A stretch of DNA of 64,000 bases from an uncultured Candidatus Binatia bacterium (GTDB lineage: Bacteria > Desulfobacterota > Binatia > Bin18). The stretch spans positions 2,304,001-2,368,000 of the forward strand of contig OZ243961.1 of NCBI GenBank assembly GCA_965214605.1, in the 5' to 3' direction. Positions 1-64,000 of this stretch are shown here, one piece after another; position 1 is the first letter of the stretch, and each line of letters begins with the position of its first letter. A model generated the notes under the pieces. The model searched no databases. It was not told where the DNA came from and saw nothing but the letters and a program-made list of their open reading frames with translations. The translations under genes and the position numbers were made by a program.

Positions 1-17
1 GATTTTACGGCATTAGC

Positions 18-3000
18 GGTCTATCCCCGCGTGTACGGGGGAACCCGGCCGCTCGGGGTCCTGAAAAAACGCAGGCAAGGTCTATCCCCGCGTGTACGGG
101 GGAACCAGTGCGGGGCTCCCCTTGGCGGTGGAGGTGACGGGTCTATCCCCGCGTGTACGGGGGAACCTCCAGGATGGGATCCGAGATAGATCTGATCTGG
201 GGTCTATCCCCGCGTGTACGGGGGAACCGGATTATGCGCTGAACACGCCAGACGCTACACCGGTCTATCCCCGCGTGTACGGGGGAACCACTCAAACATA
301 GAAGCCTTCTCATGAACATCCAGGTCTATCCCCGCGTGTACGGGGGAACCTTTGTAAAGATTTTTATGAGGGGAGAAATAAACGGTCTATCCCCGCGTGT
401 ACGGGGGAACCTTGCTGGTGTCCAGGCGAATCGGTGCGCCGTCAGGTCTATCCCCGCGTGTACGGGGGAACCCGCTTCAACCCGGACCGTAAAGGGCCGG
501 AGTTGGGTCTATCCCCGCGTGTACGGGGGAACCCAATATCGACCCCCTCGGCAGTCGTGTCAAAGGGGTCTATCCCCGCGTGTACGGGGGAACCCTGGAA
601 AGTGCAGACCAAGGCAGGAACCAGGCAGGTCTATCCCCGCGTGTACGGGGGAACCTCGTGCCTGAGATAGGCCAGGATCTCGTCCCGGGGTCTATCCCCG
701 CGTGTACGGGGGAACCGGCGGCAGTGAGTTTGACCCGCGTGAGGGGGAGGGTCTATCCCCGCGTGTACGGGGGAACCCAGATGTTATCGCCTTTTGTTCC
801 TGTTCCCACGGGTCTATCCCCGCGTGTACGGGGGAACCGCCATCGCTGCGGGGCAAAACCGGGCCTTCAGCGGTCTATCCCCGCGTGTACGGGGGAACCG
901 CAAAATGACTTTCCACCTCACGGGATGGGAGCGGTCTATCCCCGCGTGTACGGGGGAACCGCCTACAACGGCCACACGCGCACTTTTCTCACGGGTCTAT
1001 CCCCGCGTGTACGGGGGAACCGGCGGGAGTTTGCGGGTTGTTTTAGGCATCTGAGGTCTATCCCCGCGTGTACGGGGGAACCAACTGCTGCTGGTCGTGA
1101 TACCGCTCATGGCAAGGTCTATCCCCGCGTGTACGGGGGAACCATATCGGTGGAGCTCCTGGAGCTTTTCATACGAGGTCTATCCCCGCGTGTACGGGGG
1201 AACCGATCCCCCTCGATTTGGATACCGAAATATCGACGGTCTATCCCCGCGTGTACGGGGGAACCTGTGTCACCACCCCGTCTTCCGGGGTCAAAATAGG
1301 TCTATCCCCGCGTGTACGGGGGAACCGTGGACCTGCGGGTCCACAGTGCCGAGCGCGGCGGTCTATCCCCGCGTGTACGGGGGAACCGTCACGGCAGGCG
1401 GCGCGGCCTACCCGGCGCGCGGTCTATCCCCGCGTGTACGGGGGAACCCGTGACCCACTCGTCGCTGTGTCCACGGATCAAGGTCTATCCCCGCGTGTAC
1501 GGGGGAACCATGTTTTTCCGCTTTTCCCCGGACCATATTTGCGGTCTATCCCCGCGTGTACGGGGGAACCTGTTTTGTCCCGGACCATATTTGCTCACGC
1601 AGGGGTCTATCCCCGCGTGTACGGGGGAACCCTTGTGTCGCAAGAGCTTAAGCAGTCTATTGCAGGTCTATCCCCGCGTGTACGGGGGAACCGTCCATGC
1701 CGTGCAAGTAATGCGGAGTCCGTAAGGTCTATCCCCGCGTGTACGGGGGAACCCTGGTGGGTGGACGTAGGGGTCTAGCGGCCTCCGGTCTATCCCCGCG
1801 TGTACGGGGGAACCGACTGGACCCCAGAGGAGAAGGCCAAGGTCCGCGGTCTATCCCCGCGTGTACGGGGGAACCCTGGACGGCCGTGGGGCTGGACGGC
1901 CGTGGGGCGGTCTATCCCCGCGTGTACGGGGGAACCCGGGCGGGGATCGTCAGCAGGAAGCTTAGTCTGGGTCTATCCCCGCGTGTACGGGGGAACCGAG
2001 GTCGCGGTGAGCGACGTCCCCTGGAGGCGGGGTCTATCCCCGCGTGTACGGGGGAACCGAAATGACCGGGCGTTGAAGGCCCGGACGTCGGGGTCTATCC
2101 CCGCGTGTACGGGGGAACCCCTCTTTGCGCCACACGTTACTCTATAAAGGCAGGTCTATCCCCGCGTGTACGGGGGAACCGCCGGCGCGGGCGGCTATAC
2201 GCCCGAGGAGGCGGGTCTATCCCCGCGTGTACGGGGGAACCTTCGCCAGGGCTTGGTTGACGAACAGCAGCGTGGGTCTATCCCCGCGTGTACGGGGGAA
2301 CCGTCGGGCGGGACGATCCCCAACTCGCGGAGGTAGGTCTATCCCCGCGTGTACGGGGGAACCCGTCTAGCTGCGTGCGGCCGGTATAGCTCAAGCGGTC
2401 TATCCCCGCGTGTACGGGGGAACCGGCACTTAGCATAGAAAACGACACGCGTCATACATCCCCGCGTGTCATAGAAGGTAGGTCTATCCCCGCGTGTACG
2501 GGGGAACCTCTGGTGTCGATATGCGCACGATTGCGAAATCGGGTCTATCCCCGCGTGTACGGGGGAACCTATATACGCTGCTCTGTCCCCCGCGTCAACC
2601 CCGGTCTATCCCCGCGTGTACGGGGGAACCTTCGGGTTGTAGAACAACGTAGTGTAATCCTTCGGTCTATCCCCGCGTGTACGGGGGAACCCGCTACCGT
2701 CCATGCGTGTCGGCCGCTAAGGGCGGTCTATCCCCGCGTGTACGGGGGAACCTTGGGTACGACGGGGCGCGTCGCCCCGTGCGTGGGTCTATCCCCGCGT
2801 GTACGGGGGAACCCGACTGGTTCCAGCGCGTCAAAGAGCGGCCCGAGGTCTATCCCCGCGTGTACGGGGGAACCCCTGTGCAAGAAAGAATGCCAAAACG
2901 ACATCAAGGTCTATCCCCGCGTGTACGGGGGAACCCCAGACAGTGGGTCTGGACACGAGGACACATGAGGTCTATCCCCGCGTGTACGGGGGAACCAGCA

Positions 3001-3667
3001 TCGGGAGGAGCTCGAGGTCGAGCCGGTCCGGTCTATCCCCGCGTGTACGGGGGAACCGATGCGTCGCCAGGATGGTACAGGACAGAAGAAGGTCTATCCC
3101 CGCGTGTACGGGGGAACCCCCGGCTCACCCTCCCGGCTCCAGCCCGGCTCCGGTCTATCCCCGCGTGTACGGGGGAACCTTGGGTTGTATGGACACCAAG
3201 TGTCAGCAAATAGGTCTATCCCCGCGTGTACGGGGGAACCCAGGAGACTCTATATATGACTCACGCTATTCAGGGTCTATCCCCGCGTGTACGGGGGAAC
3301 CCATGGAGTACATCAAGGAGCATGCATAAAATATGGTCTATCCCCGCGTGTACGGGGGAACCCGGCACTGATCCCACAGCTCTATATAAGAGAAAGGTCT
3401 ATCCCCGCGTGTACGGGGGAACCATTTTATTTGTCTTTTTTTATTCCAAAGGGTAAGGTCTATCCCCGCGTGTACGGGGGAACCATATGAGGTACATCAC
3501 ACCACATGTATAAAGTAGGTCTATCCCCGCGTGTACGGGGGAACCCTATCACGAACTTAGTGCTTTTATTTTTAAAAAGGTCTATCCCCGCGTGTACGGG
3601 GGAACCGGCGCTCTCCAGGACCGCCCCTTTCTTGGGCGGGGTCTATCCCCGCGTGTACGGGGGAACC
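18..3667 (-). CRISPR. Type I-E CRISPR array: 60 identical 28-bp repeats (+ strand GGTCTATCCCCGCGTGTACGGGGGAACC; crRNA sense GGTTCCCCCGTACACGCGGGGATAGACC), 33-nt spacers, 61-bp period; probably truncated by the window start
   Basis: Repeats start at 18, 79, 140 ... 2397, then 2481 ... 3640. The CCCCG/CGGGG hairpin and ATAGACC 5'-handle resemble the E. coli I-E repeat on the minus strand, the same strand as the cas genes. Confidence 0.99.
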
Positions 3668-3743
3668 TCCTGATTTTATTACACTTTTTTCACCCTGTGT
3701 CTACCGTCGCGTGTGTAGAGACGCGATTTAGGTTGTCAAAGAG
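3668..3743 (-). promoter_or_regulatory. CRISPR leader between cas2 and the first repeat
   Basis: Partly AT-rich 76-bp gap. TTGACA on the minus strand at 3734-3739; no convincing -10 box. Confidence 0.65.
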
Positions 3744-4058
3744 CTAAGTATCCTGACGCGGGCAGATTCGTCTGGAGAGAATGATACCCTCCTGATCCAC
3801 CAACTCGACGGGAGGCGTGCCGAGGACGCGCACGGCTTGCCCACCTGGTTCATGCGAGTCCTGCCACGTCATGATGATAGATCCTCCCCCAAGCTCCAAG
3901 AACCATTCTGAGATCACCGTCCAGATTTGCTTTCGCACACGGGAGGAAAGCGTTGGAGAGGTGTATATTCCGGGAGCGATCTCAAGCATACACGAAGCAA
4001 GAAACCCGCGGATCCGCGGGGCAACATCACGAGTGACTACTACTGTCATCGTTGTCAA
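3744..4058 (-). CDS. cas2: Type I-E CRISPR-associated Cas2e
   Basis: MTVVVTRDVAPRIRGFLASCMLEIAPGIY is a typical Cas2e N-terminus; gene follows cas1. Confidence 0.95.
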   Translation of the reverse strand: MTTMTVVVTRDVAPRIRGFLASCMLEIAPGIYTSPTLSSRVRKQIWTVISEWFLELGGGSIIMTWQDSHEPGGQAVRVLGTPPVELVDQEGIILSRRICPRQDT

Positions 4059-4908
4059 TCAACTGAATGATCCGGTCAATCATCTTTGAGATGATTTTCG
4101 TCTGTCTGAATCGTCGCCCGGCCAGCCGTCTGACATGCCGTTCAAGCGGGATATGGCCGTTGGCATAATACTGGCTGACTGCCTCAAAAGCGACCGGGAT
4201 AGTGACTTCGGTTCGGTAGAGGTCTGCTATGTCCAGGCAAAAGGCGATGGAAGCGTCCTCGTGGATAAAGCCCAGCGGGGGCAAGGTTCCGGTTGCTGCT
4301 ACGGCGACAATGGCCGCGGCTTCCGTAGCAGTGGCCGCGTGGTTGATAGCCTGGTTGGGGTCGTCGGCTATTTCCGGGTGCTGACGGTCATAGCGCCGTC
4401 CGTGCCAGTCAATGCCATAGCGCTCAGCCAGCAGTTGGTAGGATTTCTTCATCCGCGCCCCTTCGATACCGCGCATGATGGTGATGTCCTGTTCGGGCAG
4501 GACCTCGCCTAAACGCCAGGCATACATTCGGCGTGCGATCCGTAGCCGCACCCGTCGGTCGTTCCAGAGTTTCGCCTGACGGCGTGCCCTTCGTGAGTCG
4601 TTCGGACCAAAGGGCTGGGCGCTGTACATGCGCACCCCATCTTCTCCAACGGCCACGAGGCCGGTTCCGTGTCGGGCCAGCAGCCGGAAAACGTCGTGGC
4701 TGACGGTCGAGCCAGGCCCGAGCAGGATGAATGAGATGTTCTGAAACGGGATAGCATAATTTCCAGCCTGCATGTCTGCAGATCCTGCGGTGCGAAAACA
4801 CAACGTCCCATCCTCTACAGTAAGATTTCCTCGCGACAGCCACAACAAGCCGTGGCGGTCAGCGTGGGGCACTCGGGCCGCCTCCAGCCCTAATCTGCCT
4901 TTCAGCAA
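4027..4908 (-). CDS. cas1: Type I-E CRISPR-associated integrase Cas1e
   Basis: LLGPGSTVSHD, RGIEGARMK, LGFIH and FCLDIADLY motifs. Confidence 0.97.
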   Translation of the reverse strand: MLKGRLGLEAARVPHADRHGLLWLSRGNLTVEDGTLCFRTAGSADMQAGNYAIPFQNISFILLGPGSTVSHDVFRLLARHGTGLVAVGEDGVRMYSAQPFGPNDSRRARRQAKLWNDRRVRLRIARRMYAWRLGEVLPEQDITIMRGIEGARMKKSYQLLAERYGIDWHGRRYDRQHPEIADDPNQAINHAATATEAAAIVAVAATGTLPPLGFIHEDASIAFCLDIADLYRTEVTIPVAFEAVSQYYANGHIPLERHVRRLAGRRFRQTKIISKMIDRIIQLIDNDDSSSHS

Positions 4909-4956
4909 TTTTCTCTCCTGAAGCGCGTCCTATATTGGGGCGGGATAAACGTTGCT

Positions 4957-5688
4957 CTAGTTAGCGGTAACGCCGGCGGGCCGCAGGAGCAGCATCCCAT
5001 ACCCATAGGCGCGGTGCCGTCCAATGCCTTGAGCCAGTAGATTGGCGAAGGCGTCAGCGTCGGTAATGATGAGCGTGCCCCGCATGATCGCGTCTGGCCC
5101 TTCGCTGTAGCGAGCGTGACGCTTGCGCAAGGCACGAGTACGCTGAAAGGAGTACAGGGTGGCGCTTTCCAGCTGGGCGCCGCCCCGTCGTCGGAACTGT
5201 TCCGTTAGCCAATCGGCATAGACCTCCTCACGGCTACGCGGCATTTCTCCCTTTAGATGCTGAACTGCTTCCGATAAAAAAATATCGCATTCCTTGCCCG
5301 GACGGCAAGTGGAGTTGCGGGAGAGGCGCACGATAGGACGCACGCGCGTTTCAAAGCCCAAGCGCTTTCCGACCTGCCACCTTGACGGCATCGGCTTGCT
5401 GTTGAGGCCAGCGGCGGGGATGATAAGGGCTTGTAGCGGGTCGGCGTAGACGCTTGCCGCCTCGCGCAGGGTCTCGGCGTCAGCGCATCCATAACCGTAG
5501 AGGACGCCGCGGGATTGAGCGCGGCCGATTATCAGGCGAAAGGGTTGGGGCGCTGGCTTGCCGAACATTTCCCTGAGAAGGCAGTGCATGGCGTGATCGC
5601 TATCCTGTAAGTCCTTTAAACCCGTCCAGCGTCGGAAGTTTCGCATGTCCATGTCGGCTCGTATCATGTGGAGTAATGCCGTAGTCAT
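4957..5688 (-). CDS. cas6e: Cas6e/Cse3 crRNA-processing endoribonuclease
   Basis: C-terminal G-loop GIGRHRAYGYGMLLL; N-terminal His (DHAMH). Confidence 0.95.
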   Translation of the reverse strand: MTTALLHMIRADMDMRNFRRWTGLKDLQDSDHAMHCLLREMFGKPAPQPFRLIIGRAQSRGVLYGYGCADAETLREAASVYADPLQALIIPAAGLNSKPMPSRWQVGKRLGFETRVRPIVRLSRNSTCRPGKECDIFLSEAVQHLKGEMPRSREEVYADWLTEQFRRRGGAQLESATLYSFQRTRALRKRHARYSEGPDAIMRGTLIITDADAFANLLAQGIGRHRAYGYGMLLLRPAGVTAN

Positions 5689-5697
5689 ACTATCTCC

Positions 5698-6417
5698 TTA
5701 CTTACCCCCTATCATCCCTTCGCACACCAGCCTCCCGCCGCCGTGCAGGCCAGAGAGCCAGTCGCGCCGGTCGGTAAGCATGTAGCTCCGACTGGGGACA
5801 ATCTCTGCTGTGCCTTCAGCGTCAGGCCATAGGAGTTGCCGGGAGGGTGGTTCATTCGACTCATCCGGCTCAGCGGCTAGTAGGGCGGCCAGGGCGGTCT
5901 CGCCGTCGCTGAAACCACCAAACAGGGGCGCTGACGGCAGGCACGATTTACGTCCGATGAACAGCGGACGCGCCGGCTCCTGCAGCGCCTCGGCCAAGTC
6001 ATCCAGTGTCGGCGCGTCCGTTGCCAATGCTAGGCGCATGGCAACGCTGACACGCATATCAGCGAAGTAGTCACGATAGCGCAGATGGGGCGCGTCATAG
6101 GTATTCGGACCGCCGGCTCGGCCTTCGGGCTGTCCGCGTGTAGTCCACGCCTTGTCGCCAGCCCCGAGTTGCGCCGTCTGAAAGTCGGTCAGACGTGCCC
6201 CGCCAGCCGGCTCCCGGTCAATGCGGACGGCGAAAACCAGCCGGTCTTGCAGGCGCTGATGCTGCTCCCGCTCAATGCGCCGCCAGCCTAAGGCATTAGC
6301 GAACAGACCCGTCAGCATGGACGCTGCTGGAAACCGGCGGATGACCCCATAATTATCGATTGCCTCGCCGCCAAAGGCCATGAGGGGGCTTTCCAGGTTC
6401 AGAATCAAGTGCCGCAT
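5698..6417 (-). CDS. cas5e: Cas5e/CasD
   Basis: LESPLMAFGG, FPAASMLTGLFANALG, RDYFAD and LFIGRKSC motifs; normal length, no HNH fusion. Confidence 0.95.
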   Translation of the reverse strand: MRHLILNLESPLMAFGGEAIDNYGVIRRFPAASMLTGLFANALGWRRIEREQHQRLQDRLVFAVRIDREPAGGARLTDFQTAQLGAGDKAWTTRGQPEGRAGGPNTYDAPHLRYRDYFADMRVSVAMRLALATDAPTLDDLAEALQEPARPLFIGRKSCLPSAPLFGGFSDGETALAALLAAEPDESNEPPSRQLLWPDAEGTAEIVPSRSYMLTDRRDWLSGLHGGGRLVCEGMIGGK

Positions 6418-6419
6418 GG

Positions 6420-7595
6420 TTAGCCACCGTTACGAACCGCGTCCGCGGCCCAGCTCGCGAGGTCGTCGAGGCAGACGCGCTTGGCGCCGGGGAGCTCGCA
6501 GTCCTCAACTGTCATGACACATCGGTTTTCCCGCGCTCCATATGCGGCGTCCAGCTTGCCCAGATGTGCGGACAGAGAAGCCGTTGCCGCTGCGATCTGG
6601 GCCTGAGCGGGAGTACGGAAGGCGTTAGCCAGGCTGCGCGGCTGGCGTGTGCCAGCCTCAATTAGCATCAGGTCGGCACAGCTATAGGGGGCGGTAGAGC
6701 CCAGCTTTGCCCCAGGCGACACCGTAGCAATAATATGAACCAGATGCTCAAGAACTTTGCCGGTCAACGTTTTGTCCGCATTCTCCCATTCGTTGGCGGC
6801 ACAGCCCTCCAGATTAGAAACCAACCCTGGTACGTCTACAACCACATAGCCGTAAAACAGCCCTGCGGTCAGTTCCATATCGCCGATGTGGGCCGCGCCA
6901 GGGTCTTCATCCTCGCTCTGAAGGTCGTCCACCACCGAGAAATAATCGCTTTCGCTCTCTTCCTGATGCACGGTGAAGGCATGGGCGACATGAATAGCAG
7001 CATCAATGTTCGCGCCGGGGTCAGAAGTCACCATCCGGCCAAACATCGCGCCTTCCAGTCCGCCGGGTAGGCGCGCCTGCTCTCGAAAAGCGCGGAAGTT
7101 GTTGCCCTCGCCTTGGCGCCCCTTGAAAAGCTCATCTGCTGCCTTTTTTGCCGCGTCGGCATTATTGGCATGTTCGGTGCAGATAGCCTCTGCCTTTTTC
7201 CGGAGATACTCCACTTCAGGCAGACCGAGTAGGAGGGGCTGTCGCGCGCTTTCGGACGTCCCACTAGACCCGTACACGCCGACGTTGAAAGCGTTTTCGA
7301 CTGCTTCAAGAACGTCGTCAGCGATGCCGCCGGCCGTGCGTAATGGCTGCATCACCTTTCGCTCAACGACATTCCGGGAGCGTACTGCTTCCTGCGCGCC
7401 GGCAATGTTACGGAGGGAGAATTCATCATCTGCCACCCGCCAGTGTCGCTTGAGACACTGGGACGATATGCGGGTCCGCACCGTGCCGCCAAAGGGCATC
7501 CGCTTAGCGAGGCCGCTGTCATCACGGTTCAGCAGTGCCGCTGGGTAGGAATGCAGGGTGTGGATCTGTAGAAAACGTGCTTTGGTCATTGTCAA
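6420..7595 (-). CDS. cas7e: Cas7e/Cse4/CasC backbone subunit
   Basis: LNRDDSGLAK, RISSQCLKRHWR, FGRM, AHAFTVH and DYFSVVDDL motifs. Confidence 0.97.
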   Translation of the reverse strand: MTMTKARFLQIHTLHSYPAALLNRDDSGLAKRMPFGGTVRTRISSQCLKRHWRVADDEFSLRNIAGAQEAVRSRNVVERKVMQPLRTAGGIADDVLEAVENAFNVGVYGSSGTSESARQPLLLGLPEVEYLRKKAEAICTEHANNADAAKKAADELFKGRQGEGNNFRAFREQARLPGGLEGAMFGRMVTSDPGANIDAAIHVAHAFTVHQEESESDYFSVVDDLQSEDEDPGAAHIGDMELTAGLFYGYVVVDVPGLVSNLEGCAANEWENADKTLTGKVLEHLVHIIATVSPGAKLGSTAPYSCADLMLIEAGTRQPRSLANAFRTPAQAQIAAATASLSAHLGKLDAAYGARENRCVMTVEDCELPGAKRVCLDDLASWAADAVRNGG

Positions 7596-7616
7596 TCTCC
7601 TTGTGCTGGTAGTGCG

Positions 7617-8540
7617 CTAGTTTGTTGATGGTTGGGAGCTGAGCCGTTCTGCCTGATAGTAGGCGCGGGCGATACGGCGGCGTGCTTCTTCAGCCTGTTC
7701 TTCGTTGTACCCATCGTTCAGAATGAAGTATGCCATTTCATGCCAGTCGAAGACTTGGTTGGCGGAGGCCAACATTCGGAACAGCCGTGCCAGCAGTACA
7801 TACAGCATCGGTCCCCGAGCCGTTAGCAGTCGGTTCAGGCGTGTCTCGCTGTAGAAGGCGGTTGTCCGCTTGGTTTCACCGCCGAGGAACAGCGCTCTCC
7901 CAATCCTGGTTTTATTATGAGCGGAGCGTCTGTCCGCGGTGCCGGTCATCAGCGCGATACCGTGCATGATGAGCGCCCATTTGCGGTCGAAGGTACGATT
8001 GTCATAGCGTGGCAGCAGCCGCCAGAAGGCTGTTGCATCGGGGGTGTCCGGGGCCATCCGTCGTAATTCAGCTAGCTCCCTGCTGGACAAGTCACCGATA
8101 TCCCGGACAAGTTCGCATACAATAGCCGTAAGGGTAGGTCGAGGAGGCAGCCAGGGAGTGCTACGGACGACCTTGGACGACGGCTCGATAATCTGTCCGG
8201 TCTTATCTGGAGGACCGTCCCTTAAGATCTTCTCAATAGAGTTCCAATCTTTAGGACGCCAAACAAAGGTGGGGACTTGATGGGCAAAATCCTCCAGAAA
8301 CTCTTTCTGCTCATTAGACAGGCCGCCGTCGTCTGTTTTGAGTTCCGCAGCGATCATTGTACGGCGTCCATTTTTGTCCCTGTAGCGCAAGATCAAATCT
8401 GGGAACCCGCGTGGAATTGGTGCTTCCTTATAAGCATAAGCGCGGTCGGGAATATGGAATGGAGACCAGCCGTGGGATTTCGCTTCGGCTTCCACGGCTC
8501 GCTGGAACTCCCATTCATTCTTGAACGTAATCTCTGACAT
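7617..8540 (-). CDS. cse2: Cse2/Cas11 with an N-terminal VRR-NUC-like (PD-(D/E)XK) nuclease domain
   Basis: Occupies the cse2 slot. The C-terminal ~170 aa have Cse2 motifs (LAELRR, FWRLL, SETRLNRLL, FDW, RRRIARAYY). The N-terminal ~110 aa have EWEFQ..V, GW..FH, GFPDL, AELK...G.LS..Q and VWRP.DW. GAGGAGG RBS upstream. Confidence 0.9.
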   Translation of the reverse strand: MSEITFKNEWEFQRAVEAEAKSHGWSPFHIPDRAYAYKEAPIPRGFPDLILRYRDKNGRRTMIAAELKTDDGGLSNEQKEFLEDFAHQVPTFVWRPKDWNSIEKILRDGPPDKTGQIIEPSSKVVRSTPWLPPRPTLTAIVCELVRDIGDLSSRELAELRRMAPDTPDATAFWRLLPRYDNRTFDRKWALIMHGIALMTGTADRRSAHNKTRIGRALFLGGETKRTTAFYSETRLNRLLTARGPMLYVLLARLFRMLASANQVFDWHEMAYFILNDGYNEEQAEEARRRIARAYYQAERLSSQPSTN

Positions 8541-8542
8541 AA

Positions 8543-10240
8543 TCACTCCTCCTCGGTGTCGAACAGAAATGGCAGCCCCTTCGGCCCGCGCAGTCGCCCC
8601 TCAAATAGTCTCTCAGCGTTGGCATGGGCGCGGTAGCGGTGAATGGCGGGGCAGGGCAGGGCAGCCGTGGCGTCGCGGAGGACGCGGCGAGCGTGATCAA
8701 CTACCCCGTCTTTGCGGTTCATCAGCCAGGCCTCTCGGATGTGCTTGCGTTCAGTGTTCTCGGCCTCAAACTCGGTCTGTAGATCGTCAAAGAACCGGAC
8801 GTCAACGATTGCGTCGAGCTTGTCTCCCCAAGGATTGGCCAACCCTCGCTGCTCAGAGCTGGTATTGTTGCCCTCACCACGAGCGGCAAATGTTGCAATG
8901 GCGTGGCGCAAAATGCGCTGGACAATAGCAATCTGAGCAATACGGTCTTTGGCAATGTCGCCCAATTCCTGAGCCAGCATCCCAGAGCGCAGCATAGCTG
9001 TTCTGGCCTTGCTCCTGATGGGGATAATGCGTTCGTGATAGCCTTCGGTTTTGCCTTGGCCCCGCACCATTGCCCGGGCGACAAGCTGCATCGTTGCTGA
9101 GGAGCGCTGTTCGGCCTGTGTTGGCTGTAGCAAGAGCGGATGTTCCCATGAGGTCAGATATTCCGTAATCCGCTTGTAGGTAAAGCCGCCGGCGGGCAGA
9201 GTCAGGGCTTTCTCTTCTTTCGGGTTGATGGGGGTCCACGGGTCGCCCAGTCTGCCTTTGTGGTCTTTCGCCTCAATGCGCTCTGCTTTGGAACTTGCCC
9301 TGACCGCGCTGAGCTTGAGCTTGCCGTCCGCCCCGAAGCACAAGCGGATACGCCGGCAAATCTCGATGTAGTGGGAGGCCAGTTGGTTCGGCAGCAACTT
9401 TTCCGTTTTGGTCCCATTCCAGGGAAGGGTCCACAGTAGGCCGATATCGCCATCGGTCGTTGAAGGACTGCTCAGCAGTATCATGATATCGCGCCGTGCG
9501 TGCGCACCCGGTCGTGTGGACGGCGTCAGTGTGAAGGCCGGTCGGCTGCCGAATCCGCCATTCATCCGCGAGATTCCGTAATTGCCGGCCCCGCTGAATC
9601 CCTGCATCGTTTGCAGAGTAATTAGCGCAAACAGCCAGGAGTCCATGCTTGCCTCAGTCGCCACGGTCGATTTGAGGTCGTGGTTCTTAGATGTGACCAG
9701 CATGTCCAGCTCGTCGGGTGTTGCGATGGGGGTCTTGTAGTCTTTGGCCTTGTCTTCTGAGGAGGTCGGTGGCTGCATGAAGGCGGGAAGGCTGAAGTCG
9801 TCCACCACCAGCTGCCAGGGCTCGTCGCCCGGAGAGTCAGGCGTCAGCCCACGGATCAAGCTAGTCCATTCTGTCGCATCTACTGGTGGTTCACTAAGAC
9901 CGGCCCGGCGTATTGCCATCGTGCCGAGTTGGACGAAAAAGGCGTGGCAGGCGTGTCGTTGGTGGGGACGTAGTACGGGAAAAGCGTCTAGTTCATCCCG
10001 CATCAACGCGGTGTAGACTTCCGGCAACGACGCCTCTCTGCCTGAGCCGCTGCCTGCCGTATCAATCCGAATCAACGGTTCTGTGAGAATGTTGAACATG
10101 GGCCTTAACCTCTCTCTCAAGTGCCTCTGGTCAGAAGCATCTCCGTGTTGTATTTCTACCCGTGTGGTCCCAAGTTGGGTCTGCAACGTCAGGGATGGGG
10201 GAGGACGGGCTGCAGCTTGAACAGCATCTGTCATAATCAT
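8543..10240 (-). CDS. cas8e: Cas8e/Cse1/CasA large subunit (conventional start probably ATG at 10099, MFNILTEPLIR)
   Basis: FNILTEPLIR, LRPHQRHA.HAF.VQL, AFMQP, KNHDLK, GNYGISRMNGG, YIEICRRIRL, GDPW.P and RGQGKTEGYHER motifs. Confidence 0.92.
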   Translation of the reverse strand: MIMTDAVQAAARPPPSLTLQTQLGTTRVEIQHGDASDQRHLRERLRPMFNILTEPLIRIDTAGSGSGREASLPEVYTALMRDELDAFPVLRPHQRHACHAFFVQLGTMAIRRAGLSEPPVDATEWTSLIRGLTPDSPGDEPWQLVVDDFSLPAFMQPPTSSEDKAKDYKTPIATPDELDMLVTSKNHDLKSTVATEASMDSWLFALITLQTMQGFSGAGNYGISRMNGGFGSRPAFTLTPSTRPGAHARRDIMILLSSPSTTDGDIGLLWTLPWNGTKTEKLLPNQLASHYIEICRRIRLCFGADGKLKLSAVRASSKAERIEAKDHKGRLGDPWTPINPKEEKALTLPAGGFTYKRITEYLTSWEHPLLLQPTQAEQRSSATMQLVARAMVRGQGKTEGYHERIIPIRSKARTAMLRSGMLAQELGDIAKDRIAQIAIVQRILRHAIATFAARGEGNNTSSEQRGLANPWGDKLDAIVDVRFFDDLQTEFEAENTERKHIREAWLMNRKDGVVDHARRVLRDATAALPCPAIHRYRAHANAERLFEGRLRGPKGLPFLFDTEEE

Positions 10241-10297
10241 TCCTCCTAGAATCTTGCGAGAATATTTTGTCGCACTATTCTCTATTTAGCAACGCAA

Positions 10298-10326
10298 AGA
10301 TTAGAGAAAGAAGTTTTATTTGTCAA
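10298..10326 (-). promoter_or_regulatory. Sigma70-type promoter of the cas8e-cas2 operon: TTGACA-N17-TAATCT
   Basis: + strand TGTCAA at 10321-10326 and AGATTA at 10298-10303, with exactly 17 bp between them, upstream of cas8e. Confidence 0.8.
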
Positions 10327-10335
10327 TCCCCATCC

Positions 10336-10424
10336 ATCCTACCCCGCAGCACGGGGATAGACCGCTTTGCGTTGCGAGGTGAACTCTCCGCGCTAAAGTT
10401 TCCCCGCAAACGCGGGGGCAGTGT
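10336..10424 (+). ncRNA. crRNA-like mini-array (degenerate repeat - 32-nt spacer - degenerate repeat); CreR/CreA-like Cas-regulating RNA
   Basis: 10336-10364 ends in CGGGGATAGACCG (array 3' half and handle). Spacer 10365-10396. 10397-10424 AGTTTCCCCGCAAACGCGGGG keeps the hairpin. The first 11 spacer nt match 10289-10299 on the minus strand, with an AAT PAM. Confidence 0.85.
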
Positions 10425-10466
10425 TCTGTTGGTGGTTTTGTCTAGGTGGCTTAGGGCTGGTGTTGC

Positions 10467-13136
10467 TCATCGTATCCGCCCTAGACCTAGGCGGCCATAG
10501 TGGAACTGTGCGTTGCCGACCTGAAAGATAAAACCGTCGTCTGTCAACTCAGGCGCGACCGGCTCTTCACTAGCTAAGTTGCGGGCCAGATGGTGGGGAA
10601 TCGTTATTTGGGAGATTGTTTCGCGGCTGAAGGGGCTGATCGGTGCCGGCTCCAACTCAACCGTTATACCCTCGTCGCCCAGCCGAGTCCGTATTTTCTC
10701 CTCCAGGGATCCAAAAATCACTTCCTGGTTGTCTACAAAAAAGGATTTATCACGCCGGACGACCGCACTCCGGGCAGTCAGACCCTCGGCAAGTTCGGTC
10801 CCCTTTAGCGTAGTAGCGTGAACCCGCCAGGCGTCTCCCAACTCTGCGGTGATGGCCTCCAGTGTCTCAATGTGGGTTGTTCGTTCGACCAGTTCTCGGT
10901 TCATCTCCGGGATGCGCCATAGACTGGCGCGCTTCGCATGATCTACAATCAGCCGCCTCGTGGCCTCCAGGACACGCAGGTCCTCATACACATGACCGTG
11001 CGGCCCCAGGCCATTCCGACCCGAACCTTTTGCCAGCAGGGGCGAGAGGTCCGTGTCGGTCGGCAGGAGCACGATGCAGATCGGTGTCTCATATCCGGCC
11101 GGCCGGTCAGGCCGTTGGTGTCGGTGTAAGCGGCCAATCCGCTGAAGCAGCACATCCATTGGGCACAGATCGGTTATGAGAAGGTCGGCGTCTATATCGA
11201 GAGATTGCTCCAGCGTCTGGGTGCCCACGACAACGCGTCCGCCGGGACGGCGGTTTTTGCCAAGCTGCTCCTCAACCGCTCTATCTAGTTGGAGACGGTC
11301 GCCAGCGGCGAACCGGCCGTGGTGGAGCGTGAAAACGTCCCCGCAGGCATACAGCAAACCACGTTCGTCGGACGGGACGCTTTTTTCCAGTGTTTGCTGG
11401 GTGTCGACCGCGTGACCGACCGTGTTGCGAATGACCAGAGCTTTTGCGCCGGCGCGGGCCGCGTGCAGGCTGCGTTCCGCGACCTGAGCGAAGTCATCCA
11501 TGGCCGCGGAGGCTTCAATTCGTACTGTTTTTTCTTTTCCATTGTGAGCGACAGCGACCATACGCTCACCGCCGTTCGCCTGGATTGTGACCGCGGGGTA
11601 GGGTGCTCTGATTGCCTCGCTGAGAGGGGGCATGTCTTGCAAACCGGCAAAATAGCGACGACGGGCCACAGAACCTAGTGTGGCCGACATCAACACCGCG
11701 TAGCCACCGGCGCTGATATGGGCGTCAAGCAGAGTCTTGAGAATACTGCTCATATAGGGGTCGGAGGCGTGTACTTCGTCCACTACCAGCAGACTGCGTG
11801 CTAGGCAGGCGGCGCGCAGATGGGCGTGTTTCACTTTGAGGGCTGCCATCATGGCCTGATCTACGGTGCCCACGGCAATTTGCGCCGCCAAGTAGCGTTT
11901 GGCGCTTTCTGCGGCCCACCGGCGTTTTTCGGTGGCGACGTCGGGATGATCGTCCCACCAGACCTCATAGTTTGGGAGATGTTTGCCTCCGGCATCTCCG
12001 GCCCGTACATAGCCGGGGACCGCTAAGACGGGCTCCGGACCGGTGTCTCTGGGAAACAGATTTGTGATGAATCGCACAACGCGCCCGTGCATCTGGCTGG
12101 CGGCCGCGCGAGTCGGTAGGGCAAAGTACAGTCCATCCACCAGTTCGGCCCGGTACATATGGGCAAAGCGCCACAAGGCAGCCTCAGTTTTGCCGGAGCC
12201 GGTTTCAGACTCGATGATGACCAGCCGCTCGTCCGTCGGGACCGCTTTTGCCGACCGCTGGATAGGATTGGGCGTTGCGTTGGGGATGCTGAACAGGTCG
12301 CCAAAATCCGGCAGGGCTGCCAGCTGGCGAAAGATCTTTCGCTGGCTTTTCAGATTCAACCCGATGTCCGAAACCGCACGGAGGGCGTTTTGTCGCGCGG
12401 TGTTGATGTAGTCGTTGCGTGACTCGGCGCAAAACGGAAAATTGCGTTCGTCAGAGCCAATCCAGTCGGCCAGCATGCATAGGCCCAGGAACATATGTTG
12501 GAAGGCAGGAGTGGATGGCAGGAGTGGCGTGTTGGACGTGAAGGCGGACGGGAACCATTGTCGCACGAGGTGGCTGATGCGCTCCACGCAGGCCTGGGGG
12601 TGTAACTCGCCAAAGGCGCGCCATGCTGAAGGGTTGGGTTGCCGCGTGTCCTCCAGTTGCAGGGGGAGGCCGTGATGCGACAGCGCAGCGATGAACAACC
12701 CGCAGACGGTCTCGCCGTCCTTATCGTCCCAGGTCAACAAATCATCCCACCAGCCCAGCGCGTCAAAAAACCAGGCGGATGTTTTTTCATCCTTGTTGTT
12801 CAGGATGGGCGTCAGATCGGCTATGTGGCCGGCGCGGGGTGGCGTTTTCTTGTACGCCGGCGCATCCGTGGGATGCCAGATGCGCGTCTGAAAGCCGACG
12901 TTGACCTTGCCGATATCGTGGAGAGCGGCAAATACTGCCAGCCGCGCCTCGGTTGCGCTGTCTATGACCTCCAGCCCGCCGGCCTGTGCCAGGCGTTGCC
13001 TGATGGTCGGCTGCGCCAGCAGTGTCTCGAAGCAGGCACCGACATCGGCCATGTGGTGCTCCAATAGATGAATGCGGCGCGGGTTGTCCCGGTCCGATTT
13101 TGCCCAGAATGCCCTGGTATATGCCGCGGCTGTCAT
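10467..13136 (-). CDS. cas3: Cas3 HD nuclease-helicase
   Basis: HLLEHH, HDIGK, SHHG and LADWIGS (HD domain); ETGSGKTE, DEVH, SAT and QRIGRLHRH (SF2 helicase). Confidence 0.97.
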   Translation of the reverse strand: MTAAAYTRAFWAKSDRDNPRRIHLLEHHMADVGACFETLLAQPTIRQRLAQAGGLEVIDSATEARLAVFAALHDIGKVNVGFQTRIWHPTDAPAYKKTPPRAGHIADLTPILNNKDEKTSAWFFDALGWWDDLLTWDDKDGETVCGLFIAALSHHGLPLQLEDTRQPNPSAWRAFGELHPQACVERISHLVRQWFPSAFTSNTPLLPSTPAFQHMFLGLCMLADWIGSDERNFPFCAESRNDYINTARQNALRAVSDIGLNLKSQRKIFRQLAALPDFGDLFSIPNATPNPIQRSAKAVPTDERLVIIESETGSGKTEAALWRFAHMYRAELVDGLYFALPTRAAASQMHGRVVRFITNLFPRDTGPEPVLAVPGYVRAGDAGGKHLPNYEVWWDDHPDVATEKRRWAAESAKRYLAAQIAVGTVDQAMMAALKVKHAHLRAACLARSLLVVDEVHASDPYMSSILKTLLDAHISAGGYAVLMSATLGSVARRRYFAGLQDMPPLSEAIRAPYPAVTIQANGGERMVAVAHNGKEKTVRIEASAAMDDFAQVAERSLHAARAGAKALVIRNTVGHAVDTQQTLEKSVPSDERGLLYACGDVFTLHHGRFAAGDRLQLDRAVEEQLGKNRRPGGRVVVGTQTLEQSLDIDADLLITDLCPMDVLLQRIGRLHRHQRPDRPAGYETPICIVLLPTDTDLSPLLAKGSGRNGLGPHGHVYEDLRVLEATRRLIVDHAKRASLWRIPEMNRELVERTTHIETLEAITAELGDAWRVHATTLKGTELAEGLTARSAVVRRDKSFFVDNQEVIFGSLEEKIRTRLGDEGITVELEPAPISPFSRETISQITIPHHLARNLASEEPVAPELTDDGFIFQVGNAQFHYGRLGLGRIR

Positions 13137-13172
13137 TGTCCCTCCGATTCTCTCTTCGCGATGTCCGTGTCT

Positions 13173-14423
13173 TTACAACCTGCCCGCTTCCCGCAGCTCC
13201 CTGACCCGCTCTTCTTGAAGAATCGTCCCGTCTTGGTAGAGGCAGCTAATCTGTTCTTCGCTGTAGTCCAGGTAGTGGTGGAGGATCTCCTCGTTGTGTT
13301 CCCCTAAAAAGGCCGCCCGAAAGGGAATTCCGACCTCGGCGTTGGACAGGTGGAAGGGCGATTTGGCAATTGGGGTCGGCCCCAACAGCGGATGCGGCAC
13401 GTCCTGAAAAAAGTCGCGGGTTTGAAGCTGGGGATGTTCAACGGCGGCCGGGACGTCGAGAATCGGAGCGGATGGAACCCGGGCTTCCGCCAAGATTTTC
13501 AGCGGTGTTTCATCATCCTCAAAGCTTTGCAGCCAGTCCTCAATATGTTTTCGGACCTCGGGCCGACGCCGACAGCGCTCAATCTGCGTGGCGTAGCGCG
13601 GGTCGGTTGCCAACTCGGACTTGCCCATGGCCTCGACCAGCGGCGGCCATTGGTGCTCGGCAACGGCAAAGACGATATAGCCGCGTTTCGCCTTATAGAC
13701 GCCGTAGGGACAGATATTAAAAAAATCGCCGCCAAAACGGTGGGGTCGAACAGCCCCCTGACTCATCAGGAAAAGCGGAAAATTAATGTAGTCGAGATAG
13801 ACTAAGGATTCAAGCTGAGAGATATCAATGTACTGGCCCTCTCCGCTCATAGCGCGGTGGAACAGAGCCGCGCAGATTCCCAGGGCGCCGTGAATCCCGG
13901 CGTTTGGATCGCCGAAATAATTGCCGACATAGGTCGGCGGGCCGTCGGGTTCGCCTGTCATAGCCATCACTCCGCTTTGAGCTTGGGCTATAATATCGAA
14001 GCTGGTGTGCCGCGCATACGGGCCGTCCTGTCCGTAGCCCGACACCGAACACATGATAAGACGGGGATTCAGAGTTTTGAGCGAGTCATAGTCGAGGCCG
14101 TATTTCGCCATTACTCCAGGACTATAGTTTTCCACCGCCACATCAACCCGACGAACCAACTCGCGTACAATTTCGAGTGCCTTAGGCTTTTTGAAATCCA
14201 CACACAGACTTTTTTTACCTGCACAGGCGGACAGGAACAGTGCGCTTTGGCCGTGTTCGACAAGGTGGATCTTGCGTCCTAGGTCGCCGTCGGGCGCCCG
14301 TTCGATTTTGATCACCGCCGCCCCTAGGTCGGCCAATACACGGGTGGCCGAGGGGCCGGCTAGATACTGGGTGAAGTCGAGTACGGTCACGCCGGCCAAC
14401 AGCTGCGTGGCGGCATGTGTCAT
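13173..14423 (-). CDS. CaiB/BaiF family (class III) CoA transferase
   Basis: VLDFTQYLAGP, LADLGAAVIKIE, ENYSPG and SGYGQDGPY motifs. Confidence 0.92.
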   Translation of the reverse strand: MTHAATQLLAGVTVLDFTQYLAGPSATRVLADLGAAVIKIERAPDGDLGRKIHLVEHGQSALFLSACAGKKSLCVDFKKPKALEIVRELVRRVDVAVENYSPGVMAKYGLDYDSLKTLNPRLIMCSVSGYGQDGPYARHTSFDIIAQAQSGVMAMTGEPDGPPTYVGNYFGDPNAGIHGALGICAALFHRAMSGEGQYIDISQLESLVYLDYINFPLFLMSQGAVRPHRFGGDFFNICPYGVYKAKRGYIVFAVAEHQWPPLVEAMGKSELATDPRYATQIERCRRRPEVRKHIEDWLQSFEDDETPLKILAEARVPSAPILDVPAAVEHPQLQTRDFFQDVPHPLLGPTPIAKSPFHLSNAEVGIPFRAAFLGEHNEEILHHYLDYSEEQISCLYQDGTILQEERVRELREAGRL

Positions 14424-14570
14424 AGAGCCTCCTTCCTTGCCTGGTGTCGCTTCTTCCTACTAAATCTGGGCTGCAGCGGCAAGTTTGGCGGGAGATTTTT
14501 AACAGAGCAATCGGTTGACTTTTGGCGCCCATGCATTTGAATAAGGACACGGGAGAGGAGGAACACGACT

Positions 14571-15551
14571 ATGCTGATTCGTTCTTGGCGCGGCTGGGAG
14601 ATGCCGCAGCGCCTCGCCACTCCGGAAGACGTGTATTTCAACCGACGCAGATTTCTCCAAGCCCTGGGGCTTACCGGCCTGAGCGCGCTCGGCCTCGGAG
14701 GGGTGAGCCTGGCCGAAGGCCAGACCGCCGCCGAGCTAGGTGCTCTTCGGGGCCTGCCCGAGCCCGGTCCGACCGCTGATCTCTATCCGGCAAAACGCTC
14801 GGAGCGCTATACCCTGGACCGACCGTTGACCAGAGAAATCGTGGCCGCCACGTATAATAATTTCTATGAGTTTTCGTCCCGCAAAGAACACGTCGCCCGC
14901 TTGGTGTCCAATTTTCAAACCCGACCATGGCAAATCGAGGTGACGGGGCTGGTCAAGAAACCGCAAGTTCTGGATATTGATGAGCTCGTCCGCCGCATGC
15001 CGCTTGAAGAGCGCTTGTACCGCCACCGGTGCGTCGAAGCCTGGTCCATGGCTGTCCCCTGGACAGGTTTTCCAATCAAGGCATTTATCGATTTGGTTGA
15101 ACCCCTGTCCTCGGCAAAATTCATCCGCATGCTGACCTTCAATAACGCCGACCAGGCTCCAGGGATGCGGGATACGAGCTACCCCTGGCCGTATTTTGAG
15201 GGCTTGAGCCTGGCCGAGGCAACGAACGAGCTGTCACTTTTCGTGACCGGCATCTACGGCCACGAGTTGACCAAGCAGCACGGCGCTCCGATTCGCCTCG
15301 TCGTGCCCTGGAAGTATGGCTACAAGAGTATCAAGTCGATTGTTCGGATCGAGTTTACCGCCACCGAACCCGGTACGTTTTGGTCCTCCCTCATTCCGTG
15401 GGAGTACGATTTTATGGCCAACGTCAACCCGGCGGTACCCCATCCTCGCTGGTCCCAGGCATATGAGCGGGTGATCGGCACTGACGAACGCAGGCCAACC
15501 CTACCGTATAACGGGTATGCAGAGTTTGTGGCTGGTTTGTATCGGGCCTAA
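14571..15551 (+). CDS. msrP: Protein-methionine-sulfoxide reductase catalytic subunit MsrP (YedY)
   Basis: Tat motif NRRRFL; YNNFYEF, RHRCVEAWSM, GAPIRLVVPWKYGYKSIKSI and NVNP.VPHPRWSQA motifs. Confidence 0.95.
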   Translation: MLIRSWRGWEMPQRLATPEDVYFNRRRFLQALGLTGLSALGLGGVSLAEGQTAAELGALRGLPEPGPTADLYPAKRSERYTLDRPLTREIVAATYNNFYEFSSRKEHVARLVSNFQTRPWQIEVTGLVKKPQVLDIDELVRRMPLEERLYRHRCVEAWSMAVPWTGFPIKAFIDLVEPLSSAKFIRMLTFNNADQAPGMRDTSYPWPYFEGLSLAEATNELSLFVTGIYGHELTKQHGAPIRLVVPWKYGYKSIKSIVRIEFTATEPGTFWSSLIPWEYDFMANVNPAVPHPRWSQAYERVIGTDERRPTLPYNGYAEFVAGLYRA

Positions 15552-16605
15552 CAGGACCCCCCGTGCCTTGAGCTGGGCGGGGGCCGCCCTGCTGGCGGTG
15601 TGCTCCGCCTGCGCCGTCCCGCCCGATCGCACGCCTGAGGTCGCGGCCGATCCTGCCTCCCTGTACGCCTACCACGGAAAACCCGGAGCCTGGTTTACGC
15701 CCTGGCGGCGGCGGGACGTTTCTTTTTTCGACATCCTGCGTTGGAGCGTGTCACGCAACGCCTATACTGGTGAGCGGCGGAACCCACCCGCCGTGCCCCG
15801 GGTCGAAAATGACGGGAGTTCCCTGGCCGCAGCGGAAAAGACAGCCGCGCTCACCTGGGTGGGACACTCCACCTTTGCCGTCCACGATCGGGCCGACGTC
15901 TTTCTGACCGATCCGCACTTTGGTCAGCGCGCCTTCCTCCCCAAGCGTCATCATCCACCCGGAATCCCGATTCAGGCCGTTCCCGCCGACGCCTTTGCCG
16001 TTGTGTCGCACAACCACTACGACCACCTTGACGCCTATAGCGTTGAGACCCTGCCGCCGTCGGTCCACTGGTTTGTTCCGATGGGCTTGGCCGAGTGGTT
16101 TCGTGACCGGGGTCGCCCGAATGTGGTCGAGCTTGACTGGTGGCAAACCGTCCGGCACGGCCGCTGGACAATCAGCTGCGTGCCCTCCCAACACTGGTCG
16201 CTGCGTATCGGTCAAGCGCAGAACTCGACCCTATGGTGTGCTTGGGTGATTGCCTCGGACGAACGCCGCTATTTTTTTGGTGGGGATACGGGCTATTTTC
16301 ACGGCTTTCGCGAAATCGTCCTGCGCTACGGTCCGATTGACGTGGCACTGCTCCCGATCGGCGCCTATGAACCGCGCTGGTTTATGCGCTACTCGCACAT
16401 GAATCCGGCCGAAGCCTATCAGGCGTTTCTGGATTTAGAGGCGCGCTGGATGATTCCGTGTCACTGGGGAACGTTTGATCTGACCGATGAGCCGTATGAC
16501 GAAGCCCCGCGCGAGTTGCGCCGGGTGGTCCGGGCCGCGGGGGCGTCGCTCGATCCCATCAAGATTATGGCGATCGGAGAGCGCTGGCAGGTGCCCGAAG
16601 AGTAG
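15517..16605 (+). CDS. MBL-fold metallo-hydrolase (NAPE-PLD/RomA-like), possible lipoprotein; start uncertain
   Basis: TWVGHST, LTDP, SHNHYDHLD, GDTGY, LPIGAYEPRWF and PCHWGTF motifs. Confidence 0.9.
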   Translation: MQSLWLVCIGPNRTPRALSWAGAALLAVCSACAVPPDRTPEVAADPASLYAYHGKPGAWFTPWRRRDVSFFDILRWSVSRNAYTGERRNPPAVPRVENDGSSLAAAEKTAALTWVGHSTFAVHDRADVFLTDPHFGQRAFLPKRHHPPGIPIQAVPADAFAVVSHNHYDHLDAYSVETLPPSVHWFVPMGLAEWFRDRGRPNVVELDWWQTVRHGRWTISCVPSQHWSLRIGQAQNSTLWCAWVIASDERRYFFGGDTGYFHGFREIVLRYGPIDVALLPIGAYEPRWFMRYSHMNPAEAYQAFLDLEARWMIPCHWGTFDLTDEPYDEAPRELRRVVRAAGASLDPIKIMAIGERWQVPEE

Positions 16606-16634
16606 GGGACTCCCCCGCAGCCCTCGGTCCGGGT

Positions 16635-17582
16635 CTATTGGGCGAAGGCCTCGATCGCGTTCCGCACCGCGTCCCCGTAGCTCTGGCCACCGACCGGCGA
16701 CGGATTAAAAATCGGCATCTGAATACCGGCTTCTTGAAAAACGGCCAGTCGCTCACGGCAGCGGGCCGGCGGACCGATCAGGCACAGCTCATCGGCCATT
16801 TTCTCCGACACAAAGCCGCTGCCGTCATTCTTGAGCAGGCCGGCCGCCTCGTCCTCATAGCCGCTGTCGTGGAAGAGTTTGTTATAGAACGGGAGGGTGC
16901 CGTAGAACATCAGGCTCTGTTTGGCCGTCTCCATCGCCGTGTCCATATCGTCATGAATACAAGTGATGAGACCGGTCGTCACATCCACCTCAGAGATCGA
17001 CCGGCCAGCCTTGGCCACGCCTTTTTCCAGCGCGGCTAGGGTGGTTGGAAGCCGGCCGGTAGGACACAGGTAGAGCATGACCCCGTCGGCCATCTCGCCG
17101 CTGAGTTGGACCGTACCCAGGGCCAACGCACCAATATAGATCGGCACGCCATAGCTCGCCGCCCGCGGTTGCATCGCCATCCCCGGGATTTCTTTGCCGG
17201 CCGCCACGTCGCGCAGCGCACCGATATAATTGCGCAGAAAAGTCCGTGGTTTTTCCATTTTCTCCTGATACACGCCCTCAACAATAGGCCGATGGCTTAC
17301 CCCGAGCCCGAGAATCAAGCGCCCTTTTGAGGTATCGTCAATGGCGACTGCGGTCTGGGCGCACAGGGCGGGATGGCGCAGATAAATATTGGCGATCCAG
17401 GTGCCGACCTTAATCTTTGAGGTTGCTTGGGCCATAATCTGGCAGTTCATCAGGGAGTCATTCATAAACTCCGGCGAAAAAATTGCCTCAAACCCGGCTG
17501 CCTCGGCGTGACGTGCCAAATCTCGCAGCTCGTTAAAGGTGAGGCCCGACATATTGGCAGCAACAATTCCTAGTCTTGCCAT
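16635..17582 (-). CDS. LLM class flavin-dependent oxidoreductase
   Basis: AEAAGFE, GRLILGLGVSH, PIYIGALA and ADGVML motifs; AAGGAG RBS before MARLG. Confidence 0.88.
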   Translation of the reverse strand: MARLGIVAANMSGLTFNELRDLARHAEAAGFEAIFSPEFMNDSLMNCQIMAQATSKIKVGTWIANIYLRHPALCAQTAVAIDDTSKGRLILGLGVSHRPIVEGVYQEKMEKPRTFLRNYIGALRDVAAGKEIPGMAMQPRAASYGVPIYIGALALGTVQLSGEMADGVMLYLCPTGRLPTTLAALEKGVAKAGRSISEVDVTTGLITCIHDDMDTAMETAKQSLMFYGTLPFYNKLFHDSGYEDEAAGLLKNDGSGFVSEKMADELCLIGPPARCRERLAVFQEAGIQMPIFNPSPVGGQSYGDAVRNAIEAFAQ

Positions 17583-17897
17583 AAATCTGTTCTCCTTATT
17601 TGAGAGAGCGCATGCTCGGGTCAGTACACCACACTCTTGACGCGTCTGCAATGTTGTGGGTGGAGGGCTTGGGCGGTTTGTCCTTACGCTTTCGCGCCGG
17701 CGTGGTCGAAATCAGACCGAACACGTGTAGTCGGGACGAGAGTTGCCCAAACGTTTCACGCTTGGGGTGAGGCGTTGACAAGTCTAGCAATCCCGAGGGC
17801 GCTTCTGGTCTCGATAATCTATTGATTGATGTAGGACTTTTTAGTAATTGGTCTCAATGATTATTGGATGCTGGGCGAGGTACAAAGGGGAGCAGAT

Positions 17898-18239
17898 ATG
17901 GCAGCAGGGGTCGCGAGTTTGCAGAAACAGGCCGCCCGAGTCCTGGCAAGCTTAGAAAAAGAGATTGCGAAAAAAGAGAAGGAAATAGCCGCTCTGCGGG
18001 AAGAGGCCGATCTCTGCGTGCTCATCTTGGGAAAGCAAACTCCTAAAGCTTCAGCCAAAGGCGCGCCTCGGAAACGGATCGATTGGGCAGCAGTTCTCAA
18101 CGGCTTACCAGATCAGTTTAGCACCAAAGATGTGATTGCAAAGGTCGATAAGTCCGCGGCCGCGGTCTACACGCAGCTGTACCAGATGGCAAAGACGGGC
18201 CGGCTGAAGCGGACCAAGGACGGATACGAGAAGGTGTAG
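17898..18239 (+). CDS. Small basic protein with an N-terminal coiled coil and a possible C-terminal winged-helix-like domain
   Basis: LASLEKEIAKKEKEIAALREE heptad pattern; C-terminal FSTKDV...LYQMAKTGRLKRTKDGY; GGAG RBS. Confidence 0.55.
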   Translation: MAAGVASLQKQAARVLASLEKEIAKKEKEIAALREEADLCVLILGKQTPKASAKGAPRKRIDWAAVLNGLPDQFSTKDVIAKVDKSAAAVYTQLYQMAKTGRLKRTKDGYEKV

Positions 18240-18699
18240 AGGAGCCTTCATCCCGATGCTGACAACAGCGCTGTCAGACGCATGAGTAGGTATCGTATAG
18301 TTCTCTGGTTGAAGTTGAAGTTGCTGTCGTCTCTGGTCTCGTTCATGTATGAGTTTTCCGCACAGGAAATTCCGATCACCCTTGTCCCGGCCGATACTCA
18401 GGAAAGAAGGCATGGGCGATACTCCCCCTATTGCACGCGGCCTCCTCACCGTCGCCGGCTCCTTGATCAACCGCAGTGCCGCCTGCCCAGAGAATTGTCC
18501 CTGGACGGCTAGGTGGGGCAGGTTCGGGAGATTGTGCCCTTCGCGCTAGTGGCCAAGGAGAGCGTCCTCAAGGGAGGATTCGTTCCGCAAGAGAATCCGG
18601 CTGAGGTGATGTGGTAGTGAGTGAGAACGTCACGGTGTTCGGCAGACCAAGCCTTGGGGACGCGTCTGTGTTACGCAAGCACCAGGACGACCCCGTTCC

Positions 18700-19500
18700 G
18701 GAATCGGTCAATCGCCAGGGAGACTTTGTCCTCCCCTCCGGCGATAAGACCGATTGTTCCAATGCCGGTATGCTGGCTCGACGCCCGCCGACGATCCTGC
18801 CCGATAGGACTCTGGCCGAGACCCCCATCAAAATCCAGCGTGCTGCCAGTCGCACGAACGGCAACGCTCTGCATGCAACACGCCCCCTTCGCTGGCCAGC
18901 CTACAGGATTGCCGGTGCCCCGACGGGGGGACGTGCGATTCCTAAACCGGGTGAGGGCTCACTGGCCTGGCCCGGGGTGCTCTTTCTCGATGCCCTCCCG
19001 GGATTTCGCAAAAAGGGTTTGGCAGTTTTCCACTCCCTCCTAGAAGACACACGGGCGACAATCGCGCGGCCGCTGGACTCGGTTTCCTCCCCGACACACA
19101 TTCTGTTGGTGGCCGATATCCTCCACCTTCGACCCTATCGGGCCAGGGCGTTCAGGCCGCTGCGAGATCGTGTGGACATGCAGGCCGAGGGCCCGGCCGT
19201 GCAATATAGAGAGCCGAGCCGAGGGAGGACGGCTGAAAACCCGACAACGTTCCGAGTGCGGGCGAACTGTGTCCGACAGGTCAAGCTCACGCGCTTCTCC
19301 GGGCGACGGGTGTTCTGCAAGGCGCCCGTGACGAGGCGGAACCTCCGGCGGTTTTGCCAACCCGGTGAGAGCGGTGGTGCAAAGCTCCTAGAGAATGCCA
19401 TGGCCCGGCTTGGACTGAGCCCCCAGGCATCTCCTCAGATTCTGAAAGTCGCCCGCACCCTTCCGACGGGCGAGGAACACCTTGACGGAGCGCGCCTAGG
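18700..19500 (+). pseudogene. comM: Degenerate ComM/YifB Mg-chelatase-like AAA+ ATPase remnant
   Basis: Eroded motifs: MLARRPPTILP, PKPGEGSLAWPGVLFLDALPGF (vs PGEVSLAHxGVLFLDELPEF), PLRDRVD and ILKVART. Walker A and the Walker B Glu are lost. Confidence 0.75.
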
Positions 19501-20303
19501 TGCAAACGATTCAGGAGCGTGCGCATGATGGGCAGGAAGGGCGCGGTTTACCGTCCCCGGTTCCGTATGGATGGAGCATCGTGCTGATTAACATTGATAA
19601 CGTCAAACGCCGACAGCTAGAGATTAAGACCGAGGTGGCCGCCCTGCGCGCCCACCTGCGCGTGTCTGAAGCACCAGACCAGCGCACCAGATTGGAAGAG
19701 CTGAAGGCCCTGGCCGATTTTCTGCGTACGCTCTCCCTGGTTCACGCCCGGCTTGATCGGGGAGAGCCGAAGAATCTGGCCGAAATAGCCGAGTATCGTC
19801 CTCCGGATAGCGAGCGGCTGTATATCTTTTCTGGCGATCCACGCCCCTTTCTGTCATGGCGAGCCCTCCTTGAAGTCTGTCTGGTTGCCGGTCCGAGTGC
19901 GGAGGGCAAACTGCCCGCGCTGTACTATCTCTACCACGCCCCCCAAGGCGCGTTGGCCGTCATGGCCGGTGTCCGCTCCCTGCCGCGCGATTACCTCGTG
20001 GCGGAAGAGGCCGGGTCGGCCGCTTCGCCGTTTTCAGCCAGGGATTTACTCAGCACCTTTTGTGTGTATCCGCAACGGGTCGGCAGCAACGCGTTTGTGT
20101 TTCGCAGTTTTCCTATCTGGCTGCCCGAGCAATTATCGGCCGAGCGTCTAGAGGAGGCTGTGTTTCAGTTTTTCCGGGAGAATTTTTCTGATACCCGGCC
20201 TGCTCTGCTGTGGGATCATCCCAATTTTCACCGCGTCGCTGAACTCATGCGGATGGGATGGTGGAAGAGGCTGAACGGGAAAGCCTCCATCGAAAACACA
20301 TAA
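19500..20303 (+). CDS. Hypothetical protein (start uncertain)
   Basis: 267-codon ORF ending just before a terminator hairpin; no family recognised. Confidence 0.5.
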   Translation: MQTIQERAHDGQEGRGLPSPVPYGWSIVLINIDNVKRRQLEIKTEVAALRAHLRVSEAPDQRTRLEELKALADFLRTLSLVHARLDRGEPKNLAEIAEYRPPDSERLYIFSGDPRPFLSWRALLEVCLVAGPSAEGKLPALYYLYHAPQGALAVMAGVRSLPRDYLVAEEAGSAASPFSARDLLSTFCVYPQRVGSNAFVFRSFPIWLPEQLSAERLEEAVFQFFRENFSDTRPALLWDHPNFHRVAELMRMGWWKRLNGKASIENT

Positions 20304-20339
20304 AAAGGCCGCAGCCTATAGAGAGAGGGCTGCGGCCTT
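20302..20339 (-). terminator. Intrinsic terminator between convergent genes
   Basis: 12-bp stem AAGGCCGCAGCC / GGCTGCGGCCTT; A-run at 20302-20306 gives a U-tail on the minus strand. Confidence 0.75.
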
Positions 20340-20359
20340 GGTGTCTTTGCGAACTGTCC

Positions 20360-21655
20360 CTAGGCGGCCTTGAGGTCAGGGACGACGGGGTCGCGTTTGC
20401 CGGAGGCCGGCAGCGGACGGGTGCCGGGCATCTGTTCAAACGGACCGGGCAGGTCGAACTCTTTGGCCATCTCACGCATGGCCGGCAGGACTTCCTCGCC
20501 CAGCAGCCGGAGACAGGTCTTGCGCTCCTCAAAGGTCATCGGGCCGTGGTGGTACCAGACGCCGAAGATGCCCGGCCGCAGCTGTTCGAGCATTGTGCGG
20601 AGTCTGGCAATAACGGTCTTGGGCGTTCCGGCGATGATCAGGCCGGCTTCTTTGGCATTCTTGTAATTCTCGCCAATGCTGTCCAAGACTTCCTGAACGT
20701 TGACGTTCCCCTCCGTCTGCCGAATGATTTCGGTCCCGGTCCGGGGATCGACTAGAGCCTGGGCTAAACGCTTGGTCGCCGCTTTCGAGTTGTAGCCCGG
20801 AGGGAACATCCACTCGGGCCGGGCAAATGAGCCAAACCCGCCGCCAAACACAAAGCCGCGTCCCAAGCGTTCGGCTTCTTCCTCTGTCTCGGCCACAACC
20901 ACGTTCTGGAGATACCCGAAGTTCTCTGGACCGGCCTGGTAGCCCTGCTGCTCGGCCACGTCGGCGTACAGATTGACCATCTCAATCGTCGGTTCCAGAT
21001 TGGTGCCCAGCGCAACGTAGGGATAACGATGTTGGGCCGACCACACCACGGTTTCGGGACTGACCAAGCCGGGGATCCACTGTTGGGGCACCGGCTTTTG
21101 GATCGGCAGCTGCCAGGGGTTGACAAAGCGATAGTGGAAGTGCTTGCCCTCGTAGCGCCACGGGCCGGGTTTGGTCCAGGCCTGATTGATGAAGTCGTGG
21201 GCTTCGTTAAAGCGCTCACGGTTGTAGGCCGGGTTGATGTTGTTGGCGATCTGCTCGCTCCCCGCCCCGCGCACCCAACCGGGCACTAAACGCCCGCCCG
21301 AGATCATGTCGATGGTGGCCAACTCTTCGGCCAAACGCAGAGGGTCGCCCACGGGCAAGGGGTTGCCGAGTAGGACGATTTTGACCCGCTTGGTGATGCG
21401 GGCCAGAATTGCGGCTTCGACGTCCATCACACCACCGCCGCAAAAGGGCGTTTGGTGGTGTTCGTTGAGCATCACCCCATCAAAACCGAGTTCTTCGGCG
21501 TAGATCCGCTCATCAAGATATTCGTTCATGAGCTGACCGCCGCGTTCGGCATCGAAAACTGTGTTCGGGATACCAAAATAGCTCGGGCCGTTTTTGATGA
21601 TGTCTTCTTCCGGGACATCGACATACTCCCGTTCCGAGAAGGACATAATATGCAT
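20360..21655 (-). CDS. LLM class flavin-dependent oxidoreductase
   Basis: AEELGFDGVMLNEHH, PLRLAEELATIDMISGGRL and PIQKP motifs. Confidence 0.92.
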   Translation of the reverse strand: MHIMSFSEREYVDVPEEDIIKNGPSYFGIPNTVFDAERGGQLMNEYLDERIYAEELGFDGVMLNEHHQTPFCGGGVMDVEAAILARITKRVKIVLLGNPLPVGDPLRLAEELATIDMISGGRLVPGWVRGAGSEQIANNINPAYNRERFNEAHDFINQAWTKPGPWRYEGKHFHYRFVNPWQLPIQKPVPQQWIPGLVSPETVVWSAQHRYPYVALGTNLEPTIEMVNLYADVAEQQGYQAGPENFGYLQNVVVAETEEEAERLGRGFVFGGGFGSFARPEWMFPPGYNSKAATKRLAQALVDPRTGTEIIRQTEGNVNVQEVLDSIGENYKNAKEAGLIIAGTPKTVIARLRTMLEQLRPGIFGVWYHHGPMTFEERKTCLRLLGEEVLPAMREMAKEFDLPGPFEQMPGTRPLPASGKRDPVVPDLKAA

Positions 21656-22031
21656 ACCACTTCCTCCTTTGCTGTCTGGAATGGCTCTTCCTTAGCACCA
21701 AATGGACGGCAATGATAGGCGTGGCTGGTACAGAGCTCCGATCTTTTCGGATCTCAGGCCGGGTGCGCAGCAATTTCCCGGCGAGATAAGGCTAGACGGC
21801 GCCCCCACCGCCCCAGGGGGCAGAGAGGCGGAGCACCGTTCATAGAGCCGGGCAACCGGAAAAGTCGGATCGAGACATCTCGTCGCAGAAGGGCTGCCCC
21901 TGGTGGTGCTCCAGCGGGGAGGGCAAGGAGGGGAGCCGTTTGCGGTGATTCCGGGAACAGCGACATATTCCCGCGCCGAGCAGGACCTCCTTAGGAGGTA
22001 TAATCGCTGCCTGCTTTGCGGTGTGGAGCCC

Positions 22032-22691
22032 TCATTGGACCGTAAACCGCTCCTGCATCCGCTCCCACCAGGCGTGGAGACCGGCTGCATGGTCAAACAG
22101 CGGCTCGTCGCTGACTCTGGTCACGAAGGTGAAGGTTCCGAACAGACAGATATCGGCATAGCTGAAGGCGCCGAAAAAATACGCCTGACCGGCCAGCGTG
22201 GCGTTCAGATCGGCCAAGACTTTTTGCAGTTGAGGGCGGAACTCGTCCCGTCTGGCCGCGATGTCTTCAAGCCGCGCGCCAAAGCGCGGCTCCCGCGACT
22301 GGCGGAAGTAGTGGCGGTCGCCCGGCTCAATTTTGGCAAAGATATCGTTGACAACAACCGGGAGCAGGGCCGGGTGAACGGTATTGTCCACGTACAGATT
22401 AAAAAAGCGGCAGGCTTCCTTGTGTCCCAGAGCGGGAAAAATCTTGGGCTCGGCCTGCCGTTCCTCAAGATCACACGCAATCGTCCATGAGTCGGACACG
22501 ACCGTGCCGTCGTCGTGCTTGATGACCGGGACGCGGTCTTGGCCGGAGAAGGCAAGCTTTTGCTTTTCCGTAAAACGCACCGTCTGGGTTGTGTAGGGGA
22601 GGTTTTTGTAGCCTAAGACGGCCTTGGTCCGCGTACAAAACGGACTAAAGCGCAGATCGTTCGCACCAACGAGATCGTACAGTTCAATCAT
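22032..22691 (-). CDS. Glutathione S-transferase family protein (beta-etherase-like N-terminus)
   Basis: ELYDL...FSPFC, RVPVI, VSDSWTIA and FSYADI motifs. Confidence 0.88.
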   Translation of the reverse strand: MIELYDLVGANDLRFSPFCTRTKAVLGYKNLPYTTQTVRFTEKQKLAFSGQDRVPVIKHDDGTVVSDSWTIACDLEERQAEPKIFPALGHKEACRFFNLYVDNTVHPALLPVVVNDIFAKIEPGDRHYFRQSREPRFGARLEDIAARRDEFRPQLQKVLADLNATLAGQAYFFGAFSYADICLFGTFTFVTRVSDEPLFDHAAGLHAWWERMQERFTVQ

Positions 22692-22804
22692 GGTCGGCTC
22701 CCTCCGCGGTCATACCTACACGGCCTTTCCCATAGCTCTTATTTTTTGTCAAGCCGTCTGCTAGGTATGGAACAGTACCCCTAGGGTGACAAGGAGGAGA
22801 GACG

Positions 22805-23479
22805 ATGTGTGGCCGCTACGCCTTGACGTCAGACGCAGAACGCCTTGAGGAACGCTTTGGGTGTTCCCTGTCCGGCGTCTCCTACTCTCCCCGCTATAAC
22901 ATCGCCCCTAGCCAGTCGGTTTTGGCCCTGATCAACGCGGCCGACAATACCGAACGGCGGGCGGGCTTTTTGCGCTGGGGGCTGATTCCGCCGTGGGCCA
23001 AAGACCCATCGGTCGGGGCCAAGATGATCAATGCTCGGTCTGAGACGGTGACGGAAAAGCCCAGCTTTAAGCACGCCTTGCGCAGGCGTCGGTGTTTGAT
23101 TGTCGCGGACGGATTTTACGAGTGGAAAAAAGACGGCTCGACCAAGACCCCGCTGTATATCAGCCTGCGCTCGGGCGAGCCGTTTGCCTTTGCCGGGTTG
23201 TGGGAAAAATGGGCCGCCGAGTCCGGCGAAGCGATCTATTCGTGTACGATTCTTACCACCAGCCCTAACGCGCTGACGGCGCCTATTCACCACCGCATGC
23301 CGGTGATCTTACCGTCTGAGGCCGAGACGCTGTGGTTGGACCGGACCGTTCAGGAGCCCGACTCGGTGCTTCCCCTGCTTACGTCCTATCCAGCCGAGGC
23401 AATGAGAGCCTTCGCCGTGTCGGCGTTTGTCAACTCTCCCCGCAACGAGAGCCCCGAGTGCCTGAGGCCGCTGGACTAA
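22805..23479 (+). CDS. SOS response-associated peptidase (SRAP/YedK/HMCES family)
   Basis: MCGRY, RYNIAPSQ, WGLIP, INARSET, RRCLIVADGFYEW and IHHRMPVIL motifs. Confidence 0.95.
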   Translation: MCGRYALTSDAERLEERFGCSLSGVSYSPRYNIAPSQSVLALINAADNTERRAGFLRWGLIPPWAKDPSVGAKMINARSETVTEKPSFKHALRRRRCLIVADGFYEWKKDGSTKTPLYISLRSGEPFAFAGLWEKWAAESGEAIYSCTILTTSPNALTAPIHHRMPVILPSEAETLWLDRTVQEPDSVLPLLTSYPAEAMRAFAVSAFVNSPRNESPECLRPLD

Positions 23480-23496
23480 ATCCTCTCTCTCAGGGT

Positions 23497-24291
23497 TCAT
23501 GTCCCAAATTCAGGCGGGCGTTTTTCCAAAAACGCCCGCATCCCCTCTCGGGCATCGGCGGACAGAAAAAGTTCGGCCTGGCTGTCATGCTCATAGCTGA
23601 GGATTGCCTCTAGGTCGGCGTCGGCTCCAAGGTACACTCCGCGTTTGATATACGCCAGGGTCTGGGGCGGCCCGGCGGCCACCCGCCGGGCAAAATCGAG
23701 GGCGTCGGTCCGAAAACTCTCGTACGGATAGATCCGATTTAGCAAACCTAGCCGAAGGGCCTCGGCGGCATCAATCCGCTCGCCGATCATCATCAACTCC
23801 AGGGCTTTGGCCGTTCCAACCAGGCGGGGTAATGACGAGAAACCCGCCCAGTCCGGGACGAGCCCGATTTTGACAAAGCTCTCGGCAAAGCGGGCGGTGT
23901 CGGAGCCTAAACGGAGGTCGCAGCCCAGAGCGAGATTCATCCCCGCCCCGGCAGCCGCGCCGTTCACCGCCGCAATGACCGGCTTGGCCATGCGGCGGAT
24001 GAGCCGTATGATCTTGCCGCCAACACCCATCCGTTCTTTGATCACGGCGTCGTTGTCGTCGGCTTGGAGTTTGGCCATACTAGCGATATCACCTCCGGCG
24101 CAGAAGGCTCGGCCCGCGCCGGTAAGCATCACGCACCGCACCGCACTGTCGTCGGCCGCCCGTTCCAGCGTGGCTAAGAGTTCCTCGCGCATCGTCCCCT
24201 CAAAGGCGTTCAACACCTCCGGGCGATTGAGGGTAATAAGTGCAACGCGCTCCGACACGTGAGTCACAATTCGGTTTGTCGCCATACGCAT
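23497..24291 (-). CDS. Enoyl-CoA hydratase/isomerase (PaaG-like)
   Basis: ITLNRPEVLNA, GRAFCAGGD, KPVIAAVNGAAAGAG and GLVPD motifs. Confidence 0.93.
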   Translation of the reverse strand: MRMATNRIVTHVSERVALITLNRPEVLNAFEGTMREELLATLERAADDSAVRCVMLTGAGRAFCAGGDIASMAKLQADDNDAVIKERMGVGGKIIRLIRRMAKPVIAAVNGAAAGAGMNLALGCDLRLGSDTARFAESFVKIGLVPDWAGFSSLPRLVGTAKALELMMIGERIDAAEALRLGLLNRIYPYESFRTDALDFARRVAAGPPQTLAYIKRGVYLGADADLEAILSYEHDSQAELFLSADAREGMRAFLEKRPPEFGT

Positions 24292-25594
24292 CTCTCCTTA
24301 ACATAAATCTCATTTTTTGCTCGGCGGATTGAGCAATGCTGTGCTATCTCTTACGGTGTGGGTGTCAAGCCCTTCCGTAAACCGTCCGGCCACCTCGGCC
24401 ACTTTCGTTCTGCCGCTTCTTGCCCTCTCTGAGCCAGAGATGATCCAGGGTATGGCTCGTCATGCCAACGCCACTGCCCGTAGCGCGACAGGCAGCCGGA
24501 CGTGTCGACCTCCGGCACGCTTCGGCAGGCCTGTCCTCTGATCCGTTCTGCTCCAGCTTGCTGATATGTTGGAGGAATGTCACCCGATCTAACTCTCACC
24601 CTTCCTCGCCCCTCTGTCTAGCGAGCTCTCGGGCTTGAGCGAGTCGCGGGGCTGCCTCTCCTTCTTTTGCATGGCAGACCAAGAGAGGAGGGGCCCAAGG
24701 CATAGAGCAACGCATTGCCGGCTCTGAGCACGTCTTTCCTCTGTGAGACGGACAAAGCCATTTTTAATCGAAAGAGTCTTCCCCACATCCTTATTCACAC
24801 AAGCAAGCGTATCCTCAAAGAGCCGCTGGAAGTTCTGGAGGAGGTTCAAATTTCCGGCGCTTTCTCTGGTGTCCCTCTTTTGCTAGACGGTTTCGGCGCG
24901 GGGGCAAGTCCCCTCATCGACCCGCCCATTCACTTCACCATCTCTGCGTCCTCATCTGCTGTTCGTGGTGCATAGGGCGCAGAGGTCTCCGCTCATCTGC
25001 TTGGCGCCTCTCAGTACAGAAGCAGGACAACGAGAACAGGGCCGACTTGGAGCGGGCCAGGGCTTGTGGACGGTTTCTGACAGATAGCCCAGACTTTAAT
25101 GGCGTAAAAGACCTGCTAGTCCCGGAGGTTGAAGAGGCAACCGCCGGAGCAGGCCGGCCCGCCCCCTTCAGTGGGAGCGGTGGACTTTTTGCTATTGATG
25201 GCCCGGGGCCGGTGCGGTTTTTTGAGGGCGCGTTGCCACCGGAGGACTGAGACCTCAGGACATTGTCCCCGACCTCTTCGTTGGCTCTTCCCTAAAGACA
25301 GTGGCGCCACCCCCTCCGAGGGAGCGGCGTTGGCCTTCAGTGGAGCGGATGGATCGCGGTCAGGTGTGATGACACGCTGGAGTTTCTCGTTGGCACCCCG
25401 TAGAGATGGTCTTCTCTACGGGGCGAAGTCTCGGAACGAAGGGCCGGCCCTTGGCCACTTTTGATAATCCTCATCCGCATCAAGGGGCACGCTCCGGCGC
25501 TTGTATATGATGGGGATTTGCCCCCGAGCAAAACACAACGGGCTCAAAAAATTATCTTGAGGCCAAAAGGGGATCCTCTTGCCGCACGGCGGTG

Positions 25595-26962
25595 TCAGGC
25601 AGGGAGACAGGCGGCCAGGTGAATCAGGGCTCGGACCGCTGTTGCGTCCCGCGTTTCTAAGGTCTCAACAGCCTGGATACAGCGCTCGGTCTCTTCTTGA
25701 TTCAGCCGGGTCTGCAGGCAGGTGCGCACCTTAAGGAGGTGGTCCTCGCGTTCCAGCGGCGGCAGACCCCAACAGCCTTGAGGACCAGTGCAGCGGGCGT
25801 GTAGGCGGCTGCCGTCCTTGAGGGTCAGCCTGGTCTCAACCCACATCTTTTCCAACTGGCCGGGAATGGTGTCTGATTGTACAAGGCTGATTTTGGGCAG
25901 CAGCGTCTGCATGTCAGACCCGAACCGGCGTTCATCCGAAAAGGAGTCGATCGTGACCGCTCCGTCCAACAGCGCCGTGGCCAGCGTGTATTGAAAGCTA
26001 AATTTGCCGTCCAGGCCGCTCTGTGGAGCGGGCCGGTCGACATACGGCATGACCGGGGTGGTGAGCTCGACGGACGCAATGGCGGCGGGGGTGTCGAGCT
26101 GGCGATGCAGCTCCAGCCCGGTGCTAATCGCAAAATGGGTCGCGTACTGGCTGGGAAACAGTTTGATGACAAAGCCCGGATCGACCAGGCGATACGGATG
26201 ACCAAAGTCTAACAGTTTTTCCGTATCAAAGCCCTCAGCAAAGAAAACCTCGATATAGCCATTGGGTGCCTCGAAAATCTCGGTATTGGCGCTAAAGCCA
26301 CGCCGAGCCAACAGGGCGGCGTCGAGCCCGGCGGCCGCTGCCCAGCCGCAGTGGGTGGCCTTGGTCATAGTGCCAACGTTGGCCATGATTCCACCCGCCC
26401 GAGAGGCAGCCGTGCCCAGGGCGTGGCCGAGCTGGCGTTGATCGAGTCCCAGGACATGGGCGGCGGCCACGGCTGAACCCATGACACCCACAACTCCCGG
26501 TGGATGGTACTTGAGCTGGGCCGGGGTGTGTTGGTGTGAGGCCAGACGAATGCGCCCTTGGATTTCGCAGCCTTTGGCAAAGGCGGCAATCAGAGTGCGT
26601 CCGTCCGCCCGCTCGGTTTCGGCCAGGGCTAAGATAGTCGGCAGGGTCGGGGAAGTGGCGTGGGTGGGCGGACTCCACATTGGCTCGTAGTCGAGCACGT
26701 GCATAGCCGTACCGTTGACGGACGCGGCTGACACCGGAGAGGTTTTGAAACCCGCTCCGAGGACGCTTGAAACCGGCCTCCCGCCCAGGCTCTTCGCATG
26801 CGCCGCCGCAATCCGTGGCCCGTCCTCTAGTGAGCCGGCCACGGCCACCGCAATCCCGTCCAGCATAATCCGCTTAGCGACCGTCACGACCGCCGCCGGC
26901 AGGTTCTCAAAGTGGGTCTGAGTCAGGATGTGACACAGGTGTTGAGTGACAGGCGTTCCCAC
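25595..26962 (-). CDS. MmgE/PrpD family protein
   Basis: NGTAMHVLDYE...HAT, TMTKATHCG and GKFSFQY motifs; GTG start just after the upstream stop. Confidence 0.9.
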   Translation of the reverse strand: MGTPVTQHLCHILTQTHFENLPAAVVTVAKRIMLDGIAVAVAGSLEDGPRIAAAHAKSLGGRPVSSVLGAGFKTSPVSAASVNGTAMHVLDYEPMWSPPTHATSPTLPTILALAETERADGRTLIAAFAKGCEIQGRIRLASHQHTPAQLKYHPPGVVGVMGSAVAAAHVLGLDQRQLGHALGTAASRAGGIMANVGTMTKATHCGWAAAAGLDAALLARRGFSANTEIFEAPNGYIEVFFAEGFDTEKLLDFGHPYRLVDPGFVIKLFPSQYATHFAISTGLELHRQLDTPAAIASVELTTPVMPYVDRPAPQSGLDGKFSFQYTLATALLDGAVTIDSFSDERRFGSDMQTLLPKISLVQSDTIPGQLEKMWVETRLTLKDGSRLHARCTGPQGCWGLPPLEREDHLLKVRTCLQTRLNQEETERCIQAVETLETRDATAVRALIHLAACLPA

Positions 26963-26973
26963 GCGTTGCCTTT

Positions 26974-27837
26974 TTAGAGAAACCGTTTTTGCAGCGTCTC
27001 GACTTCGGGCGTGCCGATAATGTGTTCGCGTTCGGCAAACGATACCATTTCGTCGACGAGAGCGGCGGTAGTGCCGTCTTGGCGAATGGCCGCGGCCGCG
27101 CGCTGCATAGCGTGAATGGCGGCCCGCTGCAAATCTGAGGGGACGATCATGATCCGGTAGCCCAAGGTGGCGAGTCGCTCGGCCGCTACCAGCGGCGTTT
27201 TCCCGCCCCAAAACATATTGATCAGCAGTGGAGTCTGAACGGCCTGGGCAATGCGTTCAATCTCTTCGAGTGACTGTGGGGCCTCGACAAAGACCATGTC
27301 CGCTCCGGCCTCGGCATAGGCCCTCCCCCGTTCGACCGCCGCCTCAAGGCCACTGACGGCTCTTGCGTCAGTGCGGGCAATAATGAGCAGGTGTTCACGG
27401 GCCTCAAGTGCGGCTCGAATTTTTTGGCACATCTCGTGAGTGCCGATAATCTCCTTGCCCTCGTAGTGACCGCAGCGCTTGGGTTCGACCTGATCTTCGA
27501 TATGGGCGGCGGCAGCACCGGCCTGTTCACAGGCGCGGACGGTCCGCACGACGTTGACCGCGTTGCCGTAGCCGGTATCGGCGTCCATGATGAGCGGCAG
27601 TCGGGTCACCGCGCGAATCTCTTCCAGCCGCTTGAGCATTTCGGTCTGGGTCACCAGGCCTAGGTCAGGATAGCCCATGCTGCGCGAGATCGCCCCGCCG
27701 CTGATGTACAAGGCTTCAAATCCCGCGGCCTCGGCAATCCGCGCCGACAGGCCGTCGTAGACACCGGGAGCGGTGAGGAGGGCGCCGCGGTTGAGGAGGG
27801 CTCGGAGCTGGTTTGGACCTTGGGTGGCTTGGAGCAT
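26974..27837 (-). CDS. Isocitrate lyase/PEP mutase family lyase (PrpB/2,3-dimethylmalate lyase-like)
   Basis: PGVYDGLSAR, DADTGYG, IEDQVEPKRCGH and IARTDA motifs. Confidence 0.92.
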   Translation of the reverse strand: MLQATQGPNQLRALLNRGALLTAPGVYDGLSARIAEAAGFEALYISGGAISRSMGYPDLGLVTQTEMLKRLEEIRAVTRLPLIMDADTGYGNAVNVVRTVRACEQAGAAAAHIEDQVEPKRCGHYEGKEIIGTHEMCQKIRAALEAREHLLIIARTDARAVSGLEAAVERGRAYAEAGADMVFVEAPQSLEEIERIAQAVQTPLLINMFWGGKTPLVAAERLATLGYRIMIVPSDLQRAAIHAMQRAAAAIRQDGTTAALVDEMVSFAEREHIIGTPEVETLQKRFL

Positions 27838-27839
27838 GT

Positions 27840-29348
27840 TTATTCTCGATGCTCCCGGGCAAACCGCGCCGCGTGCACCCCAGCCAGCCGGCCAAAGACC
27901 GCCCCGCGCATGAGGCCGGCTCCACCCGGATAGTTGTGATAGAAAAATCCGCCCGTCATCTCACCGGTGGCGAACAGACCCGGAATCGGTCGCTCGAGCT
28001 GGTCGACGACCACGGCGTCGGTGTTAATCCGAATCCCGCCAAACGTGAAGGTAATGCCCAGGCTGACCGCATAGGCACAAAACGGCGGCGTCTCAATGCG
28101 GGTGGCCCAGTTGGTTTTGTCGGGCTGTAGGCCCACGGTGTGTTTGCCGTCCAGAATGTCGGGGTTAAAATCGCCGTCTTGAACCGCCGCGTTATAGGCC
28201 TCAAGCGTCGCGAGGAAGCTGGCTTTGCGAAAGCCGAGCGCGCTGTAGCGCTGCTCGATCCGGTCGGCCAGGGCGGACAGGCTGTCGGCCACCACCGGCG
28301 TGCCGGTATTATAGCGCGTCTCCAACAGCGGTGTGGTTGTTTGGTCAAAGACCTGAAAAATGGTCGCCCGAGGCTGGCCCAAAATCTCTCGACCCATTTT
28401 GGCGTAGGTATACAGATTCAAATCCTCGCCCTCGTCAACAAAGCGTTCGCCCTCAAGATTGATCATGATTGAGAAGGGATACGACAGCCGGTTGGTCTTG
28501 TCGGTCAGCCGCAGCTCGCCGTAGCTCGGCGCGTCTGCGTCAATTGGCGTGGCGTGACAGCCGGCCCATTCGCCGTAACTCTGGGCACCGATGTCGAGTG
28601 CCTGTCGGATCATTTCGCCAGTATTAAAGCGCGTGCCGCGCACCTTGACCAGACTCCAGGGCGGGCCCAGGTAAGCCGTTCGCATCTCGGGGCTGGCCTG
28701 AAACCCGCCGCTGGCCAGCACCAGCGCCCGGCAGGCCAGGGTGCGGAGGCCGTCGGGTCCCCGCACCTCAAGACCGCAAATCCGTCCGCCTGAGGTGGTG
28801 ACAATACGTCCGGCCTGGGTCTCATATCGCACCGGAATATCGGCCTCGTCGGCCAGCCGAAAGAGCGTGCTCGATAGCAATACGCCCTCGCCTTTGGCCC
28901 GGAGCGCCCCACCTCGCGACAGCTTGACCTTTGAGGAGCCGGCGCTCGTGACCGCTCCCACCGCCCGGCTGAATTCCCAGCCCACTCCCAGGTCGGCCAT
29001 CCAGCGGACGGTGTCATAGGAACGATCGACCAAGGTTCGACTCAGCGCTGGATCGGTCCGGCCCCCGGTCACTCGCTCTAAATCCCGCAGATAGTCTTCG
29101 CGGGTGTATGGATCGAGCGACACGGTGCTGGGATCATCGTTTTCTCGTACCACCGCGATCAGCTCTTCGAGACTGTTATAGACGCAGCGAAACACACCGC
29201 CGGTGAAGCGCGTGTTGCCTCCACGCAGTTTCTTGGTGGCCTTCTCGAGCACGACGACCCGGGCGCCTTCGGCGCGGGCGGCCAGCGCCGCGGTAAAAGC
29301 CGCGTTGCCCGCCCCGACCACGATGACATCGAACGCTTCATGTGACAC
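27840..29348 (-). CDS. FAD-dependent tricarballylate dehydrogenase TcuA-like oxidoreductase
   Basis: VVGAGNAA, RGGNTRFTGG, VRGTRFNTG, GCHA, RFVDEG, GITFTFGG and FYHNYPGGAGL motifs. Confidence 0.88.
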   Translation of the reverse strand: MSHEAFDVIVVGAGNAAFTAALAARAEGARVVVLEKATKKLRGGNTRFTGGVFRCVYNSLEELIAVVRENDDPSTVSLDPYTREDYLRDLERVTGGRTDPALSRTLVDRSYDTVRWMADLGVGWEFSRAVGAVTSAGSSKVKLSRGGALRAKGEGVLLSSTLFRLADEADIPVRYETQAGRIVTTSGGRICGLEVRGPDGLRTLACRALVLASGGFQASPEMRTAYLGPPWSLVKVRGTRFNTGEMIRQALDIGAQSYGEWAGCHATPIDADAPSYGELRLTDKTNRLSYPFSIMINLEGERFVDEGEDLNLYTYAKMGREILGQPRATIFQVFDQTTTPLLETRYNTGTPVVADSLSALADRIEQRYSALGFRKASFLATLEAYNAAVQDGDFNPDILDGKHTVGLQPDKTNWATRIETPPFCAYAVSLGITFTFGGIRINTDAVVVDQLERPIPGLFATGEMTGGFFYHNYPGGAGLMRGAVFGRLAGVHAARFAREHRE

Positions 29349-29737
29349 GGGCTCCTCCTTAAACTTATCGGCCGAGGTCTGGTGAGGCAGTCCGCAAAAC
29401 GCCAGCCTCCCCCGGCCAACTACACCTTTTGCGGCTTTGCATCAACAACGCGCCTGGCCGCTCACCAGACAGGGGACGCAACGTATCTGAGAAGGCCCAC
29501 GTGAGGATGTGGTTCGGCTAGAGCTCTAACCCCGGCCGAACTGCCAGTCTCAGACGTGGAAAAATACGGGCGGCCGCCACTATCCGTAGGGCGTCACGGT
29601 TGCGCGAAGCGCACGGAGAGCCGCTGCCGGGACTAACCAACAGATAGTGAGGTTCGAAAGGCTTGACCCACTAGGGCCGAGTAGCGTACAGGATAAGAGA
29701 GTGACTGCAGTCAAACACAAAAGTAAGGAGGGTTGTT

Positions 29738-30229
29738 ATGGCACGACCGAGAGGAATGTCCCATGTAGCGCTGTGTGCCCGTGACTTTGACCGCTCGCTG
29801 CATTTCTACCGTGATCTGCTCGGCTTTAAAGTTGCCCAGGAGGGCACCAACGTTGAGGGGCGGGACGAGGATCAGGGCATTTATCGCGTCAAAAATCGTA
29901 AGATTCGATTTGCCACCCTGCGTTATGGCCGGGCAAAAAAGGGACCGTACGGCATGACGGAAGACGCTCCGATTGTGGTTCTCATCGCCCCGGAAGGAAA
30001 GCCGCCGACCGGGCGCAGCATCAAGGTTGATCAGGTTGGCATCTCACACATCGGCTTTTGGGTCAAAGGGCTCAACGCAATGTACAAAGACCTCACGGCC
30101 AAAGGGGTCAAATTTGCCGCCGCGCCGCACGTCTTGGCCAAGACCAAAGAGGGCACCATCCGCAGCGCGTTTGCTGAGGATCCGGACGGCATTCTCATCC
30201 AACTCGACGAGATGGTCCCGGCCAAATAA
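29738..30229 (+). CDS. VOC/glyoxalase family protein
   Basis: SHVAL...RSLHFYRDLLGF, GISHIGF and EDPDGILIQL motifs; AAGGAGG RBS. Confidence 0.9.
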   Translation: MARPRGMSHVALCARDFDRSLHFYRDLLGFKVAQEGTNVEGRDEDQGIYRVKNRKIRFATLRYGRAKKGPYGMTEDAPIVVLIAPEGKPPTGRSIKVDQVGISHIGFWVKGLNAMYKDLTAKGVKFAAAPHVLAKTKEGTIRSAFAEDPDGILIQLDEMVPAK

Positions 30230-30235
30230 CACGCC

Positions 30236-31000
30236 CTAGCTCGCGCCTTCAGGGGTGCCGGTCCGGATTGCGCGGGCTCGGGCTTCCATCTCTTGCGCCT
30301 CGGCCTCGCGCTCCATCTTTCTCAGCAGCCCGGCATAGACCTCCAACGCGGCCGCCACCGCCGGGTGCTTTAGCCCCAGCGTTTCTTCTCTGATTGTCAG
30401 TGCCCGCTGAAAAACCGCCTCGGCCTCTGGATAGCGCCCCTGGCCGCAGTAGGTTTCCCCGAGGCCGACGAGACTGCTGGCGACGGACGGATGGTGGGGG
30501 CCAAAGGCGTCTTCCCTGATGTCCAAGGAGCGCTTAAACAGCGCCTCGGCCTCGGTATAGTGGCTCTGGTCGCCGTAAATTGCCGCCAGGTTGTTGAGGC
30601 TGTTGGTGAGACTCATGTGGCGCGAGCCGTGAAGATTCTCTTTGATCGCCAGGGAGCGCTTGATGAGGGCTTCGGCCTCCTCGTACAGACTCCGGTCCCG
30701 ACACAGCGAGGCCAGGTTGTTGAGGCTCTGAGCGACGAGCAGGTGGGTGGGATCGAGCAGCGCTTCTCGAATGGCCAAGGCGCGTCGATACAGGGGCTCG
30801 GCCTGGTCGTATTTCTTCTGGTTGTGATACAGATTGGCCAGATTGTTCAGGATTAGGGCCAGGTGCAGGTCTCCCTCGCCGGAATTTTCCATCTCTTTGA
30901 GGGCGGCCAGAAAGAGTTTCTCGGCTTCGGCGTAACGGCCCTGCAGGTAGAGCTGGGTCGCGGCGTGATTGTTGGTCTCCCAGCGCGAATCGTCGCTCAT
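30236..31000 (-). CDS. Tetratricopeptide repeat protein (kinesin-light-chain-like 42-aa repeats)
   Basis: Repeated LNNLA.LY.....Y.EAE.L..R.L.I.E...G..H motif, about 5 copies. Confidence 0.92.
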   Translation of the reverse strand: MSDDSRWETNNHAATQLYLQGRYAEAEKLFLAALKEMENSGEGDLHLALILNNLANLYHNQKKYDQAEPLYRRALAIREALLDPTHLLVAQSLNNLASLCRDRSLYEEAEALIKRSLAIKENLHGSRHMSLTNSLNNLAAIYGDQSHYTEAEALFKRSLDIREDAFGPHHPSVASSLVGLGETYCGQGRYPEAEAVFQRALTIREETLGLKHPAVAAALEVYAGLLRKMEREAEAQEMEARARAIRTGTPEGAS

Positions 31001-31459
31001 GATCTCATCCCTCTATGCTATCAACCCGTTGCGTATACCGAGGCCGAACTGATCGTCCGGCCGGGTGCCATAAAATTCATGAAAAAATACTAGCCTGAGT
31101 AGGCGGGCAGGGCTAGTTGCTTCCACCGTCATGCAGGACAGGCGGTAGAGGCGGTTCATGTACAGCGTGTGCAAGGGCCGACCGCCGGCAGAAATGGGGG
31201 GAGCGGGAAACGGGGCGGGACAGGGAGGTTGAGGCGGCCCGTGTATCATCTTCCCATGCAAAACGGGACACGGCCGCCGACCCGATCCGTTGGCTCTGCC
31301 CGGGAGCGGTAGGATGGAGCAGGAGGCGCGGATACAGGTGGGGCTGCTATAGTGCCAAGGAGAATCTCGGCCCCCGCACCGCCCCGTCATACGTAGATTC
31401 CCGGGCCTGTGTCTTGGGTTCTTGGTTGTGGCTTCCTCATTGACTCGTCATGCTTGAGG

Positions 31460-31905
31460 GCGACGGGGCCGACCTGTCCGGCATTGGCGTGGTCTCAAGC
31501 TGAGAGTCTGAGGTCACGGGAACCGTCTTCCCGATTCCGAAGTCCGGGCCGCGCCTAGTTTGGCTGTCGAACGCCGCCCGCGCGATCATCGACGCCATCC
31601 CGCACTATAGCCCCGATTGCCCCTTCGTGTTTGCGGCCCGGCCCGCCACGCGCACAGCGACAACGTCGAATACCAATGGCACCGCATCTGCACTGCCCGG
31701 ATTGCGGATTCATGACCTGTGGAACTCCTAGGCCTCGAGTGTCGCCGTGAACGGCGTCGCCATGGTGATCATCGCAAAATTGCTAGGCCATGCCCTGATC
31801 AAGATCACCAAGTGTTGTACCCATCTGTCCGACCAGTCCGTTGCGGACGCCGCGGACCGGGAGGCAGGGCGCATCCATGGGGCCCTGGCCGGAACCGGAG
31901 GGCGG
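31460..31905 (+). pseudogene. Tyrosine integrase C-terminal remnant
   Basis: PDSEVR/CPFVF region, GLRIHDL, MNGV.MVIIAKLLGHA..T..THLSD..V.DAADR. Confidence 0.75.
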
Positions 31906-31908
31906 AGC

Positions 31909-33035
31909 ATGCCCAGGGTTGACCTCACGGCGCGGGTCGTCCGAGAGAGCAGCTCCTGCGATAAGGACACCATCCTGTTCGACCGGGCCACACCCGGCTT
32001 CGGACTGCGCATTCATCCTTCGGGGCCGCAAGGTCTGTATCGCCCAGGCCCGCATCAAGGGGCGAAGCAGGCGCATCGTCATCGCCCAGTACAATGAGAT
32101 GGAGCCTGCCGAGGCCGCCGCACAAACGACATCCTCGCTCGCATCTGCGCCGGCGAGAAGCCCGCCGAGGATATCCGCAGGGAGAAAGAGACCCCGACCT
32201 TCCACGAGTTCACGGAAGAATCCCTACGCCGGTGCGAGCCTCACTAGGATCCGCCGGGACGCAAGACCGTACGCATCTACCCTCAAGACCTGTATCCTGC
32301 CCGCGCTCGGCAGGACACCCCTCGACCATATCGGGCCCGAGGACGGCGCCGTGTGGTTCGACGCGGCAAGCCGGGACAGACGCGGCACGGCAACCACGCC
32401 TTCGAGATACGGCGCGCGATGATGGTCCGGGCCGAGGAATGGGGTTTGTATGGGCACGGCACCAATCCCCGTCTCGGCATCCACAAGAACCTGGGCAGAA
32501 ACATCGCGCGGTTCCTCGACATCGACCAACCAGCGCGGCTCGGCTGCGCGCTTGATGCCAATGAGGCCGAAGGGCCCGAGGCCGCCGCCACGATTCGCCT
32601 GCCCGCACTCACCGGGTGCTGGCGAAGCGAAGTGCTCAGTCTGCGCCGGCGCGGTATCGGGGCCGAAGCGATCAATCTACACAGCAAGACCGGCCCCCAT
32701 GCCACACCGCTCGGCGAGGCCGCGGGAGCCCATATTGAGGTGCTCCCAGGCAACTGGAGACCCGATGCGTTTCTGTTCCCCCGATATGCCCACGGGCCGC
32801 AGCATGCACAGCGTCGCGTCTTGCTGGTGGGCGGTACGCGCGGACGCAGGGCTTGGCAAGCTCCGCATTCACGATTTGCGGCGCACCATGGCCAGCTGTG
32901 CCGTCATGTCCGGCGAGAAGCTGCTCGGGCAGCGAAGGCACCAGATCGCCGCCGGATATACTCACCTTGCCGACAAGCATCTCGTTGAGACGGCCGAGCG
33001 CGTCGAGAGTATCATCGCAGAGTCGATACGGGAAT
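31909..33035 (+). pseudogene. Frameshifted tyrosine integrase with Arm DNA-binding N-terminus
   Basis: PGFGLRIHPSGRK, LTGCWRSEVL, SKTG, LRIHDLRRT and YTHLAD motifs spread over several frames, with an internal stop. Confidence 0.85.
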
Positions 33036-33039
33036 CAGA

Positions 33040-33615
33040 TCAGCATCCCGCCGTCTTCTCGGAGATGAATTCTTCCCATGCCCCAATTGCTTGGGTTGCT
33101 AATTCAAATGCGTTCAGGCTCTTTCCACTGTTATCGATATAAAAAATCATTTTATGACGGACTAGAGAACCTTCTTTTGTTTGATTTAATTCACCACTGT
33201 CCTGCGAATCCTCGTATAACGTCGTTCCATCAGAACGAGAGTGTGTTATATGAGCACGGTCTCTTGTATCATGGCATTCATGAAAGGAAAGTCCGATATG
33301 TTTCCTTGAAAATTTTGCAGGGTTACCACTTCTGGGGCGATGCTTGAGTTCAAGATGTTTTATGCCGTTGCATACATCAGCACAGATTGACAAGAACTCA
33401 TTGTTGCTTACGAAGCTCTCAGCTTCTTGTTTCGTACAAGTAAAGTTTTCATCATTTATCATCCAGTCCTTTAGATGGTAACAATGAACAAAAAATGACC
33501 GAACGTCGTCTTCGTACCACAGCGGCGAGCAGTCATTTTCTACCCCATCGTTGATTCTCTTAAAACGTTCATAATATCGTTTGGCCCTTTCGAACTGTTC
33601 CACATACTTGGCCAT
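33040..33615 (-). CDS. Low-GC hypothetical protein, possible HEPN-like fold
   Basis: ATG at 33615, 4 bp after the RM stop; FF..CYHLKDW and ADVCNGIKH motifs. Confidence 0.6.
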   Translation of the reverse strand: MAKYVEQFERAKRYYERFKRINDGVENDCSPLWYEDDVRSFFVHCYHLKDWMINDENFTCTKQEAESFVSNNEFLSICADVCNGIKHLELKHRPRSGNPAKFSRKHIGLSFHECHDTRDRAHITHSRSDGTTLYEDSQDSGELNQTKEGSLVRHKMIFYIDNSGKSLNAFELATQAIGAWEEFISEKTAGC

Positions 33616-33619
33616 GCTG

Positions 33620-36600
33620 TTAGCTCCTGTGGAGTATGGCCGCAACGCAGCGAGCCATATCGCTGAAGTGCTGGACTTCCTCGGGATTGAGTGGGCGGTC
33701 GAGGATATCGCGTTTACGATAGGAGAGCCATTTCTTGAGGACCTGGTAGCCGCCGAGCTTGTAGGTCCAGACGGCGGCGGGAACACTGCGCCAGAAGGCG
33801 CGGCCGTTGAGGTAGACGTCGAATGTCGTTTCGCCGAGCACGGCCGCGGCGTTTCCCAGAGCGGCACGCTCGTTCGGCGTGTAGGCGCGTTCGACAACGC
33901 GGCCCTGCCCCGGCATCACGGCCCCGCCCTGCCCATAGTGTCCCCACCCGGCCGTGACGGCAAAGTCATCGCCGGTCATATTGCGCCCGTCCGTCGTGGC
34001 GGGAACCGCGACAGCAGCGATTTCCGGTCGCAGAGTCCCTTCCGTGATCCCCGGAACGGGCATATCGGGGTCGAGCAACCGAGCAAGCTCGCGGCCCCGC
34101 GCCGCCGATTCTGCAAGCGCTTCCGCCGCGCCTTCGGCCCTGTCAGCGGGCCAAGCCGGAAGCGGAATACGTGGCCATTCCGTGCGCAGCGCCCCGGCGT
34201 TGGCCTCACGGTAGGTGGGATCGTGCAGGACGGCAAGGACATGGTGGAACAGGTCTTCGACGTTCGCCCCGAGGCGTTCGAGCCAGCATTGCACGCTGCC
34301 TGACAGGTTGGGGCGGCGGGACGTGCCCTCCCCGATTCCGAAGCCGTCATCACGAAGCCATACGGGCATGCATGTCGCGCCCCGATCCATGAGGTCGAGA
34401 CAACCGATATGCGTAATCACCTGTGGCGGCGACCACTCGCGGCGTGGCTTTTGTTGCGTGACCAGCCACTTGTTCTCCTTGAACACATGCGGCCGGTAGG
34501 GGGTGCGCTTCTCGTCGAGCAGCTTCGTTTCCGCTTCCCAGTAAAGCCACCGGTTGTCGAATGGCCGGTAGGCGAAGCGGAGGAACCCGGCCTCAATGGG
34601 CCCGCCGCGCGCGAGTAGCGTATCGCGCACCGCACGTGCGTCGAACCGCGCCGTGGTCTTCATGACGCCCGGATAGCGCCGGGCGATCTCGTCATGACTC
34701 AACTCAGGGTCGAAGTAATCGCGGATGCGCGCCTTGAGCCGGTCGAGATCGACATCGACTAGGAACCCGTCGCGGCTGGTCTTGACGCCGGGAAACGATA
34801 CCGGGAACAGATCGGGCAGCGCCGGCCAGTCGAACCAGTCCTTGCTCACCGCCGTTTGCACGAACGGCAGACCGAGCGGCAGGATCGGCTTGATGTCGTC
34901 GTAAAGCGTGTCCGGCTCCGCTTCCGCCGACTCTAGCAGTTCCCCGCGCTTGGCTTTTCCCCACAGGTGGCGGAAGCCCACCGCTTCGATGGGCGCGTGA
35001 TTGGCCTTGCGCACGAGCGTCGTGATAGCCGTTCCGACCTGAATACCGACAGAGCTACCTGGAACCGTAAAAACGCTCGAGTCCGGCTGACCATCGGGCG
35101 TCTTTCCTCCCTTGCGAACGTCCCCATTCAGGCAATCAATCCGAATCGCGTCGAACGCTTCAAGGTAGCGCTCCCGCATCCCTGTGAACGATAGTCCGTC
35201 GAGCCAGGAGTAGTTGGAGATGAAGCAGACCACGCCCCGGCCCGTCTTCTCGGCAATGCGCTTCTCCGCCATGCGGAAGAAGCGGACGTAGAGATCGTTC
35301 AGCCCCTGGCCCTCCGGACGGCGCACCCGCGTCGTCCAACGGTAGGCCTCGGACAACTCCCGTTCCTCGTCCACCGCCATGCCGGCAAAACCGTTATAGG
35401 GCGGGTTGCCGAGGATTACGAGGATCGGCGTCTCCTGCTTGACCCGCTCCGCCCGGTCGCGTTCCTCCTCCAACTCGGGGAAGGGCAGCGGCTTGGGCGG
35501 GTGTGGCTCCCAGCCGGTGAGCGCGTTGGTGAGGAAGACCCCGGCCCGCTCCTGCCTGTCATCCGCCAGCGGTGCGTCGAGGTCCTGCATAGTGAGCCCG
35601 ACTTGCAGATGGGCGACGACGAAAGGCGCGGGCATGATCTCGAAGCCAAACACCCGTTCCAGCACCGCCTGCTTCACCCGTGCGCCGGCGAGCGCCCCGA
35701 GGCCCCGGCCTGCGAGGTTGGCCGCGATGCGGCGCAGCACTTCCGCCAGATACGCCCCGGTGCCGCAGCACGGGTCGAGCACGTAGACGTTCTCCGCCGC
35801 GAGCCCGTCGCCGATGCCGAGATCGTCCTTCAGCGCCTTGTCCACGCGGGCGACCATGTAGCGGACCACTTCCGCCGGCGTGTACCAGACGCCCAACCGC
35901 TTGCGCAGTTCGGGATCGAAGGCTTCGAGGAACGGCTCGTAGAAGTAGGGCACCGCCTCACCCTCGTTGAAGCGGGCGAGGAACGCCGCCCGGTCCACCC
36001 GGTCGAGCGCCGCGGCGGTCCAGTCCAGCACCTCGACCAGACCGAGCGACTGCAACCGTCCGGGTTGGGACACCTGTTGGAACAGCGCCGCCAGCACCGG
36101 CGCGAGCCGGGTCGCTCCCGCCGCCTCGACCCGCCCCAGCCCATTGCGGGCATAGGAGGCGAGTAGCCATGCCAAATCCTTGGGCTCGGCCAGCGCCGCG
36201 CGATGCGACAGCGCCCGGGCGAGATACTCGGCAAGACCCGCACCCACATCACGGGCGAAGGCGCGCGGTGTCTCGAGTCGGCGCGTGAACTCCGCCTCGC
36301 TGTCGGCGCAACGGAACGTCTCCAGCGTGACCTCCCGGCCCACCGCGTCCGAGCCGACGAGCGTGAACTCGTGCAGGTTGGTCACCAGCACCAGGCTATA
36401 GCGACCCCAATAGCGCGTGACCTGCTCGCGCACACCGGGCGCGCTCGCGTCCACGGCCAGCGGCTTCACCTCCACCACGCCACGCTCCGGCGTCTGGCCC
36501 TCGCACGGCTGACCCCGCTGCACCTGCTTCGCCGTGTAGAGACCGAAGTCGGGGTGCCCCGCGCCCTGGTCGGCGAGCTCGCCGACGCAGAACACCTTGG

Positions 36601-36751
36601 GGGTGAGCGTCGCGCCGACCGCGTTGAGCAGGTTAGCGAGCGGCCCGTAGCTCGACCGCTCCCCGGTCGCACCGCCGGAGGCGCGCACGCGCCCGAGGTC
36701 GGCGAGATATGCCTCAACCGCCGCCGTTAGTTTCTTGTTCGTTCCCGTCAT
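33620..36751 (-). CDS. Single-polypeptide restriction-modification enzyme (type IIG / type ISP-like; N6-adenine MTase plus specificity domain)
   Basis: N-terminal HPDF...VEVK nuclease motif; YFYEPFL, GVWYTP, VLDPCCGTG, ILGNPPY and YRPFD motifs; W.YKLGGYQVLKKWLSYR C-terminus. Confidence 0.88.
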   Translation of the reverse strand: MTGTNKKLTAAVEAYLADLGRVRASGGATGERSSYGPLANLLNAVGATLTPKVFCVGELADQGAGHPDFGLYTAKQVQRGQPCEGQTPERGVVEVKPLAVDASAPGVREQVTRYWGRYSLVLVTNLHEFTLVGSDAVGREVTLETFRCADSEAEFTRRLETPRAFARDVGAGLAEYLARALSHRAALAEPKDLAWLLASYARNGLGRVEAAGATRLAPVLAALFQQVSQPGRLQSLGLVEVLDWTAAALDRVDRAAFLARFNEGEAVPYFYEPFLEAFDPELRKRLGVWYTPAEVVRYMVARVDKALKDDLGIGDGLAAENVYVLDPCCGTGAYLAEVLRRIAANLAGRGLGALAGARVKQAVLERVFGFEIMPAPFVVAHLQVGLTMQDLDAPLADDRQERAGVFLTNALTGWEPHPPKPLPFPELEEERDRAERVKQETPILVILGNPPYNGFAGMAVDEERELSEAYRWTTRVRRPEGQGLNDLYVRFFRMAEKRIAEKTGRGVVCFISNYSWLDGLSFTGMRERYLEAFDAIRIDCLNGDVRKGGKTPDGQPDSSVFTVPGSSVGIQVGTAITTLVRKANHAPIEAVGFRHLWGKAKRGELLESAEAEPDTLYDDIKPILPLGLPFVQTAVSKDWFDWPALPDLFPVSFPGVKTSRDGFLVDVDLDRLKARIRDYFDPELSHDEIARRYPGVMKTTARFDARAVRDTLLARGGPIEAGFLRFAYRPFDNRWLYWEAETKLLDEKRTPYRPHVFKENKWLVTQQKPRREWSPPQVITHIGCLDLMDRGATCMPVWLRDDGFGIGEGTSRRPNLSGSVQCWLERLGANVEDLFHHVLAVLHDPTYREANAGALRTEWPRIPLPAWPADRAEGAAEALAESAARGRELARLLDPDMPVPGITEGTLRPEIAAVAVPATTDGRNMTGDDFAVTAGWGHYGQGGAVMPGQGRVVERAYTPNERAALGNAAAVLGETTFDVYLNGRAFWRSVPAAVWTYKLGGYQVLKKWLSYRKRDILDRPLNPEEVQHFSDMARCVAAILHRS

Positions 36752-36833
36752 TGCTTCCGTTGTAGTCGAGCACGACCCACCGTACAAGCATCCGCGCAGA
36801 ATGACCGTCCCGCAGTGCGGGCACGAGACCGGA

Positions 36834-37148
36834 TCATGTGTGCAACGTGCACGCGCACCATTCGGCGGCCGTCCTGTCCCGGCGCACCTGTGCAAGTTCA
36901 TAGCTCGCCTGCAGCCGCATCCAGTGGGCCGCGGTGCCCCAGCCGATAGCCTCCAGTGCCAGCGCCATGTCCGTGGACACCCCGGCCTTGCTGTTCAGCA
37001 GGCGCGATAGCGTGCCCCGCTCGCAGCCGAGACGCGCCGACGTCTCGGTAACGTTCCAGCCCACTTCGTTCATGCTCTCGCGCATCAGCTCGCCCAGGTG
37101 CGGCGGGTTCGGCATTGGGCCGACGCGATCGCTTGCAGTGTCGTTCAT
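36834..37148 (-). CDS. higA: HigA family antitoxin (XRE HTH)
   Basis: NPPHLGE, LSRLLN.KAGVS..MAL.L and W..LQASYEL motifs. Confidence 0.9.
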   Translation of the reverse strand: MNDTASDRVGPMPNPPHLGELMRESMNEVGWNVTETSARLGCERGTLSRLLNSKAGVSTDMALALEAIGWGTAAHWMRLQASYELAQVRRDRTAAEWCACTLHT

Positions 37149-37167
37149 GGTCAGCGCTCCCTTCCGG

Positions 37168-37400
37168 TCAGTGAGAGTTGATCGGATCCACGGCCACGGC
37201 GCCCCAGTTGCCCGAGACGCGGACGCTCCACCGGCCCGTGCGGTCGCCGTCCTTCAGAGGATGCAGCCGGAAGCCGTGCGCGTCGGCGCCACCCGGCCTC
37301 GACACGGCGAAAAAGCACGGTGACTCCAGTACGCTGGGACGGCAGACCAGCGGCGGTGCTTTCTGGCCCGTGCGCGTTTGGTTGAGAGTGATAGGCGCCC
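37168..37400 (-). pseudogene. higB: Degenerate HigB (RelE/ParE) toxin
   Basis: GFRLHPLKDGDRTGRWSVRVSGNW is present; the N-terminus is eroded and the C-terminal strand is shortened. Confidence 0.75.
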
Positions 37401-37663
37401 CTGCTTCTCGCGCCAGCGGTACCAAAGGTTTCTAACGCACTGTCACTCTTGGAGCTGGAGCAGCGACCACGACGCTGGAGCTTTCCTGCTGTTGCCGAGC
37501 GAAGCCTACCACGCCTCGTCACTGAGATGGGCTTGGGGGACTCAGGTGAACTAGTAGCAGTTGAACCGCCCGCCGCGGCCCACCAGTTCGCTACCCTGCT
37601 TGAAGATCCGGCGTTTGAGGAGTGGATAGCCCAGGCTTGCTTCCAGCACTTGCTGGGCTGTTT

Positions 37664-38009
37664 GGCGCGGAAGCGCTCGCACAATCGGCGGCACGGGTCT
37701 ACGAGCTGGCCCGGCTGCTCGACCCCGATACGCCCGTTCCTGGGATCACGGAAGAAACTCTACCTCCGGAAATCGCCGCCATCGCGGTTCCGGCCACGAC
37801 GGACGAGAGCACTGCATTGGGCGATGCCCTACCCGCGCTTGCCGAGACCACGTTCGACGTGTATCTCAACGCCGGCACCTTCCGGCGCAACGTACCTGCC
37901 GCTCTCCGGGATTCCCGGCTCGGTGGCTACTAGGTGCTCAAGAAGTGGCTTTTCTATCGCGAACACGCCATCCTTGGCCACTCGCCCGAGCCCGAGGAAG
38001 TCCATAGTG
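37664..38009 (+). pseudogene. Orphan 3' fragment of the type IIG/ISP-like RM gene (second copy, inverted)
   Basis: AEALAQSAAR..ELARLLDPDTPVPGITE..L.PEIAAIAVPATTD and TTFDVYLN...LGGY*VLKKWL match the end of 33620-36751. Confidence 0.85.
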
Positions 38010-38628
38010 CCCGAACAGTTGCCCCACTGGATATCCCCTTGCGACAAGTCATGGAGGTCTATCGACAAATTGGGAGAACGATGTGATCTTAAAAAGCAAA
38101 ATTTATCTGCGGCATTGAGAGAGTTTTTTCACGAGTTCAAGCATTCACAAGCATTCAACAGAGCGTATATAGTCAGATGCTGTATGAGGTTTCCGACCAT
38201 AGGGAGATCGACACGGTCATCCGCTGGCTTGATTTAATCTTCAGACTGTCTTGTCATAGTATGGTTTCAGATTGGATAGCTGATAAGCACGAAGAGCTTT
38301 CGGTGAAAATATCAGTTAGTCTTTCGTCCGGTAAGATGACGGAAAAGTGGTCAAGGAGAGAGATGGAGGTGCCAAAGAAGTACTGCGACGATGCGTGGAG
38401 TGTAAGAACTAAAACGCCGCCTGGCGTAGACAATCGCACTTTCCCCGCGCATCCGCGAAGCGCCCAAAGCCCATCTGTGACAATGGCTTGCAGCCAGCGC
38501 GGCGTTTGAGCGCGGCATTTCCGATCTCCGAACCCGGCTCTGTTACCCGGCGTGTCCTGGGTGCTCCCCAACGACGGGGCGCCCGCGACGCGCTGGGCGC
38601 GACCGAAACGAACGGGAGGGACCGAACC

Positions 38629-39785
38629 ATGACGAACAGAGCGAAGCTCACGATGGCGGGCGCGCGCGCCTTCGGACGGACGCGAGCACGTGCTGTGGGA
38701 CAGCGCCGCGCCGGATCTCGGACTGCGGGCGCGACCGAACGGGCGGAAGACTTGGATCGTGCACCGGCGCTGCAACGGCTCCGTCGTCAAGCGGACGCTC
38801 GGCGCGCTGACGATCAAGGACGCACGGCACGCGGCGCGTGTGCTGATCGCCGATGCCGAAGAGAAGGGCGCAGGCGGCGGTCCCGATGGTGCGGACGTTC
38901 GCGTCGGCGTTCCTTGCCGACTGCGCGGAACGCTGGAAGCCCGCGACGCGGGCCAACTACGTGAACAACGTGCGGCGCTGGATCCTGCCCGCGTTCGGCA
39001 ACCGCCCGGTCGATGCGATCGGTACGAAGGATGTGCGGCGCTGGTTCGACGGAATCGCGGCCACGCATCCCGGCTCGTCGAACTGGGCGCTGGCGTCGAT
39101 GTCGTCGATGATGAAGCACGCGGAGGCGTTCGGACTGCGGCGCGAGGATTCCAACCCGTGCAAGGGAATGCGGCGGCGCAAGACGGGCTTCGAGGCGCAC
39201 CACCTGACAGAAGACGAGTTCGCGGCGCTTGGGCGTGCGCTCGACGGCGCGGAAGCGGATCATCCGGTCGCCGTCCCCGTGGTGCGCTTCCTGCTCTACA
39301 CCGGCCCGTGCCGTCCTCGCGGCGCGGCAACGGCGCACCAACTGCCCCTGGGTGTTCGCGTCGCCCTGCGGCAGGCCTGCAACGGTGGACAGGGAATGGA
39401 GCGCGATTCGCGAAGCGGCGGGACTGCCGGCACTGCGCATTCACGATCTCCGGCACAGCCACGCGGCGGTCGCGGTCAACGGCGGCGAGGGGCTACGCGT
39501 CGTTGCTGGATTGCTCGGCCATGCCGACATCTGATCTGTGGAGGTTCTGGACGAAGGCCCGCGACGAGGCCGGAATCGTGGCGGATGCCCAGTTGCATGA
39601 TGCGCCATGCGCACGCTTCGCACGCGGTCATGAACGGCGAAAGTCTGCACGTCGCCGGACGCCTACTCGGGCATCGCCGGGCCACCACGACGAACCGGTA
39701 CGTTCATCTAAACGACGCGACGTTGAGCGAAGCCGCTGAGCGTGTGGCGGTGGCGCTCAAATCCAAGCTTCAATCCCCCAACTGA
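38629..39785 (+). pseudogene. Frameshifted, internally deleted tyrosine integrase(s)
   Basis: LWDSAAPDLGLR, RFLLYTG and LRIHDLRHSHA..LLGHAD, then a second box II (HAHASHAVMNGESLHVAGRLLGHRRATTTNRYVHL). Confidence 0.85.
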
Positions 39786-39789
39786 ATGA

Positions 39790-40788
39790 GTGACGTATAC
39801 GATGAAGAACAATCCGCTCCCGCGACTAGATTCATCTCCCGAACTGAGGAGAAGGTTATTGCCCTATTGCCGTCTCAAGTTGGGCGAAATATGGACTGAT
39901 CCCGTGTGCGGACACCGGGTGGGATGCCTTGATGCGGCGAATCATCAACATGTATCGCAAATTATGACTGAAGAGCAAGCGCAATTGGCCATTCAGGACC
40001 CACCGTACAATGTAGCTGCATTCGAGAGAATGTCATTAGAAGAGTACGTTCAATGGTGTCGAACATGGGTATCTCATACGTTTAGCGTGTTGGCAGAAGA
40101 TTCTTCGCTGTACGTTTGGCTTGGTGCGGATCAGAATAATGGATTCCAGCCACTGCCTGATTTCATTTTGATGATGAGAGACCACGCATTTTCTCCAAGA
40201 AGCATGATTACCATGAGAAATCAACGCGGCTATGGCACTCAGAACAATTGGATGGCAGTTCGTCAAGAGCTACTTTACTACATCAAGGGAAAACCACAGT
40301 TCAATGTTGATGCGGAATATACGGATATTCCGAAGATACTTAAAGGTTACTACAAGAAGATAAACGGAAAAACCACTGAGAATTTGGAGCGAAGCCGTTC
40401 TGACACAATCAGGGCTGGCAATGTTTGGGTCGATATACAACAAGTATTTTATCGCATGGAAGAAAATGTTTCCGGCTGTTACGCCCAGAAGCCGATAAAG
40501 TGTATCGACCGAATAATTCGAGCTAGTTCATCTCCCGAAGATTTAGTGATCGATTATTTTGCGCATTCAGGAACGACCCTAATCGCAGCGGATTTGCTTG
40601 GGCGAAAATGCTACACACTGGATGTTGACCCGATATACACGGAGATAGTAATTCGCCGTCTTGAGAGAATGCGCGCCACAGGAAAGGCCGGATGGCAGAA
40701 CGGACATCCATTTGAGAGCGACGCACCTGATTTGGCTCGGGCGCCGGAAACGATCAATGAAACCAGCATTCAAGAATCACTATTCTAA
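39790..40788 (+). CDS. Beta-class amino (N6A/N4C) DNA methyltransferase
   Basis: DPPY motif IV precedes QKP and DYFAHSGTT motif I. Confidence 0.92.
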   Translation: MTYTMKNNPLPRLDSSPELRRRLLPYCRLKLGEIWTDPVCGHRVGCLDAANHQHVSQIMTEEQAQLAIQDPPYNVAAFERMSLEEYVQWCRTWVSHTFSVLAEDSSLYVWLGADQNNGFQPLPDFILMMRDHAFSPRSMITMRNQRGYGTQNNWMAVRQELLYYIKGKPQFNVDAEYTDIPKILKGYYKKINGKTTENLERSRSDTIRAGNVWVDIQQVFYRMEENVSGCYAQKPIKCIDRIIRASSSPEDLVIDYFAHSGTTLIAADLLGRKCYTLDVDPIYTEIVIRRLERMRATGKAGWQNGHPFESDAPDLARAPETINETSIQESLF

Positions 40789-40799
40789 AGGTTACCGCC

Positions 40800-41519
40800 A
40801 TGGAGCATCTAAAGAATGAACTTGATCTGCTCTTGTCGGAACTGCCGAATGAAGAAGAGTTTAGGCGAATGCTCGATAGCCTCGTCTCGGTTTATCCATT
40901 CAATGAATATGAGTACATCATATCGAATTTGATTGCCGCAGAAATACTGACGCTAGATCGATATGTAGAACTGCGAGACGAATACATTGAACGGAATCTC
41001 TATTTGTATATTTTCGAAATTAGCGCTCCTCGCACTTTTGGAGAATCTTGGGCGCAAGGACATGTCAAGGAACTTGTGCCCAATGTTAGAAAGCCGTCAA
41101 AGAAGATAGACCGCAACTACTCTGGCCAATATGATCTATATTTAGAGGGGATTCGTATCGAAGTTAAAGCGTCGCGTGCCGTTGATGCCAAGTTGGATGC
41201 ACCGCTCTACGTCAAGGCGCTGTCGTCTGATTCGAAGAAGCCGTTTGGGATGAATTTTCAGCAGGTGAAGCCAGACTGCTGTGATGTATTTATTTGGATT
41301 GCCGTTTGGCGAGATGTTATTCGGTATTGGGTGCTGTCATCCAATGAAGTGGAGTCCAATCGACATTATTCGAAAGGTCAACATCGCGGGAATGTTGGTG
41401 AGGGCCAGTTGCATGTTAGGCACGACAACATCATGGAATTTGAAGATTACAGAGCGAAGCCGAATAAACTTGAGGAAGCGATCCGGCTAGCATATGACCG
41501 ACAACGAAACGCCAAATAA
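40800..41519 (+). CDS. Putative type II restriction endonuclease
   Basis: PD-(D/E)XK-like YDL....IRIEVK and NFQQVK motifs; lies directly after the MTase and shares its low GC. Confidence 0.75.
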   Translation: MEHLKNELDLLLSELPNEEEFRRMLDSLVSVYPFNEYEYIISNLIAAEILTLDRYVELRDEYIERNLYLYIFEISAPRTFGESWAQGHVKELVPNVRKPSKKIDRNYSGQYDLYLEGIRIEVKASRAVDAKLDAPLYVKALSSDSKKPFGMNFQQVKPDCCDVFIWIAVWRDVIRYWVLSSNEVESNRHYSKGQHRGNVGEGQLHVRHDNIMEFEDYRAKPNKLEEAIRLAYDRQRNAK

Positions 41520-42121
41520 CGAGACCGCGCTGGTATGGCTAGCAGTTGACGTACAGTGAGGCAGTGCCGTGTCCTGGATAGTCAGTGGTGCAAGCGGTCA
41601 AGCAAGAAGTTGGCTTGGAATTCGGGGTAATATAAAGCATTGTAAGAAAAGGAGAAATTAAGGCTTGGTTGGAGTAATAGGAGGAGTACGTTAGGGCATC
41701 AACGATGCGTGACGTGCCGAAGGGCGTCGCTTACGCGCTTCCTTCCTGCCAAACGGTCGGGAAAAGAAAGCCGTTCTGCAATCGGCACTTAGCCCGAGCG
41801 GCGCTTGAGCGCCCGCGCCCGCCGCGCACTTGATGAAACAGTTCCCAAACCGCTGCGCGGCTTCCGAGTACCACTATAGGAAACACGAGGTAACAAAGCA
41901 ATGCATGGGAACGCATACATGGGCAACGTCATTCACTCGGCCCGTACTGTCGGCGGCGGTGCGGGCTTGACCGTCATCCGTCGGGCAGCTGCTGTCGCAC
42001 CTGGTCCCGCAGCGTATCGGCGGGCCGGGCCCACGTTACCGCTCAGCAGAGTTGCTGCCGGACGTGACGCCGCGCCGGTCGCGTCGCTTACAGCGCGTAA
42101 TGTGGCGCGCTACACTGGAGC

Positions 42122-42390
42122 ATGAGGGTCAGGCACAAGGGACTGCGGGCGCTGCACGAGCGCGACGCCGACGCGCGGCTACTTGCCGGTTTAGTGCCAC
42201 GGCTCCGGCGCATCCTGTTCCGGCTGCACGAGGCGACGCAGCCGCGCGATGCCGCCGTGCCGGGCTTCGGGCTGCACCTTCTGAAGGGCGACCGCGCGGA
42301 CTGGTGGAGCGTCGGCGTCTCCGGCAACTGGCGGTGTGGTGTTCCGCTTCGAAGACGGCGAGGCCGTGGATGTGTAGCCCTGCTCGACTA
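42122..42390 (+). pseudogene. higB: Frameshifted HigB toxin
   Basis: RHKGLRAL...PGFGLHLLKGDRADWWSVGVSGNWR; the expected VFRFEDGEAVDV tail lies in another frame. Confidence 0.8.
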
Positions 42391-42416
42391 TCACTGGCAG
42401 AAGAGGACCGCTGACC

Positions 42417-42713
42417 ATGAACGACAGAGCGAATGATCGCGTCGGTCCGATGCTGAACCCGCCGCACCTGGGCGAACTCATCCGCGAGAGCATGGACGAG
42501 GTGGGGTGGAACGTGACGGAGACGGCGGCACGGCTTGGCTGCGCACGTGGAACGCTGCCGCGCCTGCTGAACGGCAAGGCGGGGGTGTCGGTGAACATGG
42601 CGCTGGAAGATGTCGGCTGGGGGACCGCCGCTCACTGGATGCGGATGCAGGCGAGCTACGAGCTTGCGCAGGCGCGCCGGGACCAGCATTGTGATTCGGG
42701 ACGCACTAACTGA
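42417..42713 (+). CDS. higA: HigA family antitoxin (paralog of 36834-37148)
   Basis: NPPHLGELIRESM..VGWNVTETAARLGC and WMRMQASYELAQ motifs. Confidence 0.88.
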   Translation: MNDRANDRVGPMLNPPHLGELIRESMDEVGWNVTETAARLGCARGTLPRLLNGKAGVSVNMALEDVGWGTAAHWMRMQASYELAQARRDQHCDSGRTN

Positions 42714-43990
42714 TGCGTCTGTCGTGGAACGAGGTCCGTGCTCGGGCCGCCGCCTTCGCCGATACCTGGCGGGACGCGGCCTACGAGAAGGGCGAGACGC
42801 AGAGCTTCTACAACGCCTTCTTCCGGGTGTTCGGAGTGCAGCGGCGGAGCGTCGCGCGGTACGAGGTGCGTGTCGCGAAGCTCGACAACCGTTCGGGCTT
42901 CATCGACCTATTCTGGCCGGGCGTGCTGCTCGTCGAGCAGAAGAGCGTCGGGCGCGACCTGAAGGCGGCCTATGCACAGGCCAGGGCGTATTGCGACGCG
43001 CTGCCCGAGCGCGAGCGCCCGCGCTTCATCCTGGTGAGCGACTTCCAGACCTTCGAGCTGCACGATCTGGACGAGCGGGAGGTGGTGACCTTTCCGCTCG
43101 CGGCCCTGCCTACGCATGTGGAGGCGTTCGGCTTCATCCTCGGCGTGCAGCGCCGGACGTTCCGGGACCAGGATCCGGCGAACGTCGAGGCCGCGGAGCT
43201 GGTCGGGCGGCTGCACGACGCGCTCGCCGCTGCCGGACACCGGGGGCATGATCTGGAACGCTTCCTCGCCGGTTCTCCGCCCCTATGGCGGTGCTCGCGA
43301 GTATCTTCAAGGCGGCGAGCGCTGGATTCTGGCCTTGCAGGACGCATCGCCGACGGTGTTGAAGTCTCTTCCTCGCGGGCGGGAGTGCCTGACCGCGGTT
43401 CGCCTTGTTCGGGCGAAGAGCAAGCGGAAGAGCACGTTGGCGATTGCCGATTACCCGACGCGGTACAATGTGGAATCCCCCCCGCGCCGTTTCTGGTCAT
43501 CCCGGAAGTGAGTTCGGAGCGGCGGGAGTATGTACCGATTGGTTGGCTGGAGCCGCCGATCATTCCGAGCAACCTCGTGAGGATTCTGGAGCACGCGACC
43601 TTGGCGGATTTTGGGCTGCTGACCTCGGCGATGCACATGGCGTGGCTGCGGCATATCGGTGGGTAGCTGGAAAGCCGCTACCGCTATTCCATCGGCCTCG
43701 TCTACAACACCTTCCCGCTGCCGCCCAAAGGTGCGGACCTGTCGAGACTAGAACCGCTCGCCCAAGCCGTGCTAGATGCCCGCGCCGCCCACCCGGATGC
43801 GACGCTCGCCGATCTCTACGACCTGGACCTGATGCCGCCGAACCTGCGCCGGGCGCATCAGGCGCTTGACCGCGCGGTGGACCGGCTCTACCGGCGCACG
43901 GGCTTCGCCTCCGAACGCGAGCGGGTCGAGCACTTGTTCCTGCGGTATGAGAAGATGCGACGCCTCTTGCGACGACGCGGCAGGCCAAGC
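42713..43990 (+). pseudogene. MmeI-like (type IIL) RM enzyme with the MTase core deleted and an internal stop
   Basis: N-terminus LSWNEVRARA, EKGETQSF, FIDLFWPGVLLVEQKS; C-terminus VSSERREYVPIG, SAMHMAW, YNTFP and ATLADLYD...LRRAHQALDRAVD; TAG at 43664; no MTase motifs in between. Confidence 0.85.
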
Positions 43991-44240
43991 CGAAACGCCG
44001 AAAGCGATCCTCCCGGTAATCTGCTTATTGGTATGATACCTCCGCAAATCAGCAATGCTCCAAATGGGAGGAGGGCATCTGTTCACTGGCAACAAGCGAG
44101 TTTGATGAAACCATGCAGAAACAACGGAAAAAGCGATTTGCGGACCGCTCACTTGAACTCTTCGATCTGCTTCAGCGCTTTGAGGCGGAGGCATCTTCTG
44201 AACCCAGCCACACGGCGCTTGGCGCGATCAAGAGATTGAG

Positions 44241-44500
44241 GGCAGGGCCGCGTCGTCGAGCGTGCCTACACGCCGGAGGAACGCGAAGCCCTTGGCGACA
44301 CCCTGTCCGCGCTTGGCGAGACGACATTCGACGTTTATGAATGGCCGCGCCTTCCGGCGGAATGTTCCCGCCGCCGTCTGGACCTACAAGCTCGGCGGTT
44401 ATCAGATGCTCAAGAAATGGCTCTCTTACCGTGAACGCGATATCCTCGGGCGCACGCTCTTACCCGACGGTATTTCACCGATACCGCACGGCGTATTGCA
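44241..44500 (+). pseudogene. Orphan 3' fragment of the type IIG/ISP-like RM gene (third copy)
   Basis: QGRVVERAYTPEEREALG...ETTFDV and NGRAFRRNVPAAVWTYKLGGYQMLKKWLSYRERDIL. Confidence 0.85.
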
Positions 44501-44530
44501 GCAATGTCGATAGAGGCTATGCCGAACGTC

Positions 44531-45787
44531 TCATGATCGACGCGACCAACCCGGAAACACCAGTGTCGAGGGGAGCGCTATTCGATCCGTTGAACTCAAC
44601 TGCTTTAGCCTACGCGAGCGCGCTTTTCCTTCGGGATTCAGAATCTCAAACTCCCCCTCCCCGACGAGTTGCAATACAATTCGGTCAAGATCTGAAAAGC
44701 AAGCAGCCGTTCGATTCGCAAGCATGTGCCGCAAGACATCCACGGTAACCGGTTGTTCGGACGCCAGCCCGAAAAGCTCTCTTGGAAGTGACTTCAAGAG
44801 TTGGCTTCTCATCTGCTCTGCGTCCCCTTCTTGAAATTGAAATAACTGAAGCGTTTCGGAGTCCCTCAACACGTCCCAGCCCAACATGTCGAAATCTCCA
44901 GGGCCATAATGTTCGAACGTGTTTTGAATAGCCCAATGCCGCTGAACCATTACATCGCGCGCGGTTGGGTGCCTTGACAGATGAAGAAACCATAAGGCGC
45001 GGCGCGATTGCTCCGGACGAATGAAAAATGGTGTGTCGTAAACTGCCCCGGTGAAAATGCGTACATGTTCGCGCAATGCTCTCTGAACGAGAGGTCTTCC
45101 GCCATACCCGTCCCTATGCTGGATTAGCTCACGTATCTGAGTGTCGGTCAGCTGGATCGGGGAGACCGCTTTGGCCATTTGCGGCGTCTCCGACAGAAGG
45201 TTGACGAGAGTATCTGCGGCAAACGTCAATATGACTTCGGCCGCGGGCAATTCATTAAAAATACGAGAGACGAGCGCCAGTTTAACTTGAGAAAAACCAG
45301 TTTGGTCGAGTAGGAAAATTGCTCGTCCAGCACGAGGCTGACGTCGTCGAATTGAAATGAGAATATCTTCTATCTCATCTTTGAAAAGACCATTTCGGAC
45401 AACAATTCTATCGTCATCGACTTTGTGGCCACGCTCCGCTAAAACCTTCCGAAGATGATCCGTGTGAGCTTCTTCCTTGTCAACGAAATAGAACTTGCAG
45501 TCAATGTGTAGCCGCTTGACACGCTTTCGGTTTAGCCTGTTCTTCGCTTTCTCTGTTTCCTCCAGCATAATCAATGGCGTGCCGGAAAGAACGGAATTTT
45601 CGTCGAGAAACGTCCCCCCTCCGGCGAAACCATCTATGAGGTCAAGTTTGAATTCCTCACGCCGTGGATCGACATTCAACCTGTCGAAATACGCTCTCAG
45701 ATAACTACGCAGTACGTTCAGCTTTGCTTTGCTGTGAGCTTCGATGGACGGTGGAGCCTCGTTAGGATGCCAATTGAAGACGGCCAT
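44531..45787 (-). CDS. Three-Cys-motif partner protein TcmP (SAM-dependent methyltransferase-like)
   Basis: HSKAKL.VL..YL, IDGFAGGG, GTPL and FLLDQTG motifs; lies downstream of DUF5131. Confidence 0.8.
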   Translation of the reverse strand: MAVFNWHPNEAPPSIEAHSKAKLNVLRSYLRAYFDRLNVDPRREEFKLDLIDGFAGGGTFLDENSVLSGTPLIMLEETEKAKNRLNRKRVKRLHIDCKFYFVDKEEAHTDHLRKVLAERGHKVDDDRIVVRNGLFKDEIEDILISIRRRQPRAGRAIFLLDQTGFSQVKLALVSRIFNELPAAEVILTFAADTLVNLLSETPQMAKAVSPIQLTDTQIRELIQHRDGYGGRPLVQRALREHVRIFTGAVYDTPFFIRPEQSRRALWFLHLSRHPTARDVMVQRHWAIQNTFEHYGPGDFDMLGWDVLRDSETLQLFQFQEGDAEQMRSQLLKSLPRELFGLASEQPVTVDVLRHMLANRTAACFSDLDRIVLQLVGEGEFEILNPEGKARSRRLKQLSSTDRIALPSTLVFPGWSRRS

Positions 45788-46526
45788 GATCGCTTGTTCC
45801 CGTTGGGTGGTGTGGCATCGCGTTGTGCTCGATTCCCTCAAATAAACGTCCGCCCGCCTTCGGAGTCGGCCCGCCCCACTGCTTGAAAAAGAACGGCACT
45901 CCGGCTCGGGCACAGCGGTCCCGGATGTCACGGACCCACTCGGGCCGCATGGGCCGGGCCCGTGGGCCGCTCTCACCGCCAACGATGACCCACGAAATAC
46001 CTTCCAGACCGATGTTTCCTACAGGACCGAGAAGCGGCTCAATTGATAGGAAGCGCACAGCGGCCGGGGCCGTCCGAAGATGTCGGATTCTGGCGCTTGC
46101 CTTGTGATCCTCCACCGACACGCCGCACCAAATATGGTTAGGTGCCATTTTACCGGGATACCGGTGGCGCAGGTAATCCCTCATCAGTGAGCTGCGCTTC
46201 GTCAGAACCTGATAGACGTGCCTGTCCACCGTTTCCATAGTCTCGAACACTTCGTCAACAAACCGACGGTCCACTCCCTTGTGAAACAGATCGCTCATCG
46301 AATTGACGAAAATCATGCGCGGCTTGCGCCATCGGGCAGGTTGATTCAGACGCGATGGCCACAAGCGAAGGTCGAAGCCCTGCTCGTAAGGATGTCCCGC
46401 AACACCGCGCCATCGCTCCGCAAAGCGCTCCGCATAGCAATTATCGCAACCGCGCGTGATCTTTGTGCAGCCGGTCACGGGATTCCAGGTTGCGTCGGTC
46501 CATTCAATGGCTGATTTGTTGGCCAT
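45762..46526 (-). CDS. DUF5131 / phage Gp37-Gp68 family protein (radical-SAM-like Cys cluster)
   Basis: IEWTDATWNPVTGCTKITRGCDNCYAE, FVNSMSDLFH, LTKR, FLSIEPLLG, WVIVGGESG and FFFKQWGG motifs. Confidence 0.93.
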   Translation of the reverse strand: MANKSAIEWTDATWNPVTGCTKITRGCDNCYAERFAERWRGVAGHPYEQGFDLRLWPSRLNQPARWRKPRMIFVNSMSDLFHKGVDRRFVDEVFETMETVDRHVYQVLTKRSSLMRDYLRHRYPGKMAPNHIWCGVSVEDHKASARIRHLRTAPAAVRFLSIEPLLGPVGNIGLEGISWVIVGGESGPRARPMRPEWVRDIRDRCARAGVPFFFKQWGGPTPKAGGRLFEGIEHNAMPHHPTGTSDHGRLQLAS

Positions 46527-46569
46527 GCGATCTGCCCGCCGGGTGGTCCTTGCCGTTACGTCAAGTTGT

Positions 46570-46735
46570 CTATAGCACTACCAACATCGCTCCAGCAATG
46601 ATGCCCCCGACCTGCTCCGCCGCTTCGACGAGGGGCGCGTCGGCAAGATGGGCGTAACCCGCCAGCGTGCGATGGTGTCGATGACCGAGCAGCTTGCCTA
46701 CCAGGGGCAGGTTCTCACCGGACATGACCGCACGG
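46570..46735 (-). pseudogene. Tyrosine integrase C-terminal remnant
   Basis: AVMSGENLPLVGKLLGHRHHRTLAGYAHLADAPLVEAAEQVG. Confidence 0.8.
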
Positions 46736-47029
46736 CATCGAACACAAGAAACCGCCGGCTGACAACCTCCGCGGGAATCCCGCGTACGGGTATTGAGCTG
46801 CCCCCCACGAGGCCGGGCAAGTGGCGTTTTGAGATTGAGAACCGGCTGGTCTTCGAACTTGCGGAAGACGAGTCGGCGAACCGCATTTAGCGCGTCAAGA
46901 GCTGTTCGCACCAGGGATCGAACTTGCCGATACGGAGTCAGAGTTTACGATGCCTCCTGCGGCGGTGACTGCAGCGGATTTCCAGCAGATCCTATGAGGA
47001 CATCGGAACGTCGGGTCGTTGCAAGTCTA

Positions 47030-47300
47030 CAGCTCTCGCATCCGCTCTCGCGCAACGTTTGGCTCAACCCGCCGGAATGGGTGGACTAGATCGACGAGCC
47101 GGTTCCCGATTATCCCAAGCGCCCGGCCACCCGCGACGAGACGGCGGGGGAACTCAAGAAGCGCTCGCTCACCAACCTCTGCCACGCCCGCCCGCAACGG
47201 CTCGCCGACACGCGACAGCGCGGTCTCGGCGGCTTATGGGTGGGATGCAGGGATTCCCCAAGAGGATGCTCTGCGGGAACTCCTGGCGCTCAATGGGAGT
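47030..47300 (+). pseudogene. 3' fragment of another type IIG/IIL-like DNA methylase gene
   Basis: WLNPPEWVD*IDEPVPDYPKRP...LKKRSLTNL and AV.AAYGW...EDALRELLALN, broken by a stop and a frameshift. Confidence 0.7.
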
Positions 47301-47799
47301 CAACCGTAGCTCCACGAGCGTCGCGACGGTCCTGCAGGTGCCTGAAGTTGATTGCGGACTGTGGATCCTTGCCAACGGCAGCAAGGTACAACTCCAGATC
47401 GACGGTGACCAATGGCGTCTCTGCGGAAATAGCTTCCAGCAGTGCGGCATCTGTCAACCCAAGTCGAACGAACGTGCGATTGCGAGAAGCGTCTGTACCG
47501 GTAATGTCGATCTCTTCGCTTTTCTCGATGAATTGACGGAACAAGCAGAAAAACTGAGAACGCTCCGGCTCTCCATGTTGAGCAAGCAGATTGGACGCTT
47601 CGGCAAGCGTGTGCGGCGTTACGAGCACACGATCAACTGGGCCGATCAGATTGACTAAGAGATCGTCCTCTTCGAATGTTCGCAATCGGCGATGCTTGGC
47701 AATCAACTTCCGTCCAGTTACACCGACAACGAGCAACACCAAGAGGTTCGTGTCTATGAACAGTCCGGTCCGTCGCACAAGCCTACGCCGGGTCGGCAA
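47290..47799 (-). CDS. PIN domain protein
   Basis: FIDTNLL, LAEASN, GLTDAA and VTVD form the acidic tetrad. Confidence 0.8.
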   Translation of the reverse strand: MPTRRRLVRRTGLFIDTNLLVLLVVGVTGRKLIAKHRRLRTFEEDDLLVNLIGPVDRVLVTPHTLAEASNLLAQHGEPERSQFFCLFRQFIEKSEEIDITGTDASRNRTFVRLGLTDAALLEAISAETPLVTVDLELYLAAVGKDPQSAINFRHLQDRRDARGATVDSH

Positions 47800-48073
47800 G
47801 AACTCGATCCGTTATTGATAGAATCTGGCCGTCACAGTCTTTAATGCGGACGATCTTGAAGGAACGCCTCCCGTGGACCGGCAGGCCCCCTAACGATGTC
47901 TCAAAGGCGTTTCCCGGCCGCTCCCAGGGCCTAAAGAAGCCGACGGTCACTTTCCACGTCTTCGATCCTTCATCGAAATCGATTTCCTCAAGGCCGATAT
48001 GAGTGATCTCCTCCTCGGCGAAAACGTCGGCAAGATAGTCCTTGGCCATACGGGCCGCTTTCTTTACGTCCAT
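47783..48073 (-). CDS. Small acidic protein, putative antitoxin of the PIN protein
   Basis: 96 aa, overlaps the PIN ORF; LEEIDFDE...W.VTVGF motif; GGAG RBS. Confidence 0.65.
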   Translation of the reverse strand: MDVKKAARMAKDYLADVFAEEEITHIGLEEIDFDEGSKTWKVTVGFFRPWERPGNAFETSLGGLPVHGRRSFKIVRIKDCDGQILSITDRVLADPA

Positions 48074-48168
48074 ATCTTTCTCCGTTGCACGACGGATTGA
48101 TGTCGCGGATGGCGGACCGTTGCAAGTCTAATCCCGGGCCTCGGCTAATTCGACGAACTCCTGTTGTC

Positions 48169-48480
48169 CTACGCTTGGTCGAGTTCTTTGCGCACTTCAA
48201 TGCTGTTCGATTGATCGAGGGAAGGAACGCCCATCCAAGCGGCGAAGCCTGTGGCGTCATGTTGAGGATGCTCTCGCAGAAAAGCGGTGGCGTCCGCTGC
48301 CAGGTCATAGTACGCCGCCACGTCATCGACAGTCGCCGGGTAAGCATACACCCCTCCGCTACATCTAAGTCGTACTCCAGGCAGCTTCCCGCGACGAATT
48401 GCTGCTCGGATCGCGCCAGTGGTCACGTCCATCACTTTAGCAAATTCACTGGCGGGCAGCCCCTTGCGCCGCGCAATCAT
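48169..48480 (-). CDS. Small HTH DNA-binding protein (excisionase/MerR-like)
   Basis: ASEFAKVMDVTTGAIRAAIRRGKLPG pattern. Confidence 0.45.
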   Translation of the reverse strand: MIARRKGLPASEFAKVMDVTTGAIRAAIRRGKLPGVRLRCSGGVYAYPATVDDVAAYYDLAADATAFLREHPQHDATGFAAWMGVPSLDQSNSIEVRKELDQA

Positions 48481-49193
48481 CCAAGCGTGCCGTTCGGGTT
48501 CATCGGCAATCTTCGGAACGTTTATATTCTGTCCTTACATTAGTTCATGAGCAGACATACGTACGATAGCACACATGTGGATTTGATGGTGAACCCCACG
48601 CAACGTAACACCGCGGCCATGCAGAGCGTGACCTTTGGCGCCTGAGATGGGAGTCATATAGGCTTCCGTACCGATGACCTAACCTCGACGGGTGGTTCGC
48701 CCACTCACGACAATGTCGCTCCCGTACCCGTCCAGCCACAAGGAAGCCGCCATCGCTCCGGACGGCTCCCTACTGCCGCTGAGAGCCTCCCCCCAGTTGA
48801 AGATCATGACAAGCCGTTAGGCGTATCGCTGCAGCTCCGCGCCATTTCTATGGCGCTATGACCTCCTCTACTCAGATACCAGCCAACGCGACCCTGGCCT
48901 AGTTTTCCTCGGATACATACTGAATCAAGTAGCGCCGGTACGCCAGCGCCTAGCCTTGGCGCACCAACCAACCGATCAGGTCCGGGCCGTTTTGTCCTTG
49001 TAGATACTGAGCGTCGAGCAAACCGCTCCGGGTAAGCAGATGTTGGCAGAAGAAGGGTGGGCAGATTACCTATGGTGAGTAAAGGTTCGCGGTGGTACAC
49101 GTGATATAAAATGAGACAGGCTGAGTTGGGCGCAGAAGCCGGACGTCTCAGGATCGCCTTCTGGAGTAAGAGCCGGGACGGCAGGCTGCGTTC

Positions 49194-50201
49194 GTGAATT
49201 TATGCCTTGGAGGACTTATGTTGCGAGGCAAAAAGAACAATGAGCGTCCACGCGTGTCAACGTATATCGCAGTTGGGGTTGTCGGCAGCCTCCTGTGGCT
49301 CTCAAGCGCTGTAGCCGCACCGCCACGCTTGGAAATCGATTATCCCCTCGACGGGACGCACGTCTCAGGGCTGTTCAATATCCTGGGCTGGGCAGTCGGC
49401 ATCACGGCTCCGATTGACTACGTTGAGGTGTCTTTTAATGGGGAAAGAACCGTTCCCGTCGGTTACGGCGGCGAGCGCAGGGATGTTGGCCTGGCATTTC
49501 CCGACATCCCCGACGCTGACCTCTCTGGATATGCGCTCGGCTTTAACGCGCGGATGCTGACAAACGGGATCCACCAGCTGACGGCCAGAGCGGTGGATAT
49601 GAACGGGGAGGCCGCAAGCCGGAGCATCCGTTTTCTGGTATCCAACGCGCCGGGCGAGGAAAACCCCCGCAAGGTCGAGTTCGATTTGAGGAGCGCACTT
49701 CTTGAGCCCGTAGGCAAGACCGAGATCTTGGCACAAAATATAGAAGTCGCCGGGCAACTCGTGACGAGCGTTCTTAAATATGATCAATCTTCCAGTCAAC
49801 TCGTGGCAATTTCTTTTGTAGCCGACCAGGACATCAATGGCATACGGGACGATGATAAGGATTCCGACGGGTTTGCTGATAACGACGCCGACCGGGATGG
49901 CTTTCCTGACGACGACCTCAACAGGAATGCTCTGAGTGACAGTCTCGAAAACATCAACAACAACACGAACGTGAACAACAACACAAACAGCAACGGCACA
50001 AATAGCAACACGAACACGAACGGCAACAGCAACGACAACACAAACAGCAACGACAACACAAACAGCAACGACAACACAAACAGCAACGACAACACAAACA
50101 GCAACGACAACGCGAACAACAACACGAACGTGAACAACAACACAAACAGCAACAGCAACGGCAACACGAATACCGACGATGACGACGATGATGACGATTG
50201 A
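49194..50201 (+). CDS. Secreted protein with an Ig-like domain, Asp-rich motifs and an Asn-rich low-complexity tail
   Basis: Hydrophobic signal ending AVA; L.NG.H.L..RAVD..G Ig-like motif; D.D.DG repeats; (NSNDNT)n; poly-D C-terminus. Confidence 0.75.
   Translation: MNLCLGGLMLRGKKNNERPRVSTYIAVGVVGSLLWLSSAVAAPPRLEIDYPLDGTHVSGLFNILGWAVGITAPIDYVEVSFNGERTVPVGYGGERRDVGLAFPDIPDADLSGYALGFNARMLTNGIHQLTARAVDMNGEAASRSIRFLVSNAPGEENPRKVEFDLRSALLEPVGKTEILAQNIEVAGQLVTSVLKYDQSSSQLVAISFVADQDINGIRDDDKDSDGFADNDADRDGFPDDDLNRNALSDSLENINNNTNVNNNTNSNGTNSNTNTNGNSNDNTNSNDNTNSNDNTNSNDNTNSNDNANNNTNVNNNTNSNSNGNTNTDDDDDDDD
49955..50170 (+). repeat. Coding tandem repeat: 18-bp AACAGCAACGACAACACA x4 plus one variant (50025-50114), flanked by a duplicated 39-bp block
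   Basis: Directly visible; the 39-bp block lies at 49955-49993 and 50115-50153. Confidence 0.95.
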
Positions 50202-50255
50202 GGAAGTATGGTCTCCGTCGTATGAGGAGCTAAGTGGGGAGGTCTCTTTCCCTGG

Positions 50256-51875
50256 ATGAGCTGGAGGAGAGCGTTAATGCGCGAGGCAGAGACTCCTCAC
50301 AAAAAGACGGCGACTGCTTCCACAGCTCTGACCAGCCTCGTTCTCCGCGCGGTGAAGCCGTGTCTCCTTGTCCATGGCGTGATCGCCGCCGTCCTGTCCG
50401 GAACCCTTCTTGTCTATATCCAATTTGCCAGTCCGCACATTGTAGGGAACGATGGATACCATCACATCAAGATGGCGGAATTAACGCTCCACCAAGGCCT
50501 CCCGCTTTCGTTCCCATGGTTGCCCTTCACCATTGTGGATGAGCAAGGCTACGCCGACCGCCATATGCTGCTCCATATTCTGCAAGCCCCCTTCACGATG
50601 GTTGCCGATTTGGTGCCGGCGTCGAAGTGGGCCGCGGTAACGCTCGCCGTTTTTGCCTGCTGTGTGTTCTATTTTTTTCTTGTCAGTTACGGGATCCGCT
50701 ATCCTTTCGTCTGGCTGCTCGTGCTTTTTGCGTCATCGTCTCCGTTTCTGTACCGGATGAGTATGGCACGGGGGCAGAGCTTGGGGTTGGCGTTTCAGTT
50801 GATGGCGATGTATCTGATTCTGAAACGTCGGCCGGTCGGTCTCGGGATTGTGGCGGTACTGTTTGTGTTGGCCTATAACGCCTTTCCGCTGCTTCTGATC
50901 CTGGTGCTAATCGGCCTGGTGACCCACTATCTCGTTGATGGCACGATTGAATATCCTCTCGTCCTCGGAACGGGAATCGGGATCGCCTGCGGCCTGGTGG
51001 TTCATCCCTACTTTCCGCAGAATGTCCTCCTGCTCTGGGATCACATCGTCCCCAAGTTGTTCGTAGTGGATTACCCCGCATCGGTCGGGGGAGAGTGGCG
51101 GCCGTATGATTCGTGGGCTTTACTGAAGCTGTCGCTCGGAGCGCACCTCGCCTATGGGAGCGCCCTAGTCCTGACCAACCGAGACGAATGGCGCCGCGAT
51201 GCCCCTCGGCTGTTCTTATTTTTGGCGGCCACGCTCTACGCGGTCCTCTTGGTCAAATCGCGGCGGTTCGTCGAATACTATCCGCCGGTGGCCGTGCTGT
51301 TCTTGGCGGTGGGATCACGGGATTGGTTGAAGTCGTTCGACGTCCGCTCTATTGCCTGGACTGACGGAAAAGTCGGCGGACTCCTAGCGGCAAGCCTCCT
51401 GCTCGCCGCCGCCCTGCAAACCACCGTCCAAGCCGCCTGGCACGATATTCACCGCCTCCCCTCGTCTGAGGCGTATAAAGGCGGAGCGGAATGGTTAGCT
51501 CACAACACCCCCAAAGGGGCGCGCGTGTTCCATACCGATTGGGACGATTTTCCCCGGCTGTTTTTCTTTAACACGCATAATACCTATATCGTCGGGCTTG
51601 ATCCCGACTTCATGCGGCTCAAAAATCCCCACTTCTACGACCGGTGGCGAGCCATCACCGCCGGGAGAGTGCGCCTACCGGGCCGGGTGATTCGTCAGAA
51701 GTTTGGGTGTGAGTACGCCTTTACCGATAACGCCCACCGGAAATTCATTGCCCTTGCCGATCGCGACCCCAGCATGCAACGGGTGTACGCAGATCAGGAG
51801 ACCACGGTGTACCGCGTGCTTGCTGAAAATACCGAGCCGCGGCGGAGCACAAACGCCCCAGTAGAGCGCCCTTAG
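50256..51875 (+). CDS. Polytopic membrane protein, GT-C glycosyltransferase-like
   Basis: Many TM segments; DGYHH after the first TM; EW.P, SRRFVEY and soluble C-terminal domain. Confidence 0.6.
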   Translation: MSWRRALMREAETPHKKTATASTALTSLVLRAVKPCLLVHGVIAAVLSGTLLVYIQFASPHIVGNDGYHHIKMAELTLHQGLPLSFPWLPFTIVDEQGYADRHMLLHILQAPFTMVADLVPASKWAAVTLAVFACCVFYFFLVSYGIRYPFVWLLVLFASSSPFLYRMSMARGQSLGLAFQLMAMYLILKRRPVGLGIVAVLFVLAYNAFPLLLILVLIGLVTHYLVDGTIEYPLVLGTGIGIACGLVVHPYFPQNVLLLWDHIVPKLFVVDYPASVGGEWRPYDSWALLKLSLGAHLAYGSALVLTNRDEWRRDAPRLFLFLAATLYAVLLVKSRRFVEYYPPVAVLFLAVGSRDWLKSFDVRSIAWTDGKVGGLLAASLLLAAALQTTVQAAWHDIHRLPSSEAYKGGAEWLAHNTPKGARVFHTDWDDFPRLFFFNTHNTYIVGLDPDFMRLKNPHFYDRWRAITAGRVRLPGRVIRQKFGCEYAFTDNAHRKFIALADRDPSMQRVYADQETTVYRVLAENTEPRRSTNAPVERP

Positions 51876-52735
51876 CCGGCTATCCCCCCTAGAAAGCCTA
51901 AGTGGGTACACAACAGCCTCCTTGACCGTGGCCGACGTGGGTCGTACCTCCTGTCATGCGGTCCGCTCTTGCCTCTTTTCATCACCTACCCCCGGGATTT
52001 ACGCGGCGTCAACCATCAGAAAAGCGCTGTCCTTCAGACGCGGCTTCCCGCCACCCCCATGCCAAGTCCGGCTGGACTAGAGGAATGTGGTCAGCTCGGG
52101 CTGTTTTCCGTGTCTGGAGAGCCGCCCCGGGGACACAGCTCCCGTCCCTGCGAAACGAGCGCTATTCGGCATGCTCAGAATCATTGTCAGCGGCCGAGAG
52201 GCCCGACATCGCGAGAGCACACCAGGTGATATATGGCGACAATCAGATAAGAGATCTTCTCCATGCTGTGGGATGTTGCAGGCCGGAACAAAGGCGGCGC
52301 TAACCAGCCAGACCGCGCCAAATAGGAAGACGGCGGCGGTCGTGCCCCCCTCTGATCCATATACCGAGACCGCCGTTGGCGGCGGCCTTCCGCTGACCAT
52401 GAATAAGTCAATAGACGGCAGACAGCTGAAGCTCCACACAACCGTGGCGGGCCAGCGGCGCATCTCGTCGGTCAAAACCGCCGGGGCGTCGCAGGAGACT
52501 TCCCGGTTCAGAGATGGCTGGGGCACGACTGAAACCGCAAGCATGGTCCCGGCGTATTTGGCAGTCGGAGCTGGGCCGAACGATCACTCGCCGCTACTGA
52601 GCGCGACGGATAACTTGAGGCACGCTTTTGTGGCACGCAGAGCGCGCGCCGAACGACGGCGGAGGGGGTGGACTGCCGAGGGTCCGGGTCGTCTGCCGAC
52701 CCGGGTCGGAAAACGGCTGGAGCTGTTGGCCGCTG

Positions 52736-53773
52736 TTAGCCAAACTCCGGCATGACTTCCTGGGCAAAGATCTCCAGACCGTGCTTGGCCCGGGCCGGAT
52801 CCCGTGCCCCGGCGTGCATATAAAACGCCACCTGTTCCATCCCGAACTCGTCCCGCAACTCGGTCAGCCGCCGCCGACAGTCTTGCGGAGTGCCGACAAT
52901 CGCCCGCTCCTCCAGATTGTCCGGCAGGGATTGGACTAGCTCGAGGAAGGCCTGGAGCGGATCGCCCGAACGCAGCTGAGTCATCGTCTCGGGCGGCACA
53001 AACGATGAGATGAGGTTAACATAGTTGCGGGTACACTCCTTGGCTTCGGCTATCGCCCGCTGTCGGTCGTTGTCGACAAACAGAAAAAAGATGAAGGTTG
53101 CCTGCTGCCCGCTATGGCCGTGCTCTTTCAGTAACGCTCGGTAACGCTCGACCCGGCGCCGTACCTCGAAGTGGGGCGCGGACAGCCACGGTACGACAAA
53201 GGCATTATCGCCGATGGCCCCGGCGGCTTCAAAGGATTCCATACTGAGCGTGCCGCGATAGATCGGTGGGTGGGGTTTTTGGATGGGCTTGGGCGACAGG
53301 GACAGCTCCGGGACCTGCCAGAACCGGCCTTGGTAGGAAAAGCTGTCTTGAGTCCAGGCTTGGCGGATAATTGCCAGAGCTTCTTCATAGCGGGCCTGAC
53401 TCTCCTGCGGTGGAACACAGAAGCCCTCGAAATGTTTGGGGATGATACCGCGTCCAACCCCGAAGTCGAGACGGCCGCCGCTCAAGATGTCAAGCATGGC
53501 GAAGTCCTCGGCTTTCCGGAGCGGGTTTTCAAACGGCAGCAGGCTGATCGCGGTGCCCAGGCGCAGGGTTGTTGTCTCTCGAGCCAGGGCAGTCAGAAAC
53601 AGCTGCGGACTCGGACAAATACCAAACGAGTAAAAATGTTCCTCGCCCAGCCAGACCGAGTCAAACCCCAGCTGTTCGGAACGGATAATCAGGTCAAGGG
53701 TGTCTTGATAATAGCGGACCTCGTTCTGGCGGTCCTGAAAAAAGTCGAAGAGGGAAAATAGCCCGAATTTCAT
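52736..53773 (-). CDS. LLM class flavin-dependent oxidoreductase
   Basis: LGFDSVWLGEEH, PLRKAEDFAMLDILSGGRLDFGVGRG and PKPIQKPHPP motifs. Confidence 0.93.
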   Translation of the reverse strand: MKFGLFSLFDFFQDRQNEVRYYQDTLDLIIRSEQLGFDSVWLGEEHFYSFGICPSPQLFLTALARETTTLRLGTAISLLPFENPLRKAEDFAMLDILSGGRLDFGVGRGIIPKHFEGFCVPPQESQARYEEALAIIRQAWTQDSFSYQGRFWQVPELSLSPKPIQKPHPPIYRGTLSMESFEAAGAIGDNAFVVPWLSAPHFEVRRRVERYRALLKEHGHSGQQATFIFFLFVDNDRQRAIAEAKECTRNYVNLISSFVPPETMTQLRSGDPLQAFLELVQSLPDNLEERAIVGTPQDCRRRLTELRDEFGMEQVAFYMHAGARDPARAKHGLEIFAQEVMPEFG

Positions 53774-53829
53774 AATGCTTCCCTTTGTTACCCGCTGTGT
53801 TTTGTGGACAAAGAGCGCCGCCGTCCGTC

Positions 53830-55497
53830 CTAGAACATCCCGGAAATCCTGCCGGTCGCGTCCATCTTCATCCCAAACGCGGCCGGCTTGGCGGCTAGGC
53901 CCGGCATGGTCAACATGTCTCCGGTCAGCGGAACGCAGAAACCCGCCCCGGCCGACAGGCGAATCTCGCGGACCGACAGGGTAAAGTCACGCGGACGACC
54001 GTAGCGTTTGGGGTCGTCGGACAGCGACATTTGAGTCTTGGCCATGCAGACCGGAAAGTGGTTGTAGCCGAGGGCGTCGATCCGTTTGAGATCGGTCCGG
54101 GCACGCGGCAGCAGGCTGATATCGGCGGCGCCGTAGATCTTTTGGGCGATGGTGCGAATCTTGTCCTCAATCGGCATGTCCGAAGGATACAGAAAGCGCG
54201 GACTAGGTGGGTCCGGGCGACACGCTTCGACAATCGCCTCGGCCAGGGCCAAGCCACCCTCTCCACCCCGGCCGAACACATCGATGACTGTGGCCGGCAC
54301 GCCTAAGGCTTGGCACTCGTCTACGATCAGCCGTAATTCGTCCGGGCTATCGGCCGCAAAGCGGTTGACTGCAATGACCGGTTGCAGGCCATAGGTGCGG
54401 ACGCTCTCGGTATGTTTGGCCAGATTGTCCATCCCTGCCTTGAGGCTGCTCAGATCGGGCTTGGTCACCTCGGTGACCGGGGTGCCGCCGTGCATTTTGA
54501 GCGCTTTGGCCGTGGCCACCAACACCACCGCCGACGGCCAGATATCGGCCTCGCGGCACTTGATGTCGAGAAACTTCTCACCGCCCAGATCAAATCCGAA
54601 ACCGGCTTCGGTGACCACATAGTCGGCGTACTGGAGAGCCAGGCGTGTCGCCAACACGCTGTTGCAGCCGTGGGCAATGTTGGCAAACGGGCCGCCGTGA
54701 ACAAAGGCGGGGACGCCTTCTACGGTCTGAACCAAATTCGGTTTCAGGGCGTCTTTGAGGATGATCGCCATGGCGTCGGGCGCCCGGACGTCGCGGGCCA
54801 GGACCGGTTTGCGCTGCCGGGTAAAGCCGACCACAATCCGCGACAGGCGTTCAATGAGATCGGCCGGACCGCTGCTCAGCGACAGAATAGCCATGATTTC
54901 AGACGCGGCGGTGATATCAAAGCCGTCTTCGCGCGGGACGCCCATCAGCCGTCCGCCCAGCCCGAGGACGATCTGACGCAGCGCCCGGTCGTTCATATCC
55001 ATGACCCGCCGCCAGCGAATCTGACGCACGTCGCACTCGGTCTGGCCGTGATGCAGAGCGTTATCGAGCATGGCGGCCAACAGATTATGGGCTGAGGTGA
55101 CGGCGTGAATGTCTCCGGTGAAGTGTAGATTGATGTCCTCCATCGGCAGGACTTGTGAGCGGCCACCGCCACAGCCGCCACCTTTGACGCCGAATACCGG
55201 TCCCATTGAGGGTTCGCGGACGGCGACCGCGGCTTTTTTGCCCAAGCGGGTCAGGGCTTGGCCGAGGCCGATTGTGGTGGTGGTCTTTCCTTCTCCCGCG
55301 GGAGTCGGGGTGATCGCGGAAACAAGAATGAGTTTGCCCTGAGGATGGGCGGCGGAGAGCGCTTCGAGCCCGACCTTGGCTTTGACCCGCCCGTAGAGTT
55401 CAAGGTGTTCAGGAGGAAGGGATAAGCGGGCCGCAATCTCCTCAATCGGTTTGAGGGTTACGGCTTGGGCCACCGCCAAATTTTGCTCACGGCTCAT
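53830..55497 (-). CDS. fhs: Formate--tetrahydrofolate ligase
   Basis: TPTPAGEGKTTT, INLHFTGD, HGGPFANIAHGCNS, VTEAGFG and CMAKTQ motifs. Confidence 0.97.
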   Translation of the reverse strand: MSREQNLAVAQAVTLKPIEEIAARLSLPPEHLELYGRVKAKVGLEALSAAHPQGKLILVSAITPTPAGEGKTTTTIGLGQALTRLGKKAAVAVREPSMGPVFGVKGGGCGGGRSQVLPMEDINLHFTGDIHAVTSAHNLLAAMLDNALHHGQTECDVRQIRWRRVMDMNDRALRQIVLGLGGRLMGVPREDGFDITAASEIMAILSLSSGPADLIERLSRIVVGFTRQRKPVLARDVRAPDAMAIILKDALKPNLVQTVEGVPAFVHGGPFANIAHGCNSVLATRLALQYADYVVTEAGFGFDLGGEKFLDIKCREADIWPSAVVLVATAKALKMHGGTPVTEVTKPDLSSLKAGMDNLAKHTESVRTYGLQPVIAVNRFAADSPDELRLIVDECQALGVPATVIDVFGRGGEGGLALAEAIVEACRPDPPSPRFLYPSDMPIEDKIRTIAQKIYGAADISLLPRARTDLKRIDALGYNHFPVCMAKTQMSLSDDPKRYGRPRDFTLSVREIRLSAGAGFCVPLTGDMLTMPGLAAKPAAFGMKMDATGRISGMF

Positions 55498-55686
55498 AGA
55501 GGGGATTCCTTTCAAAAGTGGGATGGCGACACCTTCATGAGCCGAAAGAGACCATCGTTCACTTTGTCTGGGCTCTGCTGCTGAATTGTCCACCCGGAAG
55601 CGAAGGCTTGTCAAGAAGGTGGCCCGTGATATACACAGGGCCGCACCCGCACTGGCGGGACGAAACACAGGGCATTCGGAGGAAGC

Positions 55687-56721
55687 ATGGCAGCGGCACG
55701 GGACAACCTGCACCGCCTACGGAATTTGGCGCTCAGTCTTGTCGTCAGCGGTGGTTTTCTCTACCTGGCCTTTCGGAATGTCGAACTCAACGAACTGCTC
55801 GAGGCACTGGCCCGGGTAGACGGCAATTGGTTGCTGGTGGCGGTAGTCGTCAGCCTGTTGATTATGGTGTTCCGGGCCTGGCGCTGGCAGCTGGAACTAC
55901 GGCCGCTGGAGCACGTGCCGCTTGGTCGTCTGTGGGTTATCTCATCGGTCGCCTATTTGGCCATCAATCTGCTGCCGGTTCGGCTGGGCGAGATCGTCCG
56001 CCCCTGGCTCCTGTCACGTCGTTCAAGCGTGTCGTTCTCGAATGTGGTCGGCAACCTGGTGTTGGAGAAAACGGTCGACCTGCTTGTGGTGGTTTTTTAT
56101 ATCCTCGTCGGGCTGCTGACGATCGGCGCTCTGCCGCCGTGGGTGCGCCAGCTGGCGCTGTTTCCGGCCGGAGTGGCCGTGGTCTTGGTCAGTTTGGTGC
56201 TGCTTTTCTGGTGGAAAGGCGAGGTGTTCGTTGAGCGCTGGGCGCTACGGGTCCTGCCTCAGGGCTTTGGCGACCGTCTCAAAGCGATCCTCGCCTCGGT
56301 CGTCGAGGGCATGAAGGTGATTCCCAACACAGGCCTCCTGCTGGCCGTGTTTGTGGTCTCGCTGGCGCTGTGGTTTCTGCCCATTCTCTCCAGTTATATT
56401 ATGATCCGCGCCTTTGATCTGGACGCGCCGTTTAGTGCCGCCCTGGTGGTGTTTATCTTTATCGGCTTTGGCACGGCGCTGCCCAATCTGCCGGGCATGA
56501 TCGGGCCCTACCAATACGCCTGTCAGCTGGCGCTGGGTCTGTTCGGAGTCAGCCAAGTGGACGGTTTGGCCTATGGTTTGGTGCTGAACGCCGTCCAGTT
56601 TCTGACCCTTGTTGCCCAGGGTTTGTGTGCCCTCCCCATTGCCGGGGTGCGCTTTGCCGATATCCGGAAGGCCGGCGATGAGAGGAAATTGGAAGGGGCA
56701 GACGTCAGGTACGATTTATAG
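55687..56721 (+). CDS. Lysylphosphatidylglycerol synthase TM-domain (UPF0104/flippase-like) protein
   Basis: RAWRW, N.LPVRLGEIVR and P..PG.IG motifs. Confidence 0.88.
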   Translation: MAAARDNLHRLRNLALSLVVSGGFLYLAFRNVELNELLEALARVDGNWLLVAVVVSLLIMVFRAWRWQLELRPLEHVPLGRLWVISSVAYLAINLLPVRLGEIVRPWLLSRRSSVSFSNVVGNLVLEKTVDLLVVVFYILVGLLTIGALPPWVRQLALFPAGVAVVLVSLVLLFWWKGEVFVERWALRVLPQGFGDRLKAILASVVEGMKVIPNTGLLLAVFVVSLALWFLPILSSYIMIRAFDLDAPFSAALVVFIFIGFGTALPNLPGMIGPYQYACQLALGLFGVSQVDGLAYGLVLNAVQFLTLVAQGLCALPIAGVRFADIRKAGDERKLEGADVRYDL

Positions 56722-56775
56722 GAAAACCGATGCTGCAACATGGACGGAAGGCGATGAGAGGAAATTGGAAGGGGC
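56674..56775 (+). repeat. 26-bp direct repeat GGCGATGAGAGGAAATTGGAAGGGGC x2, 50 bp apart
   Basis: Copies at 56674-56699 and 56750-56775. Confidence 0.9.
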
Positions 56776-56797
56776 GGCCGCCAGGTAGGGGCGAGTG

Positions 56798-57433
56798 TCA
56801 TTCCTGGTTTCTATGCGGTGCGGTACGGCGGGCGTGCAAAAAAAAGCGCAGCCGCAGACCCATCGCCAGCAAGAGATAGGCGAGCCAGAGGCCGAGCAGG
56901 CCGTGCTCAACGAGATCGGGCAGGAGCTGCTGCCCGAGGGCTGTATGCAGACCCAGCACCCCGGTTCCGATAAAATTGAGAATCCCCGCCCAGTGGCCAA
57001 TTGGATTGGAGACCAGAACGACACTCGTATCGCGGTCCGACAGCAGCCAAGAGTCCAGCACGTACTGGCCGAAGGCCACGGCCACGGCCGTCGGAATCCA
57101 CCACGGCAGCGTGCCTAGGTGGACCAGATACCCGAGCGTTACGAGCAGAAAGCTGATATCGGCCAGATTATCGAAGATTTTTCCCCGCTCAGAGCTCAGT
57201 CCCAGCGTCCGGGCAACCGGGCCGTCGTAATAGTCGCTGGCGCAGATCAGGAGAAACAGACTGGTGACCAGACCGGCCTTCTCCACGCTTGGCTGGCGCC
57301 AGCCGGTTTCAATGGCGCACACAAAAAGCGGGGTCAGGAGAAGCCGCAGCCCAGTCAGCACATGAGCAAAATTAAACGGCCGCTGGTCGGGGAGAAAGAA
57401 GTCTTTTCTGTTGACAGAATGCTCCGTCGCCAT
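56798..57433 (-). CDS. CDP-alcohol phosphatidyltransferase family protein
   Basis: SDYYDGPVAR....SSERGKIFDNLAD signature. Confidence 0.9.
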   Translation of the reverse strand: MATEHSVNRKDFFLPDQRPFNFAHVLTGLRLLLTPLFVCAIETGWRQPSVEKAGLVTSLFLLICASDYYDGPVARTLGLSSERGKIFDNLADISFLLVTLGYLVHLGTLPWWIPTAVAVAFGQYVLDSWLLSDRDTSVVLVSNPIGHWAGILNFIGTGVLGLHTALGQQLLPDLVEHGLLGLWLAYLLLAMGLRLRFFLHARRTAPHRNQE

Positions 57434-57530
57434 GACCCCTTAGTCTAGAGAGAAAAAAAGAGAAACGGAACCGAGGCGCGGACAGACGGGCCGGCGGGGG
57501 CAGGCCGTGGGCCACAAAGCCGCGTCTCGG

Positions 57531-58130
57531 TCAGGGGCTCGCTTCGGCGGGGAGGGTGGCGGAGGGTGGCGGCTCTATGCGCCTGACGATGTTTTCGATT
57601 TTGAGGATGGTGACATCAAAGGTCAGCTCCTGGCCGGCCAGGGGATGGTTGGTGTCGATTGTGGCGCTGGTGTCGCTGATTGCAATGACCTTGGCGAACT
57701 GCACCTGTCCGTCCGGTCCTGTACCCTGGAGCTGGGCACCGACTTGACGCGCCTGCTCAGGAATCCGCTCCAGCGGCACTTGGTGGGTCCGGCTGGAATC
57801 ACGCTCGCCGTAGGCGTCTTGGGGAGATACCAGGATCTTTTTCTTGTCGCCGGTCTTAAGGCCGAGCAGTCCCTGCTCAAGTCCTCTGACAAGCTCACCT
57901 CTGCCGTGGATATAAACTAACGGCTCTTGCCCAACGTTTGTGCCCACCTGGGTACCGTCGTCCAAAGTTAAGGTATATTCGAGCGCGACCTGTTTGCCGT
58001 CGGCGACCGCCATGTCCGTGCCGGCCTCGTCCTCAGACCGGCCGCGTGTACTCCAGCCGGCGAGAAGGACCACCACTGCGTAGACCATGCCTGTTCTCCA
58101 GATTGAACGTGTCGTTGAACGTGTCGTCAT
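57531..58130 (-). CDS. FKBP-type peptidyl-prolyl isomerase (SlyD-like) with an N-terminal signal-like segment; start uncertain
   Basis: PLVYIHG, P.DAYGE and DTNHPLAGQELTFDV motifs. Confidence 0.88.
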   Translation of the reverse strand: MTTRSTTRSIWRTGMVYAVVVLLAGWSTRGRSEDEAGTDMAVADGKQVALEYTLTLDDGTQVGTNVGQEPLVYIHGRGELVRGLEQGLLGLKTGDKKKILVSPQDAYGERDSSRTHQVPLERIPEQARQVGAQLQGTGPDGQVQFAKVIAISDTSATIDTNHPLAGQELTFDVTILKIENIVRRIEPPPSATLPAEASP

Positions 58131-58187
58131 AGTATGTCTCTCCTTGCTCTTCAAAAGAGGACGTGGCTGGAGTCACAGGCTTGGGCC

Positions 58188-59090
58188 CTACAGCATACGC
58201 GGCGGATTCAGATGGGAGCCAAGCGTGCCTTTAAACACTTTGAACAGGTGGTCGAGGTCCCACGGACCCGGGCTGTAGATCGTCTTTTCCGGCTCAAGAT
58301 GGGTATAGACGGCGATCCGGTAGCCGCTGGCGCCAAACGCCTGGCCCGTCACCTCCTGGGCGTCGTCACTGGCCAAGAAGACGACAATCGGGGCGACATT
58401 GGCCGGGTCCATGGGGCTGCTCTGCTCCTGGGCCGCTTCACTGCTCTCGGTCAATCCCATCTGCTGGGCAAAATTGGCTGGAATGGTGTCGGTCATACGG
58501 GTCGCCGCACCGGGGAGGATGGCGTTACAGGTGACACCGTATTTCTTGAGGGCGTTTGCGCAGCTATACGTCAAACCCAGAATGCCTGCTTTGGCGGCTG
58601 CATAGTTGGGTTGGCCGGGGGCGCCGAGGGCTGAACCAGACGAAAAATTGATGATCCGGCCTCCCTTTTGCTGGCGCATCAGGGCCGAAGCCGGACGAAT
58701 GGTGCAGAAATGACCCTTCAGATGGACCGCGATCACTGCGTCCCACTCTTCTTCGCTCATATTGAAGATCATGCGGTCGCGCAGAATTCCGGCGCAGTTG
58801 ACCAAAATGTCCAGTTTGCCAAAGCTGTCGACCGCGGTTTGGATCAGGTGCTCGCCGCCCTGGACGGTCGCCACACTGTCGGTATTGGCCACGGCCTGGC
58901 CACCGGCGGCGGTAATCTCGTCCACCACCTGCTGGGCCGGACTGGCATCCTGCCCCTCCCCATCCACGCTGGCACCTAGGTCGTTGACCACGACCTTTGC
59001 TCCCTCGCGGGCCATAAGTGTGGCGATCCCGCGTCCAATCCCGCGTCCTGAGCCGGTAACGACTGCAACTTTTCCGTCAAGTTTGCCCAT
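58188..59090 (-). CDS. SDR family oxidoreductase
   Basis: TGSGRGIG, VVNDLG, NCAGILRD and YAAAK motifs. Confidence 0.95.
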   Translation of the reverse strand: MGKLDGKVAVVTGSGRGIGRGIATLMAREGAKVVVNDLGASVDGEGQDASPAQQVVDEITAAGGQAVANTDSVATVQGGEHLIQTAVDSFGKLDILVNCAGILRDRMIFNMSEEEWDAVIAVHLKGHFCTIRPASALMRQQKGGRIINFSSGSALGAPGQPNYAAAKAGILGLTYSCANALKKYGVTCNAILPGAATRMTDTIPANFAQQMGLTESSEAAQEQSSPMDPANVAPIVVFLASDDAQEVTGQAFGASGYRIAVYTHLEPEKTIYSPGPWDLDHLFKVFKGTLGSHLNPPRML

Positions 59091-59113
59091 TGTTCTTCCT
59101 CCTTCGCTTTAGG

Positions 59114-60298
59114 TCATCCTTTTGGTAGTCCCAAGACCCGATCGCCCAAGATGCCGCGCTGAATCTCCGAGGTGCCTCCGGCTATGGTCAGTAAACGATA
59201 GGCTAGGGCGGCCTTGGGCCAGCGTCCGTTTCTGAGTGTATGGGCCGAGCCCTGAACCAGTTGGGCGTAGGGGCCGAGCAGTTCGGTGGCAAACATGGCC
59301 AGCCGCATATTCAGCTCAGAGCCGGCCAGTTTGTTGACCGAGCCTTCGGGACCGGGTGGATTGCCCTGGATACGTTTGCTGAGGCTGCGGAACATGTTGT
59401 AGGTGAGGGCCTTGCACTCGATCGAGAACTGGGCCAGTTGCTGACGAACGGCCGGGTCTTGGGTGGCGGGTTTCCCGTTGAGGTCAAGCTCTTTGGCCAG
59501 GCTGATGAGTTCATCCAGATGGCGGTGAACCGGCAGCTCGTTGCCGATCCCGGCCCGCTCGTGCATGAGGGTGGTAACCAGGACCTTCCAGCCCTCGTCT
59601 TGGGGACCGATTAAATTTGTGCGAGGCACGTGGACGTCTTCAAAAAAGACCTCGTTGAACTCGGCATCTCCGGTCATCTGCACCAACGGCCGCAGCGTCA
59701 GCCCAGGCGTCTTCATATCGACCATCAGACAGCTGATGCCTTTGTGTTTGGGAGCATCCGGGCTGGTGCGCACAAACAGCTGGATATAGTCGGCGCGGTG
59801 GGCAAAGCTGGTCCACACTTTCTGGCCATTCACCACAAAATAGTCGCCCTGTTCGACCGCCCGGGTTTGCATTGAGGCCAGGTCAGAGCCGGCGTTGGGC
59901 TCCGACAGACCCTCACACCAGATTTCCTCCCCGGACAGAATTTTGGGGAGGTGGTCTTTTTTTTGCTCGTCCGTCCCCCAGTGAATCAGCGTTGGACCGG
60001 CCATCATGAGACCCAGCGTATTGGCAAAACGCGGCGCGCGAGCCTTGGCCACCTCCTGATTATAGATGAACATCTCCATCAGGCTGGCCCCTCGGCCTCC
60101 GTACTCTTTGGGCCAATGAATACCGACCCAGCCCCCCTCAGAGGCGGTCTTTTGCCAGGCGCGCTGATACTCAAAGCGGGCATCGGTGTCAATCTCGTCA
60201 AAGTGCTGCGGATCATAGCCTTCCGGCAAATTGGCTTGCAGCCAGGCCTGCACTTCCTGACGAAAGGCTTCCTCTTCTGGGGTAAAATTAAAATCCAT
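59114..60298 (-). CDS. Acyl-CoA dehydrogenase family protein
   Basis: WPKEYGG, SEPNAGSDLAS, NGQKVWTS, FNEVFF and GGTSEIQR motifs. Confidence 0.95.
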   Translation of the reverse strand: MDFNFTPEEEAFRQEVQAWLQANLPEGYDPQHFDEIDTDARFEYQRAWQKTASEGGWVGIHWPKEYGGRGASLMEMFIYNQEVAKARAPRFANTLGLMMAGPTLIHWGTDEQKKDHLPKILSGEEIWCEGLSEPNAGSDLASMQTRAVEQGDYFVVNGQKVWTSFAHRADYIQLFVRTSPDAPKHKGISCLMVDMKTPGLTLRPLVQMTGDAEFNEVFFEDVHVPRTNLIGPQDEGWKVLVTTLMHERAGIGNELPVHRHLDELISLAKELDLNGKPATQDPAVRQQLAQFSIECKALTYNMFRSLSKRIQGNPPGPEGSVNKLAGSELNMRLAMFATELLGPYAQLVQGSAHTLRNGRWPKAALAYRLLTIAGGTSEIQRGILGDRVLGLPKG

Positions 60299-60427
60299 GT
60301 GTCAGTCCCTCCGCGCCAGCTAGCTTAACCGCTTCGCCAGCCAGGGTAAAGGGTCGCAGCAGGGCTTGCGATTTCGGCTGCGGCGCGCCATAAGGGCGTC
60401 TAGAGCCAACAGAGGTGGGAGCGTCGT

Positions 60428-61453
60428 ATGGCAATGAACGGCAAACGCTATTGGGGTATTCTTCCGCTACAAACGGCGGCGCGGATTCTTGATGCGGCCA
60501 AGAGCGCCGAAGAGATGGGGCTGGACGGGCTGTGGGGTATTCAGCTACCCGGTCCGCCCTTTCTTCCCCTGGCAACCGCGGCGGGCGGAACCCACAGGCT
60601 GAAACTTGGCACTGGGGTGACGCTCGCTTTTACCCGGAGTCCATTTGAGACGGCGCTGTCCGCCCTGGATCTCGACCTGATTAGTGGCGGGCGGACAGTC
60701 TTGGGTATCGGTCCCAGCGTGCGCCGCTTTAACCAGAACTGGCACGGCGTGCCGTACGATCCTCCGTTGCCGCGTCTGCGCGAGGTGATTACCCTCATCC
60801 GTCTTGTCATCGAACAGGGACATCTGGGCACGCTTGGCAGGTGGCAGGGCCAGTACTACACGGTTGATTTCGGTGACCTGAACATCCTGCGCCCCCCGGT
60901 GCGCCCCAGTATCCCAATCTACCTGTCGGCCCTGTTTACCGGCGCGGTCCGGCTGGCCGGAGAACTTGGTGATGGGCTGGCTGGCCACCCGATCTGGTCG
61001 CCGGCTTGGATTCGAGACCAGGTGGAGCCGCATCTTGAGCAAGGGCTCAAAAAAGCCCAGAAAGACCGCCGCGATTTTGACCTCAATATCTGGGTCTATG
61101 TGGCGGTTCACCCCGATCGGCGTCAGGCCATTGCCGACGCGCGGGGAACGGTCGCCTTCTATTCGTCCATCGCCCAGTACGAGAAATACTTTACCGCCCA
61201 CGGGTTTGGCGAGGCGGCGCGCCGGGCTGCCCAGGCCGCTCAGGAGCAGGACCCTAAGGCCATGATTACCGCTATCCCAGACGATATGGTCGAGACCTTT
61301 GCGGTGGTTGGAACGGCCGACGAGGTACGCGCTCAGATCAACGCGCGTTGGGAAATGGCCGATTCCCTAACCCTGATGGAGCCCTCGTTTTTCTTACGGG
61401 CCGAACAGGTCGACGCCTATCGTCAGGCTCTTGTCGAGACTCTGTACCGCTGA
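60428..61453 (+). CDS. LLM class (possibly F420-dependent) oxidoreductase
   Basis: LGTGVTLAFTRSP, SGGRTVLGIG, IPIYL and AGELGDG..GHP motifs. Confidence 0.88.
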   Translation: MAMNGKRYWGILPLQTAARILDAAKSAEEMGLDGLWGIQLPGPPFLPLATAAGGTHRLKLGTGVTLAFTRSPFETALSALDLDLISGGRTVLGIGPSVRRFNQNWHGVPYDPPLPRLREVITLIRLVIEQGHLGTLGRWQGQYYTVDFGDLNILRPPVRPSIPIYLSALFTGAVRLAGELGDGLAGHPIWSPAWIRDQVEPHLEQGLKKAQKDRRDFDLNIWVYVAVHPDRRQAIADARGTVAFYSSIAQYEKYFTAHGFGEAARRAAQAAQEQDPKAMITAIPDDMVETFAVVGTADEVRAQINARWEMADSLTLMEPSFFLRAEQVDAYRQALVETLYR

Positions 61454-61550
61454 GCCCTGGACTCCGCCCTGCTGGCATTGCTGTGGATACGATCCTCTGT
61501 TCATCGGGAAAGCGTCGGTTGCGGCGCAGCATCGGCTCTCGTCGCGCCTC

Positions 61551-61787
61551 TTATTTGTCCCGATACAGTTTGTCCAACTGGGCCAAGAGGTCTGCCCGGC
61601 TGCCAGCAGGAGCTTCTTCCTCGACGGCTGGGGGACGTGATCTGGGCTCGGTCGAGCGAGATTTATCCCGAAGTCGGCCTAGCTGGCTCTGGAGCTGGGC
61701 AATGACCCGCTCCTTGTCGGCCAGCTCTTGACGCAGCTGTCGGACTAGGGCCTCAAGCTCAGCCTGGCGGGGGAGGATGGTCGCCAT
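61551..61787 (-). CDS. Small coiled-coil hypothetical protein
   Basis: Heptad-rich 78-aa ORF with ATG start in an otherwise unassigned gap. Confidence 0.55.
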   Translation of the reverse strand: MATILPRQAELEALVRQLRQELADKERVIAQLQSQLGRLRDKSRSTEPRSRPPAVEEEAPAGSRADLLAQLDKLYRDK

Positions 61788-61870
61788 AGCCTTGTCTCAT
61801 CACACGCCGCGCTCGTTTGCAATAGCCGAGGCTTTGACAAGCCAGCGCCCGATTGCTAGTCGGTACGAGT

Positions 61871-62929
61871 ATGAAGACAACCTTCCCGGACGGGCTGAGG
61901 GCGGCGGTCGAGCGAACCTGGGAAGCTGAGATTGTGGCGGTTGAGCCCTTGGTCGGTGACGCCTCAAGCCGCAGCTACTTACGCCTGCGCTTGCGCGGCG
62001 GTGGACCGCAGAGTGTGGTGGTGATGGTGTTAGCCGATAGCGCTCTCCCGCTGTCGTCAGAAGAACTGTCGGTTTTTTCTAAGCCGCTGACCGAGCTGCC
62101 GTACGTGAATGTTGATCGGTTTCTGCGGCCGCTCGGGATCCGTATTCCAGACCTGTATTACGACGGGCAAAAAGAGGGGTTTCTGCTGCTCGAAGATATT
62201 GGCAACACGCCGCTCCGCGAGGCCGTACAGGATTGTTCGGAAGCCGACACGGAAGCCCTGTACCGCCAGGCTATTGATCAATTGCTGTTACTCCAAATTC
62301 CCGGCACCCGCAAACACGACCCGGCGTGTATTGCCTTTCAGCAACGCTTTGATCGGCGGCTGTTTGTCTGGGAGTTTGAGCATTTTGTTGAGTGGGGACT
62401 CGAAAAGCGAGCCGGCAAACCGTTGCCGGAAGCAGACGCAAACGTGCTGCGTCCCTTGTTCGAAGACATTGCCGGACGTCTTGATCGTGCCCCGGCGTTT
62501 CTCAACCACCGCGACTATCACAGCTGGAATCTGTTTGTACACGATCAGGAGATTCGCGTCATTGATTTCCAAGACGCGCTCCTAGGTCCGGCAACGTACG
62601 ATCTGGCGACCTTGCTGAACGACCGGGATACGCCGTCGGTGATTCCCCCCCGCTTAGAGCACAAGCTGGTCGAATATTATTATGACGCCTGGCACCAGGC
62701 CGGTGGGGATACGCTCTCGCACGACGCTGTGTGGCAAGAGTACAACCTGTGCCTCCTCCAGAAAGCGTGCAAAGTGGTCGGCCGGTTTTATTATTTGGAG
62801 CTGGAAAAGCACAAGACCGGCTACAGTCGCTATATTCCGCCGACCTTGGCAACCATCCGTCGGACGCTTGAACGACTGCCCCAGTATCGCTCCTTGCAGG
62901 ATATTGTGGCCCAGCATTTTCCCGACTAG
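61871..62929 (+). CDS. amgK: AmgK-like anomeric MurNAc/GlcNAc kinase (APH phosphotransferase family)
   Basis: GDASSRSY.R, LLEDIG, HRDYHSWNL, IDFQDA..GP..YDL motifs; adjacent to a nucleotidyltransferase. Confidence 0.8.
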   Translation: MKTTFPDGLRAAVERTWEAEIVAVEPLVGDASSRSYLRLRLRGGGPQSVVVMVLADSALPLSSEELSVFSKPLTELPYVNVDRFLRPLGIRIPDLYYDGQKEGFLLLEDIGNTPLREAVQDCSEADTEALYRQAIDQLLLLQIPGTRKHDPACIAFQQRFDRRLFVWEFEHFVEWGLEKRAGKPLPEADANVLRPLFEDIAGRLDRAPAFLNHRDYHSWNLFVHDQEIRVIDFQDALLGPATYDLATLLNDRDTPSVIPPRLEHKLVEYYYDAWHQAGGDTLSHDAVWQEYNLCLLQKACKVVGRFYYLELEKHKTGYSRYIPPTLATIRRTLERLPQYRSLQDIVAQHFPD

Positions 62930-62931
62930 CC

Positions 62932-63666
62932 ATGCGTGCCATGATTCTGGCCGCGGGCTTAGGAACACGCCTGCGGCCGCTTACCGACACAACGCCCAAG
63001 GCCCTGATTGAGGTGGCCGGCCGACCGTTGATTGAGTACGCCTTACGCTTTGTGCGCTCACAAGGCATCCGCCGGGTTGTCATTAACCTGCATCACCTGG
63101 GCAACCAGATCCGGGCCAGGCTGGGCGACGGGGAGGCCTACGATGTCCAGATTACCTACTCTGTCGAGGAACGGCTACTGGAGACCGGGGGTGGGGTGAA
63201 GCAGGCTCAGGCATTTCTAGACGGTGGGACGTTTCTCGTCGTCAACTCGGACGCTATTCTTGACCTTGACTTGACCGCGGTTGTCCGCGCTCACCGCCGT
63301 AATCGGGCAGTGGCAACCCTGGTCCTGCGCCCCGATCCGGAGGCGGCCGACTACGGCCTGTTGGAGATTGACGCCGTGGGCCGCCTCCGACGCTTGCGCG
63401 GCAAGCCGGAGGCGGTGGACGCCGGACCGCTGTCGTCCTATATGTTCACCGGCTGTCAGATTCTTGAGCCGCGAATTTTTGACTTCATGCCAGAGGGCCA
63501 AGCCTTCAGCCTCACCCGTGACACCTATGTCTGCCTGTTGCGGGCTGGGGAGCCGGTGTACGGCTTTATTCATACCGGCCCCTGGATGGTGGTGGACGAT
63601 GCCCGGGGTGTTGACCGGGCGACGCGGTCGATTCGCTCAGGCCGGCTGCGCCTTGCGTATGTCTAG
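62932..63666 (+). CDS. murU: MurU-like nucleotidyltransferase
   Basis: AMILAAGLGTRLRPLT..TPK and LETGGG motifs; downstream of the amgK-like gene. Confidence 0.78.
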   Translation: MRAMILAAGLGTRLRPLTDTTPKALIEVAGRPLIEYALRFVRSQGIRRVVINLHHLGNQIRARLGDGEAYDVQITYSVEERLLETGGGVKQAQAFLDGGTFLVVNSDAILDLDLTAVVRAHRRNRAVATLVLRPDPEAADYGLLEIDAVGRLRRLRGKPEAVDAGPLSSYMFTGCQILEPRIFDFMPEGQAFSLTRDTYVCLLRAGEPVYGFIHTGPWMVVDDARGVDRATRSIRSGRLRLAYV

Positions 63667-64000
63667 CCGGCTCCGATGTGGGCAAAGTTCTCTAGGCAGC
63701 GCTGGGCCGCCGGTGCTTCTTGGACGGTTGATAGCAGCCACTCGCGCAGGGACGGCTGGGCCGGCTTGGCGGGGAACGCTTTGGGAGGCAGGGCTGAGGC
63801 CAGGCTATGAATCAGGTTGCGTAGTATTGCCGAGGTGAACTCAGGATGAAACTGGGTCCCCCAGATGCGCTGGCCGAGTCGAAACGCCTGGTAGGGCCAG
63901 TGACCGTTGTCGGCTAGCACGACCGCATCTGCAGGCAGGCTGGTGACCACGTCGCCGTGGCTCATCTGGACCAAAAAGGATCTCCCAACGCCTGAGAACA
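63663..64000 (-). CDS. Class I glutamine amidotransferase (C-terminal part, truncated by the window end)
   Basis: SHGD.V..LP and WGTQFHPE motifs. Confidence 0.85.
   Translation of the reverse strand, partial: FSGVGRSFLVQMSHGDVVTSLPADAVVLADNGHWPYQAFRLGQRIWGTQFHPEFTSAILRNLIHSLASALPPKAFPAKPAQPSLREWLLSTVQEAPAAQRCLENFAHIGAG

What the first reader, a model, noticed from the sequence alone, without database searches (positions are those of the whole stretch)
7617..8540. Type I-E Cascade with a VRR-NUC-like nuclease fused to Cse2/Cas11: candidate RNA-guided nuclease alongside an intact Cas3
Seen: the ORF in the cse2 slot is ~307 aa, versus roughly 160-200 aa for ordinary Cse2. The extra ~110 aa (about 8540-8215) read E..FQ..V...A...GW..FH, GFPDL.L, AELK...G.LS..Q..FL and VWRP.DW..I...L. 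A Pro-rich linker (GPPDKTGQIIEPSSKVVRSTPWLPPRP) then joins a normal Cse2, with no stop or frameshift. The extra domain looks AT-richer than the rest of the operon. Established: this motif series is the VRR-NUC PD-(D/E)XK family. Stand-alone phage/bacterial members act as dimeric junction resolvases, and FAN1 as a flap nuclease. I-E Cascade has two Cse2 copies that contact the displaced strand, and HNH fusions to Cas5 or Cas8 give Cascades that cut DNA directly. Inference: two tethered VRR-NUC domains could dimerise at the R-loop and cut the branched DNA, either interfering without Cas3, backing up against anti-Cas3 proteins, or producing prespacers. Cas3 HD and helicase motifs are retained here. 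I cannot confirm from sequence alone that this fusion is unreported.
Basis: partly seen in the sequence, partly recalled or inferred. Interest (0 to 1): 0.93.

Follow-up and report, generated by a model that had tools for sequence, protein, structure and literature searches.

The report
Nuclease-fused Cas11 in I-E CRISPR (I-E3)
This is an intact type I-E CRISPR-Cas locus whose small Cascade subunit (Cse2/Cas11) carries a phage-type VRR-NUC nuclease at its front end, a rare variant already named I-E3 in the literature whose function nobody has tested yet.

Summary
Window 7617-8540 (- strand) is one uninterrupted 307-aa ORF: residues 1-110 are a VRR-NUC / PD-(D/E)xK nuclease domain, 111-136 a Pro-rich linker, and 137-307 a normal Cse2/Cas11. 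It sits in a complete I-E operon (cas3, cse1, cse2, cas7, cas5, cas6e, cas1, cas2) beside a 60-repeat array.

The fusion is not new. Altae-Tran et al. 2023 report "a VRR-NUC nuclease fused to Cas11 subunit in I-E systems". Makarova et al. 2025 name it variant I-E3 and say its role "remains to be determined".

- The E-PD-ExK-Q residues are invariant in 80 of 80 fused homologues.
- dN/dS of the domain is 0.05-0.16.
- The domain is predicted to form the canonical VRR-NUC homodimer (score 0.60, best control 0.01).
- Cas3 lies in cis in 24 of 29 I-E3 loci, with HD motifs invariant in 21 of 21 Cas3 proteins.
- Five loci are Cascade-only. Two of these share a genome with a canonical I-E system that has an unfused Cse2.

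Best reading: a Cascade-tethered, dimerising, structure-specific nuclease that adds a second cut at the R-loop beside Cas3. The mechanism is inferred, not shown. This is a new member of a known, uncharacterised variant.

The parts
8211..8540 (-). VRR-NUC (PD-(D/E)xK) nuclease domain, residues 1-110 of the fused Cse2; catalytic E9, D48, E66, K68, plus Q78
   Evidence: Pfam VRR_NUC E 6.8e-4. hhalign to stand-alone VRR-NUC proteins gives probability 100, E 2.7e-42. [quoted passage not shown] Foldseek hits Hjc, VRR_NUC 4qbl/4qbn and FAN1 and phage VRR-NUC proteins. Catalytic residues are invariant in 80/80 and 29/29.
8133..8210 (-). Pro/Ser-rich linker, residues 111-136
   Evidence: Translation. 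The linker is 21-55 aa (median 26) in 80 fused homologues, 18% Pro.
7617..8132 (-). Cse2/Cas11 domain, residues 137-307, plus stop
   Evidence: Pfam CRISPR_Cse2 E 1.4e-11. TIGR02548 E 6.5e-15. Foldseek to E. coli Cascade Cse2 chains, 4tvx_J E 2e-4, TMt 0.72.
8546..8554 (-). Shine-Dalgarno-like GAGGAGGAG upstream of the ATG at 8540
   Evidence: Sequence read directly.
8543..10240 (-). cse1/cas8e
   Evidence: Pfam CRISPR_Cse1 E 5.6e-11; TIGR02547 70.2 bits against a cut-off of 70.05.
10467..13136 (-). cas3 (HD nuclease + helicase)
   Evidence: Cas3_HD E 3.4e-31, DEAD, Cas3-like_C_2. HD-motif residues H73 D74 K77 H104 H154 H155 D224 are invariant in 21/21 Cas3 proteins of I-E3 loci.
6420..7595 (-). 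cas7/cse4
   Evidence: Pfam Cas_CT1975 E 9.3e-97; TIGR01869.
5698..6417 (-). cas5e
   Evidence: TIGR01868 E 4e-54.
4957..5688 (-). cas6e/cse3
   Evidence: Pfam CRISPR_assoc E 5.3e-28; TIGR01907.
4027..4908 (-). cas1e
   Evidence: TIGR03638 E 4e-87.
3744..4058 (-). cas2e
   Evidence: TIGR01873 E 1.9e-23.
18..3667 (-). CRISPR array, 60 repeats (GGTTCCCCCGTACACGCGGGGATAGACC), 61-bp period, 59 spacers; it may continue beyond the window start
   Evidence: TRF; own script.

Best explanation
The locus is an intact member of the type I-E3 CRISPR-Cas variant. Its Cas11/Cse2 small subunit has an N-terminal VRR-NUC nuclease domain joined by a ~26-aa Pro-rich linker. The nuclease is of the E-PD-ExK + Q type, the phage/bacterial Holliday-junction-resolvase-like branch of PD-(D/E)xK.

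Shown here: the domain identity, the intact and strongly conserved active site, purifying selection on the domain, and coexistence with an intact Cas3.

Inferred mechanism:
1. I-E Cascade carries two Cse2 copies (established for the E. coli and T. fusca complexes; recalled).
2. Each Cascade would therefore carry two VRR-NUC domains, which pair into one canonical VRR-NUC homodimer.
3. When the crRNA forms an R-loop, this tethered, structure-specific dimer cuts DNA at or near the R-loop branch points (displaced strand or fork).
4. That gives a second, Cas3-independent cut that accompanies Cas3 degradation in complete loci such as this one. It may be the only cut in the Cascade-only I-E3 loci.

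Confidence is about 0.95 for identity as I-E3 with an active-looking nuclease, and about 0.4 for the R-loop-cutting dimer mechanism.
For: Identity:
- Pfam and NCBIfam annotate a full I-E operon next to a 60-repeat array.
- The N-domain profile aligns to stand-alone small proteins with hhalign probability 100, E 2.7e-42. Of those 60 proteins, 57 match Pfam VRR_NUC at E<=0.01.
- 43 of 80 fused homologues hit VRR_NUC directly at E<=0.01.
- The AF2 N-domain model (pLDDT 87.9) matches Hjc 2wiw_B (E 6e-4), VRR_NUC 4qbl_B (TM 0.60/0.62), 4qbn_A and FAN1. It also has 30 viral matches at E<=1e-3, mostly phage VRR-NUC proteins.

Active site: W25 G45 P47 D48 E66 K68 Q78 are invariant in 80/80 and E9 is conserved in >=90%. 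The same residues are invariant in 29/29 genome-derived copies. This is the E-PD-ExK + Q site described for solved VRR-NUC proteins (Pennell 2014, section 9).

Selection: dN/dS of the N-domain is 0.045-0.155 in 7 close pairs.

Dimer:
- ipSAE is 0.60 (runs 0.62, 0.60, 0.57) against a best control of 0.01. Contacts agree in >=96% and partner pLDDT is >=86. The mark was reached by 20 of 30 solved homodimers and 1 of 23 solved single chains.
- The interface (beta1 26-31, beta2 52/54, beta3 60/62, alpha2 81-89) is the beta-sheet plus alpha2 interface of the solved dimers.
- Its core residues are conserved: F28 in 75/80, H29 in 72/80, F46 in 73/80, position 81 aromatic in 80/80.
- One homologue (P0123, 459 aa) has two tandem VRR-NUC copies, the second with its PD and ExK residues lost. 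That is the pattern of a pseudo-dimer.
- Linkers are 21-55 aa.

Relation to Cas3:
- Cas3 is adjacent in 22 of 27 genome loci and in the window. One further locus has cas3 about 14 kb away.
- HD residues are invariant in 21/21 Cas3 proteins.

Cas3-less form:
- Five loci (L013, L017, L020, L024, G014/L030) have only cse1, the fused cse2, cas7, cas5 and cas6e.
- Their N-domain active sites are intact, with dN/dS 0.115-0.155.

Substrates of relatives: stand-alone VRR-NUC dimers cleave four-way junctions and, to a lesser degree, forks (Pennell 2014, section 10). A T6SS VRR-Nuc effector prefers splayed arms (Hespanhol 2022, passages).
Against: - No activity has been measured for any I-E3 system. No paper with experiments was found.
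- The window protein's own Pfam VRR_NUC score (20.1 bits) is below the curated cut-off (23.8).
- A PDB sequence-profile search gave only a non-significant VRR-NUC match, 4qbl_A at E 0.57.
- The dimer pass may come from likeness to solved VRR-NUC/Hjc dimers, and it was computed on isolated domains, not in Cascade.
- The full-length AF2 model has an ordered linker (pLDDT 77-93 over 111-140, pTM 0.78). This could mean the domain is docked on Cse2 rather than free to pair.
- The domain is interleaved with unfused forms on the Cse2 tree: 7 changes, at least 2 forced, with fused P0002 sister to unfused P0069. It is therefore dispensable for Cascade.
- Cas3 with an intact HD is kept in most loci, so an extra cut is not obviously needed.
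- At least one Cascade-only locus looks damaged (cas7 frameshift in G014/L030). These loci may be decaying rather than autonomous.
Confidence: 0.5

Rival explanations
1. Adaptation helper. The tethered PD-(D/E)xK nuclease acts like Cas4, which I-E systems lack. It would trim Cas3 degradation products or R-loop DNA into prespacers for Cas1-Cas2 (primed adaptation).
For: cas1 and cas2 are present in the window and in 23 of 27 genome loci. The window array is long (59 spacers), and its leader-proximal spacers 2-8 have a distinct low GC, suggesting recent acquisition. Cas4 is also a PD-(D/E)xK nuclease (recalled).
Against: The fusion keeps an intact active site and low dN/dS in loci without cas1/cas2: L013, L017 and L020, with no Cas1e found in G014, G042 or G043. 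The domain has no cysteines, so it lacks the Cas4-type Fe-S cluster, and there is no Cas4 Pfam hit. It is fused to an interference subunit, not to Cas1 or Cas2.
Confidence: 0.15
2. Cas3 replacement. As in HNH-Cascades (I-E2, I-F4), the fused nuclease is the sole effector nuclease and Cas3 is on its way out.
For: Five of 29 I-E3 loci lack cas3 in cis. Makarova 2025 writes that only 'some' I-E3 systems contain Cas3.
Against: In the window, Cas3 is full-length with all domains. Cas3 lies in cis in 24 of 29 loci, and HD-motif residues are invariant in 21/21. This is unlike the HNH variants, which typically lack Cas3.
Confidence: 0.1
3. Target-activated collateral or abortive nuclease. R-loop formation licenses the dimer to cut branched host or phage DNA (replication forks, recombination intermediates) non-specifically.
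For: Stand-alone VRR-NUC proteins are structure-specific, not sequence-specific, and show some non-specific ladders in vitro. A T6SS VRR-Nuc effector is toxic by cutting splayed arms. Collateral activity was reported for Cas8-HNH.
Against: There is no evidence of an immunity or regulatory partner in the loci. The neighbours of Cascade-only loci are housekeeping genes. Tethering by a 21-55 aa linker limits reach.
Confidence: 0.1
4. Non-catalytic module. The domain only binds branched DNA, stabilising or locking the R-loop or recruiting Cas3, without cutting.
For: The second copy in P0123 has lost its catalytic residues yet is retained. Cse2 normally works by contacting the displaced strand (recalled).
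Against: E-PD-ExK-Q is invariant in 80/80 and 29/29 copies. That would not be expected for a pure binding module.
Confidence: 0.08
5. Artefact: a misassembled or frameshifted junction joining a separate small nuclease gene to cse2.
For: None found.
Against: There is no stop in 307 codons. Independent contigs span the junction with 0 differences. 101 of the 120 best homologues and 27 genome loci have the same fusion.
Confidence: 0.01

Closest known systems
Type I-E3 CRISPR-Cas variant (Altae-Tran et al. 2023, Science, PMC10910872; named in Makarova et al. 2025, Nat Microbiol, PMC12669027)
   Same: An I-E operon with a PD-(D/E)xK / VRR-NUC nuclease fused to Cas11/Cse2. Some systems keep Cas3 with an apparently active HD. 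The window fits this exactly.
   Different: Nothing distinguishes the window from the description. The papers give one or two sentences and no experiments (passages read only; supplements closed). The counts, dimer prediction, Cascade-only subset and tandem form reported here were not in the passages I saw.
Stand-alone phage/bacterial VRR-NUC proteins (Pfam PF08774; PDB 4qbl, 4qbn; Pennell et al. 2014)
   Same: [quoted passage not shown]
   Different: Here the domain is covalently tethered to a Cascade subunit, so its substrate would be chosen by a crRNA. The window's own Pfam score is sub-threshold.
HNH-Cascades: I-E2 (Cas5-HNH) and I-F4 (Cas8-HNH)
   Same: A small mobile-element-type nuclease fused to a Cascade subunit of a type I system. 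A minority of I-E3 loci also lack cas3.
   Different: The nuclease fold differs (HNH against PD-(D/E)xK) and so does the carrier subunit (Cas5/Cas8 against Cas11, which is present in two copies). HNH variants typically lack Cas3, while I-E3 keeps it in 24 of 29 loci examined here. HNH-Cascade activity is demonstrated; I-E3 activity is not.
FAN1 and T6SS TseV VRR-Nuc effectors
   Same: A VRR-NUC catalytic core embedded in a larger protein that directs it to particular DNA structures.
   Different: FAN1 is monomeric because of an insertion that blocks the dimer interface (abstract). The I-E3 domain is minimal and is predicted to dimerise.

Membership tests
Type I-E CRISPR-Cas | Gene set cas3, cse1/cas8e, cse2/cas11, cas7e, cas5e, cas6e, cas1e, cas2e in one operon | tested here: met
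   All eight match their Pfam and NCBIfam models, in order on the - strand from 13136 to 3744.
Type I-E CRISPR-Cas | Adjacent CRISPR array with ~28-29 nt I-E type repeats and ~32-33 nt spacers | tested here: met
   60 repeats with a 61-bp period, repeat ending GCGGGGATAGACC, spacers of 32-33 nt.
I-E3 variant | PD-(D/E)xK family nuclease fused to Cas11 in an I-E system | tested here: met
   One ORF with VRR-NUC at 1-110 and Cse2 at 137-307. Definition taken from a passage of PMC12669027.
VRR-NUC (Pfam PF08774) | Match to the family HMM above the curated cut-off | tested here: inconclusive
   The window protein scores 20.1 bits against a cut-off of 23.8, E 6.8e-4. 43 of 80 fused homologues match at E<=0.01. 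Homologue P0123 reaches 23.9 bits. Profile-profile comparison to stand-alone proteins, 57 of 60 of which match VRR_NUC, gives probability 100, E 2.7e-42.
VRR-NUC (Pfam PF08774) | [quoted passage not shown] | tested here: met
   AF2 secondary-structure order H9-22, E26-28, E49-54, E60-67, H76-86, E91-94, H96-108. Foldseek hits Hjc, 4qbl, 4qbn and FAN1 and phage VRR-NUC proteins. Topology as in Pennell 2014, section 9.
VRR-NUC (Pfam PF08774) | E-PD-ExK catalytic motif plus the family-specific conserved Gln | tested here: met
   E9, P47-D48, E66-L67-K68 and Q78 are invariant or >=90% conserved in 80 fused proteins and in 29 genome copies.
VRR-NUC (Pfam PF08774) | Homodimer through the central beta-sheet and helix alpha2 (stand-alone members) | tested here: inconclusive
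   Prediction only: ipSAE 0.60 against a best control of 0.01, with the same interface elements. It may reflect likeness to solved dimers and was not tested in Cascade.
VRR-NUC (Pfam PF08774) | Metal-dependent structure-specific DNA cleavage | not testable with these tools
   Needs biochemistry.
HNH-Cascade type (I-E2/I-F4): nuclease replaces Cas3 | Typical absence of cas3 | tested here: not met
   The window has an intact cas3. Cas3 lies in cis in 24 of 29 I-E3 loci.
Cas4 | RecB-like PD-(D/E)xK domain with a four-Cys Fe-S cluster | tested here: not met
   There are no cysteines in residues 1-110 and no Cas4 family hit in Pfam or NCBIfam.

The most novel reading that the evidence does not exclude
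I-E3 Cascade is a self-sufficient RNA-guided, structure-specific endonuclease. The two Cas11-borne VRR-NUC domains form one resolvase-like dimer that is licensed by R-loop formation and cuts the target without Cas3.

In complete loci such as this one, that would give a second line of interference, for example when Cas3 is blocked. In the Cascade-only loci it would be the only nuclease, and the complex would be loaded with crRNAs from a co-resident canonical I-E array. The repeat of the L017 mini-array is identical to that of the canonical I-E array in the sister genome G044.
Probability: 0.3. Interest if true: 0.8.

Novelty: new member of a known kind. Interest (0 to 1): 0.5.

Why it matters
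The 2025 CRISPR-Cas classification states that the role of the I-E3 nuclease is undetermined. An intact, apparently active locus gives a concrete system in which to test it. This one has a full operon, a 59-spacer array and compositionally distinct leader-end spacers.

If the tethered VRR-NUC dimer cuts at R-loops, it would be the first resolvase-type nuclease shown to be guided by a crRNA. It would also be a second route, besides HNH, to a type I effector that makes defined cuts rather than Cas3-type long-range degradation. That is relevant both to phage counter-defence and to genome-editing tools. If it does not cut, the strict conservation of the active site still needs an explanation.

Tried and rejected
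- PDB sequence-profile search with the 80-protein alignment gave no significant hit. The top rows were glucocorticoid receptor and xylanase at E 0.08-0.3, and VRR-NUC 4qbl_A at E 0.57. The fold search was needed instead.
- The full-length model's fold search was dominated by Cse2 chains, so the N-domain was folded and searched alone.
- The 'AT-richer, hence recently acquired' idea was rejected as weak. The dip is 0.52-0.54 GC, and equal dips occur elsewhere in the operon.
- Transposon (CAST-like) or other accessory genes next to Cascade-only loci: none found. Of 10 neighbouring ORFs scanned, 6 matched housekeeping families (phosphotriesterase x2, luciferase-like monooxygenase, HlyD-like, VWA, NAD-dependent DNA ligase) and 4 had no Pfam match.
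- RNA evidence of expression: no RNA holder was listed among the sequencing runs. This says nothing either way.
- Parts of the stretch had no contig cover in runs X6 and X7. No conclusion is drawn from that.
- An internal translation start giving a separate short Cse2 was considered. No conserved Met is present in the linker, and this was not pursued further.
- Supplementary files of Altae-Tran 2023 (Data S2) and Makarova 2025 could not be opened. They may list this locus, counts of I-E3 loci or Cas3 presence.
That step of the mechanism rests on recall.
Full report
**What is there.** On the minus strand the window carries a complete type I-E operon:
- cas3 (10467-13136)
- cse1 (8543-10240)
- the gene in question (7617-8540)
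- cas7 (6420-7595)
- cas5 (5698-6417)
- cas6e (4957-5688)
- cas1 (4027-4908)
- cas2 (3744-4058)

Each gene matches its Pfam and NCBIfam model. Downstream lies a CRISPR array of 60 repeats with a 61-bp period, spanning about 18-3667.

The gene in the cse2 slot is one open frame of 307 codons from the ATG at 8540. That ATG is preceded by GAGGAGGAG and by the cse1 stop codon. Pfam places CRISPR_Cse2 at residues 155-295 and gives a sub-threshold VRR_NUC match at 44-88 (20.1 bits, cut-off 23.8, E 6.8e-4).

**Is the fusion real?** Yes, on three grounds:
- In a search of 5.8 billion proteins, 772 scored E<=1e-3 and the best 120 were listed. An HMM of the N-domain finds it in 101 of those 120. The 19 without it are 194-208 aa ordinary Cse2 proteins.
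- A scan of one genome per species returned 27 loci with the N-domain in front of Cse2. They are mostly Dehalococcoidia/SAR202, Caldilineaceae, Binatia, Entotheonella and Thermodesulfobacteriota MAGs.
- Contigs from two runs of a study other than the possible source cover 7400-8660 with no difference.

**What the N-domain is.**
- Sequence: an alignment of N-domains from the window and 28 loci (A4) compared with 60 stand-alone 95-130-aa proteins (A5) gives hhalign probability 100 and E 2.7e-42 over 99 columns. The A5 proteins were retrieved by the A4 profile at E about 1e-17 to 1e-13. Of those 60, 57 match Pfam VRR_NUC at E<=0.01 (best 1.4e-10) and 6 also match Hjc.
- Direct Pfam matches: 43 of 80 fused proteins hit VRR_NUC at E<=0.01.
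- Phage families: the window domain hits PHROG phrog_93 'endonuclease' (E 2.9e-7) and phrog_5702 'Holliday junction resolvase' (E 6e-4).
[quoted passage not shown] It matches Hjc resolvases (2wiw_B, E 6e-4), VRR_NUC structures 4qbl (TM 0.60/0.62) and 4qbn (TMt 0.73), SPARDA and FAN1 nuclease domains. There are also 30 viral models at E<=1e-3, mostly annotated as phage VRR-NUC proteins.
- A PDB sequence-profile search alone was not significant.
- The C-terminal half superposes on Cse2 chains of E. coli Cascade (4tvx_J, E 2e-4, TMt 0.72).

**Is the nuclease likely active?**
- In 80 fused proteins, W25, G45, P47, D48, E66, K68 and Q78 are invariant and E9 is >=90% conserved. The same holds in 29 genome-derived copies.
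- This is the E-PD-ExK site with the VRR-NUC-specific Gln described for the solved proteins (Pennell 2014, section 9).
- Pairwise dN/dS of the N-domain in seven close pairs is 0.045-0.155.

**Dimerisation.** Stand-alone VRR-NUC proteins are dimers in solution. They pair through the central beta-sheet and helix alpha2, and they cleave four-way junctions and, more weakly, forks (Pennell 2014, abstract and sections 9-10).
- Two copies of the I-E3 domain scored ipSAE 0.60 (runs 0.62, 0.60, 0.57) against a best control of 0.01. Contacts agreed in >=96% and pLDDT was >=86. The tool's calibration is 20 of 30 solved homodimers and 1 of 23 single chains reaching the mark.
- The interface uses beta1, beta2, beta3 and alpha2, as in the crystal dimers. 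The pass may therefore be from likeness to solved structures.
- The interface core is conserved: F28 in 75/80, H29 in 72/80, F46 in 73/80, position 81 aromatic in 80/80.
- Linkers are 21-55 aa, median 26, and 18% proline.
- One representative, P0123 (459 aa), has two VRR-NUC copies in tandem before Cse2. The first has an intact GFPDL/AELK/Q. The second reads DFPRW/ASLRR, so its catalytic residues are lost. That pattern is expected if the domain works as a dimer.
- Against free pairing: in the full-length model the linker is confidently placed (pLDDT 77-93, pTM 0.78).

**Relation to Cas3 and the adaptation genes.**
- Among the 27 genome loci, tblastn with the window's proteins finds cas3 next to cse1 in 22 (two cut by a contig end) and cas1/cas2 in 23. 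A CRISPR array is present in 23.
- Across the window plus 20 full-length Cas3 proteins, the HD residues (H73 D74 K77 H104 H154 H155 D224, among others) are invariant in 21 of 21.
- Of the five loci without adjacent cas3:
  - L012 has cas3 about 14 kb upstream on the same chromosome.
  - L020 (G044) and L024 (G045) each share a genome with a second, canonical I-E locus that has cas3 and an unfused cse2. In G044 that locus also has cas1, cas2 and a 65-repeat array.
  - L013 (G042, a complete chromosome) has no I-E cas3 or cas1, only a distant Cas3_HD protein elsewhere.
  - L017 (G043, 3.0 Mb MAG) has neither with these queries.
- A relative in the window's own family (G014) is also Cascade-only. 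It has a 5-repeat array and a frameshift in cas7.
- In total, 24 of 29 I-E3 loci have cas3 in cis and 5 are Cascade-only.
- The Cascade-only copies keep the active site, with dN/dS 0.115-0.155.
- The mini-array repeat of L017 is identical to the repeat of the canonical array in sister genome G044.
- Neighbours of the Cascade-only loci are housekeeping genes or have no Pfam match.

**Evolution.**
- On a tree of the Cse2 domain of the 120 best hits, fused and unfused forms need 7 changes. At least 2 are forced by well-supported branches, and 0 of 500 label shuffles were as low.
- Fused P0002 and unfused P0069 are sisters (SH-aLRT 99). The window's Cse2 domain is most similar to unfused P0069 (72%).
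- The window's cas1 is 89% identical to those of L023, L025, L026 and L028, whose N-domains are only 35-38% identical to the window's. The closest N-domain (53%) is in L003, whose cas1 is 60% identical.
- The module is therefore gained, lost or exchanged often, and is accessory to Cascade.
- Among 41 relatives of the window's genome, 7 have a Cse2 and 2 of those have the fused form.

**Comparison with what is known.**
- Altae-Tran et al. [quoted passage not shown]
- Makarova et al. [quoted passage not shown]
- Six full-text searches (VRR-NUC with Cse2, with Cas11, and with Cascade plus type I-E; 'fused to Cas11'; I-E3; Cas3-independent/resolvase terms) found no experimental study. Supplements were closed.
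- The window is therefore a new member of a known, named but uncharacterised variant.

**Most likely mechanism** (inferred). Two Cse2 per Cascade (recalled from E. coli and T. fusca structures) bring two VRR-NUC domains, which form one resolvase-like dimer. R-loop formation presents fork-like branch points and a displaced strand next to the Cse2 pair, and the dimer cuts there. In complete loci this accompanies Cas3. In Cascade-only loci it may be the sole cut, possibly using crRNAs from a co-resident I-E array. I put about 0.4 on this mechanism. The rivals and their weights are:
- adaptation helper, 0.15
- Cas3 replacement, 0.1
- collateral nuclease, 0.1
- non-catalytic binder, 0.08
- artefact, 0.01

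None of these can be separated further without biochemistry.

**Verdict.** Novelty is limited, because the variant is already published as I-E3. The function remains open and testable. Interest 0.5.

Noticed in passing
window about 3180-3580 (spacers 2-8 from the cas2/leader end): The leader-proximal spacers 2-8 are AT-rich (GC 0.21-0.44; mean of spacers 1-8 is 0.39), while the remaining 51 spacers average 0.60 GC. This suggests a recent run of acquisitions from a low-GC invader and an active adaptation module.
   Followed up: partly
protein P0123 (459 aa): A Cse2 fusion with two tandem VRR-NUC copies. The first has an intact PD/ExK/Q. The second reads DFPRW/ASLRR, so its catalytic residues are lost. 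It looks like a covalent pseudo-dimer with one active site.
   Followed up: partly
L020 and L032 (genome G044); L024 and L033 (genome G045): Two genomes each hold two I-E loci. One is a Cascade-only I-E3 operon without cas3, cas1 or cas2. The other is a canonical I-E locus with cas3 and an unfused cse2; in G044 it also has cas1, cas2 and a 65-repeat array. The mini-array repeat of sister locus L017 is identical to the G044 canonical repeat.
   Followed up: partly
L030 (G014:C1) about 17089: In this Cascade-only I-E3 locus, from a genome of the window's own family, cas7 is split into two frames at one point. This is either a frameshift or an assembly error.
   Followed up: no
window 8128 (linker/Cse2 boundary), run X6: One low-depth metagenome contig matches 8128-8311 exactly. 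It then continues for 129 letters unlike the window, exactly where the Cse2 domain begins (table 7). This may be a strain with a different Cse2 part or a chimeric contig.
   Followed up: no
window operon compared with L003 and L023/L025/L026/L028: The operon is mosaic. Its cas1 is 89% and cas3 68-70% identical to the Binatia/Thermodesulfobacteriota-type loci, yet its VRR-NUC domain is only 35-38% identical to theirs and 53% to a Dehalococcoidia locus.
   Followed up: partly
proteins P0002 (fused, 312 aa) and P0069 (unfused, 198 aa): Their Cse2 domains are nearly identical and are sisters on the tree (SH-aLRT 99), although one has the nuclease and the other a short unrelated N-terminus. This points to a very recent gain, loss or swap of the 5' part of cse2.
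   Followed up: partly
window 10241-10466: The 226-bp cas3-cse1 intergenic gap has the lowest GC of the operon (about 0.50). It may hold the Cascade operon promoter. Not examined.
   Followed up: no

Follow-up and report, generated by a model that had tools for sequence, protein, structure and literature searches.

A degenerate mini-CRISPR array between cas3 and cas8e as a candidate CreR-type guide to the Cascade promoter of a type I-E locus

A degenerate mini-CRISPR array is located on the + strand between cas3 and cas8e of a type I-E CRISPR-Cas locus. The first 11 nt of its single spacer recur, next to a PAM-like AAT, in a promoter-like element upstream of cas8e. In our judgement this mini-array is very probably a CreR-type guide that would make Cascade the repressor of its own operon, a reading which is supported in that it agrees with all of the features testable in silico. 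The preliminary description of this DNA had proposed an element of this type, and the proposal was borne out: the 5′ handle of the first degenerate repeat (psiR1) and the 3′ hairpin of the second (psiR2) are kept, an AAN-adjoined match limited to the seed lies in a promoter-like element, and 35 of 36 related mini-arrays are alike. From these features of the DNA we infer the transcription and processing of the mini-array RNA, its binding, the repression and a sensing role.

The steps of the proposed regulation would be as follows. A + strand transcript would span psiR1, the spacer-like guide (psiS) and psiR2, and cleavage by Cas6e at the hairpin bases would release an RNA of ~61 nt, consisting of the handle ATAGACCG, the 32-nt guide and a 21-nt hairpin handle. 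This ~61-nt RNA would be loaded into Cascade, which would then recognise the AAT at 10302-10300, and guide positions 1-11 (and 13) would pair with the template strand where it spans the -10 box and, probably, the start site. The promoter targeted in this way is expected to drive the leader ORF, cas8e, cse2, cas7, cas5 and cas6e. With only about a dozen base pairs the R-loop would be incomplete, and therefore Cas3, presumably together with the nuclease fused to Cse2, would not be licensed; instead, Cascade is proposed to repress its own operon. By analogy with CreR of Salmonella, repression might relax when abundant crRNAs titrate Cascade or when anti-CRISPR proteins block it.

The mini-array and its match upstream of cas8e

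The stretch of DNA analysed (64 kb, hereafter the window) carries on its - strand a complete set of cas genes, typed as I-E by NCBIfam, and the main CRISPR array (Table 1). Sixty repeats of this array fall in the window, out of 95 in the genome. No sequence variants relative to the window were found in the four contig sets compared, whose DNA is identical, a result that has no bearing on expression.

Table 1. Coordinates of the cas genes, the mini-array and its target in the window.
Feature	Position	Strand	Remarks
main CRISPR array	18-3667	-	28-nt repeat GGTTCCCCCGTACACGCGGGGATAGACC, 61-nt period
cas2e	3744-4058	-	
cas1e	4027-4908	-	
cas6e	4957-5688	-	
cas5	5698-6417	-	
cas7	6420-7595	-	
cse2/cas11	7617-8546	-	with N-terminal VRR-NUC-like (PD-(D/E)xK) domain
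cas8e (cse1)	8543-10100	-	family-conserved N-terminus MFNILTEP at 10100; open frame reaches up to 10240
leader	10101-10246	-	Shine-Dalgarno GGAGG 10246-10242, ATG at 10240 and 10234, ~45-codon frame
protospacer-like target, cas8e-sense strand	10268-10299	-	exact at 10299-10289 (guide positions 1-11), plus position 13
PAM-like AAT immediately 5′ of target	10300-10302	-	within -10 hexamer
predicted Cascade operon promoter	10298-10326	-	TTGACA 10326-10321, 17 nt, TAATCT 10303-10298
psiR1, degenerate first repeat	10336-10364	+	16/28 identity to array repeat
psiS, spacer-like guide, 32 nt	10365-10396	+	bases 1-11 and 13 match target
psiR2, degenerate second repeat	10397-10424	+	AGTTTCCCCGCAAACGCGGGGGCAGTGT; 19/28 identity to array repeat
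cas3	10467-13136	-	HD nuclease + helicase

The mini-array (10336-10424) runs opposite to the cas genes and to the main array, and is directed towards the 3′ end of cas3, the stop codon of which is 43 nt away. Its two repeats have kept different parts. In psiR1, a hairpin of 5 bp with a 5-nt loop (CCCCGCAGCACGGGG, 10342-10356) is followed by an 8-nt 5′ handle (ATAGACCG, 10357-10364), and the handle part of the repeat is kept at 7/7 positions. In psiR2 the 3′-handle part is 17/21 identical to the array repeat and holds the 3′-handle hairpin CCCCGCAAACGCGGGG at 10402-10417; psiR2 has lost the distal handle part, with GCAGTGT replacing ATAGACC (2/7 identity). A repeat-core pattern gave 60 matches on the - strand of the window, all belonging to the main array, and a single match on the + strand, at 10342-10363; it was absent from all 100 shuffles. 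The window mini-array scores 68.4 bits with the covariance model R1 (see below), and searches of the window intergenic region and leader with Rfam and ARAGORN gave no relevant match. The preliminary description had placed a repeat-like hairpin, a 32-nt spacer and a second hairpin at 19/28 identity on the + strand, which proved correct to the base, and the strand counts of the repeat core agree with its statement that the mini-array opposes the main array.

Two other identities were ruled out. An ordinary adaptive array would not fit repeats of only 16/28 and 19/28 identity, nor a single spacer that is homologous across three genomes of the genus. A viral Racr or Cracr RNA, which would be encoded by a mobile element, was rejected on position, since the chromosomal genes cas3 and cas8e flank the mini-array. 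When viral contigs were scanned with the handle plus seed (19 nt), one match was returned, without a hairpin and without further similarity to the window; by our estimate one match is about the chance level for a collection of this size.

Within the window the 11-mer CTTTGCGTTGC is found twice only, at 10365-10375 on the + strand and at 10299-10289 on the - strand, and 0/100 shuffles contained two or more copies of it. When an AAN flank and a seed of at least 11 are combined, the target is the sole such site in the 4.37-Mb genome; ten other genomic sites have a seed of at least 11 (position 6 ignored), none of them AAN-flanked. A seed as long as the one observed was obtained with shuffled spacers in 7 of 2000 trials when 6.2 kb were searched, with PAM and position unused. 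Over ±450 nt, the window score of 12/15 was equalled by shuffled spacers in 4 of 200 trials, and the window match (12/15; 11 contiguous) ranks among the weakest of the mini-array set described below.

A short match of this kind, together with degenerate repeats and a mini-array for which no promoter was called, is what might be expected of non-functional debris, i.e. what remains of an older array after decay, or a spacer acquisition that was aborted, with a promoter match that would be due to chance or to a fading self-acquired spacer. We consider this reading, already disfavoured, to be very improbable. Conservation in the two repeats follows the handles, and the AAN-flanked seed is unique in the genome, both of which count against debris, as do the related loci considered in the next section.

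The AAT at 10302-10300 is directly 5′ of the match, so that it lies, with the first two matched bases, inside the -10 hexamer. That the first 11 spacer nt recur after AAT on the - strand, and that a TTGACA-N17 promoter-like element precedes cas8e, had both been stated in the preliminary description; the recurrence is exact and both hexamers can be read from the sequence at the positions in Table 1. Its further claim, that the PAM and seed overlap the -10 box and likely start site, was upheld with one caveat: the AAT and first two bases are within TAATCT, but the scan tool called no promoter. This consensus scan covered 10100-10600 on both strands and came back empty because TAATCT fits the -10 consensus at only 3/6 positions. 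Given the weak -10 and the empty scan, the operon promoter in the window, its start site and any promoter of the mini-array itself are all putative. The predicted promoter would put the operon start site near 10291, and the GGAGG-ATG of the leader begins ~55 nt downstream of the target. Read-through from cas3 could express the operon as well. The same-genus genome G007 has TTGACA-17-TAATTT at the position equivalent to the predicted promoter of the window. Moreover, promoter candidates for the mini-array itself were seen in G007 and in the related locus L021, with a -35 that overlaps the target; the window equivalent is poor.

The flank of the window target, AAT, differs from the canonical E. 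coli PAM, AAG. In the I-E system of E. coli, the base after the repeat is copied from the last PAM position. Among the 95 array units of the genome, the base after ATAGACC is T in 39, C in 32, G in 21 and A in 3. Provided that the PAM is likewise the source of this base here, the counts would fit AAT, AAC and AAG (AAB) and disfavour AAA. Only two of the 95 main-array spacers have a full match in their own genome, both with non-AAN flanks, and they are therefore no test of the PAM either way.

Mini-arrays and targets in related loci

A search with Cas8e yielded 80 loci from genome assemblies, and a DNA search of 40 related genomes located the intergenic region in G007 and G005, both from the same genus as the window. 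A scan for hairpin pairs revealed repeat-spacer-repeat units upstream of cas8e in many related loci, and the covariance model R1 was built from 21 hairpin-pair units. With R1, 35 of 82 loci (33/80 Cas8e relatives and both same-genus loci) proved to have a mini-array upstream of cas8e, each at E < 1e-5. Counting the window there are 36 mini-arrays, 23 antisense to cas8e and 13 sense, the latter inside the cas8e leader just upstream of cas8e.

Targets were sought within ±450 nt on both strands, taking the 32 nt after the 8-nt handle as the guide and scoring positions 1-17 minus 6 and 12. The target was chosen by best match and the flank played no part in the choice; AAN would occur by chance at 1 in 16. 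For L020, L022, L039 and most sense-oriented arrays the target was recovered only with this mismatch-tolerant score, having escaped an earlier search that required an uninterrupted seed. The best site scored at least 12/15 and was AAN-flanked in 35 of the 36 mini-arrays (AAT 16, AAC 13, AAG 3, AAA 3), and in 33 of these 35 the protospacer was on the cas8e-sense strand. Shuffles (200 per locus) never equalled the score in 23 of the 35 loci, and did so at most 7 times in all 35. The lone exception was G005, with a best score of 10/15, where a short match (AAT, 10/10 seed positions, position 6 mismatched) was seen by eye inside TATAAT. The set as a whole points to a preference for the motifs AAT, AAC and AAG at these putative targets in this I-E clade.

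The seeds are specific to each locus, with 30 distinct seeds among 35 loci. Mean seed identity was 9.14/10 to a locus's own target, a value inflated by best-site selection, versus 3.58/10 to targets taken from other loci. The spacers of the window, G007 and G005, all in one genus, are clearly homologous. Spacer and target both read CTTTGCGTTGC in the window; in G007 the spacer TTTTGTGTTGC corresponds to the target AAT-TTTTGTGTTTC, and in G005 the spacer CCTTGCACTAC corresponds to AAT-CCTTGTACTAC. Where G007 and G005 depart from the window, at guide positions 1, 2, 7, 8 and 10, the changes are present in spacer and target alike. Covariation of seed and target in homologous loci, suggested as a check in the preliminary description, was thus observed both in the locus-specific seeds and in the mirrored changes of the two same-genus genomes. 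Debris would account neither for these paired changes nor for an arrangement, AAN flanks and locus-specific seeds shared by 35 of 36 related mini-arrays.

Mismatches were also unevenly distributed along the guide. Positions 6, 12 and 18 were mismatched in 25, 30 and 27 of the 35 loci respectively, against 0-6 of 35 at positions 1-5, 7-11, 13 and 14, a contrast for which the scoring is partly responsible, as positions 6, 12 and 18 did not count towards it. These are the guide positions that Cascade flips out. Variation at precisely these positions with their neighbours kept is unlike a decaying perfect match, which would not be expected to leave just the flipped-out positions at chance level; this too speaks against debris.

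Across the set, the targets fall on the -10 box or just past it. In 18 of the 35 loci a TTGACA was present no more than 42 nt upstream of the flank. In most antisense loci its distance to the flank was 18 to 28 nt, so that the target would coincide with the -10 box or with the start site. Promoters were called 1-5 nt short of the flank in L016, L021 and L022 (TTGACA-17-TATGCT, TTGACA-18-TACCAT and TTGACA-17-TAAAAT, respectively).

The related loci also bear on a different mode of action, in which the mini-array RNA would be a decoy that soaks up Cas6e or Cascade, like viral Racr RNAs, or would cause antisense or convergent interference at the 3′ end of cas3, leaving the promoter match secondary. 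Transcription of the window mini-array would head to the nearby cas3 stop codon and the scan tool called no terminator-like site past psiR2, as such a mode would have it. A decoy or antisense RNA nevertheless leaves the conserved AAN-flanked seed matches unexplained, and the 13 sense-oriented mini-arrays, located in the cas8e leader, have AAN-flanked targets nonetheless. We therefore rate this mode as highly unlikely, and retain autorepression by a CreR-type guide, for which the comparative evidence is strong, as the preferred reading.

This set of 36 loci, with two orientations and 30 different seed/target pairs, is a reusable resource for comparative work. It also has a consequence for annotation, in that intergenic mini-arrays of this type should not be taken for broken arrays or for dangerous self-targeting spacers.

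The leader ORF and the Cse2 fusion

The frame at 10101-10240 is open and in frame with cas8e in the window; its G007 counterpart is a frame of its own, overlapping the start of cas8e. The leader peptide is conserved in G007 (50% over 44 aa); four other proteins in the database, 60-69 aa long, also share it, its occurrence there being limited to close relatives, and it has no Pfam or PADLOC family match. The rare-arginine codons of the window leader are not conserved in G007, so a CreT-type, tRNA-sequestering RNA is unsupported. The same slot in relatives is occupied by tRNA-like genes (those of L020 and L068 among them), a DUF3800 gene and a zinc-finger-like ORF. One of the tRNA-like genes has a proline anticodon and C at position 33; we take its body to be leucine-tRNA-like (long variable arm), and its discriminator to be A73 by our reading of the alignment. 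A tRNA-like element in a relative scored 41.7 bits with Rfam and fell below notice in the whole-locus Rfam search at the gathering threshold.

With these contents in mind, the gated promoter might mainly restrain a harmful or regulatory leader product, encoded by the ORF at 10101-10240, in the manner of CreTA, so that the locus would be an addiction or anti-anti-CRISPR device. The strong GGAGG-ATG on the first frame after the promoter, the conservation of the peptide within the genus, its frame being fused to cas8e in the window and separate and overlapping in G007, and the varied slot contents of relatives are all in favour of such control, and regulation of cargo by mini-arrays is described in a published survey (PMC10120712). 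However, the peptide is without a Pfam or PADLOC match, the rare-arginine codons are unconserved, and the target is separated from cas8e by a mere ~15-100 nt in L016, L018, L022, L023, L051 and L058. Moreover, cas8e comes next in the same transcription unit, so autorepression would follow regardless. Control mainly of a leader product is thus improbable in our estimation. A broader idea, that a promoter gated by Cascade and a mini-array RNA is a general 'cargo slot', beyond the cas8e promoter, is a long shot, if marginally less so. If products of the slot harm the cell once Cascade is disabled, the arrangement would be a CreTA-like safeguard in which the toxins are of new kinds, perhaps including a mistranslating tRNA. 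The items in the gated leaders of relatives (tRNA-like genes and small ORFs) are what is most worth following up.

The preliminary description had also reported that Cse2 is fused to a nuclease, and a VRR-NUC-like domain with its D, E-x-K and Q residues is indeed present. Residues 1-110 of the 309-aa protein match VRR_NUC below threshold, with E 6.8e-4 and 20.1 bits where the cut-off is 23.8. The domain has the pattern GFPD...AELK...Q, in which the D, E-x-K and Q are invariant in 8/8 aligned fused proteins. An AlphaFold2 model of the fusion, based on an alignment of 8 rows, had a mean pLDDT of 49.6, too low for use, and the order of strands and helices in residues 1-110 is only suggestive. The fusion was found in 7 of the 80 related loci, 4 with a mini-array and 3 without, and the two features are therefore independent. 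The window included, a mini-array and a nuclease-fused Cse2 occur together in five loci, which implies that partial R-loops do not license the nuclease; that it stays inactive on them, as had been supposed, is a reasonable speculation. A VRR-NUC-type Cse2 fusion in I-E is mentioned by Altae-Tran et al. 2023.

Comparison with known systems

In its parts and their placement the window element agrees with published mini-arrays, and it was for this reason filed under the known CreR/regulatory mini-array kind. It is a further instance of known I-E self-regulation, not new in kind, with differences of degree. The concept is already published, so the window element opens no new question. It adds a well-supported example of guide-RNA autoregulation of Cas genes from a lineage distant from the enterobacterial models, although this lineage may already figure in the 2023 surveys.

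Promoter repression by CreA/CreR-type RNAs through partial complementarity, which the preliminary description had given as established, is in print for type I systems (10.1101/2023.03.10.532045, PMC10120712). The closest counterpart is CreR of the Salmonella enterica I-E system (Liu et al., bioRxiv 10.1101/2023.03.10.532045), a degenerate mini-CRISPR with a 15-nt, AAG-flanked match upstream of casA, which represses PcasA ~8.6-fold via E. coli Cascade and is relieved by an excess of crRNA or by AcrIE8. Both elements are positioned between cas3 and casA/cas8e, and in both psiR1 retains the 5′ handle and psiR2 the 3′ handle. In both, the guide partially matches the cascade promoter region beside a PAM or PAM-like motif, the repression being published for CreR and, in the window, predicted from sequence. 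The differences are in the length of the match (15 nt in CreR, 11 contiguous nt in the window), in the flank (AAG versus AAT) and in the place of the target, which is ~140 bp upstream of casA for CreR and on the -10 box, ~55 nt upstream of the first ATG, in the window. The window locus differs further in having the VRR-NUC-Cse2 fusion and the leader ORF. A match of this length may be compared with the findings of Cooper et al., according to which E. coli Cascade binds with seed and PAM, while interference and priming need >18 bp.

Regulatory mini-arrays were surveyed by Shmakov et al. 2023 (PMC10120712), who reported them in 19% of 3741 I-E loci, typically in the cas3-cas8 gap and opposite to cas3. 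They described PAM-flanked partial matches in the cas8 promoter, with mismatches every sixth position, and validated an I-F1 case. The window mini-array is like these I-E and I-F1 mini-arrays in its position between cas3 and cas8, its orientation opposite to cas3 and its target in the predicted cas8e promoter, and its related loci likewise tolerate mismatches at each sixth position. Moreover, in both cases the repeat nearer to the seed is the better conserved. The I-E example of that survey is E. coli, with AAG, and the related loci here add a sense-oriented form inside the cas8e leader.

The window element also resembles CreTA of the Haloarcula hispanica I-B system (Li et al. 2021, Science), in which a partially complementary crRNA-like RNA turns Cascade into a non-cleaving repressor. 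CreA of H. hispanica guards the toxin gene creT, whereas the leader ORF of the window is without a toxin family match. Lastly, the viral Cracr and Racr RNAs (10.1101/2024.10.29.618823; PMC10651486) are likewise repeat-like RNAs loaded by Cas proteins, and Cracr targets the same cas promoters. The genes for those RNAs are carried by phages or plasmids, and the RNAs act against the host, in contrast to the window element, which is part of a chromosomal cas operon and is vertically conserved.

Sense-oriented mini-arrays and candidate promoters of the guide

In 13 more distant type I-E loci (L050, L052, L054, L059, L060, L061, L063, L064, L065, L068, L078, L079 and L085) the mini-array, a degenerate one-spacer CRISPR, is sense-oriented and lies upstream of cas8e, at most about 100 nt away (Table). 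An AAN-flanked target was found on the mini-array's own strand in 11/13 of these loci, mostly some 200-290 nt farther upstream; in L079 and L085 this target lies near the mini-array on the opposite strand. In such an arrangement the guide would be excised from the 5′ leader of the Cascade operon itself.

Promoter-like sites for the mini-array were seen in L021 and in L090, the locus of the same-genus genome G007. At both, the -35 hexamer and the target of that same mini-array overlap, and thus the guide RNA may repress its own gene as well. No equivalent mini-array promoter-like site overlapping the target was found in the window.

Coordinates of features in the window, in related loci (L-numbers) and on the chromosome of the same organism (C1)
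Feature	Location	Strand	Remarks
Main array	window 18-3662 and beyond
cse2/cas11 with N-terminal VRR-NUC-like domain	window 7617-8546	-
Short leader reading frame	window 10101-10240	-	between gated promoter and conserved cas8e start
Leader reading frame, same-genus locus	L090 1213-1419	-	homologue of window frame
DUF3800 gene, then IS4/5 transposase fragment	L091 (G005) 1600-3064		downstream of gated promoter
Zinc-finger-like ORF, 99 aa	L039 2658-2957		between target and cas8e
Sense-oriented mini-arrays	about 2830-3035 in most of the 13 loci
Promoter-like site for mini-array	L021 2737-2765	-
Promoter-like site for mini-array	L090 1448-1475	+
tRNA-like gene	L020 2644-2727		directly downstream of mini-array target, upstream of cas8e
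tRNA-like gene	L021 2776-2859		as L020
tRNA-like gene	L035 2755-2838		as L020
'tRNA-Ala'-like element, 74 nt	L068 2723-2796		between target and sense-oriented mini-array
Second small array	C1:2534820-2535080		outside window; three perfect repeats, then decaying ones
Chromosomal matches of array units 51 and 94	C1:3170433-3170465 and C1:3218149-3218181		outside window

Reading frames behind the presumed gated promoter and the Cse2 fusion

The window's leader frame has a strong GGAGG-ATG start and is fused in frame to cas8e, whereas in G007 it forms a separate, overlapping frame. Four database proteins, 60-69 aa long, conserve its peptide (..SLTLQTQ..ASDQ..), as does the same-genus genome; no family match was found for the peptide. 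At the other same-genus locus (G005), where the AAT flank is contained in TATAAT of the gated promoter, the place of cas8e is taken by the DUF3800 gene (E 3.8e-14) and the transposase fragment.

Fusion of a VRR-NUC-like domain to Cse2 was found in 7/80 related loci, with D, E-x-K and Q invariant in 8/8 fused homologues; the predicted structure is of low confidence.

Array units and self-matching spacers

Across the 95 repeat units, the base following ATAGACC is T in 39, C in 32, G in 21 and A in 3. One unit (window about 2420-2503) measures 84 nt against the usual 61 nt and seems to hold a truncated repeat remnant. The spacers of units 51 and 94 each have a perfect (33/33) match in the chromosome of the organism itself, with non-AAN flanks (CG and CC ahead of the first spacer base). 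The first spacer of the second small array matches another chromosomal site (C1:2606567) at 31 of 32 positions; the flank there is TCA.

tRNA-like elements between target and cas8e

In a survey of regulatory mini-arrays (PMC10120712), 'tRNA' appears in one reference title only. The tRNA-like element of the Chloroflexota-type loci L020, L021 and L035 is 84 nt long and nearly identical in all three; that of L068 is different. Against the Rfam tRNA model the 84-nt element scores 41.7 bits. It has a long variable arm and the anticodon loop UCAGGAG or UCUGGAG, and from the alignment its position 33 appears to be C and its discriminator A73. The ARAGORN call for this element is Pro (agg/tgg), and its D-arm appears to resemble that of a leucine tRNA.
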